From Balamuthia mandrillaris (taxonomy: Eukaryota): a stretch of DNA of 64,000 nucleotides. The position numbers and the translations under genes were made by a program. Positions 1 through 64,000 of this stretch are shown piece after piece. The stretch spans positions 1 to 64,000 of the forward strand of contig JAVKOQ020000063.1 of the NCBI GenBank assembly GCA_031835245.2, in the 5' to 3' direction. Every line of letters starts with the position of its first letter. The first letter of the stretch is position 1. The notes below the pieces were generated by a model. That model made no database searches. It worked only from the letters and a program-made list of their open reading frames with translations, and was not told where the DNA came from.

Positions 1-200
1 TGTTGATGGGGAATAACCCTGCGGATCAAGAAAGGGACGGCACGTAAGCGACTCTGGGTTTATTCACAAGAAAAGGGGTGTGGACCAAAGTGTGTGCTTT
101 GAATGTGTCGTGAGGAAAAGGGGAAAATAAAAAGGGCAAGAAAAATTGGAGGTATCGGGGAGAGTGTCGACAAGAAGTCATAATAGTTGGTTTTCCAACA
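1..200 (-). repeat. 3' LTR
   Basis: TGTTGA...CCAACA; identical to 5369-5568 except position 111 (T) vs 5479 (C); preceded on the minus strand by the purine-rich GGGAAGGCAGTGA (putative PPT). Confidence 0.97.
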
Positions 201-221
201 TCACTGCCTTCCCAAAGAGAA

Positions 222-2903
222 CTAACGCCGTTTGCGACGTTTCTTGGTCTTGGGGTACTTCTTCCCCCAGTAGGTGGTGATGGGTCGCTGGGAGCCGAAG
301 TCCTTGGCTGCAACCCAGGAGTTATCCGAGTCGGGGTATCCTTTCCACTTCACGAGATAGTAGCGGTCAGAAGGTGGGCCGTCATGGTCGAGGACCTTTT
401 CAACTTCGAAGTGCTTATCTTCAAAAGGAGTGTTGGGATCAACAAGCTTGAGAGCACTTGGAGGAACCTTGTCAGGGAGTATGTCGCCAGTGATGTCCTG
501 AAGGACGTAGGCTCCGTTGTTGGTGCAGTGGTGGATGATGAAGGGGCCGAGATATTTAGGATCGGTTTTGGAGTTTGCTGACGAGTTTTTCAGCATTACC
601 TTGTCGCCGGGAGAAAAATGGGTGATTTTGTTGTTGGCGTTGAAATACTTTTCTACGTTAGCGGAGTATTTGGCAACCTTTTCGTAGATGGAGGGGTAGA
701 CGATTTGCAGCATGACCTTGGTGAGAGAGGTGATCTCACGAGGAGTTTTAAGCTTGGATATGCTTTCAAAGTAGTTTTCTGGGTAGGAAAGAGGCCTGCC
801 GAAGAAGAGCTCAAAGGGTTTGGAGTCTGAGCGACGGGATATGCGCTGATTCAGGGCGAATTGAGCAATGGGGAGGAACGTGGACCAGTGTCCGAGGTCG
901 CCTTTAAGGGATTTCAGGAGCATGGATTTGGTGAGCTTGACGTGGCTTTCTGCAGCTCCGTTGGCTCGTGGGTGGTATGAAGAGATGAACCGGTGGTCGA
1001 AACCTGCCTGGTCACGTACTGCGGACATGATTTTGTTGACAAATTCAGTGCCGTTGTCAGACTGGACGATTTTGGGGAAGCCGAGTTCGCAGATGATCTT
1101 GACAAACTCACGGGAGACTTCTTCCGCGGATTTGTCCTTGAGAGGGCGGAGAATCGTAAAACGTGTGGCGATGTCCGTGATGATGAAGATGTATTGATAG
1201 CCCATGAAGTCTGTTTGCAAGGGGCCAGTAAGGTCGATGGCGATATGCTCGAAAGGAAAAGTAGCATGTATCGACTTGAGAGGGTGGAAGCCGAGCCGTG
1301 TGACGTTGAAGCGAAGGCATTCCTTGCAATGGCGTGCTGTGTTGTGGCAGTCATTGCGGATGTTGGGCCAGAAGTAACCTTCCTTAAGCACTTTGCGAAG
1401 GAGGCTTTCAGCACCTTCGTGGCCGATGGAGTGGAGTCGTTCCAAGATTTGTTGACGTTCGTTGGGTGGAGGAACCGTTTTGCTGAGAAGGTCCTTGATG
1501 AAGTCGTTTAACGTACGTGAGGGAGCCGAGAGTTGGCTGTCGTCGAGTTCGATGTTGTTGACTTTGGGTTTAGGGGCCAGAGTTTTGGCGCTCTGAGGAA
1601 CTTGAGGAACATTCAGCGGTGCATTGCCGAGGATGGAAGGAGCGTACAATCGCGAGAGGGAGTCCTCTAAGATATGATGAATGCCAGGCCGATGGAAAAC
1701 CTCGAAGTCGTAGTGAAGGATTACAAGAGCCCAGTGTGCGAGCATGCTGTTGAGGTCTTTTGCGTTGAAAAGATGCACAAGAGGTCTGTGGTCCGTGTAG
1801 AGTAGGAAGCGTCGGCCGATGAGGTAGTAGTGGAATCTGCGAAGCGCGAAGATGATGGCAAGCAGCTCTCGTTTGATGGAAGGATAATTGCGTTGAGCGG
1901 GGTTAAGAGCCTTGCTGGCGAAGCAGATGTAGCTACGCTTGCCGTTGTCGTCTTCTTGGTAAAGTACAGCGCCAACACCATGCTGAGAAGCGTCGGTGCC
2001 AACACGAAAGGGTTTGTCCCAATCTGGTGCGCTTAAGATGGTTGGACTGGAGATGACGCGCTTGAAAGTGTCAAGTGCTTGTTGACAGTCGTCATTCCAA
2101 TAAGGTCGGATATCAGGGACGTTCCGGAGAGGTTCGAGGGGTGCCGCGATCTCTGCGTAGCGAGGGATGTAGTCCCGAAGGAAGTTGGTGAAACCTAGGA
2201 TACTCTGTATTTGTTTGCCTGTGGTGGGAGTAGGTAAAGTAGAAAAGGTAGAGATTTTCTCTAGGTCAGGTAGGCGGCCATCTCTTGATACAATATGACC
2301 AAGGAGTCGCACTCGGGTATATCCAAACTGGCATTTCTCGAGGCGGAGGCGGAGGCCTGCAACAGTGAGGGCATCGATGACCTTGACGATGTCACTGATG
2401 TGCTGTTCCAGCGAAGAGGATTTGGTGAAGACCAAGATATCGTCCACGTAGTGGGAGGAGATGTCGATCAGGAGGCGAAGGGCGGCTGCGATGAAGCGGG
2501 ACATGACAGCCTGAACGTGCTTGACGCCGAAAGGTGCGCCTACGAACTTGAGCCGTACGCCATACCATGTGAAGGTAAGCTTTTCTTGGTGAGGTGGATA
2601 AACCAGGATTTGGTTGTAGGACCAGACGAGGTCCAAAAGGGTAGCCCATTTGAGGCCTAGAGCTCGTTCGATGAGAACTTTGGTGTCCTCGATCGGGTAC
2701 TCGTCATCAGCGAGGAGAGGGTTAATGCCACCAGGGTCAATACAGATTCTGACTTTCGACCATTTGCCATGTTCGTCTTTTTTGGGGACTGGAAGGATGG
2801 GAGAATTCCATTGGCAGTCGAGTGAAGAGAGTGCAATGACGCCGTGTCGGAGCCATTCGGTGAGTTGCCTAAAGACTGAGTTGTGATAGATCTCGGGGAT
2901 AGG
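222..2903 (-). CDS. pol: Pol: reverse transcriptase, RNase H, integrase, chromodomain
   Basis: WNSPILPVPKK, RICID, YVDD (RT); TDAS/RELLAI/YTDH (RNase H); H-x3-H...CKEC, IDLTGP, SDNGTEF, NGAAES (IN); YLGPF; FEVEKVLDH...YLVKWKGY...NSW (chromo). The frame stays open upstream of the track's TTG start to ~2940. Confidence 0.95.
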   Translation of the reverse strand, partial: PIPEIYHNSVFRQLTEWLRHGVIALSSLDCQWNSPILPVPKKDEHGKWSKVRICIDPGGINPLLADDEYPIEDTKVLIERALGLKWATLLDLVWSYNQILVYPPHQEKLTFTWYGVRLKFVGAPFGVKHVQAVMSRFIAAALRLLIDISSHYVDDILVFTKSSSLEQHISDIVKVIDALTVAGLRLRLEKCQFGYTRVRLLGHIVSRDGRLPDLEKISTFSTLPTPTTGKQIQSILGFTNFLRDYIPRYAEIAAPLEPLRNVPDIRPYWNDDCQQALDTFKRVISSPTILSAPDWDKPFRVGTDASQHGVGAVLYQEDDNGKRSYICFASKALNPAQRNYPSIKRELLAIIFALRRFHYYLIGRRFLLYTDHRPLVHLFNAKDLNSMLAHWALVILHYDFEVFHRPGIHHILEDSLSRLYAPSILGNAPLNVPQVPQSAKTLAPKPKVNNIELDDSQLSAPSRTLNDFIKDLLSKTVPPPNERQQILERLHSIGHEGAESLLRKVLKEGYFWPNIRNDCHNTARHCKECLRFNVTRLGFHPLKSIHATFPFEHIAIDLTGPLQTDFMGYQYIFIITDIATRFTILRPLKDKSAEEVSREFVKIICELGFPKIVQSDNGTEFVNKIMSAVRDQAGFDHRFISSYHPRANGAAESHVKLTKSMLLKSLKGDLGHWSTFLPIAQFALNQRISRRSDSKPFELFFGRPLSYPENYFESISKLKTPREITSLTKVMLQIVYPSIYEKVAKYSANVEKYFNANNKITHFSPGDKVMLKNSSANSKTDPKYLGPFIIHHCTNNGAYVLQDITGDILPDKVPPSALKLVDPNTPFEDKHFEVEKVLDHDGPPSDRYYLVKWKGYPDSDNSWVAAKDFGSQRPITTYWGKKYPKTKKRRKRR

Positions 2904-5320
2904 TACTGTTTGCGGAAAACAGGTTTGGCATCGCCGGTGTTAAGGTAAATTACACTTTCCGGAAGGGAACTGCTGGGGCCGTGAGGCACTTGCTGGTTGC
3001 GCTGGAGCGCGTCGTGGATGCCTTCAGCGATCTTTCGAGCAGTGTCGGGAGGAGGAGGAAGCTCAACACATTTGTCCTTGTCGGAAATGTTGGAGTCGTC
3101 TTCCTTGAATTCTTCTCGTTCGCTAGGAAGAGGATAACGCACAGGAAGGCCGAAAAGACCAACGCTAATGCGTCGCATGATGTCTCTTCCAAATAGGATC
3201 TCATGCTCACCTTGAAGAGGCATGATGAAGAAGTGGTGAAACAACTTGCGAGAACCACAGTCGATGCGGACGTGTGCCGCACGGCGGGTAACGTGGGTGG
3301 TGGACCTGTCGCCTAACATGATTTCCATATCGTCTATGTTGGAGATGATGGTGTGGTGGCATTTACAGGATGTTGGGTGGAGGTATCTTTCCGCTGCTGC
3401 TGGAGAGATGAAGGAGTGTGATGCACCAGAGTCTATGAAGGCTGTGGCGCGCTGACGGTTAAGGAGGATGGGAGCCGTGATGGGAGGTTCCACTTTGTCC
3501 TCGCAGTCGTCTTCTACGTCGTCGTCGTCGTCTGTGTCGAGACCTTCCACATGAATAGCTTCAGGGGTGACTACAGGGCTGGGAGCGTCCGTAGCAGAGT
3601 CAGAAGCGTTGCCAGGGTGAAGGAGGGAGTTAAGGTCGATGGCAGCAAGCTCTACGTTGCCTTGAATCTCCCAGGCGTGGCGGACTGCTTCCATGAACTC
3701 CTGCTTTGCGGTAGCGTCCAGTGCATTGGTGGATGGCTGGTTGGTGCCAGAAGGAGGCGGAGCCGGTGAAGGAGCTGGTGAAGGAGACGGTGACGAAGGT
3801 GGCAATGATGCCGAAGCCGGTTGCTGAGACGTTGATGTCTGCGCTTGGCTAGCGTTGAGTGCTGCAGGCTGGCGGGGTTTACACTGATGACCAGGATGCC
3901 AGGGCGCTGAGCACTTACGGCAGGTGTGTTTGTTGGAGGACGGAGGATGTCCTGATGATGAGGAAGAAGATGAGGAGGACCCGTTGTTGTTGCCATTGTG
4001 GCGTTGGCCGGTGTTGGCTTTGCTAGGCGTCTGGGTGCCGTCTTTCATCTGTTTAATCCGTTTACATTCAGCTGCTGAATGTCCGGATGTTGGGTGAAGA
4101 GGGCAGCTCGTACTAGAGGGAGCTTTGTGTGTGTAAAGATTAGCTTCAACGCTAAGAGCTATCTGTACAGCTTGGTCGTATTTCTCTGCGTTCCGCAAGA
4201 GTAGCACGTTGCTGACTGATTCCAGGAGGCAAGGGTTGAGACAGCGTTTCAGTGCGGCTATTTTCTGCGCTTCAGACGGCTGCTCAGTCATCTGTTGAAG
4301 GATGTTGTCTATCCTCTCGATGACCTTTCTCACCGGTTCCTTGGGTCGGTGGCTAAGTTTGAAGAACTCGTCATGGAGACGGGTTTGAAGTTCCGCGCTG
4401 CCGAAGTGGGTGGCGAAGAGGTCTCTGGCCTCGTGCCATGACAAGCGGGGTATAACTATATTGTTTTGTACCCAGTGGGAAGCGATCTTGGACCCTTGTG
4501 TGTATTTAGCGAGGGCCATGTTCCACATGCTGGGGTGAAGGTTGACAATCTGAAGGTTGTTCTCCAGTTGCCGAAGAAAGGGTTCCGGGTCGCCGTCACG
4601 CTCGGGGTTGTAAGCGGGTAGACCAGTCGGAATCTTGGAGGAAAATGAAGGAGAGTCCAGAGAGGTAGGTCGTGCCGAAGGGGAGAATAACGGGCGCACT
4701 GTGAAAGGTGTGTCAGCTGCACGGTAGGGTGTGTTCGCTACGTGGGGTGGGCTGTCGAAGAAGAGGCTCTCTTCGCCTTCTTTGACCTTCTCGGGCTCGG
4801 TGTGTGGTTGCCGTTGGGTTATGACTACCTGGTTGAGCTCGATGCGCTCAAGGCGGTCTGCGATATTGTTCACGATGCGGGTAAGGGTGTCGAACCGCTT
4901 GTCCACGTGTGTGATGGTGTTTGTGACGATTGTCTCGTGGCGCTCGAAGACGGACTTGTCGGTGCGCTTAAGGAGGACATCAACAGCTTCTACGAGGTAG
5001 GAGATGTTGGAGGTTTGATGCTCGAGGCTGTCGAGCCGTTTTGAGAGGTATTGTGGGTCTCTCTGCTCTGCTTGCTGGAGAGCGTGCTCCAGTTTCTGGA
5101 TGTATTGCTCTGCGGAGTAGAGCTCCCGTTTTGTGGCCATAAGTTGGGCGAAGATTTCATCCTCGTTGACCGGCTGGTGTTTGCCCAGAGATTCGAGGAG
5201 CTCGTCCCGTGTGACCTTGAGGTGTAGGATGGAGGCTTGCTCCTTTTCGATGAGAAGACGAAGTTCCGCGGGGGATAAATCGTCCCAACGTTGAGCGTCG
5301 CACTTGTCGTCGTCGCTCAT
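2657..5320 (-). CDS. gag: Gag-aspartic protease
   Basis: N-terminal coiled coil, capsid-like region, zinc knuckles CPLHPTSGHSAAEC and CRKCSAPWHPGHQC, protease motif FIDSGASHSFI...ILFGRD. Confidence 0.92.
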   Translation of the reverse strand: MSDDDKCDAQRWDDLSPAELRLLIEKEQASILHLKVTRDELLESLGKHQPVNEDEIFAQLMATKRELYSAEQYIQKLEHALQQAEQRDPQYLSKRLDSLEHQTSNISYLVEAVDVLLKRTDKSVFERHETIVTNTITHVDKRFDTLTRIVNNIADRLERIELNQVVITQRQPHTEPEKVKEGEESLFFDSPPHVANTPYRAADTPFTVRPLFSPSARPTSLDSPSFSSKIPTGLPAYNPERDGDPEPFLRQLENNLQIVNLHPSMWNMALAKYTQGSKIASHWVQNNIVIPRLSWHEARDLFATHFGSAELQTRLHDEFFKLSHRPKEPVRKVIERIDNILQQMTEQPSEAQKIAALKRCLNPCLLESVSNVLLLRNAEKYDQAVQIALSVEANLYTHKAPSSTSCPLHPTSGHSAAECKRIKQMKDGTQTPSKANTGQRHNGNNNGSSSSSSSSSGHPPSSNKHTCRKCSAPWHPGHQCKPRQPAALNASQAQTSTSQQPASASLPPSSPSPSPAPSPAPPPSGTNQPSTNALDATAKQEFMEAVRHAWEIQGNVELAAIDLNSLLHPGNASDSATDAPSPVVTPEAIHVEGLDTDDDDDVEDDCEDKVEPPITAPILLNRQRATAFIDSGASHSFISPAAAERYLHPTSCKCHHTIISNIDDMEIMLGDRSTTHVTRRAAHVRIDCGSRKLFHHFFIMPLQGEHEILFGRDIMRRISVGLFGLPVRYPLPSEREEFKEDDSNISDKDKCVELPPPPDTARKIAEGIHDALQRNQQVPHGPSSSLPESVIYLNTGDAKPVFRKQYLSPRSITTQSLGNSPNGSDTASLHSLHSTANGILPSFQSPKKTNMANGRKSESVLTLVALTLSSLMTSTRSRTPKFSSNEL

Positions 5321-5368
5321 TGTGGTGAGGTTGAACCGTTCTTGCCGCGAAGAGTTCGCTTAAAAAAA

Positions 5369-5568
5369 TGTTGATGGGGAATAACCCTGCGGATCAAGAA
5401 AGGGACGGCACGTAAGCGACTCTGGGTTTATTCACAAGAAAAGGGGTGTGGACCAAAGTGTGTGCTTTGAATGTGTCGCGAGGAAAAGGGGAAAATAAAA
5501 AGGGCAAGAAAAATTGGAGGTATCGGGGAGAGTGTCGACAAGAAGTCATAATAGTTGGTTTTCCAACA
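5369..5568 (-). repeat. 5' LTR
   Basis: 199/200 identical to 1-200; gag ATG lies 48 nt downstream on the minus strand. Confidence 0.97.
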
Positions 5569-6525
5569 AGCTCCGTTGTTGTCCAACCAAACATCTTCCA
5601 TTTGTCAAGAAGTTATGCCATAGCCATGCTCTTGTTCCTCTTTCTCCTTCAGCTGCATACTCCACCTTGGCTACTCGACTTAAGGCTTTCATCCTCTTGG
5701 CTTTCTTTTCAACAACACTCATCCCGTCACCTCCCTCACCTTCATTCTTCTTACCTTCCTCTCTCTTGCTTGGCTTACCTCTTCAATTAGCTCAAAGTGG
5801 CCATCTTGCCTCTCAGCATGATGAATTACTGCTTGTCTTTCCAACTCACAGTAGGCCTTGATGGTCAACCAGCCCAATTCTGCTCTATTCCACACAGCTT
5901 CAATCTTCTTCCACCATGATTTGGAAAGCTCTGTCATACATAGTCCATATGACAAGGTAGACTTGACAATAGCCTCTGCAGCAATCTGGGCAGTGCGTGT
6001 ACCAAGGCCTTGAGCAATGGCTCCCTGCTGCCTAAGGCTGTAGAGGGCTTGTTTGGCCTTGGTGATCCTCTTCTTGGCATGAGTTGTCCATCTCCCACTT
6101 TCTTCAAACCACAGTCCCAGGTACTTGGCTTCCTTCACACGTTTCACAGCCTCCCCCTTCAGTCTCCACTCTTGAAAATGAGCCTTCTTTCCTTGTACTA
6201 GCACCTCTGATTTCTTTGCATTGAACTGAAGTCCCAGAGTATTCACTGCCTCCACTGCTACATTCAATCTTCTCTGAAGCTCAAACGGATTGCTGGCCAC
6301 CACTGCCAAGTCATCAGCAAACAACAAGCAAACATTCCTTGCTTTATCTCCTCTTTCCTTCTCCTCTGCTGCTTGTAGCTTTCTTGCCACCACATCAATG
6401 TACATTGAACAAGATGGAGACAAAACTCCTCCTTGCTTAACTTTACTTTCCACCAGAAATTCCTCAGAGAGCTGCCCATTCATGTGAATAACTCTCATCA
6501 TACCCCGGTACCACTCTGTAATGAC
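5569..6525 (-). mobile_element. Non-LTR retrotransposon (LINE) RT fragment, copy 1, interrupted by the LTR element
   Basis: VKQGGVLSP, LLFADDL, KYLG motifs; near-identical to 7668-8272 apart from a 54-bp in-frame deletion and small indels. Confidence 0.9.
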
Positions 6526-6621
6526 TCTCCTTTCTTAGTAAACTTGTTCATTAGTTGTTGCCTCAGCCTTAGCCTTTGCTTGTGCCCTGGCCTCATTTTC
6601 CTTTTGATCCATTGTTCTCAT

Positions 6622-6859
6622 TGTTGGTTGAATCCAACCTTAGGAATAAAAGAGTTGGTGACGAGACAAGAAGTGTATTCAAGAGAATAGAGGAAGGACA
6701 ATGAGAGTGAATTTCCGACGTTGCTTCAAAGTACACCCCAAAGAAAGGGGAAAGAGGAGAAAGGAAGGGTGGGAGGATATAAAAGAAAGAAGAGCTGAGG
6801 GGTCCGGGACGGATCCAACATGAGGAGTCTTGAGATAAGTGTTGGTGATTTTGCCAACA
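6622..6859. mobile_element. Solo LTR of a second family
   Basis: TGTTGG...CCAACA termini flanked by the 4-bp direct repeat TCAT (6618-6621, 6860-6863). Confidence 0.75.
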
Positions 6860-7040
6860 TCATTTTGTGTTGAGGATGCCTGTCATTGGTCCCCTTTTAC
6901 TGATTTCATATGCTCTGATTCCTTCAGTTATCTACCAGTATATATAATGCAAATAAGCCACCCTGTGCCTCTGGGAAAAGCAAAAGGGGTGTCACTTTCT
7001 CAAAGAGTACCTTAATCTCACTCTCTATAAAGATCTTTAT

Positions 7041-8272
7041 TTAGTAGTAATAAAACTTTATTTGCTCTGAGAGCAACACCAATCTATACATAAAAAGTAA
7101 GCATTGTACATACATAGTGTACTCTTACTTCTCTTACTCCCTCATCCTCAATGCCTTCCCAATTGTTACTCAAATTCACAAGTGAAAGGTGTTGAATGAG
7201 ATTTCAGACCAACTTTGTATCATCTAGCTTTCCCTTTCCTTTCTTCTCTTTTCCTTGCTATTACATTACTTCCAAAGATTGATAAAATGCAGAAGAACTT
7301 CCATGCTTCCAACTTGCTCTTGCTGCCCATAATCTCCAGACTCGTTTACAACTTTGCTTACATTGTTCCATCTCTTGAGCTCTGTTGCATTTCTTTCCAC
7401 TTGACAGGAGCTTTGTTGTACAGTCTTCTATAATCAGCTTTCTGACTTGTTCTTCATTTCCATTGTCCACACTCCAGATTCTAAAGCGATCTTCCCAAAG
7501 GTTAGGACACCTTAACAGGAAGTGTTCCGCTGTTTCTTCCTCAGCATCACATGCAGGGCACTTGCTATCCTCCTCAGACTGCTGAATGGCTCCCACTTTT
7601 TTCCAAGGCAGTCCACCACAATGAATAGCATTCATCAAACGTTCTTTCCTTGGGTTGGTAATCACTAAGCTCCGTTGTTGTCCAACCAAACATCTTCCAT
7701 TTGTCAAGAAGTTATGCCATAGCCATGCTCTTGTTCCTCTTTCTCCTTCAGCTGCATACTCCACCTTGGCTACTCGAGTTAAGGTCCTCATCCTCTTGGC
7801 TTTCTTTTCAACAACAGTCGTCCCGTCACCTCCCTTACCTTCATTCATCTCCCCTTCCTCTTCACTTGCTTGGCTTACCTCTTCAAGTAGCTCAAAGTGG
7901 CCATCTTGCCTCTCAACATGATGAATTACTGCTTGTCTTTCCAACTCACAGTAGGCCTTGATGGTCAACCAGCCCAATTCTGCTCTATAAACCCCCGCCA
8001 CAGTCCTTTGATGAACTTGCAATACACTTCTTGCTGTCTCATTCCACACAGCTTCGATCTTCTTCCACCATGATTTGGAAAGCTCTGTCATACATAGTCC
8101 ATATGACAAGGTAGACTTGACAATAGCCTCTGCAGCAATCTGGGCAGTGTGTGTACCAAGGCCTTGGGCAATGGCTCCCTGCTGCCTAAGGCTGTAGAGA
8201 GCTTGCTTGGCCTTGGTGATCCTCTCCTTGGCATGAGTTGTCCATTCCCCACTTTCTTCAAACCACAGTCCC
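7041..8272 (-). mobile_element. 5'-truncated LINE, copy 2 (ORF C-terminus, 3' UTR, tail)
   Basis: CPAC-x7-H-x4-C zinc knuckle (CPACDAEEETAEHFLLRCP); 3' end CAAATAAAGTTTTATTACTACTA. Confidence 0.88.
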
Positions 8273-8794
8273 AAGATGGAATAAATTGTATTGACTTTCA
8301 TGTTTAATTTGCATTAAAACAAAATATGCTCAATTCATACAATATATAGAGGAAGCAAAGGGAGATCAAATGATGAGCATTTGATAACTTATCTGTCACT
8401 TGTGAATTTAGCTTTTGGGCGTCTTAACTGCAGTTCTTAGTGTTGTTGTTGAGGAAGAAGCAACAAAAGCAAGCCCTTGTTATAATTAACAATGCTTTAC
8501 ATAGCCCATGTTGAAGGCTTGTGTCAGCTATTGCCTAAGGCAGAGCAAATACTAAGGACTTACTTCCATTAACACTGACCATAAGAGCTAATTGTTGGTA
8601 CAATCACCAATACTTATCTTAAGATAGTTTGGTGTTGTTCCAGCTGTTTTATAAGAAAGGAGAAAAGGAGAGAGGAAGGATGAGGGGATACAAAAGAGAA
8701 TGCTGACATACCTGAACCACCATGTGAACAAACTAATGAAAAAGATATTCTCCTCACACTTCATTGTTACTGCTTTCTTTTTTACTATTGAGGT

Positions 8795-9236
8795 ATGGAC
8801 AATGGAAATGAAGAACAAGTCAGAAAGCTGATTATAGAGGACTGTACAACAAAGCTCCTGTCAAGTGGAAAGAAATGCAACAGAGCTCAAGAGATGGAAC
8901 AATGTAAGCAAAGTTGTAAACGAGTCTGGAGATTATGGGCAGCAAGAGCAAGTTGGAAGCATGGAAGTTCTTTTGCATTTTATCAGTCTTTGGAAGTAAT
9001 GTAAGCAAGGAAAAGAGGAAAAAGGAAAGGGAAAGAAAAGGATAGCTAGATGATACAAAGTTGGTCTGAAATCTCATTCAACACCTTTCACTTGTGAATT
9101 GAGTAACAATTGGGAAGGCATTGAGGATGAGGGAGTAAGAAAAGTAAGAGTACACTATGTATGTACAAGGCTTACTTTTTATGTATAGATTGGTGTTGCT
9201 CTCAGAGCAAATAAACTTTTTATTACTACTATTACT
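8795..9236 (+). mobile_element. 5'-truncated LINE, copy 3 (3' end only, inverted relative to copy 2)
   Basis: Near-identical to the reverse complement of ~7041-7470; ends AATAAACTTTTTATTACTACTATTACT. Confidence 0.9.
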
Positions 9237-9361
9237 CCAAAGTCTATGAAGCACAAAACCCAAGCCTTGCACCTTTGTTTGAAAGAGTGGGCAATGAAGC
9301 AAATCACCATTGGAATGTGTAACTAGAATGCAGCTTGATAGTAGAAACTATGTCAGGGCTG

Positions 9362-9403
9362 CTCAGAGCAAATAAACTTCTTATTACTACTACTACTACT
9401 ACT
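9362..9403 (+). mobile_element. 42-bp LINE 3'-terminal insertion with 15-bp TSD
   Basis: CTCAGAGCAAATAAACTTCTTAT(TAC)n flanked by ACTATGTCAGGGCTG at 9347-9361 and 9404-9418. Confidence 0.85.
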
Positions 9404-9423
9404 ACTATGTCAGGGCTGGACTT

Positions 9424-9705
9424 GACCACAATATGGCCAAGATAAGAAACATCTAAGCAGCAGAAGTTGTACATCATGGCCTTCAACTACATGTTGGCAC
9501 TACGGATATATTAGAGATGTTCTGAAGGTCAAAATGAGAGCTGAAGATGTAGACCAGACAAGAGACCCCTGGCTCTGGCAAGAACAAGGTTTGTTTCCAT
9601 GGCAAACTATAATCTAGCAAGGGTACTGTTCAAACCAAAAGGCATAGCTACAAACTTGAAGAGTCCATGGTGACACACAAAGGCTGTTTTCTTGATATCC
9701 ATATA
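9424..9705 (-). pseudogene. Decayed Ty3/Gypsy reverse transcriptase remnant
   Basis: DIKKTAFVCHHGLFKFVAMPFGLNS followed by a stop (~9700-9610) and DVSYLGHIV (~9453-9427). Confidence 0.7.
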
Positions 9706-10288
9706 GCTGGTATTTACTGGTGAGGCAATTTCAGACTAGCCAATCATTCATTATTCATGCAATGGTTGTTGTATAGTCAATCCAACACAGTTGATGTGGT
9801 GATGCATATAGCTCCAAGTATACGACTTTCAGATTGTTCATCTTACAACTTGGTGGTTATTGTCAAATGAAGATGTCAAAAATCCTGGACAAATTTTTAG
9901 AATGGCATTTTAGCAGCTTTTCCAAAATGGTGGTTTTTGTCGGATTTTCTGTCACAGCAGAAAAACTGCCTATATAAATTTAGCTGAGCAGAAAAACCAT
10001 TGATTTCCATCAATAAATCTACTTCTTTATCTCCTTGGTCAAGGTGACCATGGTTCTTTATCCTGAGCAATGGTGAGAGGGAAAGGTGAGGCAGCAGGGG
10101 TGTTTGTATATCATTAAACACTCAGTCAAAAGAAAGGCTCAAGAGCCATCTGCACTCCTCCCTCCTTTTGTTCTCTTGGTACGCAACAGGTAGGGCAAAA
10201 TGAACTGAAGTGAAGTGGTTCAGAGGGACTGCCATCTTGCTTTTCCTTGATGCACTTTGTTCATGTTTTGTTGGAAGAAGTTGGAAAA

Positions 10289-10483
10289 TGTTGGAAAACT
10301 AACGATTTGTTATCTATCACTTTCTTTGGATACCCCAAGTTTTCTCACCATTTTTATTTTCCCTTTTTCCTCATGACATGTTCAAAGCACCCACTTTGGT
10401 CCACACCTCTTTTCTTGTGAATAAACTCAAAGTCACTTACATGCCGTCCCTTTCTTGATCCACAGGGTTATTCCTCATCTACA
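10289..10483 (+). mobile_element. Degenerate solo LTR of the 1-5568 family
   Basis: Aligns by eye to the reverse complement of 1-200; TGTTGG...CTACA; flanked by AAAA on both sides. Confidence 0.88.
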
Positions 10484-11240
10484 AAAAGCACAAATAAATA
10501 CAGGCAGAAATAACTTTCCAGATGTTAGTACTTGCTTTTGCCCCTTGCTAGGTTTATTTTGGAAAATGCCATTTTAACTATGCCCTTTTACAAGGTAAAT
10601 AGAGATGCAGAGTTGACATGGTTGTGTATTTTTCCACTGAGACTTCCAAGTGGTTGTTCTTGATAGGCTCCTGGCATTCTGTTATTTACAAGATATTACC
10701 ATTTGATGTGTAAGTACTAGGCTGGGTACAGCTTTCTTACTCAATGAGCAAGATAGACTATAACAATTTGAGAGAACACCCAACTGTGAAGACGATGGAG
10801 ATAGATAGACAACATTGTAAACAAAACTCACTGCTTAGAGCAGTTAAGCAAACTAGCTTGGGAGGTGTATGAACCAAAAATTCCCTCATCCAATAATACA
10901 CTGGAGGCGCTAATATAGTAATTGCAAGGACAATGACAATGACAGTGACAACAGCAATTGCAAGGACAATGGTAATAATAATATAACCATGACTATGGCA
11001 ATATGACAAGTGCAATAGTGTAGGCAAAGGAAAAAGAAAGATCACAAAAAAATCAAACTCTCTTACAAATCAATAAAAACATACTTGTCACTACTTTCAT
11101 GTACAAAGCCAAAAAATAGTCTGTATTCATAATACATCAAACAATACTATCCAACAACAATGAATTACTGTATCAAATAAGTAAACAAAGGCAAGAGGAG
11201 AACTTTCAAGATAGATAACTTTAATCAAAGGTAAAACATA

Positions 11241-11528
11241 AACCCTGTAAATCAAGCAAGTAAACGATTCTGGGTTGATTCATAGGAAAAGAGGTATAGA
11301 CCAAAGTGTATGTGTTGGAAAACCAACTATTTCTTTCATAATGACTTCCTGTCAACACTCTCTCACAACACATTCAAAGTACACACTTTGATTCACATCC
11401 CTTTTCTTGTTCTTAAAATAAACCCAGAGTGGCTTACATGCCGTCCCTTTCTTGGTCTGTGGGGTTATTCCCTATCAACATTTGCATGTGTCTGAGGAAA
11501 AAGGGAAAATAAAAGTAGTGAGAAAATT
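11241..11528 (-). mobile_element. Older LTR remnant of the same family, split by the 11313-11480 LTR
   Basis: 11241-11312 and 11481-11528 match consecutive parts of LTR 1-200. Confidence 0.7.
11313..11480 (+). mobile_element. Degenerate solo LTR (internally deleted) of the same family
   Basis: TGTTGGAAAACCAACTATT...GGTTATTCCCTATCAACA matches the reverse complement of 1-200. Confidence 0.88.
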
Positions 11529-12215
11529 TAGCTTATGGTCTGGCCAGTTAAGTTGAATGAAGAAAAGGAGAAAAGGAAGGAAGAAGGCAAAGCAAAAGGG
11601 ATGAAAGGGAATGTATGAGCAAAAATAGACCATAATAACAACAGTCATCTGACATACACTGAAAAGATCTACTGAATGCCTTATCATAGGAAAAGGAAAG
11701 AGAGAAACAGGTAAAATAAAAAAAAAACTTGACCTTTCATAAATCTCATTCTCATTTAACTAACCTTGTATTAGAATGGCCCATTTCTTCATCATTATTT
11801 GCCTTCTTTTTCTTCTTTATCTTTTTATAAAGATGAAAAAAGAGAAGGCCAAATCACAGGAAAAGTATACTCCCTCTGCCTCTTCCTTTCCCTCTGCTAC
11901 AGTGTTTTGATTGTACATATATTAGATTGATGTTAATTAAATTGAAAAGCATTCAAGGGTTCTAGTTCCTCAGACATGCCCTTTGCTTGCTATGTTCTTT
12001 TTTATAAAAAGAGGCATTGTGAGATTAAGAAATAATTTTAAAAAAATCTCTTTCTTTGTAAGCTTTTTCAAGATAGATGATAAATGGAGGAGAGATCAGA
12101 AAGAGGGGAGAGGAGAGCAGAACCAAAGAAACATAACCATTTAAGTGTCAAATGCTTTTTATTGCAATAACTTGACTCCAGTCTATGATCTTGCTGGTTT
12201 TTAAGAATGACTTTT

Positions 12216-14564
12216 TTAACGTCTTCGCCTTCCACCACGGGATGGAGCAGGAGCAGGGGTATCATCTTCTTGTGGTTTGGCATTCTTGATGGTTTCGTCC
12301 ACAGAGAGTACCAGACATGCAGCCTCTGTGGCAGCAGTAATGCTATTATGCTTAACCAGACTGGGTTCCCACACAAAACTATCATAGGTATTGCAAATGT
12401 CCTCATTTCTAATGTCAACTCCAAACCAGGTTCCTCCTTCTGCACAAGGCAAGATAAGTATGAACCATGGTAAACAGGAATTGAGTCAGTACCTTGAGCA
12501 TGTCGCTGTCGGAGCTTGTTCAAAATATCTGTGGAGTCAAAGCCGGCATTCTCTGCAATTTGACGAGGGATGACCTCCAAGGCCTTAGCATAGGCATTAA
12601 TGATTAACTGTTCCTTGCCATGAATTTCTCTGGAGTAATTCCTCAGATATTTGCTAAGCTCCATCTGAAATTGAAATGAAGGATTAATACCAAAGGGAAG
12701 AAATAAGGAATGGGCAGCTTACCTCAATTGCTCCTCCTCCACCAACAACCGAGCTATGCTTACGAGCACGTCGAACAATCATGATAGCGTCATGAATTGA
12801 CCTCTCGGCTTCTTCTATGAACTGGTCACCGCCACCACGGATAACGATTGTTGCAGTTTTTGCCTGACCACAATGTAATGTTTAATACATAATAAAAAAT
12901 AAACCGAAGCGAGAAAATAACTAACCTGAGGACACCCAGTGATAAAGTTGTATCTCTCACCACCGACTTGACGTTCCTCGAATGTTTCACATGTTCCTAG
13001 AACAGCAGGAACAAGATTATTGACAGTTGTCTGAACAGCAGCACCTGTTGCCTTGGAAAGTCTGTTAAGGTCCTGTTTCACCAACAAGAAAGAACAAAAA
13101 TATCAGCATTTAAACAGGTTCCTATAACGAAAGGGCAATTTGACCTCTTGAGGTACTCGACCACCGCAGAACACGCCCCTATCAGCGAAATACTGCGTTG
13201 CCAAATCGCCAATAGGAAGCCTAGAAAACACCACTTTGGCTCCAGATTTGACGATTAAGTCTAACTTTTCATAAATAATTTTCCACTCGGCATCAACCAT
13301 AGATTGGTAGGCCTGTCATCAACAAAAGTAAGGAATGGAGGTGATCAATAACACAATCCTATTTTTGTTAACCCAGACAAAATGAAAAGCTTACCGCAGG
13401 GTCCTCCACTCTGATTTCAGCGTTATCCTTTTCTGCCTTCAGCTCCAACTCCAGATTCAGCAAAAGAATTTGTGGATTCTGAAATTTTTTGGGCTGTTGC
13501 TCAAATCCTGCATAGGAGAAACACTTCTTGAAGGCCACGCCTTGCACGAGCATTGAATCCTACAGAGAGCAACCTTCAAGTTAATGACGCTCCCACAGAC
13601 AAACTTGCTGGCAGGAGAGATTGACGCACTTCCATGGAGCCACCCTTTTCTTTTTTGATACCAATGAGGTCAAGGTCCATGTCATCATCGAGGGAGAGAA
13701 CAGCGTCCACAATGATTTTTGAAAAGAAGCCACCATGGCTGCCAATAAGTTTGGAGTTCAAAGCGGTAGCGGCACATTTTTCCAAAACGTCTCGCATTTC
13801 CCTACATGCATGGCAAAAAGAATGTATTCAGCGTGACTCGTGAAAACAAAACACCAAAATGAAATAAACGTTGTCAACTTACGCCTTTGCATCCTTGCCG
13901 GCAAGAGGGATCGCCAATTCCCTGATTTTCTCCCGTGCCTGTATTTGTAAGCATATGAGCGTTGCTTCAAAAAAGAAAGACAGGTAGAGAGGCGAACACA
14001 AACCAACTGGCAGGCCCTTCTAAAGCCGCGAATGATAACAGTAGGGTGGACGCCTTCCTCTACAAAGGCCTTGGCTTCCTTTAAGAATTCACCAGCCAGT
14101 ACAACAACGCTAGTGGTACCATCCCCAACCTCTTCATCTTGGGACTTGGCAATATCAACTAGGGTTTGTGCCGCAGGGTGCGCTATGTCTAGGAGTTTCA
14201 TAATAGTGGCACCATCATTAGAGATAGTGGTGCCCCTGCCTTGGTAAACCAATTTGTCCATTCCGCGAGGGCCGAGAGTAGAGCGGATGATTTCAACGAT
14301 TGCGTTGCAAGCGTTGATGTTGCTTATAAGTTGTGCTTTTCCTTGGGAGGTGTCAGTTCCCTCCTTGAGGAGGATAATGCTCGGTTGCTACGGGTGGGGG
14401 GAAGAGGGAGGAGCAAAACTTTAGACAACCACAACAAAAAAAAAAGAGTACACCGCAAAAGAAGCACTACACTTCACCGCTAAAACGGGGTCCCGCCTGC
14501 GACTACACACTCGGAAACAAAAAAAAAAAAATCAAAAACGTACCAACATGGAGGAGAGGTTCAT
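12216..14564 (-). CDS. CCT7: T-complex protein 1 subunit eta (multi-exon)
   Basis: [60 protein letters not shown]; exon 1 MNLSSML at 14564-14544. Confidence 0.96.
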
Positions 14565-14745
14565 CTTGGAGGTGTGTGAGCGCCGTGCGTGACAGTGAGT
14601 GAGTGAGGGAGGGAGTTTTTTTTTTTTTTTTTTGTTTTGGGGTGGCTGCTCCTCGTGCGTTCTCGAGAACGGTGGTGAACATTAGAGTTGAGGGAATAAA
14701 ATAATTTTCAACATATTTTAATTATTATCAAAAATCAATAAAAAA

Positions 14746-15768
14746 TCAAAAACCAATTTTCACGTCCTCATGGTCGCGACGGAAGAAGGGGATCGTCCAC
14801 CGAACAAGATAAGTCTTCTCTGCAAATGTCCAGGTTGTTGGCGAATCCAACCTGTGCTCAAAGTACAGTTTGAACTGTGCAATGTGAGCATGGTTGTTTT
14901 GATCTAATAAATCGATGTCTGTGTTGAACGGGAGGAAATCCATCATCTCTCGCAATTCAGCTTGATCAAGACGGGCACGCTTGACAGTCACAATTAAAAC
15001 GTGGTCATTGCTGTCATCCCAGTCCACTTCAAATGACAGCCCAGGCAACTGGCGAAAGAATAAAAAAAGGGAACGACTTGTGGTAATATGCCACATAAAA
15101 AGTTTTATATTTATAGGAGAGATTCCTTGCAGCGAGGATGAAAGAGAGGAGGAAGAGGAGGAGGAGGAGGAGGAGGAGGAGGAGGAGGAAGAAGGGTTTT
15201 CTTCGCAGCGTCTCCTCTTAATAGGCGGGCTCCAAGGGTCAAAAGAAGCAGTGTTGTGGTACACAGTGACCTCTTCTGCTTCTTCTTCTTCTGGTTCTTC
15301 CTCCTCATCCTCTTCTGCTTCCTCTTCTTCATTCCTCTGTGCTTGAACGGACGGAACTGAGGCAGTTGGAGTGGAAGTGGCTTAAAAAAAAACCAGTCAC
15401 AAAAATAATCTTCAAATAAAGTAAAAAAAAAAACTTACGTTGTGAAACAGCAGTTTGAGGAGGTACACCACACATTTGCTGGCGCAACTGAAGAAGATTT
15501 GGAAGCATAGACGCTAATAAAAAGAAAGATGAGAAAAAGATGAGAGATAATAGCACCAAGTTAAAAAAATCATACCTGCTTTTTGTGTGTTTTGGGTCTT
15601 TTCTTGGGTTTGTTTTTTGAGAAGATTCCATTTTTGTAAAATAGCACGCTCAGAACGGCGGGTGAGTTTGTCTTTAAGCTCAGCAAAGGCGTGCTCAGTC
15701 AACTCGGGCCCTGTTTTTTTGTACACATCTGTGATGATTGTTGTTTCTTGTGTGTTCCACTTGGGCAT
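14746..15768 (-). CDS. Transposon accessory protein: Myb/SANT-like N-terminus, acidic/Ser linker, HSP20-like C-terminus (predicted 300 aa, 3 exons)
   Basis: Exons 15768-15576, 15513-15439 and 15380-14746 join in frame via GT-AG introns; KWNTQE...RRSERAILQKWNLLKK. Confidence 0.8.
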
Positions 15769-15911
15769 ACTGCAGTCTGGTTGTACAAAAAAAAAACATC
15801 GTGCGGGTTGCAAAAAATTCTACTTAAATCATCCTCCGGAAAATTAAAATATAATCAATTACGAAAAATTTTCCTTTACTCCCGTCAAGGAAAAAAAGCG
15901 GTTCCTGTTTG

Positions 15912-16212
15912 CTGCTCAAAACACGCTCAAAACACGCTCAAAACACACACAAAACACATTCGGAGTTTTTGAAATTTCATCTGATAGACGAATCAAAAAT
16001 CAAAAAAAACAAATTTTGAATTATGATTGGAAAAATTCAAATAAATTTCGGAGCTTGTGAATGTGTTTTGTGTGTGTTTTGAGCATGTTTTGAGCGTGAT
16101 TTGAGTGTGTTTTGTGCAGAAGCAAAAAACCGACCTGGAAAATATCCCCGATTATTTTCCGGTTTATTTCTCCGGTTTATTTCTCCATTATTTTCTCCGA
16201 TTTTATTTCTCC
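15912..16212. repeat. Internal inverted array of 11-bp units plus a ~13-bp tandem array between the two transposon genes
   Basis: (CTCAAAACACG)n at 15915-15960 mirrored at 16060-16118; TATTTCTCCGGTT-like units at ~16151-16212. Confidence 0.85.
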
Positions 16213-16330
16213 TTTTAAGCTTTTTATCCGTTATAGGCAATTATTTCAAAAAGCGATAATATATTTGAGTAACTTTTTCTTCATAACACAAATTTTGACA
16301 ATTATCATCAATAAGTTTAGAACGAAGAAG

Positions 16331-17305
16331 ATGGAAGAGTTTTTTTTGTTGCTTTCAACAGCAGAAACACTTATTCAAAACGTTACAGAAAGAACATGGC
16401 GAGCACACTTTGGAGCTAGCTTTGAAACCACTGCCATTATTTGGGACATATTGAAAAGGTTTAAGTTTGAGCGTCCGTTGAAACCAAAGTACCTATTGTG
16501 GGCTCTTTATTTTTTAAAGGTCTACCCCACTGAAGATGTTGCCTGTTCATTTTGTTCTTGCACCCCAAAGACCTTTCGTTACTGGGTTTGGACTATCATC
16601 AAGGCTTTGGCTTCTCAGTTATCATTTGATATGTTTCAGGTTCATCTTTTTTGTTATTGTTTTTGATTTGATTTTGTTTTTTGTTTTTTTGTTTTATTTT
16701 GTTTTCCTTTTTTTCTTGTTGTTGGGTTTTGACTTTAGCATTTGTTTGTCTCACCTTTTTCTTTTTAGCAATTTGTTCAAGCTCACCACACTTCAAGAAC
16801 AGGAATCACAGGTATTGTGGATACCACCGAGTGTCCAATTCAGCGACCATCTGGTGTTAAAACACAACGCAACTTCTATTCTGGCAAAAAGAAAAAACAC
16901 ACACTTAAGTATGAGCTTGTTTTGGACCTTTCCACAGAGCTCATAACTTGGGTGAGTGGCCCTTATGCTGGCCGAGTACATGATTTAACGATTGCACGAG
17001 AAGGGCTTCTTCCTTATGTGGGACAACAAGAGCTTCTTTTAGGTGATAAGGCCTACCAAGGCGAATCTTGTTTTCTTACACCATTCAAAGGACATGTAAC
17101 TGGTACTCTTTTAGAGTTTAACCAAGTTCATGGAGGAGAACGTGTTGACATTGAAAGGGCCATTGGTCGTTTAAAAAGCTTTTCTTGCTTGACCATCCCT
17201 TGGCGACACTCATTAGACAACCACAGCGCTTGTTTTCTTACGGTGGTTTGCTTAGTAAATTTGGACTTGTGTTTTTTTCCTTTAAATAAAAACTGTCAAA
17301 CTTAA
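16331..17305 (+). CDS. DDE transposase (DDE_Tnp_4/Harbinger-like; predicted 281 aa, 2 exons)
   Basis: Exons 16331-16639 and 16769-17305; VDTTECPIQRP, FYSGKKKKHTLKY, GRVHD, GDKAY, RVDIERAIGRLK; catalytic D-D-E intact. Confidence 0.93.
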
Positions 17306-17471
17306 CTCGTTCCCTCAACTCTATTCGTGTAGACATGGGGAACTCCCAAAAAAAAAAAAAAAACCAACAAAAACAGAAAAACAAAAAAACAAAACCCGTG
17401 TCGACAACAGCAGCAACAACCAGAAAGGAAGGAAGGCTCCTTTCCTTTGCCTGCCTCCTCTGCTATGAGCC

Positions 17472-19937
17472 ATGAAGGTGACCGCCAGTTCACAAAATAG
17501 CCTGCCCTCTGCGCCAAGCGCAACAGCAACAACCATGGAAGAGTCACCTGGTGCCACACCACAGTTAGGGGACCTTTTTTCTTCTCTCTCGCGCAAGTTC
17601 TCCAGCCTAGGGCTGGCCTCCCACCACCACTCCGAAAACCGAGCAGAGGAAGAGCAAAAGGGGGAGGAAGAAGAGGAAGAAGAAAGGGGACTTTCTCCAA
17701 AAGAACGAGTCCCTCCAGCAGCAACAGAGACACAGAGAAACAAACTCCAGAATAAAACCCAGCACAGCGCCCAACATTTTGTTCCGAGCAGTAGTAACGC
17801 TACGTACGTATGTGCATAATATTATGTCAGTTAATGTTTAGATGAGCCTTTGTCTGTTTTTTTCGAGGTTGTTACTCATTGCCCGTTCTATATTGCAATT
17901 GGTAGGACTTCGCTTACCCATCATTTTGATAAAAGCTTCTTTGCCAAGTTTAGAACCTACTCAGCTTCAACCACTACCTCAACACCTATTTCCAGTGTTA
18001 TCGCCACACGTCCGCAGTGCGTCATCTTTCATTCTTTACCTGCCACTGTTATTCTTGTTCTTGCTCTTTTCTTATTCTTATTCTTATTCTTATTCTTATT
18101 CTTATTCTTATTCTTATTCTTATTCTTATTCTTATTCTTATTCTTATTCTTATTCTTATTCTTATTCTTATTCCTGTTCTTATTCTTCTTGCTGTCGTTT
18201 ACCGATTTTAACGGTTGCAGCAATTTGGAGCCGAAGAAGGAATCAGAACACTTAAAGCACTTACAACAATATGAAGAAATGCTTCGCAAGTACAAGAAAA
18301 GAGGTGAGTTCCGCTTTGACAATACTGCATGCATAGACTGTAGCTGAGGTGCTCTTCGATGCAGAGAAGCAGAAAGCAAGAGAGTTGCAGAAGTTCCGAA
18401 AAGCAAAACTGGAGAAGGAAGACCGGCTTTTACGTTCCCGTCATACGTGGCAAACAGAGCTTCTTCCCAATTGGGATCAAGTGTGAGTATCCGTGATGAG
18501 GGTGAAACTTTCAGCGCTCTTGATTGTTAATTTGCTTTATGTATCTCGATATTTCAAAGGCGGAACACCCGCAAGGCCAAAGATATGCTGTGGCAGGGTG
18601 TGCCACCAAAGGTTAGATCCAGTCTTTGGCCTTTAAGCCTTGGTAACAAACTTGGAATAACGCAAGGTTTGTATTAGGCCGATATAAAGAGAGCGCTTAT
18701 CCCTCTGTTCGTCCGTACTAATAATGTACTAACCACCGCCAGAGCTTTATGACAACCTGTTGCAAAAGAGCCCTGCTGCCAGGCAGCGGCTACACGAGAG
18801 AGGATTGGAGAAAGATGAATGTGAAAACTACTCAACAGAGATGGAATCTTTTGCTAGCAACAAAGAGAGCACTGTTCACTTGATTACATTAGACCTCCCA
18901 CGAACATTCCCGTGTCTTAGCTTCTTTCAAGAGGGAGGTCCTTCGCATGCCCCCCTTGCCCAAGTGCTGGAGGCCTATGTATGCTTCAGACCGGAAGTTG
19001 GCTATGTACGCTGCATGCCTGTCTGTCACTGAAATATGTTTCTGACCTTTGAAATTTTGTTTTTGCTTGACCAGGTACAAGGCATGTCCTACCTTGCAGC
19101 TGTTTTGCTTCTGTACTTAGACCCGTTACCTGCTTTCACTTGCTTGGCAACACTACTAGACAGACCCCTGTTACTCTCATTCTATCGTATGGATATGAAT
19201 GAAGTAAGTTGTTCCTCGATTGTGTTGTTTGCTTGTGTTGAAATGGTGCTAAACCCAGGACGTGTAGATAGCAGCTTATACGGCCGTACTAAATATCTTG
19301 ATGGAAGAGTTCTTGCCAAACATAGCCAAACACCTTCGCGCATTAGAAATCGACACGAACTTGTACATAATGGATTGGTAGTGTGCTATTCGCCTTGTTT
19401 GCCACGCTTCGACTAATACTAAACGCCACAACGTCCACTTTCTTCCAGGTTTTTGACTCTCTTTAGCAAAAGTCTCTCACTGGACGTGGCCACACGAGTG
19501 TGGGATCTATATTTTGAAGAGGGAGACCTTTTTCTGTTTCGAACAGCCCTGGGCTTGCTTTCCTTGTTCTCTTCTGAACTTCTCCAAGGCTCTTTTGATG
19601 AATGCTTGCAGCTTTTGACGCATCTACCTTCCGTAAGCATACCTTTCCTCGCCTTGCTGTCTCATAATACTAACTTATTTATGTCGCCTTTCCTTTTGCC
19701 TGCCTGCCTGCCACGTAAACTATGGGGGTTATCATTTAACTGCAGGATCTGGACGGTGATGCCCTATTCAAGTGTATTGCGGAGATAAAACCTAGTGACA
19801 AGCGGTGGATTGATCTTCTCGCTCAATTCCATCTGCCCACCGACACCTCCACCAACACCAACAGCTCCCCCAGCAGCAGTACTACTCTGACTGCCACTCC
19901 GGCGGCTAGCAAGGCCTCTGGCTATCGCTCAGCGTGA
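17472..19937 (+). CDS. TBC-domain Rab GTPase-activating protein (TBC1D12/14-like; start uncertain)
   Basis: WQGVPPKVRSSLW, ITLDLPRTFP, RPEVGY|VQGMSY, ATRVWDLYF; SNLEPKKESEHLKHLQQYEEM. Confidence 0.88.
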
Positions 19938-20298
19938 CGCCACACTTGACAGTCAATCATGGTTGATGGGAGAGGCCTTCCGCTACCCGCCGCGTTTAGC
20001 AGCAGCAGGCCAATACTTGGCCCGCGCGTTGCGGGTGGTACGGTCAAAAAAGGGGGGGGGCAGCCCCAATATGGCAATTGTCGGCAATAAAAAGCCAAAG
20101 CAGCACCTTAAAACACAAAAGTAGGGGCAACAGGGAGAAGTTTGGGCTTGCTTCTTCTTCCTCCTTTCCTTGCCCCCCATATTGGGTGTTCGCCATAGTG
20201 CTCCTTTCTTCATTGTCTTCCCAACCAGCAATACAAGTAGCAGCAGCAGCAGTAGCAGACTCCGTAGCGCAACCATAGATACCCAAGAGAGGCAAGGA

Positions 20299-23200
20299 AT
20301 GCAATGCCCTCCCGCCACACAAGACCCACAATCTGTCTTATCGGGAGAACACAGGGAAGCAGAAGAGGAGGAGGAGGAGGAGGAGGAAACCTATGCAGAC
20401 CACTGGGAACAGGAGGGTGAAGAGCTTTCAAGGGATCGCTTGCACCTCAGTGACCTTATGGGCGTGCTGCAGCTGCGCCCTATGTTTGGACGTTACGTGT
20501 GGCTTGGTATTCGCCTCTCCTCGTTTCTTGTCGTTTCAACGTTTTGTTGCCGCCATTGTATGAGGCTAACTGCGACGTGGTTGGGTTTACTACTGTGGCA
20601 TGAGCATAGTGCACGAGCGGTTCTTGGTGCCTCCCTCCCAACGCTTTTGTTTCTATTTCGAAGCGCAGACTAAAAACGACATACATGTGTGCTTTAATCG
20701 GGAACTTTCCGAAACAGAAGGTCGTGATGGGTTAGGTACGCCGTTTGCTTTCTCTTTCATGCGTCAGTTATCCAAACCATGACCTCCCCATTACCATCAG
20801 CTGAAAGGGCCGCTGACTATGAAATAGTCCTCGGGGGCTGGATGAAGTAAGTCCCTGACCTCTTCCCTTTGTTTTGCCTCTGTCTCCTCTATTGATCTTT
20901 TGTCGCACTGGTAGCACGAGGACCGCCGTACGCAAACAAGGCCAACAACAAGCGGTGTCCAGAGAACGTATTGATCGGCCAGACGCCTTCCTTCCCTACT
21001 GGGTAGTACCTCCACTACTTGTCTTCATCATAACCAAGCTTTATGTCCTTTCCTCTTGTCTCTGTTCTGTTCTCACTCTCTCGTTACTTTTTGTTCCTGT
21101 TCTCGTTTTGTGATGCTGCTGGGCATTAACACTGTGTTAGATTGCATTTGACAGTGATTTCTTGGTGGTAGGAAAGGGCAGGCCCGGTACCACAGAGATA
21201 TTGCGGTGGAAACATGTATCAACAACGGGGCAAAAGGAAGCCCGCTCCCCGCTTCGCTATGTGGGATTGAGTTCTTGGGATGCTGACATTCAATTCAGAA
21301 GTTTAGAGATGAGTCCTGTGATCCCTGATCTCTCTCCCACGGTGGCTATACCGGGTTTATTTTCTTCTTTTGCCCTGTTATTCAACGACAAATTATTGAG
21401 CGATGTTGTCTTCGAGCTAAATGATGATATCCTTTTTTTTGTTCTTCCTTGTCTTCATCTTTGCCTTCTTTTTGTTGTTGTTGTTGGTTGTTATTCTTTT
21501 TTCTTCTTCTTCTTCTTCTTCTTCTTCTTCTTCTTCTTTTTCTTCTTCTTCTTCTTCTTCTTCTTATGCAAGAGGTAGACCACCTATCATGAGTAGCATT
21601 TGTGTATTGCTTAACTCTTGTTTGTCCACGGACTCGCATGTATGCTCACAGATGTATCTTAGCTTGCCGCAGCTCAAAGTTTGCCGAGCTGTTTGAACAA
21701 CCATCAGTTCGTGGCAACCAAGTAATATCGCTTCCGGACGTGGAGCCTGTTGTATTTAAGATGGCATTACAATTTATCTACACGTCAAAGTTGCCAAACC
21801 AGTTGAGCGAAGCAGAGTTGCGGGGACTCTTTCACTTTTCACAAGAGTGGGATCTTACTTTTTTGAAAGCGTGCTGCGAGGCAAACCTTTTTAACACAGC
21901 TGCACCGCAAGATGTTTATTGGTGGGACTTTAGCCGTCTCTTTGACACAGGTCTTTATAGCGACGTAACTTTGGTTATTGAGGATGAGACCGGTTCCTTT
22001 CAAGTCAAAACACCTTTATCATCTCTACAGCAACCGCCTGATGGTCAATCCTCCGCAATTAGCAGTCCCAACCAGAAACAGTACCGCAAGCAAACAATAC
22101 GATCTCACCGCGCCATCCTTGTAGCGTTCAGGTTTGTTTTATCACCATGATTCATGTGTTGTTGGCCATGTTTTTCTTTGCTTAATGACAATCCTGGCTC
22201 CCTTCCAGTGACCACTTTGCGGCCATGTTTCTCAGATCCTTTCGCGAGAGGTCACAACATGATATTACTCTGCACGATGTCCCTTACGAGGCTATGATGC
22301 TCATGCTAAAGAGCTTGTACACTCTCAAGGTTTGTTTGTGTTATTTGTGTTGTTTGTTTGTTTTGTTTGCATGACCTGATAAAGTGTCGTTTCAATGGCA
22401 GCCATTACCGTTTGAAAGTGTTCAAGACGAGGCTTTGGCCGTACTGTTATTAGTAGATCGCTTTAGCGTCAATGCTGTTCAGCTCAGGCCTTTATCATCA
22501 GAGTGCAACGTTAAGGAGTCCTTAACGTTAGAAAAACATTGCTGCAAATTTGCGGAGGATAACTTAAACATTGAAAACTGTTGCGAAGTATTAAGCGTAA
22601 CTAACTGGCTTGCTTCCAATAACCCCTCTTCCATCGCTTTACAGCGCTGCCGCACAGAGGCTATGCGTTTTATCGAACATAACTTCTACCCTGTCTCTCA
22701 AACTCAGGTCCACTTTCGTGTCCTTGTTGTACTATTTTTTGTTTGTACTGTAACTGACATATCCTTTGGCTACAGGCTTTCTCCTCTTTAGGCGCACCAC
22801 TGTTATTAGAAATCATTCTCAAGGACTCTGTGCGAGTTGAGAAAGAGGAACACGTTTTCGAGGCCGTTATTCATTGGAGCAATGCCCATTTAAAAGAACT
22901 TTCCCCCACATCATTAGCTTCTATGCGGACCAAAGAGAACGTGGAGGAGCTGCTGACTTATGTAAGTCCCTATTCTCACTCGTCACCTTATCGTTACGAA
23001 AGAAAGGAGAGGATGATTTGTTGCACTGCTGATCATTGTTCCTTCTTGCAGGTGCGCTATCCCCTCATGAAGAAGGATTATCTAAGAGAACACGTTTTAG
23101 CGAATGATCTCGTATCACGGTGTTCTGCGCTCAAAGAGATTGTTTTGGAAGCGATTGCCCTTCAGAAAAAGGCCCCATCGCTCAAAGAGCTTAGAGCATC

Positions 23201-24297
23201 AACTACAGAACAGGCTGCCAACAAGAGAGTGTCCAGGCCGTTGTCTCGCTCACATCCAGAACAAACAGGCTTGCTTCAAATTGTAAACGGCAAGGTACAG
23301 TTAATCAGTGCAGCTCCGTTTCAGATACGAAGCAAACGCCGCCTTTCATTGGCTGTTGAAGAGTGGAAAGTATGGAATGCCTTGTCACCATTTACTAGCA
23401 GTGATAAGGCCAATTTACTGAATAACTCTTCTCTTTGCATAACAATACACCACAACAATAATAGGAGCTTCCATTCTTGGGGAGACCTGAGGGCGGGTTA
23501 GGAGTATGCCATTTCATTGGTACCAACTATGGACAGTACGTAATGGACTTTCTTGGCTATGCATTTTTGTTTTGGTTAATTTCGATTATTTTTTTATTGT
23601 TGGCCAACAGGGACATATGGAGAAATCCTCATCGCGCCAAGAGGTTAACCGTGCTCTGTTCTTCGCCTTCTTCGCGTTACACGCAACCACAAGCCATCGT
23701 CGATAAGAGTTACCATACAACTTCTTATATGACTGGAAAGCCACCTTGGGTTGTCATCGCTTTGCGGAGTGACCCATCAGCAGGCACTCCTCTTCAGAAA
23801 CACTTGCTAATTCCTACTCATTACGCTATACGGCATGACAACTCTCATTTTTACCTTCGCCACTGGAAGTTTCAGGTGAGCGTTCTCCTGTTGATCATAC
23901 CCTTTCCTATTCGCAGGTGCCCTGTCTTTGAAGATTAAGCTAACCAGCTGTTGTGGGAATGATGGTGATTGTGTATTTCACATGGCATACGGCAGGGATC
24001 TGCTGATGATGAAATGGCTGAAAGGAATTGGGTGGACCTCTCTGTTCATGAAAGCGATGCAAGTATAACGGTGCCTGGACAATGGGCAAGTTGGCCGGTA
24101 ATTCTTCTCTTCGCTGTAGTGATGGCGGTGTTGTAGGTTTTATCATTCCGTTGCTCACCATGACATGAACTACACAGATCAAGACAGCATCAGCATATAC
24201 CTACTTTCGCCTGGTGATGACAGGACCGCCTGCTGGAACTGAAAAAGACAGCATGCTCTGCCTATCCAACTTGGAACTCTACGGCTACTTTAAATAG
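20299..24297 (+). CDS. FAMeT-like + BTB + BTB + BACK + galactose-binding-like domain protein (start uncertain)
   Basis: FEAQTKNDIHVCF/YEIVLGGW/YVGLSSWD; two SDV...HR(C/A)IL BTB starts; VEKEEHVFEAVIHW, VRYPLM; IGTNYG, WRNPH, PTHYAIRHD, LELYGYF. Confidence 0.85.
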
Positions 24298-24654
24298 TGG
24301 AGCCAGAAGGGAGAAGAGATACGATGCAGCAATTAGCAAAGCGCATGTATAGGGTGCGCTCGCAGTCATTAGAAAGATGTACAGTGCGACGTAAGATAGC
24401 CACCAAAGGCTAAAAGTCCGCTGATAGACCAGAGAAAGAGAAAAGAGAAAGATCGGGCGTAGAAGAATGGATAGTATTTAATATCTGATCCCCATCCAGT
24501 GATCCTGTGCCTCAAATGGAGGTGCAATGACGCTGGTGGTAATGCGTGACTGCATGCCTTTGCTCGAGATGGGCACGTATCACCTTGCCACCCACCAGCA
24601 ATGCGCTGTTGATGAAAATATCAGCTTGCGTTGCGCAATGCCCATAACATTCAA

Positions 24655-24925
24655 TCATTCATGTTGTTCGTCGTGTGAGTGTGCTGGTGCTTGGGGTAGT
24701 AACTCTTGCTGCTGTTGTCGGCGAAGAGAAGAAAAGATAGGTAGCAGCTGGTCTCGTCTATTAAAGTATTGGTGGATAAGGGCTACCACGTCTTTGTTGC
24801 GAAGCTTCATATAAGGCACCTCCTCCAATGGACACCATTTGGCTTGTAAACTTTCATCGTCTGCCTGGATGTATTTGCATTTTGTTAGAGAATTGGGAGA
24901 ACTATGCAATAGAGTGAGAGAGGAG

Positions 24926-24967
<42 letters not shown>

Positions 24968-25967
24968 AACCTGTTGTAATGTTTTAAGTGAGCCGCCAAC
25001 GGGACGACCAGTTATACCGTAGCGCACCCAGTCATGTCCTCTCGATGTTGCCTTGTACTCAATGCAGAATACGCCAGTGGGTTCCATCACAATGCCAGTC
25101 TCTTCCAAGCATTCCCTAACGGCACCTTCCATTGGTGTCTCTCCAACTTCGACTCTACCCGCTGATGTACAATAAGAAAGAAGAAGAAGAACAAGAACAA
25201 GAACAAGAACAAGAACAAGAAGAAGAAGAAGAAGAAGAAGAAGAAGAAGAAGAAGAACAAGACAAACAAGAAGAAGAACAACAAGAGAAAAAAAGAGAAC
25301 AACAACAAACAACCACCACATAAGACAACAACCATTGCAGACAACAACAGGCACCAACCTGGGAGGTACCACTTGCCAAGACAATGGGACTTGGCCTCTT
25401 GCGTGAGCAATATTTGGCCCTCTTTTTCCAACACAACAGCCACTATGACTACTGTTTTGTGAAGATGAGAGCTGCGTTTTTTTCTGGAACGTGTGGTCTT
25501 CTCCTCCTCCTCCTCCTCCCTTCTCTCACTGTTTGTGCGTCGTTCCTCCTCTTCCTCTTCGTAATATCGAGAGGACCTTTTGCGAGTGGGCGCGGACCAC
25601 CTGTTGCTACTGCTGCTGCTGTCAGACTCGTCTTCAGCCTCCTCGTCCTCTTGTCCTTGTGGTTGTGGTTGTTCATCTTGCTGTGTTTGTATTGTAGGTG
25701 AGTCCATCCTCTCCTCCTCCTCCTCCTCTTGGGGTAGTGGTGGTTGAGGCTTTGTTGGGGAGACGTGGTCTCCTCTTGCGTGTGTGTCAGGAGGTGTGGT
25801 GGTCGGTGGCTGCAGGGGAGCTGCCCTGTTTTCCTCAAGGCAGGGAGGATGGGTGCGATGCTCCACTGCGCCAGCCTTGTCTGCCTCCAGCAGCTGCTGC
25901 TGCTGTTGCGGCGGGTGGTGGTGCAGCTCTTCCACTGCGCCACCGCCGCCGTTTTGCGTCGTCGTCA

Positions 25968-25968
<1 letters not shown>
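24655..25968 (-). CDS. NUDT18: Nudix hydrolase, NUDT18/8-oxo-dGDP phosphatase-like, with a low-complexity N-terminus
   Basis: LLTQEAKSHCLGKWYLP|AGRVEVGETPMEGAVRECLEETG (Nudix box), GGSLKT, ADDESLQAKW. Confidence 0.85.
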
Positions 25969-26004
<36 letters not shown>

Positions 26005-26190
26005 GGTGCTGTTCTTGTCGTTCGGTGGTGGTCGGTGGTGGTCGGTGGTGGTCGGTGGTGGTGTGTTGCTGAGGTGATCGATCGAGCCCCCCCGTTGACG
26101 TCAGCCCAGGTCCCCTCAAGCAAGGGTGGTGGTTGGCGCTACGCAAGATCATCAGCCAAGGACCACACAAAAGAAAGAAAAATCTTGGGT

Positions 26191-28116
26191 ATGAAGCCTG
26201 CTGCTGCTGCTACTACTTCCTGCTTTGGTAGTTCCCTCTTGGGGCCAACAAGAGCATGCCATCGGGGGAGCTTCGTTTGGGGAAGAAAAAACAAGGGTCT
26301 CATGTGGGGTATCCACTGGTGGCGGCAGCAGCAGACGCAGCGGAAGCGGTGGTGCAGCACAGCAGCAAACACGGGGGCGGGACCGAACGATGGTAACAAG
26401 GAGCTGTTGTTTCTGAACCTGGACCTCAAAGGCATGAAGGAGAACCAAAAGCAGTTGGCCGAGAGCATCCAACACCGTAAGGTGGAGGCGAACATTGGGG
26501 AGGTAGTGTGCCTCTTCGACCAAACCACAAAACTTCAACACCAAGTGCGCGCCCTGCGAACGCGCCGAAACCTCGTTGCCAAAGCTCGCGGCAAGTCAGC
26601 AGCAGCGGTAACGGAGGAAGAGGAGGAAGAGGCGAAACAACTGCGGGCTGAGTTGAAGGGATTGGAGGAGGAACTGGACGCTGTAGAACGGCGGTTGCTG
26701 AGCGAAGCTAAGCGTGTGCCCAATTACATTCACAGAGACGTGCCAGTAGGCAACAGTGGGAGCCAACAGCAAGAAGCTAAAGTGCTCCGTCATGTTGGAC
26801 AAAAGCCCCAATTCACAGCGGAGCGACCGGCCTTGGATCACCTCACTCTCTGCACGAAACTGGGCCTGCTCGACTTGGAGGCCGGGCACAGGGTCTCCGG
26901 AAACAAAAAGTTCTGCTTTTTGAAGGGTGCTGGCGCCCTCCTTGAAATGGCATTAATCCAATGCGCCCTTCTGCACGCCACACGCCATGGCTTCACGCCA
27001 TTCACCGTTCCTGAGCTAGTTCGCCATGCCGCTGCTGAAGGGGCTGGATTCCAGCCCAGAGACCCTTCTCCTGTTAACCAAACCTACGCCCTCAAATCAT
27101 CAGATCACTGTCTCGTAGCTACTGCTGAAATACCCTTGGCTGCGTACTATTTAAACTGGTATGTCTTTTCTTTATGCAGCTCTGTTCTTGTTTCTCACGC
27201 CCTTGCTCTTTTTTTTCATTATCACCTTGCTTCTTTCTTCTCACATCTTGATCCTTTTTCGTCACCACGTTATGGGGTAGCACACTGCCAGTGGAAAAGC
27301 TGCCGTTAAAGATGGTTGCTTTTAGCCACTGCTTTAGGACAGAAGCAGGCAGTGCTGGCATCCGTGACAAAGGCCTTTATCGGCTACACCAATTCAGTAA
27401 AGTTGAAATGTTTGCAATAGGTACTCCAGATATGAGCGAACAATTACATGAGGAGGCATGTATATCCACTTGGGATGCTGCTCATTCGTAACAATCTAAC
27501 ATGTGAACTCGCACTATCGCTAAAGATGTTAGCCATAGAGGAAGAATTCTTCAGTCTTCTAGGCCTACCCTACAGGTTCCTTTCCCTCTTCCACGATTTC
27601 CGAGTTTGTCTTACGCGGAATGCACTGTTTTTCTTGTACAGAGTGCTGGACATGCCAGCAGAGGAATTAGGTGCGCCTGCTGTTCGCAAGTATGATATAG
27701 AGGCATGGATGCCTGGACGTGGTGACTATGGCGAGGTATATTCTATTCCAAACCTTCTCCTCATCCTTCTTCATTACTTGCTGCTTTCTCTTTTTGGGTC
27801 TAATGGAACCGAAACAACTAAGATTTCAAGCACGTCCAATTGCACGGACTTCCAAAGTAGACGGCTCAACATACGGTGCCAAGACCGCACTCCACAATCC
27901 AAAAAAGAATTTGTGCACATGGTTAATGGCACGGCATGCGCTGTACCTCGCACTCTGCTGGCCATACTGGAGAACAACCAGCAAGAGGATGGCAGTGTAA
28001 TTGTGCCCCAGCCACTAGTTCCCTTCATGGGAGGTCTTTCCAGGTTGCAACCATTGCCCCAGGAGGAGCTCTGGCTTCCTCAACAACAAATGGGAGCATG
28101 GTATCATGAAAAGTAA
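26191..28116 (+). CDS. SARS2: Seryl-tRNA synthetase, probably mitochondrial
   Basis: Coiled-coil arm, [61 protein letters not shown]; basic N-terminal presequence. Confidence 0.92.
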
Positions 28117-28222
28117 ACCTCTTCTTTGGTGCTTGTGGCGGATAGTTTCCTTGGATATTATATTCATATTTCCTATTTTGTCGATCTGCTTACGCGAATG
28201 CCCCTTTGAAGTTGAAACAGCA

Positions 28223-29776
28223 ATGGCCTTAGAGAGAGACTGCACACCTATCTTTAGCGATGTAGTATCCCAGTTGTTAGACTTTCTGCAAACCCTGCCT
28301 ATCCAACCTGGAACAAGGGCAACGCTCTGTAACACTCTGCCGGGCTTTCCCTGCGGTCAAAACCTTGGCAGCTATTTATAGCGCTTTTGCGAAGCGCCTC
28401 GATGCAAGGCGCAGCGCTACGGCGCCTGCTGATCGTTTGCTGAACACGTTACCATGCTTGCAAGCCTCTCCTGGTGGAGGCAAGTCTTTTTTGTTGGGTG
28501 AGTTGGCAGCACTGAAGAAAACCGATTTGGAGCTCTACCAGAGCACGGAGATGAAAGAGATCCCCCGCCATAGCGTAGCCATCTCGATAACCTTCAACAA
28601 CAATTCGATGGTCGTGTCTCTTCAACAAGTTTGCTGAAGTGGCTTACACCTTTACACTAGAAACCGCCTTGGCTTGCATCCGCCTACACCTCGCCTCTTC
28701 TGTTGACCCGTCGTCGCCTGCTACTCTCCCTTCCACTACACCCATTCTCCTTTGCGTTGATGAACTATTGAAGGTGTCCTCACACACCGTGTCGTACAAT
28801 CCGTTCTGAGATAGCCTCTGGCCTATAACTGAACACTTTGGAATCTGCTGGAGAGACGGTTGCCATCATTCCACGCCTTTCCCCCCTTCGCTTACGGCAG
28901 ATGCAAAATATGGTCCTCAGGATGACCTGAACAAGTGCCTGGCAAGCATGCTGGCAACAAACCTAACTGGTTTAACATTTGAGCATTATCATGCGTGGTG
29001 GGTAGTCCTACGACGTCTGCTCCTGATCAACTCGCCCTCACTGTTGGGTGCAGAGGTAGGCCACAAGGATCAGCCCATTCAACTCGGGCAACTCTACAAT
29101 ATCAATTCCAAGGTGGAGTTCCTCTTGCAGAAGACGAAAGCGGTGATGCTGTTACGCAACCATTTCCCTTGTACCACTGCTTCTGCTGTGTAAGCTGCAG
29201 ACGGAACGGAACTCTCGCTCCAGGACATGGCGAGCTATGTGCTCATGCCGGCTGCAGGCAACCCTGGATCCGACATCGCCCTTACCGAACGAAAGCCTGT
29301 ATCGTCATTAACATTGAGTGCGATATTCTCGTCCTACCTCTGGAACACAGCTCACAACATCAGACCGGAGAGGAAGTGGAGCTCGTGCAAGAACAGTTTA
29401 AGCCCCTCTTCGTCAGGTCTCGCAGACCAAAACCAAAGGAACTGAAAGACATGCGACTGAACCCAGAGGATGTTTACTTGGTGGTTTGCGCCTTTCGCCA
29501 GTCTGCAGAATTCGTGCCAGATTCATTGCCACAGTTGCTGGTGCTGGGCCGCGAGAAGCTCCAAGAACTGCACTCGCCTTCGCTGTCGCATCGAGTCCAG
29601 AGAGGGAATCACTCGTGAGTGCTGTGGCCCCGGACGCTTGCAACAAGCGAAAACAACCATTGTCACCTGTTGAGAGTGAGGAAGAAAGAGGAGAGGAAGA
29701 AAAAGCAAAAAAAGCCAAAGACGTCAAAGGAAAGGGGGAAGCAAGCCAACACAAAAAGCCAAAAAGAAGCAAATAA
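28223..29776 (+). pseudogene. Frameshifted P-loop NTPase + restriction-endonuclease-like (Crinkler-type) gene remnant
   Basis: Walker A QASPGGGKSFLL, ISITFNN, Walker B PILLCVDELLK (~28741), GNPGSDIAL...INIEC; motifs lie in different frames without clear introns. Confidence 0.6.
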
Positions 29777-30039
29777 AAATGCCAAAGGCTTTTCTATGGG
29801 ATGCTCAGTTTGGCCACCTTGCTATGCCACCCTTCTGCGCCTACTCGTTAACAAGACGGCCACCATCGCCAGGACATGGAGCCAATGTGGACCACCCACA
29901 GTAGCAGCACCTGCGATTGCAAAGAGGGAGAATGCAAGGGGAGAGAAAGGTGAAGAAAATACTTTTTTGACAAAACAACGGCAGATGACCGCCAACAAAG
30001 GATAATGGGTCCCCCTCACCTGAAGTGAGGAGTGATTTT

Positions 30040-31747
30040 TTACTCGGCAGATTTCTGGGGAGGAGAGAGGTCAACATCCTTGCCAGTGACGCGCTTGTAG
30101 ATGTCCATGATGTCGATACAAGTGGTCTCGAAGTGACTGGTGGCGTCATAAGAAGTAGAGACAAAGGCCTTATCCTCAGTGCCGTCATCGGTAGGAACCA
30201 GCATGGGGCTAACGCTGGTAAATCTGTTGTAAAGAAAAGGGTGTTAATTGGCTGAGAGAAGAAAGGAAGAAAAGAGTGGTACGAACTGAGCAAGAATGGG
30301 ACCCATCAGGCCAAACGCGGGCTCTAATTCCTTTTCTGGGTCAGAGGTCTCAACAGTGGTGGAGGCAATAGCGATGTACTTGCCCTTAGGGCACACGTTG
30401 TGGGGGCTTGATATACAGGAGATGTAGATATCTAAAAACGCCCAAAAAAGTCCATTACCAGCGAGTCAGACTACAACTGAAGGGATTTGTGGGGGGGGGA
30501 GTGCGAACCAGAGTGACGGCCAACTTGCTTTTGGGGGATGATGATCTGACACGATTCAGAATCGTTGGTGTTGGGAAGGGGGTGCTCCAGGAAACAAATG
30601 GTGCGCACAACTTTGCCCACTTCCTTGACTTTGTTGGGGAAGTAAGAAGGATCTCCAATTACGAACTTGCACTTGGCGATCTATAACGTTATTCGTTAAT
30701 TTATCAAGCGCGCGAAGTAACAAAAAAAAGAATAGGTGTGTAGTGACAAAGCAAACCTCTCCCTCAGACTTGACTCCAACCACTTTGCCGTCTTCCAAAA
30801 CAATCTCATCAACAGGCTTGTTAAGCATGTAAGTGCCACCATAAATGGCGCTCAACCTGGCAAAGGCCTGAGGAAGCTCGCCAAGACCGTAGAGAGGATA
30901 AATGTAAGGGGACTTGGTGTATCTGGCCAGAGACTCCACGTAGAGGCGGATCTTCTCGATGGTGGGTCTCGCTGGCTGCTGCAGGTACTCATCATCCCTG
31001 TGAAGAGCCAACGCGTGGCCAATGAAGTCAACAGTGTCCTCGTTCAAGCCGAACTTGGCGAAAACGTCCGCCATCTTCATCGTGTTCAAGTCCATTCCTG
31101 TTCGACGCGACAAGACAAGAAAATGTTTAAGCAAAACGGTATTAGACAGCGAGGGGAAGAAAAATGGCAATACCTTGGTGGGTCTTCGAATCTTCGGCAT
31201 CATATTCCTGGCAGAATACAAAGAATTTTTTACAGCGCCTCTTCTCAAACATACCCATCAGAGGGGACTTGAGGGCTTCGGTATCGGTAGCGGGAACCTT
31301 GTGGACCTTTCCGCTTTTCACGACATAACTGCCGTCAACTGACTTGAATTCCAAATACCTTGTCACGTCCGTGTGTACCAACATCTTAACAAGGATTCCT
31401 GATGTCACCAGAAAGAATTCAATTAGTATTACCCACAGCCGAAGGAGAGAAGGCGGAAGAACGCGAGGGAGAGAGCAGAACATAAGAGAGGAGAAATTAC
31501 CACAAGACATGATGAACTTAGGGATGAGATCAACGTTGTATTCGCGGCTTTGGCCAAGGCTGGAAGGGGCACTGGTATTTTTGAATTGCTGGAAGAGCTG
31601 CTCCAGGTTCAGAGAAGCAGACTCACCACCATAGTAGTTGTTACGGTCCATGTGTAACACTTTGAGCCCATCTACAGAGAGGAGGCCGCTGAGCACACAT
31701 TCCTTAAAACCAGTGCCAAGCACAATGCAATCGTATTCCTCGTCCAT
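30040..31747 (-). CDS. GDI1: Rab GDP dissociation inhibitor
   Basis: [73 protein letters not shown]. Confidence 0.97.
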
Positions 31748-32287
31748 CTTTAAGGTGATAAAAAGAATAAGTTTTGGAGGTTAGCTTGATTGAATGTGAG
31801 GGGGAAAGAGAAAGAAAAGCTTTTTTAAAAAAGAGAAATCAAACCTTCCAGAAAACAGGAGACTGAGATATGCTACAAAGTTGAGTCTTGTTAGTGGCTA
31901 AAAACCAAAAAGGAAGGAAAAACTATTGCGACACCAAAAAAAATACCAAACCAACAACAACAACAACAACAAAAAAGAAGTGGCTTCCAAACCTTTCGCG
32001 TAGTACTTATTTTTTCTTTCTACTACGTCACGTCCCTCCCCTTTCGTTGTTGAAGTGACTTCTCCTTGGCGGCTCCTTTTTGTTTTTTTTTTTTTGAAGG
32101 GGGTGCTGCTGCTGGTGGGGTAGCGTACCCCCCCTTTTGTTTTTGGACAGAATCCACAGCTGTGATTGGTCACTATTTTTGTGGACATCCCTCCCATAAT
32201 TGAACATACCATACTCTATGCATGACGTCAGGTACGTGTCGGCAAAAATAGAAAGAAGAAAAGCAAAGTGAAAGGAGGTCCTTGGGG

Positions 32288-34113
32288 ATGAGCTCTTCTA
32301 CGCTTCCCGAAGCTACGGCCGCCGGCGGTGGCCGTAGTGGTGGCGCGGGTGGGGTGACCCCAACAACAGCCGCTGCTCGATCTTTGTTGGACCATCCCAT
32401 CGAGCATTCAATGCTGAAAGTGCCTGCCGCCTATCTCAACACGGTCTTTCGCAGCTACACCCATTCCGTAGAAAGAGAGCTGAGCCAAGCCCTGGAGGCG
32501 GTTGCTAAGCTCGCGGAGCCTTCTCATGATGGCTCCAATGCCACTACCCTATCCGGACGTGAAGTTTACCAGTCCGTTGAACACCTAGTGGGAAGACTGA
32601 AGGGCCTCAAACGAAAGGTATTCAATTAACTCTGCTACAAGTTCTTCGATCCTCTCTGCTTCCTTTTCTTTTTGGACCAGAGGCTCACTTTCTTTTGAAC
32701 AAACCAAAGCTGGATGAGACCAACGTTACCGAAAAGAAGCAGCTACAGAGGGTCAAAACGAGACTGGAATGCCTTCAGAAAGCCTCGGCTTCCTCCCCTG
32801 ACAGTGGCAGCCCTGCTGGCGAAGAAACCACATACTGGGAGCAAGTGAGGTTGAACAGAGCACTAACGGACCACCTTTTGCGAGAGGGACACCTCCACGC
32901 CGCCTTACAGCTCGCCAAGGACAGCGGGGTGGAAGCTTTCCTCGACCAAGAGATCTTCCAGAGGGCGCAGCAAGTGAGGACGGCCCTCTCCCAAAAAGAC
33001 TGTGGCCCTTGCTTAAGCTGGTGCGCTGAAAACCGCAACCGCCTGCGCAAGCTCCAGAGCACGCTTGAGCTGAACCTTCGCATGCAGGAGTTCATCGAGC
33101 TTGCTCGTGTTGGCTCCTTTGCGGAGGCTATCTCCTATGCTCGCAAGCATTTCGTGAGCGCCATGAAGGATCCTGATGCTCAGCCTAAACTTCAGCGCGT
33201 CTTTACAGCCATTGCTTTCCAAAAGAACACCCAGTGCCTGCCATACAAGGTACTATCCCTCCCTTTCCTATCTTTTCTCTCAAGCTGTAGAGCTTACCAC
33301 TCACGCTAAAACGGAGCAGGCCCTTTTTGATGAGCGGCGGTGGACTGACCTTCAAACCGAATTTCAACAAGATCTTTGCCGTTTGTACTCGCTGCCCTCT
33401 CACTCCTTACTTGAAATAACGATGCAAGCCGGTCTTTCCTTCTTTAAAACAAGGTAACTTATCAGCCCCCAACTGTTGCATTCTCTGTTGGTTTCCGTTC
33501 TTTCTTTGCTTCATTGGCAATGAAGCATGAAGAGACCCTATCTCTGGCGACTTATTACTTCTGCACACACACACACGTGCAGGCTGTGCTACGAAGACCA
33601 TGAGATCGATTTCAAAACAAACTGCCCCGTGTGCACACCACAGATGGCGCGTCTAGCGGAACCCCTGCCATTCCCTCAGCTCAATAAGGCCTATGTCATC
33701 TGCGCGCTTACCCAACAGCTGATGGACTACGATGAGTATGCCCCAATGGCCCTCCCCAATGGATTTGTATATAGCAAAAAGGTCCCTCTCCCTCTCCCTC
33801 TCCCTCTCCCTCTCCTCTCCTCTCCTCTCCCTCTCCCTCTCCCTCTCCCTCTCCCTCTCCCTCTCCTCTCCCCTCCCTCCCTCCTCTCCCTCTCCCTCTC
33901 CCTCCCTCTCCTCTCCCTCTCCCTCTCCCTCTCCCTCTCCCTCCCTCTCCCTCTCCCTCTCCCTCTCCCTCTCCCTCATTCTCAACCAACTTTGCGTTTT
34001 TAAAAAAATAGGGATTGGAGGAGATGGCAGCGGCAGCAGAAGGAATGGTAACCTGTCCCAAAACTGGTAAAGTTTATCCCTTGTCAGAAGCCAAACGTGC
34101 CTTCTTCGTTTGA
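32288..34113 (+). CDS. MAEA: CTLH/GID E3 ligase subunit MAEA/Gid9
   Basis: IEHSMLKVP, LisH RLNRALTDHLLREG, CTLH CLSWCAENRNRLRKLQSTLELNLRMQEFIEL, degenerate RING CPVC...PMALPNGFVYS...CPKT. Confidence 0.92.
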
Positions 34114-34259
34114 TGACAAAACTTTTTGTATAGTCTCTATTTCCCTCTTACTATGTATGTATGTGCACATCAAAAACAACTTTTACCAAATGTTGTTCTC
34201 TTTCTTCTCATTGTCGTGTCTGTGGTGGCGAAGAAGAGCATGGAATGGACAGAGCACGT

Positions 34260-34398
34260 TTAGATTTTCTTCACAATTTGGACGACATCTTCATCGTGAA
34301 GAACGTGGTCTTTGCCAACTCGTTGTGGATTGTACTTGACACTGCTGCCCCATACCAATGCACTTCAATTTGAAAAAAAAGTGAGTGACTCAGGTCTC

Positions 34399-34441
<43 letters not shown>

Positions 34442-36082
34442 AACGTACTATTTAAACTGGCGAAGAATTCCTTTGTGAAGCCTGTTACAAAAATCTTCAA
34501 TAGTGGGAGTCTTTGCACTCAGGATGACAGGCGCGCTGTAGTCAGGAATTTGACCTCTTGGTTTTGTGTAACTTGAGAAATGCAAATGGGGGGAGCACAC
34601 AATGCACAAGGGGTTAGTTTTTTCAGCCTTTACCTTGGCCCTCCACATAAAAGAGCAAAAGTAGGCACTTACATTCGAATAAGGTTGAGGTAGTCCCATG
34701 TCTTGGCCAAGAGGCCATCCAGATTCCAACCAAGGTGAGCAGAAATAGGAACATAGTGAGGAATCTTATCGATTATGTCTAACTCTTCCAAAGTCAACTG
34801 ATCGATTTTGTTCAAGGCATAAAGGCAGGGTATGTAGACACTAAAGTCATAACAAAGGGGAAGAGAAAGGTTCAGTTTTAGGCTTGTTCTTAAAAACAAC
34901 GCATAAATGAGCTCATACCGATTGCCTTCAATAACGTCAATCAACTCGTCCATAGTAGCATCGCAGCGGAGGGTGATATCGGCACTGTGTATTTTATATT
35001 CTGCAAGTACAGACCGGCAGACCTCTGTGTCCAAGTGGGTGGGAGTCACCTATCGTTTTGAAGGAATGAAAAGGGGAGAACAAGAAATAATGTTGGTCGC
35101 TATTCAGAAGACGCGCAAAGAAGAGTAAACTTACCGTAGAAGTAAAGTTGATCCCTCCCCTATCCTTGCGTTTGAATGTGAGGTTAGGTGGTTCCTTGTT
35201 CAACCGAATCCCAAAGCCTTCCAACTCATACTGTTTACAAGGAAGATAAGTACAAAAGCTGTATAGCATTGAAAACTGAGGCATAGCCTCCGCAGAAGCG
35301 AGGCCTTACTTCGATTAACCGCTTGTGGCCCAAAGGTTTCAACGAATCAAGAACCATTATGATAAGGTTACAGGTGCGAGCCACACCAATGACCTGCCGT
35401 CCTCTGCCTTTGCCGTCTTTAGCTCCCTCAATAATACCTGGCAAATCCAGCAGTTGGATCTTTGCGCCCTTGTAGTGCACCACACCTGCAACACCACCTC
35501 CTATTAGAAACCCAAGAGCAAGAGGAGAGAGAGGGAGAGAGGGAGAGAGAGAGAGAGAGGGAGAGAGAGAGAGAGAGAGAAAATAAAAGGCACAAACCAG
35601 GAATACAAGTGAGTGTTGTAAACTCGTAGGCAGCGATCAGAGACTCCGTCTCTGTGAGTTGAGTCAAAAGAGTTGATTTTCCGACAGAAGGGAAGCCTAC
35701 AAGGCCCACTCGACAGTCTCCAGACTTTGTCACATCGAACCCTGTCAACAAAGAGAACGCAGCGTCAGCCCCTCTGATGTTTCCTTCAGTGCAAAGAGGG
35801 AGAGAATAGAGTGAAGGGGGCGGGGGGGACCTTCTCCAGGGCCACCAGCGCTCTTTGCAGGAGTGATTAGCTCCCGCTTAAGTTTAGCAAGTTTCGCCTT
35901 CAATGAACCCAAATGCTTTGCGGTGGCCTTGTTCTTTTGGGTTCGAGCCATCTGCAGAAAAAGAAAACAAAACAAAAAACCCCCGATGTTGCTGTTATTA
36001 CCAGCGAAAAAGAAAAAAAAAAACAAAAAACAACACGTGCCTCATCTTCGATTTCCTTTATCTTTTGCTGAGTGGTCGCCAT
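34260..36082 (-). CDS. DRG1: Developmentally regulated GTP-binding protein 1
   Basis: [49 protein letters not shown] domain ending DVVQIVKKI. Confidence 0.96.
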
Positions 36083-36289
36083 GCTGATCAACACTTGGAG
36101 TGGAAACCCCTACGTGCACTTCCCTGCAAATCGCTGTTCCCCTGCTACGTGTGCCTGCGCTTCCTTTTTGTCCGCTGTTCTTTTTTTTTTCCGTAAGAAT
36201 ACGACCCCTCGTGCGTTATCAACGTGCGGCCCCTCGTCATTTGAATGAGGGGTCGTACGGTGATTTCCGGAATGTAAGGAATTCGACGC

Positions 36290-36622
36290 ATGCTAACACC
36301 CGCAGAGAAGAAAGAAGCAAACATGTTGATGCCCTCCTCGCAGGCGGGCGACGAAGATGGCCAGAACATCACCGCAGAAATATTGGGGGTGATGCATCAA
36401 TACCCGGAGGTACCTGACCTTATTTCTCTGCCCTACATTTTTTTTGAACAACCCTTGTCCTTCCGGATGCTGACTGAACCCCAAACAAAACAGGGAGCCT
36501 CGCAAGCCGAACTGCAAAAGCACCTCAGTTCAATACCGTTGGAGCAACTCGCTGTTGCCCTCAATGAGCTACTGCAAGCGGTCAGTTGCATGTTCATCAT
36601 GTTCTCGTCGCCTCTTGTGCTT

Positions 36623-36664
<42 letters not shown>

Positions 36665-37816
36665 TTCCCACAACAAAGGGTCGGGTGGAAATACACATGC
36701 GAGGAAATACATACTACTACACAGCCATCAGCGAAGAAAAATCACGAAAGTACAGTGCTCTTTGCGCTTCCCTGCTTCTTCTCCTTCATCGCAATGGAGC
36801 CGTCCTCTAACGGTTTTTCTATCACCTGTTCTGCAACAGGTTCCGTGGCCTCACTGCAGAGGAGCGGCTTATTTATCAGTTGATAGAGGCTGAAGGAGAC
36901 ATGGGCCTCTGGACCAGAGACATGAAATTCAAGAGCAACTTACAACAAACACATATAAACAAAATACTGAGGATTCTAGAGCAGCGCCAACTTATCAAGG
37001 CTGTCAAGTCCATCGCTGTATGCCTCTTCGTGTCTTCTTGTTGTTCTTGTTCTTGTTCTTCTTCTTGTTCTTCTTCTTGTTCTTCTTCTTGTTTTTGTTG
37101 TTCTTCTGCTTCTGCTTCTGCTTCTGCTTCTGCTTCTGCTTCTTCTGTCGCTGCTGGTTTCTGAGAATTCTCTATAACATTACCTTCAAAATGCACTAGG
37201 GAAGAAACAGAAAGGTGTACATGCTCTACGATCTGGAACCTTCGGTGAAGGTTAAGGGCAATGCCTTTTACACATCGGATGGCCTGTTTGATGCAGAGTT
37301 TGTAAATATTCTCAACGAACAATGTGAGCGGTATATTGCTCAACAAGTACGTCATCTCCATTGCTACGATAGCAGCAACCCTGTTATTGTGTCCCGACTA
37401 ACTGTCTGTGGGCCAAAGGGCTGGACAACTTTATCCGAGTTAAGCACATTCATACAAAACAGCGGCATATCAACGGTGGCTCTTCGGCCTGAAGACATTC
37501 AGACCATTGTTAACACACTCATCTATGATGGCAAAGTGGAAGAGATAAGAGATACCCGTAAGGTTTGGTTGCGCCTTTGCTTCTCTCTCCGAGAAGATAA
37601 GGCTAACGAAGAGTGATGGCTGTGTAGGTGACAGCGCCAGGAGCTGAGCCCTCCTTCTTGTATAAGCCCAGTAAGATATCATTACCAAGAAATGGACTGA
37701 CGGAGGTGCCCTGCGGCCACTGCCCGGTGCAAGCGGTGTGTAGCGACGAAGGAGAGATAACACCAGCCAAATGCCCCTACCTCAAACGGTGGTTAGACCA
37801 AGAGGTTGACTTTTGA
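36290..37816 (+). CDS. POLR3F: RNA polymerase III subunit RPC6/C34 (start 36290 or 36323)
   Basis: EERLIYQLIEAEGDMGLWTRD, LIKAVKSI, KVYMLYDLEPS, TLIYDGKVE, Fe-S motif PCGHCPV...C...CPY. Confidence 0.93.
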
Positions 37817-37978
37817 ACGGATAAGCCCAGAAATACAAACATGACAAAAATCAATAAGCAGTGTTGTGAGGCGTTCTATTGAATGAAGAAGAGAGCTGTT
37901 GGTGGCAAAAGGGAGAAGAAGACTGTGTACAAAAAAGAAAAAAAAGAAAGCGGCCATTCCACTTCTTTGTTTTCAAAG

Positions 37979-39754
37979 TTAGTGCGCAGTCTTGAGGGAA
38001 GTGCGAAGGGTCTTCTGCTCAAGCAGCATGTTGTGTTCAGGGGGCAGACCCACGCAGGCACGGAAAATGTTCTCCATGCAGGCGCGCTGCTTGTTGAGGG
38101 CGTTGATGACAGGAGTGCCCTGGGGGGCCAATGGGGCCTTCAGCAAGTAGCTAAGGATGGTTTGAATGGGGTGGAACTTCTCGAATTGCTCCAACTCGTC
38201 CGTCTTGAACCGGATGCGTTCTACCAGCTCCATGATGATGATGAGGTCGAGGATGATGGGAGCGGCCAGGAGGGAATCCTCGCAGGTGTTGTGCATGATG
38301 ATGGTGTTGTGGCCGCCCATGAAGATGCGGGAGGTGTACTCGTCCATGGCACGCTTGCTATCTCCAACGTAGGGCACGTACTTGATGACCACCACGTGAT
38401 CGGGGTGCTCGTGGGGGCCATAGAGAATGCGGTTGGAGGCCACCATGTCGTCCACTACGTTGGACTTGGAGATCTCCTTGGACCGGAACTGGGAGGGAGC
38501 GCTAAGGTTCTTGCCGTCGTTGTTGCCCAAGTGGTTGTAGGACACGATGGAAGTGGGCTTGATGCCGGCGCTGATCAGCCAGTCCACCATCACCGACTTC
38601 ATCTTGGTCTGTCCCGTCTTGAAGTCGTCTCCAGCAATGAAGACGTTGCGTTGCTCCGCCAGTTCGATCACTCCGGGCACGAAAGTGTTCTGTGGGCTTC
38701 CGTTGATGTAAGAGCTGCCTTCAAGAATACTGGCCACCGCGAAGATGGTGGAAGGGCTGACCTCGTCTTCACCCCTCTTGATAGCATCCAACAGGTTATC
38801 GGCTGTGTCGTTCAATCCAGCAATAACATCGCTGTTCATAACCAATTTTTTTTTGTTCGTCGTTAGCTAACGGAGAGAGCGATAAAGGACAAGAAATATC
38901 GGACCTGAAACGCTCCGTGTTGGCGGACCAAAGGACGATGACCTTATCAACGCCATTGGCAGCCTTGAAGTCCCTAATGTTACGCCTGATCTCCTCCATC
39001 TGCTCCCACTTGGAGCCCTGCAAGACGTTATCGGCGCGTTCGCTCTGGTTTGCGGCGATAAAGTCGGGGAAGTAGATGCTGGGCAGCGGCACAATGTCCT
39101 TCATGTAAGGGACCAGCTGCCTCTGGAGATCGTAGGGCAGGACCTTGGCTCTCTCCATGGCCTCCGCCAAGTTGGCGCTGTTGATGTCCCAGCCGCCGTA
39201 GACGATGTCGTTGGGGTTGACCATGGGGAGGATGTTCTTGAAGGGGAGGTAGACCTCCTTGCCCTCCTCGTCAAAGCCCATGCGGAGGGTGCTGGCCTGC
39301 GTGACGGAGCCCCAGTAGTTTGGAGTCTCCACCCCGTCCTTGGTCCTCCAGGTGATGCTCTCCCTGTTGGCAACGGTGCCGGCCACCACCGTGCTGCCGT
39401 TGTTTCCCCCGAGGCCCACGATCATGACTCCCAGCTTGGGGACTTTCCTCTCGGTCTTGAAGACATACTTCTTGGCTGCAAGGAATATTTGAAAGTAAGT
39501 CAGTTCGAACAGGAAACAAAAATAAATAAAGTGGCGCTATAGCGGCAAACAATATAGAAAATGAAAAATAAAAACGGGAAAGGACCAGAGAAAGGAAACA
39601 ACGTACAGAGAGGCTCTACCACCACACCCTCGCGGGTGGTTTTTACGGAGGTGGTATGGTAAGTATACTCGGAGATGATGGCCTCCTCCGTGTACTTCAC
39701 GTTGGGGCTGTTGACCTTCAAGTCCACGTTGTGTTGATCGACCGAAGTAGACAT
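37979..39754 (-). CDS. INO1: Myo-inositol-1-phosphate synthase
   Basis: [51 protein letters not shown]. Confidence 0.97.
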
Positions 39755-40046
39755 GGTAAAAGTTATTATAATGTGTGTATGTCCTGAGAAGAAAAAAAAA
39801 AACAAAAAAAGAGCCGGAGAGGTTTTTGTGGGCCGAGGGAGGAAGCACAAAAGGGTGACCGGGGAAGGGTGGAGCAGCAGGGAGCAAGCGAGGGAGCAAA
39901 AAAAAAAATGCGGGAAGGGGGGAGGAAGAGGAGGGGTGGAAAGTAGAAAAGAAGGAAAAAGCGAAAAGAAGACAATTAGCGGACGGGTGATATGCCTTGT
40001 TTAAACCGGCTTTAATTAGGAAATAGTTGCGGTGTAAGGCAACGGT

Positions 40047-43000
40047 TTAAGGTAACGCTGGCGTAAGGCCTCCTCGGAGTGGTCCGCTGCTTTGGTTATG
40101 GGATTACAAATTAGCCGGAGATGCCCGAGGGGCAAGCGAAGGTAGACAAAAGTGTGTTATTTTCCCACAGGAGACAAAGGGGAATAGCGTGGCATGCCAT
40201 CTTGGTTTTTGTCTACTGCGAGGAGTTCCTCCGCGGCGGGCTTACAGGAAATGCAGGCTCCTCGAACTCACCGTAGAGGCCTGTATTGGGGGTGGGCGTA
40301 AGCGGCACCCCCACCAGGGCGTGCTGGTGGGGGTTGGGTGGCGCCAGCGCCGCTGTTCATGAGGACAGGGGTGGAGGGGATGGGCGCAGGGGTTGGTGCT
40401 CCGGTGCTGCTCCTTGTGGGTTGAGGTTGGTGAGAGGCCACAAATGGCGCCGAGGAAGGAGGAGGCGCATTGGTGGTGGACTGTTGGCTTGCAGTGCTTG
40501 GATGAACCACGCGAGCAGGGACGCCCGTGGATACCGGTGATGGTGTACGTTGTCTGGGAGTTGAGGCACCCGCTGCAGAAGTAGCTCCCGCCGTGCTGCC
40601 ATTTGCAATGTTATGCTGGGGCTGGAGGGAGTTGAAGTGAGGGGGAGGAGCAGCAGGGACGCTGCCAGCAGCGGCAGCCATGCCGTGGTGGTGAGAGGGT
40701 ATCATGCCTGGCAGGCCCCCCGCGGGGACGGGTGATTGAACTGACGAAGAAGCTGATGAAGAGATTGGACTGTACATAAGGGTAGGAGAGGTAGAGTTGC
40801 TGGCATTGCTTGTGGTACTTGTATTTACGGCTGAGGAAGAAGAAGGGGTACTTCCTGTGATATTTATCATGATTAGCAAGAGGACGTGAAAATGGACAAA
40901 AGATAAGATGAATGAACAGTTAAACAACAACTGACCTGAAGGAGGAGGCACCGACACAAAGTTTCGTTCATAGACTGGACCAGTTTGAGGTGGTCTAGGA
41001 GTTGTTGTTGAAGTTTGCAGCCGAGATTGCGCAGCAGCTGCTGCAGCCGCTGCTCGCATCTGAGGGGTAAATAATTGGCTGTACATGGGATGAGAGCGAG
41101 GGATCCCTGCTGCGGCCATTCCTTCCTCTGTAGCTGGTGTAGCCGCTGCTGATGGAGGTGTTTGTACAATACAAGATTAGTTATGCAGAAAAAAAAGCTA
41201 CATACAGCAACGGGGTATGACAGACAAAACATAAAGGGAAAGAACGGTTAACTTTCTAGGCTAAGTGGGAGGATACATACGAGGAGCGGCATGGGATGCT
41301 TGGGGACCGTTAGTACTTGCAGACACAGGAAGAGAGTTGCGCAGCATGTGTACATAGGTCTGCGGTATAGCATGAGGACCTGATTTGGCCTGATTGGCTG
41401 CTTGTTGCACTTGTGGCAGTGATTGTGTCACTGAAGACTTCAAATTGTGTAGCTTTTCATACATGATAGCCATGTGAGTAACCACCAACAGCAGGAGTAA
41501 AGAACAGAGGAGTTGTACCGTTGTCGGTCGGACATGGGTAGAATCAAAAACGCAAACTTTGCCTTCCTTGGTGTAAAGGGACTTGATTTGGTGGAAGAAA
41601 ATTTCGGCGCGCTTCGCGTTACCCAGAGAATATTTGACCGTATGGTCTGTACTCTTTTCAGGGGTGGTACCCTCCCGTACAACAGCTTCATAGCCAGTAA
41701 AGTGTGGTTTGGGGCGGAGCTCAAATACACAATAACTCCGTCCTGTATAATGAGGAAATAGCTGATGTAAATAAAATTGTTTTAAGTGTTTCCAAGTAGT
41801 CATACCGTTTCGTCCGTTAAAGCGGATGGTGCGCTTTGGAATCACATAAGGCCTCCGAAGATTCGTATTCGAAGGATGAAACATATTCTGGTTCAGCATC
41901 ACTGAAACGAGAGAGCACAGGTTAAAATCACACTAAATACGCTCACTCACTCACGCACTCACTCTCTCTCCCTCCCTCCCCCCTCTCTCTCTCTTTTACG
42001 AACCATGCTTTGTTTTATCGCCTTCGTTTAAAGATTTGCGGTTTTGCGGTCTGCTTTGGAAAGGAACAGAAGGGTCGGAAACGCTCCCTGGTTGCGCGCC
42101 AGGAACAGCATTCGCTTTCCAACCCCGTTCTTTCAGAAAATCGAGCAACACAAATCTGTATTGTCGAAGGATTAGATCATCGCGGGCAGTGATGATGATG
42201 GAATAGAATGGCGAACCTTTCATGCACTTTGTTGTTTTCCTGTGTAGGTCTTGAGGATGAGGTCTGGACAGTGTGGGGGTGCGCAGGTAGCCCCTCAATA
42301 TGAGGAGTGATATGAAGTTTACACTTATTATAGTTTAGCACTCGTGAGATGGTTGGCAGAGGAGGTGGTGAAGAAATAAATGGCTTTGTAGTTGGTTTGT
42401 CAACGTCTAGGCAAAGAGGTGGAGCAATGGCACGCTAAATTGAATAAGGAAAAAAAAATCACGGTGATCAGACGATACGAAGATTAACAGAAAGGAAAAC
42501 AACTTCTACCAGTATTTGTTGCTCAAGGAGCAAGCACTGCTCAGGAGTCCAATCCTCATGCTCAGCACATATCTGCTCTACATCGTTGATAAGGGTTTCT
42601 GTTGGGTCAGGCCGTAGTAGTATGTGCCGTATAATAGGGGGAGCACCGTTGGCGAGTTGATTGTTGCCTCTGTAATCCCGCAGCTGCACCAATAAACAGC
42701 CTATGGAAGATTGAACCAAACAATAAATAAGAAGATAAGCACAAGGATAAGAGTAGACTCAGAAGGAAGTTCACCATCATAGTAATGGCAAGGAATGTCA
42801 TCCAACAGATCGATGAAGTCTGGAGGCAGACGTCCAGAGTCAATGGTGCGAATAAAGTCGCTGGTGGAGGTATCATGCCCATGAGGATAAGCCACGTAGG
42901 ACATAGGACCCTTCATTGTGGATGAGAGAGACGAGATAAAGTTAGCAACCAGCAGGTTACCAATTGGACGTGTGAAACATACCGGTTCAATGCCAGCGCT

Positions 43001-44011
43001 GTTGCTGCCGGAAGGAGAAAGGAAACCACTCAGTGTAAAGCCGTTTGGATAAAGGTTGAGCACAATCGAGACCTTCATATCTTTTTGCAAGCGCTCGATA
43101 GGATAGGGTGCATAGGGAAAGAATCGAGAGTCTGCAGAGTGCACCAACAGACAATAAAATAAAGATCAAAAAAGAGAACTACCAAGGGACTAAACAAAAA
43201 AAAAACGACAGCAAAACGAAATATAACAGAAGAAAGCGGATAGAGAGGGATAGAACGTACCATGGCATTTATCTTTGACACGCAACACACGAAGTTGTTC
43301 GCAAAGAGGTTCTTTAGAGGGCTCCTCCTCAGGAAGCTTGGTACCAGCCGCGTTGCCATTGGCAGCGGCGGAAGAAGCGGCATTGTTTTTAGAGGCAGCA
43401 GAAGAGGCGCCACGTTTACCCTTTGCCGTGGTTTGCCGTTCCTCTTTCTTGGTGGTGCTTTTAGAGGAAGAGGCTTTGGCCTTACGTTTTTGCTTCCTCC
43501 TTTGTGCGGCCAGGAAGAGCTTCTCTTGCTCCATGAGAGTCCGCTTGAGCCATCTTTCTGTGTGCACCGAGGCTATAGCGGAAGCACTGTTTTCGAGCCG
43601 CCACTCGTCCTCTTTCAGTTCCTCTTCCTCCTCATCGTTTGTCTTGTCGCCATAAGAAGAAGAAGCAGAAGCAGAAGTAACAGTCGTGGAACCCACAGTA
43701 GAAGGCGGGTACTTTGGAAGCTTCAAGGGACCCCTTTCCTCCAACGCATGAAACGAGGAGAACCTGCGTTTTTTGGAACTGCCAGGAGCAGCCAGTCTGA
43801 AGGAAACAGGAGGGGCGTCCTTCTCTTCCATCACGGGAGCGGCGTTGGTGGCTCGTGTCGTGTCCGAAACGCTCCCTCTGCCACCGCCGGTTGAACCTCT
43901 GCGAGCCTTCTTTTGTGCTGATTGAGTGGATGACGCACCCTCGCTACTTGTGCTGCCCTTGGCGCCATGATCTTTGTCAGCGGGGGCAAGGCCTGGTTGT
44001 GGTTGCGACAT
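40047..44011 (-). CDS. SPT20: SAGA complex subunit Spt20-like protein (3' end uncertain: 40268 or 40047)
   Basis: SIVLNLYPNGF, FIRTIDSGRLPPDFIDLL...YYDGCLLVQLRDYR, HILLRP..ETLIND, LEQQIL...PLCLD; low-complexity termini. Confidence 0.8.
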
Positions 44012-44558
44012 CCCCGCAACAACACTCTGCTGTTTGTTGTTCGCTGGTTTTCTTCTTCTTCTTCTTTTGGGTCCAGCTTGAGGAGTAGTCGTCTCTCCTC
44101 AAATTTCGTCGACGTTCTATCCCGCTCGCCAATAAAAATTCAGACTGCATCTCCAATAAGCCCATTGGAGATTTGATTAATCCTAATTAACTGTGACCCT
44201 CGAGCAAAACAGGGAGAAATAAGGTGGAATGAACCCTCGGGCAAATGACCAAAAGAGAAGCAATCACCCCTGCTGCAGGCCCTCATAAGGTAAGGGATGG
44301 AAAAGCCCGAGGCCTACCTAAAAGGATAAGGAAGGGGGGGCTGGTGGTCACGTTGAATTTTATTTCATCCACTTTCTTTCTTTTCTCTGTTTTCTTTTTT
44401 TTCGTTTCGGTTTGTCAAGCTCTTCTTCTCCCACACACTCAGCACACACTCCGCCACTCGGTTTCACTCACATAAAAAACACGCAGGTTTGTTATTTGCC
44501 TGGTTTTTGAGCTCTTCAGTGGCGGACCACCTTTTTTACTAAAACTTGTGCTTGCAGA

Positions 44559-46153
<1,595 letters not shown>

Positions 46154-46457
46154 ACCGTTTCTCTTTCCTCTCCCTCATCTTTCTTAATTTATTATTGTGC
46201 GTGATTTCCAACAAGCACCTGATGGTGCTGTAGACGTCACGCTATAAAACGAAACTTACGAAAACGAAGCTCTGTTGTCATTGATTTCTCTCACCGTTGC
46301 GTTGTGTGCCTTTCATCTATCTACAAGGCAAAATAGTAATATGATGGGTGGTAATGGTGTTTTTCTGCCTCCCCCATGGAACTAGAGACGAGGAAGACAA
46401 GAGCACACGGAGGAGCAAGAGGAAGAACAACCTAAGCACTGGAAAGGAGACAAAGCA

Positions 46458-47011
46458 TCATTGCAACTGTATACTAACGCGTCGAGGAACCACCACCGCT
46501 TCCAGTTTATTGACGGTAATGTGTGGTTTAACTGCCACTAAGAAGCGTATCGCATACAGGTACTACTTATAATTAGTAGCTCGGTGAGGTACATGCAATT
46601 AGTTGTGCCAATGGTGTTGGCGTTGTGGATGCAGCTTCCGCCACACCATCCTCAACATTGCTGAAGACGGAGACCACACGAGCCAATACAGCAAGCTTAA
46701 GGCTCATGTGTCGTGCCACTATGACCTCAGGCACAGTGCCCGTGGTCACCACATCAGCCCCCATGGCTGCGGCTAAACGACCAGAGGCAGCCGAGGTTGG
46801 GTAAATCGGTCCTACCACCAGTGCACTGCACGCCTCCTTTACTTCCATTCCCATATCCTTTTAGGAGAGAAGAAACTAGTCAGTGATCTTTGACATGCTT
46901 GGAGGTCGGAGAACAATAAACCTTGCCACATTCAATGAATTTTTGTCGTAGTTGTTGATTGTAGGCGTTAGACATATCTGGGAAACGATCTCCCCATCTT
47001 TAGCAGAGATG

Positions 47012-47054
<43 letters not shown>

Positions 47055-50000
47055 TTGGTTGTCAATATGAATATAAACGAAAGAGGAAGGAATAAATCTT
47101 ACCTGTCTTCGTTGTGGCCAAACAAAGGGTTGCGACCAGATAAATTGATATGGTCAGCGATAACAACGCTGTCACCCAATTGCAAACGAGCTGTACAACT
47201 AGCAACATTGCAACCAAAAAGCAGCGTCTTTACTCCTAACGCATTTAATAACTAGTTGAAGAAGAACTCCTCGATCAGCTACAAAACAGGCAAAAGGGCT
47301 ACAAACTTAGGTTGGATACCTACCCGGACAGCAAAGGCAATCTGCCAGAAGGGTCTTCCTTCATTCATAAAGAAGGACTGGGCGACCCAAAGCACCGGGA
47401 CTTGTTGATCCCCAACAACAGCGCGGTAGAGAGTGCAACCACTAGGAGCATGCGGCACGTTCTCCAGCGGCTTTAATTCTTTGAGCTGGTGGGACATTCC
47501 CTCCCAGTCCTTTTCAGAGAGGATAGCCACAGAAGGTACGCCTTCCTTTCCAAGTAACTCTTTTATGCATTCAGCAGCACTTTCCACGTGTTGGTAATCG
47601 CCTTGGGTTATCTCTGGCGCCAGTTCATACATCATCTATGGGGTGCAAAAGCACACGATGGAGTGAGACTAGCTGTAAAGATAGACCAAAAAAAAAAAGC
47701 TCAAAAAGAGTAGTGCCTGTTGCTCAAAATAGCGAATAGGGTTTGGCTCATCTTCTGGCCGTGGTGTAGCTTTATCACTCCCACTACGCAGCGCAGCTAG
47801 CAGCAACGTGGCCATGGAGTCAGCTGTAGATGCCGACAATTCCTCCTCCCGATACTCCGAAACGGCTCGCTGAACGAAGAGTGGTCAGGAGCAAGCAGTT
47901 AATGGATAATCCTATTTAACAAAGGCAGCAAACCTCTTTTTTTGCAGCACTACTAATAATATCCCCGCCAACAGCCGCCAAGCCACAGACTTCGATGCCA
48001 TTTGCCTGTGCCGCCCAGGCTGTCGACCTTTTTTGTTCAAAAAGTTTTTCAGACGTACTCCGAGAAGAGAAAGAGAGAAGAGAGAGAACATACAACGAAG
48101 AAAGGCCAAAAAGATGGCAGCCAATCTGTTGGGCAATAGCGATTTCAGCGGGGGTTGGTAAAGTAGGTCCGGGGAAGGCCATGTATTCAGCGTTGGGGCG
48201 ATAGCTTATGTCAAGTGCCTCTGCAGCCTTACTTATCACGGGCAACAAACTGTTACATGTGGCACAAAGCAGCATGATTAAGAGCAGAGTATTCAAGAGA
48301 AACCAAAGCAAACGTACCTGTTGCAGGTAAATGGAGCAGGTTTAGGCATGAATTGTTGTAACGATACATTTTGGGGCACTGGATGGACCGTTGTGAAGTC
48401 TACTGCATCAGACAGGGCCACAATAGCACCTGGTTTAAGAGTCTCATCACATGAATCTGTTTATTTTGAAACATTTTAATGAGACACCCAACGGTTTTAA
48501 AACCACAATCAGATGAGGGGTTACCCAAAACAAATGTGTGCACCAGAGTGGTAATGCCAAGTATACGCAAAAGTCGCGAGAGGAACACGCTTTCCTCACA
48601 GGAGAATCCTTATTCAAAAGTCAGACAAAACTGTGTGAGATTAACATAACAACACACATACCTTCCCAGTGATTTCCAGCGAGACAACACACTCGCCATT
48701 TGTTGTCCAGGGTCCCAAACAGTAAATAGCCATCCCTGCCTACATTAACGTATAAAGTTAGTAACAGGAGCTTTAGAAATAGCTGTTAAAAAGCAAAGGA
48801 AACGGCAAAACGGATGAACTAACCAGAAGCGGAGATAACAGAAAAGTGAGGAATCCTAGAATAGGGCACTTTCTTTAGGTTGGTTAGCGTGTGAAGGAGG
48901 GCGGCCTCCTGTTTGTTGCCACCCAAGTAAAGGGCCATGGTGCTGAGTTCAACGGATGTATTCTCACGAGAGGTGTTCTCACCGTCGTCAACTGACAATA
49001 TTTGCGAGAACACAAACTCGCTGGCTTCCAACAAGAAGTGCTTTGGGGCAACGGAGCCCATCAACAGTGGTAGCGGGGTTGGTGTCAGCCGCTCTTTTTC
49101 ATTCAACATCGCTTCTTCTGCTGAGCTTTCGCTGTGAGGTTCTAGTTCAAAGTCTTTCTTAATGTCGGAGTGAGCCAACCGGTCAAAGAAGAGCTTCATG
49201 AAGCGCACAAAGTTCGGGCCCGCTTGGCTCGCGATTTGTTGTACCATCGCATGGGTGAGATGCTCATCAGACATACCCGCAGCCATGTTTGTGATAAGGG
49301 ACATAGCAAAGACCTCCATGCCCAACGCAGCCGCCACCGACGTTTCTGGCACTGTGCTCATGCCAAAGGCACTGACTCCAAATTTACAACCAGCTTTGAC
49401 CTCAGCAGGAGTTTCATAGGTTGGTCCGCAAGTGCTGCCGTACACGCCACTGAATAATTTGAAACCTTTCATTACCTCGCCTGCAGTTTCCTCCGCGATT
49501 GTTTTCATTCTTGGGCTGGTAGGTAATGCGAGTTAGTGGTTTGCACAAGAATACCGAGAGCCCAACACACAATAAGAAGAATCCTCAGAACAAGAACACA
49601 GACGAGAAGAATTCAGCACCTATACAAGCACTGGTAGGCTGCATGGCGTGGGCCACTCAAGCCTGAATGCTCGTATGTATCTAAGGTTCGCGGGAATGAA
49701 GCAAGCTAAACATCAGAAACGAGGCGAAACGATGGGTAGGAAGTACGAGACAAACCATGCAAAGGATTGCGATGAAAAAGGTTGACATGGTCAGAAATGA
49801 CCATGATGGCTCCCGGATACATGCCAGCACCAGAGCCACCAGCTGCGTTTGTGGCTATGAAGAGCTTACAGCCGAGTAGCTTCATCAAGCGTGCTGCAAA
49901 AGTGATCTGGTACATGTGAGCCCCTTCATAGGCATGCGTGCGGCCTGCCAGGCAAAATAACTAGTGGCCAACAACGGTGATAATTGGTATCGTATGTTGA

Positions 50001-50548
50001 CACAGGTTCTGTAACAACAGAAAGAGAGAGCAGAGAGCAGAGAGCAGAGAGCAGAGAGCAGAGAGAGAGGAGAAAGAATACAGAAAGGCCTTGAACAGTG
50101 CCACGGATAAGAGTGCCAGGGTGGCCTTTAACAGTGGGTGTGGGCATGTACGGTATGTCCGTGTAGCTGAGCTCCTGTGCTCGGGAAAAACAAAAAAAAA
50201 AACCCAAGTGAGAACACGAAAAGGCTGTCACTGTAACGCTAGTCTACTGCTGAACCTTCTTGTTCTCTATGACGTCCACGAAATCTTTGAGGCCACTGCC
50301 GAGCACCAGGGCTATTCTGGCCTCCCCCAAATGTTCTCTCACATACTTGGCGGCCTCCAGCAGTTGTTGATAATACTCGTCCGTCTGTTATACCCCCGCC
50401 TGTTAGCAACAACAAAAAACAACAAACCAACACCACACCCCTCTCCACCTCCACCTCCTCCCCCAAATTTTAATGCCACCAAGCGGCGGCAGCAGCAGCA
50501 ACGTACGTTCTCTGCCAACGGGTGAGCAACGTGCGCCTCCTTTTCCAT
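46458..50548 (-). CDS. Purine nucleoside phosphorylase with three tandem trimeric-class PNP domains (end 46458 or 46573)
   Basis: Domain 1 VLGSGL, GRTHAYEG, TNAAGG, GPTYETPAE, GMSTVPE, ITN; domains 2 and 3 are degenerate repeats of the same motifs; exons join in frame. Confidence 0.85.
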
Positions 50549-50924
50549 TTTCTTGCTCCTTTGCGGCGGCGGCGGTAGTACGAGTGGTAGCAGGGGTAGT
50601 GGTGGCAGTGGTTGTGCACTAGGCCACCTTTATATAGATATCTCCTAGCGCTGTGCCTCCTGTGCGTCACTACCGTCGACAAAAACCAAATAAAAAATAT
50701 TCGAAACAACAAACCTGAGGCAAACAAACTGTCTCCTCAGCGCTCCAGGCCGTGCACCTCTACTTGGGGGAGTGAAGTGAGTTGGGTTCCCCCTCTCCTC
50801 TCCTCTCCTCTCCTCCTCCTTTCTATTTTTTTTTCGTTCTGTTTTGAAAGTGAGTGAGACCAGCGCGGCGGTGGTTGATTAGCTGCACCGAGTGCAGCGA
50901 GTCACTGAAAGACAAAAAGAAAGG

Positions 50925-52363
50925 ATGCTACGTCATGAGGCGGCAGATGGCAGTGCGGAGGGCAGCGGCGGTGGCAAAGAGCAGGCCCTCCACCTGCCTG
51001 CAGCTGGAAGGTTATCGCGGTTGTTGTCCGCAAGCAGCCAGCTGACGTACGAGGAATTTCTTCGTGACAGCAGCAACTATGAGTTCACGCCGCTGAAGAT
51101 CCCTCTTGAGGCCGCCTTTGAAGACAGCGTATGGCTAATTTCCTTCTTGTTGTCTTATGTTGTTCTTGTTCTTCTTGCTGTTGTTGTTCTTGTTCTTCTT
51201 GTTTTTGTTTTTGTTCTTGTTCTTCTTCTTCTTCTTCTTCTTCTTCTTGTTCTTGTTCTTGTTCTTGTTCTTCTTCTTCTTCTTCTTCTTCTTCTTCTTC
51301 TTCTTCTTCTTCTTCTTCTTCTTCTTCTTCTTCTTCTTCTTCTCCTTCTTCTTCTTCCTTCTTTGCTCGCTCTGTCCTCAACGTGTTTAACCCCAAGCTT
51401 CCAAAAAAAAAAGGATGAAGACAAGTCAAAGGATGAGGAAGAGGATGGACAAGAGCGGGACAAGTCGCCTTGTTCTTCTTCTCCTTCCTCCTCACGAACG
51501 CGGGACCACAACGAGCGACCAACAAAGCGTCCTCGCTCTCGCTCCTTATCTCAATTGCGTACTAGCGAAGGTCTAGACACTACAGCCATCATTCGAGAGT
51601 GTGACTATTGTCGCGTCACTGAGACACCAAGTTTGTCTTTTGTTCTTGTTTCTCTCTTCTTGTTCTTGCCTTGTTCTTGTTCTTTTTCTTGTTATTCTTC
51701 TGCCTCTTCCTCTTGTTCTTCTTCTTGGTTTCTCACTAAATAAATACATCCAGTGTGGAGAAGAGGGCCACATGGAAAAGGCACGTTGTGCAATGCATGC
51801 GGTGTGCGTTGGAGTCTTACCGCAAAGAAAGCTAACAACGGTTCTTCACCAAGTGAGACACCTGTCTTAGTGGGAAGGTCGAGTAATTCTTGTTCTCATT
51901 TTATATCATACCTCTTGCAATCGCTCTATCTTTACTGAACTGAACGTTTTAGAAAAGAGAAGAAGAGAAGGCAACAAGAACAAGAGAAGCAAAAACTGAA
52001 ACAACAAAGAAAGAAAGTAGAGGCTAAGGGACGAGACCCCAAACGGAAATCCAGTGGAAACAATTCCTTGCCACGACCTTCCAAACAAAATGTGGAAGAA
52101 GACCACAACACAAAATATATGGTAAGGACGTCGCGCTTTTGGAGAAGGAATCGTTTCTTATTTCAGTCTCTCTTGCTTATATACGACTCAGCCGCAAAAT
52201 GGAGTGTATTATTGTAGATATTGCAACAGAACATGGCCATTGAGCGCATTTCGTAACAGCCAGCAGTTTGGTGCTCATTGCAGCAACTGCTCTAGAAAAC
52301 GCAAAGCAACTAATGGTACTTTCTTATGCAGTTTGCTCTTCTGCTTTACACGCCAGCACTTAT

Positions 52364-52405
<42 letters not shown>

Positions 52406-53389
52406 GCTCTCCTTCTCGTGCATCCAGAGGAAGAGATGGCTCCTCCAAAAAAGAGTACACTACATTCCAAGAAATCAAGCAACAAAGCGACAGGCAAAGA
52501 CGTTGCCTCATCCAAAAAGCAGAAAAAGCACGGGGGCAAAGGTAACAAATCATCTCCTGCTGAAAGGGATGAAGAAGATGAAGCCAACGAAGAGGAAGAT
52601 GAGGAAGAGAATGAGACCGATTCACCAGAAAGTACTTCATCATCCACAACGCACAAAGAGAAAGGTGAAGATGACGCCCTTCTTCAATCTAGAAAGAGAA
52701 AGCACACGATGGAGCAGCTACAAGAAGGAGTGCTACAGCTGCGCACCGAAGCAGCGGAGGGGGAGAGAAGAGCTGCAGCTCAAGCCAAGCAAGTCAAGCA
52801 CAGTTCACTGCGAGAAGTGTTGGACATGAGGCGGCAGTTCTTCTACGAGTTAGACGTGATGGAGGCCTCTCTCCGTGCACAGCTCAGAGGAGAGGAGGAG
52901 AGAGAGCAGGAAGCACTTGCCGAGATAAGCAGACAGGCAAAGCAACTGGAGGAAGCCTTGGCCGCTGAGAAAGAGGAGATTGACCGTTTCCTATCCTCTT
53001 CTACTGCTTCCTCATCAACCCAACAACAACGAGACAAGCTAATCGGACAACTTACGCAAGTATCAGCGCTCCTGACGGCACATCGCGAGTCCGTGGTAAG
53101 CGACGTCCAGCAACAAGGCACAAACTTGGCAGAGCGTTGCTTTGCCCAGTGGCAGGAAGTCAGGCAGCACACCAGCCGCAGCCTTTTCCACGTGGAGGAG
53201 AACCTGCGCACTCTTTGTCGTGATGCCAAGGGGCATGCTTCTGATAGTGCGGAGCGATGCGTTCAGCGGATTGATCAGCTATCCACCTTTGTAAATCGTG
53301 TCTGTGAGGCGGATGAGCGACCCAAAGAAGAAGGGGATGAAGAAGAGGAAGAACTTGAGGAAGATGAGGAGGAAGGGGATGATAGTTAA
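50925..53389 (+). CDS. GATA zinc-finger transcription factor with a second Cys finger and C-terminal coiled coil
   Basis: [26 protein letters not shown] (C-x2-C-x18-C-x2-C) assembled across an intron. Confidence 0.85.
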
Positions 53390-53569
53390 CAGTTCCCTAT
53401 AAGTGGAACTTCTCTCTCTCTCCCTCCTCTCGAGCATCAAACTGTACAGGTATGGATTAGGCGGCGCCATTGTCATCAAATGTTAATATTATTCACACAT
53501 AAAAGCACAAGCAGTTTATCTTTTTGTTTTTGTTTTGCTCATGGAAAGGGAAAGAAAATAATGTGGGGA

Positions 53570-55850
<2,281 letters not shown>

Positions 55851-56077
55851 TTTCTTCTTTTTTCTTCCCTTCTTCCCGTTGTTGTTGTTTTTATTATTAT
55901 TTATATTTTTTTCAAACCCTTTTTTTTATTTTATTGTTTGGAGAATGATGTCGACATTTATTTTATTCGTCGACATATGGACCTCTGCTTGCCGACAAAT
56001 AGTGCAGCAATGGTGCACGAATGGGGGGGTTAAGTGCACAAAACGAGCAGCCGCGCTGCTGCTCGTGCTGACGTGGG

Positions 56078-56892
56078 CTATGGTGGAGGGAAGAAGATGA
56101 GGTGGGGCCGCTCCCTGGCCAGCGCCAGGATCAGCTCGCCAAAGAGGGAGTTGGCCCAGGCGAACCACGGGCGAGTGTACCGGTTGGCGTCGTCCTTCCA
56201 GAAGCTCTCGTGCATGAAGCCCGTGCCGGCCGACGAAGCTTTGATTTGGTCGAGCAACAATGCGATCTCTGTATCGTTGTTGCTGGTGAGGGCCTTTGTT
56301 GTGCAGTGCACTCAGTGTCGGTGGCCAAGAAGGAGAAGAGAAGAGGAGAGAGGGACAAGGAAAGAAGAGAGCCATTGTGGTATGCATGGTACCTGCATGA
56401 TCAAGGCCATAGGCCAAATGTACGAGAGGCCAGTATGAGGGCTGCCCACTCCCGCCGCTACAGTGCCGCTGGAAAAATAGGGATTCGCAGCGCTGAGCAC
56501 CAACTTTCTGGTGTTGAGATAGAGCGGGTCCTCCCTCGCCACATAGCCCAAGTAGGGCAAGCTCAAGAGGCTGGGCAGGTTGGCATCGTCCATGAAGAGG
56601 GCGGAGCCGAAGCCATCCGCCTCGTAGGCATAGACGCGACCCACGTCCGTGCGGCCGATGATGCCCACGCTGTTGATGGCTTGCTGGATAGTATTGGCCA
56701 GGAGGAGGGCCTGCTTGGCCAGTAAGGGAGAGAGGTTGAGGGCGAGGAGCATCTCAGAGAGGTGCTGTAGTTCCACCACGGCCATGGCGTTGGAGGCGAT
56801 GTTGAAGGGTAACGTGGTGGCATCATCAGAGGGTCTGAATGCAGTCTTTACCAATCCTATATGCTTGTTTTGTCATCCAAGGGAAACGCGAG

Positions 56893-56943
<51 letters not shown>

Positions 56944-57305
56944 CGTAATAACACAAAAGAGAGAGAAGGATAAGGATTCGGACCACACCGCTTGGCTGGA
57001 GGACCCTGCATTTGAAGCATGAGGGTATCCGTAGCGACGGTGGTTTGTCTGGCAAAGAGGTAAGGAGGGTTTGCTAAGGTTTCCTCAGTGCCGGCCTGCT
57101 GGACCATCATCGTATTTACGATGAGGGTGACCGCTTGCAGCCAGGCACTGTCGAAACATGAAGCGGACTGGGTGGCGTTCCAGTATTGGTAGGACAGCTT
57201 CAACACTGCCAACAGCGAATCCAGCTCGTACTTGCCCTCGTACACATGAAGCGTCATGGGTGGCTTCCTGGTATCTCCTTTGTTTGGTTTTGATGATATG
57301 GGTGA

Positions 57306-57368
<63 letters not shown>

Positions 57369-58049
57369 AAGAGAAGAGAAAGAAAGATGAAGAGAATAGT
57401 GGGCATGAAAGTAAGAAAGAAGGAGAAGCATAGAGAAGCAGAGAAAACATGCAACAGAGGCGGAAAAAACCTTGGTTAGGCCCTCCCTCGTTGGCATAGT
57501 TGAAGGCATTGGCGTAAGGGTCCCAAAGCACGTTGGCCACGGACCGTTTGATCAGGCCGCACAGCAGCAGGCTCAAGGGCTTGTCCTGCGTTGCAAACGG
57601 CACATAAGGCAGCACCTGGTTCATGCTGTCTCGCAACCACTGTTGTTGAAAGCAAGATAGCTGGGTCAAGATAGATGGGTCTCTTGGGACAAAGGGGGGC
57701 CCTCACACCCTCTCCAACAAACCATAGCGTCAATGTCGCCGGTGATGATGAAGGCATCGGGGTTGGTGCCGGTGAGGTTGTAGTACTGCACGGTGGTGTC
57801 CAGCGTGTTGGGGAGGCAGTTCTCAAAGAGCTGGCCCAGCTCCGGGTCGATGAACCTGGGCAGGTACCGGGCGATGAGCTCGTTGACGGCGACGCTGGTG
57901 AACTTTCGTTGGGCGGGAGGGATCCTGCCCTCCGAGACGGAGCACAGCAGCCCCAGAAGAAAGAGCACCGCCAGCAGCAGTGCTGCTACCTTGCCGCTGC
58001 CCCCTCCTCCTCCTCCTCGCCCCTTCTCCCCTCCCTCAAAGGGCAGCAT
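56078..58049 (-). CDS. Glycoside hydrolase family 125 (exo-alpha-1,6-mannosidase-like), secreted
   Basis: ITGDIDAM|WLRDS, KYELDSL, FRPSDD, MDDANLPSLL, GSPHT, MHESF, TRPWFAWANSLFGE; N-terminal hydrophobic signal. Confidence 0.93.
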
Positions 58050-58219
58050 CCTTCTGATGTGTTAGTTTTTTTTTTTTGCGTTGTTCGAGGGCCCATCCTA
58101 GTCACAATTTTCTTCGTCTTTCCGTCGCTCCGACGTGTCGCTGCTGTAACAAATAAGAAACCGTGGCGGGAAGAATTTGTCTATCGTCCTCGAAAGCAAG
58201 AACAGAAGAGAAGAGAAGG

Positions 58220-59813
58220 ATGAGCGGTGGGGGAGGAGGGGGTTGGTGGCATGCCTCCACGCCGGAGGACGATGAGATGGCGGTGGCCACCTGGAAAGCC
58301 TTTTCGCGTTGGTACAGGCAGGAGGTTCCGGCCAAGTGGATGCGCATGAGCGACGAGCAGGTCGGGAGGGAGTTCGAGCGGTTCCTCGTGGACATAGAAA
58401 TCAGGCCCCCCTGTTTTTATCGGGCGGAGGAAAAGGAAGAAGATGAACAAGATGATGAAGAAGAAGCACAAGAAGAACAGAAAGTAGTAGAAGAAGAAGA
58501 ACAAGAAGAAGCGAAAGAGGAAGGAAAGGTACGAGAACGTGCTGCCTGTGAAGTAGTTATGGAAGGATCGAGCAACGAGGTTGCAGAGGGAACAGGAGGT
58601 CATGGAGCGGTTGAAGCACCAGCACCAATGCACCACCACCCTGTGGAGGAGAACAGCAATTCAGGACGAGGAGGAGAGGTGCCGGTGGGGAGTGAGCCAG
58701 CACGGAACGAAGCCAAGGGAGTGGCGCCGACCTGCAACGCTCCTCAAGACGCTCGCCCCGTTTTGTTGGACTTGACGGCGACGGAGACGGCATCGACGCC
58801 GCCACAACACTCCCCACCCGCCACCACGATCACCACCAAACCCAGCAAACAGAGAAAGAAGAAGCAAAGGGACGATGAGGAGATGGAAGAGAAAAAGGAC
58901 AAAGAGGAGAGGAAACGGAGAAAGAGGGACAGAGGAAAGGCCAAACTGCAACAAGGAGAGAAGACAGAGGGCGAGGATGGCCAAACCAAACCACGCAAAA
59001 GGAGAAAGAAGAGCAAAGAGCGGGAGCAACCGCGCGCCACCAAGAGCAAAAAGAGCAAAACGATGACGGCCGCAGCATCGACGACTGCCGGGACAAGAAG
59101 AAGGCAAGACGGGACGCGAGAAAAGAAGCAACGGGGACCTAAGCAGTTCATCTACCTGCCATACAAAGACACAGAGATGGAGCTCATCTGCTGGCGACCA
59201 GGACGGCGACGGGAGCACGATGGTAGACCTTATCTCAGGGCCATGTTTCTGGATGAAGTGGGTATCAGCCGTCTGCTGGACCCAACCAGGAAGCGTATCC
59301 CTTTGGACGCTCTTTGGCAAAGGGCCACTGCAAAACACGAAGGGAAAGGAGGAAAAGAAGAAGGCGACAGCAGTAACAGCCGCGTAAAGAACAAGCTATT
59401 TCTTCAGCGGAACATAAGGAGAATGCAGGGCATGAATAAGGCGTTAAGCCAAGGCAAGAAGGACTGGTATGGCACTGCCGATAAGGGCAAGCCTGGAGTG
59501 AAGGCAAAACCCCTTCTCTATCCCGAAGACTGGGACAAGATCATGTCCTCTAACAGCGAAAAGAAGAAAGAGCGACAACCAGCCAAAAAGAAGAGTGGCG
59601 ACCGGTCCGTCAGTGCAGATGGTCACAAGAAACATCAGAAAACAAAAACAGAGCAGAGGATTAGTTCTTCTTCGAGTTCTTCTTCTTCTTCCTCCTCCTC
59701 CTCCTCCTCCTCCTCTGTTAGGCCAACCAGAGCACAACGAACACGTACCAGAAGCGTTGCAGCGGTGGTACCTAACATGCAGACTTCTCTGGATGGACGC
59801 TATTGGCAAATCT

Positions 59814-59815
<2 letters not shown>
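58220..59815 (+). CDS. Hypothetical intronless Lys/Glu-rich protein
   Basis: Single open frame of ~530 codons; no recognised domain; (CT)n tract directly after the stop. Confidence 0.6.
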
Positions 59816-59855
<40 letters not shown>

Positions 59856-59871
59856 AACAATAGAGTTATTA

Positions 59872-61036
59872 TTATAGAACAACGTCAGATGGAGTCGAGG
59901 GTGTTGATGCCAAATCAGCAGACACCCCTTCTTCCTCATATCCCTCTTTCTGCGTGTGATGTTGATGATGCTGCAAGATCTCAAGCCACAACAGCTCCTT
60001 TTGCTCCAATGAGAGGCCACCATCATGCTCCTTCTCTACCAGCATATGAAACTCCACATCCATTTGCTTCTTTACATCCACATAGACAATAACACGGTGC
60101 AGCTCAGGCATGAGCCCAGGTATTCTGTTTCCTCCCTTCAAGTGCTTGCTCATCTTGGTCGGATGTAGTCCCATCAGGTATCCCATGAGCTGCTTACGCC
60201 GTACCTCTGGCAGGTTCTGTTGTTGCTGCAGCTCTAACCGTTTGCTCCAGTCGGTGATGTAGAGGTATTGTTCGCTCTGCCACTTGCTGAAGCCTCCCAA
60301 GTCTTTTTTGTTGACCGCCTTCACTTGTTTGTCCCCTTCTGTTTCTTGTTCTCCTTGCGTTATACTTTCTGTTTCCTGATTCTTTGCTTCTTGTGCAGTT
60401 TTGGTTAACCGAGTTTCGAGGTCCGGAATAAGCGCCAGCGGATTGTAGAGCACCATATCCATGAATAGTTTGACTCCTTGGGCTTTCTTTATGTCATTTA
60501 GAAGAAAGCTGTGTTAGCCACTGTGGCCTTGAAGCGAGAAGCAAGGAAGAGAAGGCAAGAGAACGAGAGTGAGCAGAAGCGAGCAAAAGCAGAGAGAAGA
60601 GAGGAGAGAAGCAAAGGGGACACACCTTCGTTTCAGCTTTTAACACTTTGTGAAGGGAGAACCAAGGTTGATCCAGATTCACATCGTGGTAAGCTGGTGA
60701 GGATAGCACTTCCGCATACGCCTCGCTGATTTTCTTCGTTGCAAACTAACAAAACAATATGAACGTTGGTCAGCGAACACTTCAAAGGCCGAAAATAAAA
60801 GAACCTACCTGAGCAGCTGCCAACACTCCAGGATGGTCCACTTCGATGGGCTCTTTAGGTCCAAAGACCTTTCCCATGGGGGAAGGCTCCGTTTGGTTTT
60901 GTTGCTGCTGCTGTTGCACCATGCTCACCTCACCACTTGCAGATATACAGGCAAACACAACGCAACAGTAGCTCAGCAAGAGGTACCCAAAGAGCCGATC
61001 TTTCTTCCGCCGGTGCATGCTGCCGCATGTGCGCAT
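59872..61036 (-). CDS. Hypothetical secreted/anchored protein with a cystatin-like N-terminal region (3 exons)
   Basis: Hydrophobic leader; GPKEPIEVDHPGVLAAAQ|FA...LHKVLKAETK|KAQGVKLFMDM joined by phase-0 GT-AG introns. Confidence 0.6.
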
Positions 61037-61120
61037 GTCGTCGTGCTGTCTCTTTCTTCAAGAGTCACTTGTCGACACTTGCCAAAAAGGATGCTACACC
61101 GTTATATAACACTTGCTGAG

Positions 61121-61243
61121 GGAAAAGGCGTTCTTCATTTGGACACGAGAGGGGAGAGGGAGAGAGGTGTGAAGGGCAGGAGAGAAGGAGAGGAAAAGGC
61201 GTTCTTCATTTGGACGCGAGAGGGGGGGAGGGAGAGAGGTGTG
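61121..61243. repeat. ~50-bp direct duplication, period 71
   Basis: GGAAAAGGCGTTCTTCATTTGGAC.CGAGAGGGG at 61121 and 61192. Confidence 0.85.
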
Positions 61244-61285
61244 CGAGAGAATGAACAAGTAACCCGGAAAGAACGGTTGTTTTGT

Positions 61286-63950
61286 TTACAAAAAGTTGCG
61301 AGGAGGTAGCAACCACAGAGGTGGTGATTTGCTGTGCAACGAGGAAGTCACAGAAGCTGCTTGTGCTGCCGCATGCAAGCTCCACCCCACTTCTTGCACC
61401 AACTCTGAAAACAAGTCAAAATGAGAGTTTGAAATAAAAATGAATGCACAACCAGAAACCAAAATGTACCTTGAGCAATGCTAAGGTCCTTGTGTATTTC
61501 CTCAGGAATTGGAAGAAGCGAAAGCATTTTGTGGTCTGGAGCCTTGTGCACAATCTTTCTAGCAAACCCAAACATTCCACTCCCACCACTTCCACTCCCG
61601 CTTGCACCGCTGCTGGCTCCTGTTGCGTGCAGATGATGAGACTGAACTGGGAGACCGGACCACATCACGGCTGCCATTTTGGGAGGGATGAGAGAGGATA
61701 TGGCATCGTCGAGAGAGGGAAGCTCTTTTTCGGCTAACAGGGTAATGATTTTGTCCAACGTCTTGGCTACATCCACTTCTGTCGTTGGTTGCTTCAGTTG
61801 AACTGTCATTTCTTTAGCAGTTGTTTGGAGCGAGAGAAAGTCGTTAGAACTGGGAGGAATACAAGCAAAGAGAAGGGGTGAATGATGAGAAAATCACCTT
61901 TCATTTCATCGTCGTTAGCAACGGAGTCAAGAATGCCATTAATGATGTCGAGTGGAGAAGGAAGAGGAACATCCATGACTCGGGCTGCAGTTGGTTTGAT
62001 GGTTTCTCTTGGCAATATTTCTTTGATCAGTTGCAAGACGTGGAACAACGAAGCAGAGCTGCTCGAATCAGTTTCGAGGGATAAAGGCATGACCAGTTTT
62101 TCTCCTTTCTTCTTTACGGCATCCCTAAGTTCTTGAAGGAAGAGGAGCAAGTGAGGAAAGCTTGGCAACGCCACTGTCAAGAACTGCTGCTGCTTGTTGC
62201 ACAATTGAGAGAGATGGCCCAGCACTTGCTCCAACACTTTGGTGAGACCAACAGAAGAAGTAGATGATGTTGCTTGCCAGGTTTCTGGTGGCTGTAGAAG
62301 ATCGTACTGCTCTTCTTCGTTGCCACCTCCGGTAAGAATGAGTTGCAACAAACCGATACAATCAGGAAGAGTCAAAGATGAGAGTTCCGAAGAGAGCGCG
62401 ATGGGGCGTTTCTTCCACTCGTTCGCTTGCACAAGCAACTGTTGATGGAGGGAAGAAAGCAGGTCTTGCGCACATTGTTTAGGATGATGGATCGTCTCAA
62501 ACAACGTGACCTGCTTCCACGAGGGCTCAATCATGGTCAATTGGTGCACCATCTTTTGCATCACGTTCAAGATGTCAACTGTCTTCACGTCGGGACTCGT
62601 TCGAAGCACCACACCTCCGCCTTCTTTGTTCAGCTGCTTCGCATCATAGCGCAACATGATTTCAGCCGCCGTTTTATCGTCGCTTGTCGCCACAACGGCT
62701 GTTCCTTCTTTTCGCATCCCGCAAACGACTTGATCGTAGTAAGAATGGTCATAGCGATGCACTCGAGACTTGACCACTTGTTGCTTGCCAAAGTGGTAGG
62801 CAAAGGTGTGAAGAGCGCGATCGGTTAGCACCACCACTCTCTCTTGAAGCTTTCCTCTGAAGTTTACTTTGGTGCAGTTCCATGAGTGGATGATTGTTTC
62901 TGCTTGTAGTTCAGTTCCGCTTTCGTTCCGCCAATGTTCCACTGCCGCTAGTACAGCTTTGCTCTTGAAGAATGAAGATGTAAGTTAAACGAGTGGAGAG
63001 AGGGAGAGAGAGAGAGGGAGAGAGAGAGGTACTGGTTGATAGAAGCAGGGATGAGCGAGAACCCATTTTAACAGCTGGGTGTTGCCTTGCTCTTGAATGG
63101 CAGGAGATTTCGCAAACTGTTCCAGCAGAGCCAAAGCGGAGAGCTCCCCATCTATTGTTGCGTCTTTGACAGATTTCTTTCTGTCTGTTGCAGCAGCAAA
63201 AGGAGCACATTTGCGAAGGAGGACAGCCAGCATGATAGTCCTTGCGATTTGTGGTGCCGAATGGAAGCGTTGATGATGAAGAATGTCACTATCACCATCA
63301 TCACCACCAGCAACAACGTTATTGCTGTTGTTCCAAATAGAGTGCAATTCTAAAACAGCGGAGGAAGAAGATGACGAAGAAGAGAGAGGTTGAAAGAGTG
63401 CTTTTTTGTGATTGCTGTTGACTATTCGTACGTGCGATACGACCCCCAATATATCATTAGAACTCAGTGGATACGTTGCGAAGGTGCGTGGTGGGGAGAG
63501 CAGAAGTTGGATGGCTTCCAACACTGGTTGAAAGGAATAACATCCATCCCGGGCAGAGAGGCTACGAAGAAGACAAGCAGCAGCTCTATCATCATTGGAT
63601 GGAGGAGAAAAGGAATTCCAATCCACTTGAAGAAAGTTGGAGTCAGAAGAGAGAAGTTCGTTGATTTTGCTCTCGTAGAAAGGTATTATGTCTCCTTCCA
63701 AACGTTCTCTGTAGAGTTGCTTCTGAATGCGTTGAGATCGCGGGAAACGTCGCGAGAGCGCTTCAAACGTTTGGCTGTAGTAACTGTTATCGTTGTTGCT
63801 GTGCTGATGCGGGAGAAGAGGAATCATAGTGCCAAACACACCTTTACTGTAATCTCCGTTCACTTCAATCGTGAGGTGGGCGTTCTCGTCTGATAGTTGG
63901 CTCTCTGTCAGACTGATCAGTGGAGGTTCAACGACAGCTTCCTCTGTCAT
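61286..63950 (-). CDS. Hypothetical protein with a central PH-like (hSac2/TH1-type) domain (4 exons predicted)
   Basis: Three long ORFs joined in frame by GT-AG introns; SWNCTKVNFRGKLQERVVVLTDRALHTFAYHF. Confidence 0.65.
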
Positions 63951-64000
63951 CGTCTCTTTTCTCTTCTTTCTGTCAAAGCAATGCACTCGAATGGTCGCTA

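What the first reader, a model, noticed from the sequence alone, without database searches (positions are those of the whole stretch)
46458..50548. Single-chain pseudo-trimeric PNP: one catalytic domain and two dead domains, one of which keeps the active-site lid
Seen: spliced exons give three tandem PNP domains (D1 ~50384-49180, D2 ~49040-47800, D3 ~47610-46600). D1 keeps GSG, GRTHAYEG, YET, GMST, ITN and LTH. D2 and D3 have lost them: GPTYETPAE becomes GPTLPTPAE and GPIYPTSAA, with no R-x-H and no Asn. Conversely, the loop NPLFGHNEDRWGDRFPDMSNAYN (~47130-46965) is near-canonical only in D3; it is decayed in D1 (GPRHAAYQCLY) and D2. Known: mammalian-type PNP is a homotrimer in which Glu201/Asn243 bind the base and Phe159, from the neighbouring subunit's GDRFP loop, completes the site. 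Inference: the trimer is encoded as one polypeptide with a division of labour. D1 catalyses, D3 donates the Phe loop to D1, and D2 is structural or regulatory. The weakest link is the D2-D3 junction, which needs a phase-0 intron ending at 47636 (GC donor at 47716 or a GT donor near 47686).
Basis: partly seen in the sequence, partly recalled or inferred. Interest (0 to 1): 0.88.

Follow-up and report, generated by a model that had tools for sequence, protein, structure and literature searches.

The report
Three-part purine enzyme in one chain
This amoeba gene is spliced into one transcript encoding three fused copies of the purine-salvage enzyme PNP, in which only the first keeps the catalytic residues and only the third keeps the loop a neighbouring subunit normally lends, so an enzyme that is usually three identical chains likely works here as one chain with one active site, a layout shared by many distant protists.

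Summary
Confirmed and widespread. RNA supports all 15 introns, including the doubted GC-AG intron 47716-47636 (17 reads, three runs), giving one 915-aa chain with three PNP domains. In 36 complete three-domain proteins (Amoebozoa, Rhizaria, jakobids, Anaeramoeba, unnamed sources), D1 keeps Glu201/Asn243/His257 in 36 of 36. The Phe159 equivalent is in D3 in 36 of 36 and in D1 in 0 of 36. D2 swaps Glu201 for Pro (34 of 36) but keeps interface Glu205 (35 of 36). Each domain forms its own clade, suggesting one old triplication. AlphaFold packs a homologue as one unit (pTM 0.86). In an isoform lacking half of D1, confidence falls at the D3 loop and D2 docking face but not at the D2 loop or D3 face, favouring D3 on D1 (indirect). 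Corrections: D2 looks structural, not regulatory, and Phe159 is a wall or clamp, reported as nearly dispensable in human PNP. No enzyme data exist here. I found no paper describing it; this scan noted it before in Giardia, another diplomonad and Naegleria. New variant of a known kind.

The parts
46573..50548 (-). Whole coding span of the three-domain PNP gene, 16 exons, 915 aa. Exons: 50548-50507, 50384-50256, 50174-50082, 49960-49756, 49680-49620, 49515-48824, 48739-48662, 48608-48525, 48456-48318, 48249-48094, 48027-47934, 47869-47717, 47635-47324, 47251-47103, 46997-46922, 46857-46573
   Evidence: Gene model; RNA joints
49170..50384 (-). D1 (about aa 15-292): complete 6-oxopurine PNP catalytic set; own donor loop lacks Phe159 (His here)
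   Evidence: iE 8e-85; S33, H64, R84, H86, Y88, E89, E201, M219, S220, N243, H257 equivalents present
49055..49169 (-). D1-D2 linker, inside exon 6, no intron
   Evidence: Open frame; no column conserved at 75%
47768..49055 (-). D2 (about aa 331-625): PNP fold without catalytic residues; keeps docking-face motif GP.x.P.x.x.E (Glu201 replaced by Pro at 48158-48156, Glu205 kept at 48146-48144)
   Evidence: iE 9e-31; Pro 34 of 36, Glu 35 of 36
47636..47716 (-). 81-nt phase-0 GC-AG intron in the D2-D3 linker
   Evidence: 17 reads in three RNA runs plus one contig
46636..47620 (-). D3 (about aa 648-895): PNP fold without catalytic residues; own docking face decayed
   Evidence: iE 3e-39
46961..47155 (-). 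D3 donor loop (aa 779-808, split by intron 47102-46998); Phe801 at 46984-46982 is the Phe159 equivalent
   Evidence: Numbering from alignment to mammalian PNP chains; Phe 36 of 36; 13 of the 15 well-conserved D3 columns lie in this stretch

Best explanation
The gene makes one 915-residue chain with three PNP domains that likely folds into the ring ordinary PNP builds from three separate subunits, with D1 predicted to be the only working site and the D3 loop likely clamping onto it. Shown: one spliced transcript; three domains; catalytic residues only in D1; canonical Phe159 loop only in D3. Predicted: one compact assembly. Inferred: the contact cycle is D3 loop on D1, D1 loop on D2, D2 loop on D3. 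Each domain kept only the surfaces that matter for the D1 site: D1 its pocket and docking face, D3 its donor loop, and D2 the docking face that anchors the D1 loop. The D2-D3 contact, farthest from the site and held by the linker, decayed most. The likely reaction is phosphorolysis of inosine and guanosine (Glu201 and Asn243 intact). The arrangement probably arose once, early in eukaryote history, or spread by transfer among eukaryotes.
For: RNA. Domain scan; Pfam PF01048 three times in the Acanthamoeba-cluster, Luapelamoeba and Anaeramoeba proteins. Residue counts in 36 proteins: D1 H64, R84, H86, Y88, E89, E201, M219, S220, N243, H257 all 36 of 36; D3 G156 and F159 36 of 36, R158 35, D161 34; D1 position 159 never Phe. 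Matched gradients: donor-loop likeness ranks D3>D1>D2 in 32 of 36; docking segment 196-205 ranks D1>D2>D3 in 27 of 36, although the domain cores rank D1>D3>D2 in 31 of 36. AlphaFold2 of the 869-aa Luapelamoeba homologue: pLDDT 82.9, pTM 0.86; best fold matches are trimeric PNPs. The database isoform lacking its first 182 residues loses confidence at the D2 docking segment (-17), the D2 His64-loop equivalent (-17) and the three D3-loop blocks (-8, -10, -11), against a median of +0.6 over 56 blocks; the D2 loop (+4, 0, +6) and D3 docking segments (+1, +3) do not fall. Strain differences: D1 12 silent to 1 replacing, D2 9 to 5, D3 7 to 6, versus about 76% replacing at random (47 listed rows only). 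Calf PNP monomer is inactive and the interface is loop 141-168 on 87-91 and 196-205 (PMC9916683). Trees: D1, D2, D3 each one clade (100/99 or better; 97-99 SH-aLRT with 36 proteins).
Against: No coordinates or contact list were obtained, so the direction rests on conservation and on block-averaged pLDDT of one model each, for a homologue, not the window protein; a linker block also fell by 11. HMM alignment puts a Phe at position 159 in 7 of 36 D2 loops (18 are gaps; RF in only 1), and the window's D2 loop has Phe497 near that place. The docking order D2>D3 fails in 8 of 36 for segment 196-205 and 11 of 36 for 87-91. F159A is reported to change human PNP activity little (PMC9916683), so why the Phe is invariant is not explained. 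The 25 second-set proteins were chosen for having a D3 hit, which favours D3s with an intact loop. D2 and D3 branches are long and the outgroup is mostly bacterial, with one amoeba and one chytrid model, so the single-origin tree is not secure.
Confidence: 0.85

Rival explanations
1. Same division of labour, but in trans: whole chains form dimers, larger rings or filaments in which the D3 loop of one chain docks on D1 of another, because the D2-D3 contact has decayed.
For: The D2 loop and D3 docking face are the least conserved surfaces; sequence conservation cannot tell cis from trans.
Against: A single chain is predicted as one compact unit, pTM 0.86; the isoform lacking half of D1 still gives pTM 0.77; a conserved Pro and Gln region before D3 and short linkers fit a closed ring.
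Confidence: 0.07
2. D2 or D3 is a regulatory pseudo-enzyme whose dead pocket binds a nucleotide, nucleoside or partner protein and tunes D1.
For: Both dead domains are kept whole across distant lineages and show purifying selection; D2 has a near-invariant Pro where Glu201 stood.
Against: No pocket residues are conserved in D2 or D3; the conserved columns map to the fold and to interface segments. Mammalian subunits show no allosteric cross-talk (PMC9916683). This can coexist with the best reading and would be lineage-specific at most.
Confidence: 0.05
3. The ring has the opposite direction (D2 loop on the D1 site, D3 loop on D2), or D1 domains of three chains form an ordinary homotrimer with D2 and D3 hanging outside.
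For: Some D2 loops contain an aromatic residue near position 159 (7 of 36 by HMM alignment); D1 keeps half of its donor loop, e.g. RFGP in several rhizarian-type members.
Against: It would put the most decayed loop on the live site and the invariant loop on a dead one; the truncation test moved the other way; D1 has no Phe159 in 36 of 36.
Confidence: 0.03

Closest known systems
Homotrimeric 6-oxopurine purine nucleoside phosphorylase (EC 2.4.2.1; human, calf, Clostridium perfringens 8SWU; Pfam PF01048)
   Same: Fold (best chains TM 0.88-0.95 on one domain), full catalytic set in D1, canonical loop 145-166 in D3, predicted three-domain assembly.
   Different: One chain rather than three; one intact site rather than three; pocket and donor loop are kept in different domains. 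No solved multi-domain PNP chain appeared (longest listed chain 373 aa).
Monomeric herpesvirus dUTPase (EBV, 2BSY) and the Drosophila virilis triple-repeat dUTPase
   Same: A trimeric enzyme turned into one chain by duplication and fusion; in the herpesvirus form one active site is built from motifs kept in different domains (PMC12524310, passages read).
   Different: Unrelated fold. The herpesvirus enzyme has two domains and catalytic motifs shared between them; the fly enzyme has three nearly identical repeats with three sites. Here there are three domains, one site, and the donated part is mainly a structural loop.
Public database entries, e.g. Acanthamoeba castellanii XP_004339283 / L8GW90, Plasmodiophora brassicae CEO98610, Andalucia ANDGO_08439
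   Same: Same D1-D2-D3 layout.
   Different: Named only 'purine nucleoside phosphorylase' or hypothetical; no description of the layout found in my searches.

Membership tests
Trimeric-type (6-oxopurine) PNP | PNP_UDP_1 fold, closest to trimeric PNPs | tested here: met
Trimeric-type (6-oxopurine) PNP | Base-binding Glu201 and Asn243; phosphate and ribose residues S33, H64, R84, H86, Y88, M219, S220, H257 | tested here: met
   Met in D1 only; absent from D2 and D3
Trimeric-type (6-oxopurine) PNP | Loop 141-168 with Phe159 docking on the neighbour's 87-91 and 196-205 | tested here: inconclusive
   Loop intact in D3, docking face intact in D1; contact inferred, not read from coordinates
Trimeric-type (6-oxopurine) PNP | Homotrimer of three identical ~30 kDa chains with three sites | tested here: not met
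   One 915-aa chain, three unlike domains, one intact site. It works like this family and descends from it, but is a variant, not a standard member.
Trimeric-type (6-oxopurine) PNP | Phosphorolysis of inosine and guanosine, not adenosine | not testable with these tools
   Inferred from Glu201/Asn243 (PMC9916683, Introduction)
Methylthioadenosine phosphorylase or hexameric PNP | Closer similarity than to trimeric PNP | tested here: not met
   For homologue P0009, MTAP chains score E about 1e-6 versus 1e-44 to 1e-26 for trimeric PNPs; no hexameric PNP among the 48 matches

The most novel reading that the evidence does not exclude
An ancient, possibly pre-LECA or early eukaryote-wide PNP subfamily in which the obligate trimer was fused into one chain and two of three sites were given up for good: a natural, permanent one-third-of-the-sites enzyme whose surfaces map exactly which parts of the trimer a single active site needs, and the PNP form used by many protists including parasites.
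Probability: 0.6. Interest if true: 0.72.

Novelty: new variant of a known kind. Interest (0 to 1): 0.62.

Why it matters
Why trimeric PNP must be a trimer, and whether it shows one-third-of-the-sites behaviour, has been argued for years (PMC9916683). This family is a natural experiment: with symmetry broken, evolution kept one pocket, one donor loop and one docking face, which supports the scaffold view and lets each surface be mutated separately, something a homotrimer does not allow. Invariance of the Phe also questions the report that it is dispensable. The family spans several eukaryotic supergroups, so it bears on early eukaryote purine salvage. It includes Acanthamoeba and Plasmodiophora, where PNP, a known drug-target class, differs in architecture from the human enzyme. 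Standard gene callers often truncate these genes, hiding the layout.

Tried and rejected
Alternative GT donor near 47686: no such joint listed. Two separate genes or a D1-D2 product: rejected by spliced reads across the D2-D3 linker. Natural two-domain members: 13 of the 55 new hits had D1 and D2 but no D3 hit. One is a short isoform of a full protein (P0090 vs P0147); for a group of seven 572-655 aa calls, a cluster mate of 824 aa has D3 with the Phe loop; the other five end in sequence that looks like intron read-through, not proven. Left out of the 36-protein count: truncated or read-through models (P0002, P0004, P0006, P0010, P0011, P0071, P0072, P0074 and those 13), redundant isoforms (P0012, P0082, P0143-P0145, P0149), P0156 (found later), and single-PNP fusions to other domains. 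Linker lengths do not discriminate ring direction. ESM Atlas returned only ordinary PNP clusters. No indexed holder was on record as RNA; the unindexed RNA runs were laid instead. No two-chain complex result and no model coordinates are available, so the D3-D1 contact stays indirect. No result from the 1.84-billion representative search, so the family's range is a lower bound. No whole genome is held, so whether this organism also has an ordinary PNP is open. Prokaryotic genomes were not scanned for the layout. Literature: searches (20 of 283 listed; 7 of 7; 25 of 25; 0; 3 of 3; 0) showed no description; passages of PMC10187560, PMC11437800 and PMC7190177 mention PNP without its domain layout.

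Full report
Observation. The minus strand carries an intron-rich gene from ATG 50548 to a stop at 46575-46573. Sixteen exons give 915 aa, with 14 GT-AG introns and one GC-AG. The weak point, the D2-D3 junction, is settled by RNA: the 81-nt intron 47716-47636 with a GC donor is skipped by 7 reads of X6, 9 of X7, 1 of X8 and by the X1 contig. Thirteen of 15 introns are listed joints (six further joints were not shown). The other two are backed by adjoining contig pieces and loose ends. The D1-D2 boundary is inside one exon. Against a profile of 14 ordinary PNP domains the protein gives three hits, iE 8e-85, 9e-31 and 3e-39. The runs come from other strains and depth was low.

Family. Three searches (69 hits of 2647 candidates; 10 of 7986; 69 of 2031) and three cluster look-ups gave 35 non-redundant homologues with all three regions; with the window protein, n = 36. 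Named sources: Acanthamoeba, Luapelamoeba, Stenamoeba, Dermamoeba, Clydonella, Cavostelium, Planoprotostelium, Lapot, Leptophrys, Plasmodiophora, Andalucia, Stygiella, Anaeramoeba and two 'Eukaryota sp.' entries. Their placement in Amoebozoa, Rhizaria, Discoba and Metamonada is from my recall. The window protein groups with Acanthamoeba and Luapelamoeba (D1 59% identical; SH-aLRT 95), so the source is probably a related amoeba. Rows left out are listed under Tried and rejected.

Division of labour. Numbering follows an alignment to mammalian PNP chains, where N145 starts NPL and F159 follows 14 residues later. D1 keeps H64, R84, H86, Y88, E89, E201, M219, S220, N243 and H257 in 36 of 36 (S33 in 34; two are N-terminally cut). 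Its position 159 is never Phe (His 12, Gly 3, Tyr 5, others). D3 keeps G156 and F159 in 36 of 36, R158 in 35 and D161 in 34. D2 has Pro for E201 in 34 and keeps E205 in 35. At a 75% cut-off D1 has 79 conserved columns, none between 147 and 175 (its donor loop); D2 has 9; D3 has 15, of which 13 lie in 779-808, the donor loop and the strand leading into it. The pattern seen in the first 11 proteins held in the 25 found afterwards, though those were picked for having a D3 hit.

What the known enzyme says. From PMC9916683 (abstract, passages, Introduction and Discussion read): calf PNP is an obligate trimer; loop 141-168 of one subunit docks on 87-91 and 196-205 of the next; Asn199 and Glu205 bond to Asn137 and Asn145 of the neighbour; Phe159 borders the neighbour's site without touching substrate, and F159A changes activity little; a six-alanine monomer is inactive; earlier one-third-of-the-sites claims were later rejected.

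Architecture. AlphaFold2 on a 14-row alignment models the 869-aa Luapelamoeba protein with pLDDT 82.9 and pTM 0.86, a value that implies fixed domain packing (my inference). Foldseek's best matches are trimeric PNP chains, TM about 0.9 over one domain. First, matched conservation: donor loops rank D3>D1>D2 in 32 of 36, and docking segment 196-205 ranks D1>D2>D3 in 27 of 36, against a core ranking of D1>D3>D2 in 31 of 36. Best pairs with best only in the cycle D3 on D1, D1 on D2, D2 on D3. Second, a database isoform identical to residues 184-869 was folded with the same companion rows. Of 56 ten-residue blocks in D2 and D3 (median change +0.6, sd 5.5), the largest falls were the D2 docking segment (-17.4), the D2 His64-loop equivalent (-17.0), the D3 Phe block (-11.0), a low-confidence linker block (-10.6) and the rest of the D3 loop (-10.4, -7.8). 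The D2 loop and D3 docking segments did not fall. That is the pattern this cycle predicts and the reverse of the other. It is one model each, block-averaged, and indirect.

Selection and origin. Among 47 listed strain differences in the coding sequence, silent to replacing counts were D1 12:1, D2 9:5, D3 7:6, against about 76% replacing for random changes, with no correction for transition bias and further rows unseen. D1, D2 and D3 each form one clade (100/99, 100/100, 100/100 with 14, 14 and 11 rows; 97, 99, 99 with 36 rows each, quick tree). This fits one triplication before these lineages split, or later transfer. Long branches in D2 and D3, a mostly bacterial outgroup and no AU test limit the claim; the shared Glu-to-Pro change in D2 is independent support.

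Against. Seven of 36 D2 loops get a Phe at position 159 in the HMM alignment, and the window's D2 has Phe497 nearby, though the RWG.RFPD context is absent. The docking order has 8 to 11 exceptions. Invariance of a residue reported as nearly dispensable is unexplained. Cis versus trans assembly is not tested. No activity is measured.

Known and new. It works like trimeric PNP and descends from it, but fails the homotrimer criterion. The nearest precedent in principle is the monomeric herpesvirus dUTPase, with one site from motifs kept in different fused copies (PMC12524310, passages). Six searches of the held library found no description; subscription papers and supplements were not searched or read. 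The proteins sit in public databases under the plain name. This scan's own notes report the same layout in Giardia, another diplomonad and Naegleria; my reading was recorded before that look-up, and I did not check those sequences. Verdict: real, new variant of a known kind, best explanation 0.85, interest 0.62.

Noticed in passing
window 44511-46153 (+): A gene whose translation I recognise from recall as S-adenosylhomocysteine hydrolase ends about 420 nt from the PNP stop, tail to tail. It makes adenosine, upstream of PNP in salvage. An 1893-nt X1 contig covers 46412-46856 and extends beyond, so the 3' ends may overlap. Synteny not tested.
   Followed up: no
window 50636-50629 (-): TATA-like element about 85 nt upstream of the ATG; the X1 contig's matching part ends at 50605.
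   Followed up: no
P0143 (Acanthamoeba XP_004339283) vs P0086: The NCBI model lacks 40 residues of D1, including the Asn243 and His257 equivalents, that are present in the otherwise identical Logan protein; probably a gene-model error.
   Followed up: partly
P0086 D1 loop: The Acanthamoeba-cluster D1 loop keeps RxPD plus the following residues but has Arg in place of Phe159, a near-minimal loss of the donated residue.
   Followed up: no
P0129, P0109, P0131 (Andalucia and relatives): Shortened members (694-702 aa) have lost about half of D2 yet keep the D2 Pro/Glu motif and the D3 Phe loop; candidates for the minimal scaffold.
   Followed up: partly
P0014-P0069, P0101-P0107: Many bacterial-type proteins of about 660-690 aa fuse one PNP domain to a PF01676 domain (some named phosphopentomutase), i.e. 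two consecutive salvage steps in one chain.
   Followed up: no
window 37979-39536 (-), 53884-55925 (-), 56312-57985 (-): Neighbouring spliced genes that I recognise from recall as myo-inositol-1-phosphate synthase, a STE20-like kinase and a glycoside hydrolase; no database check.
   Followed up: no
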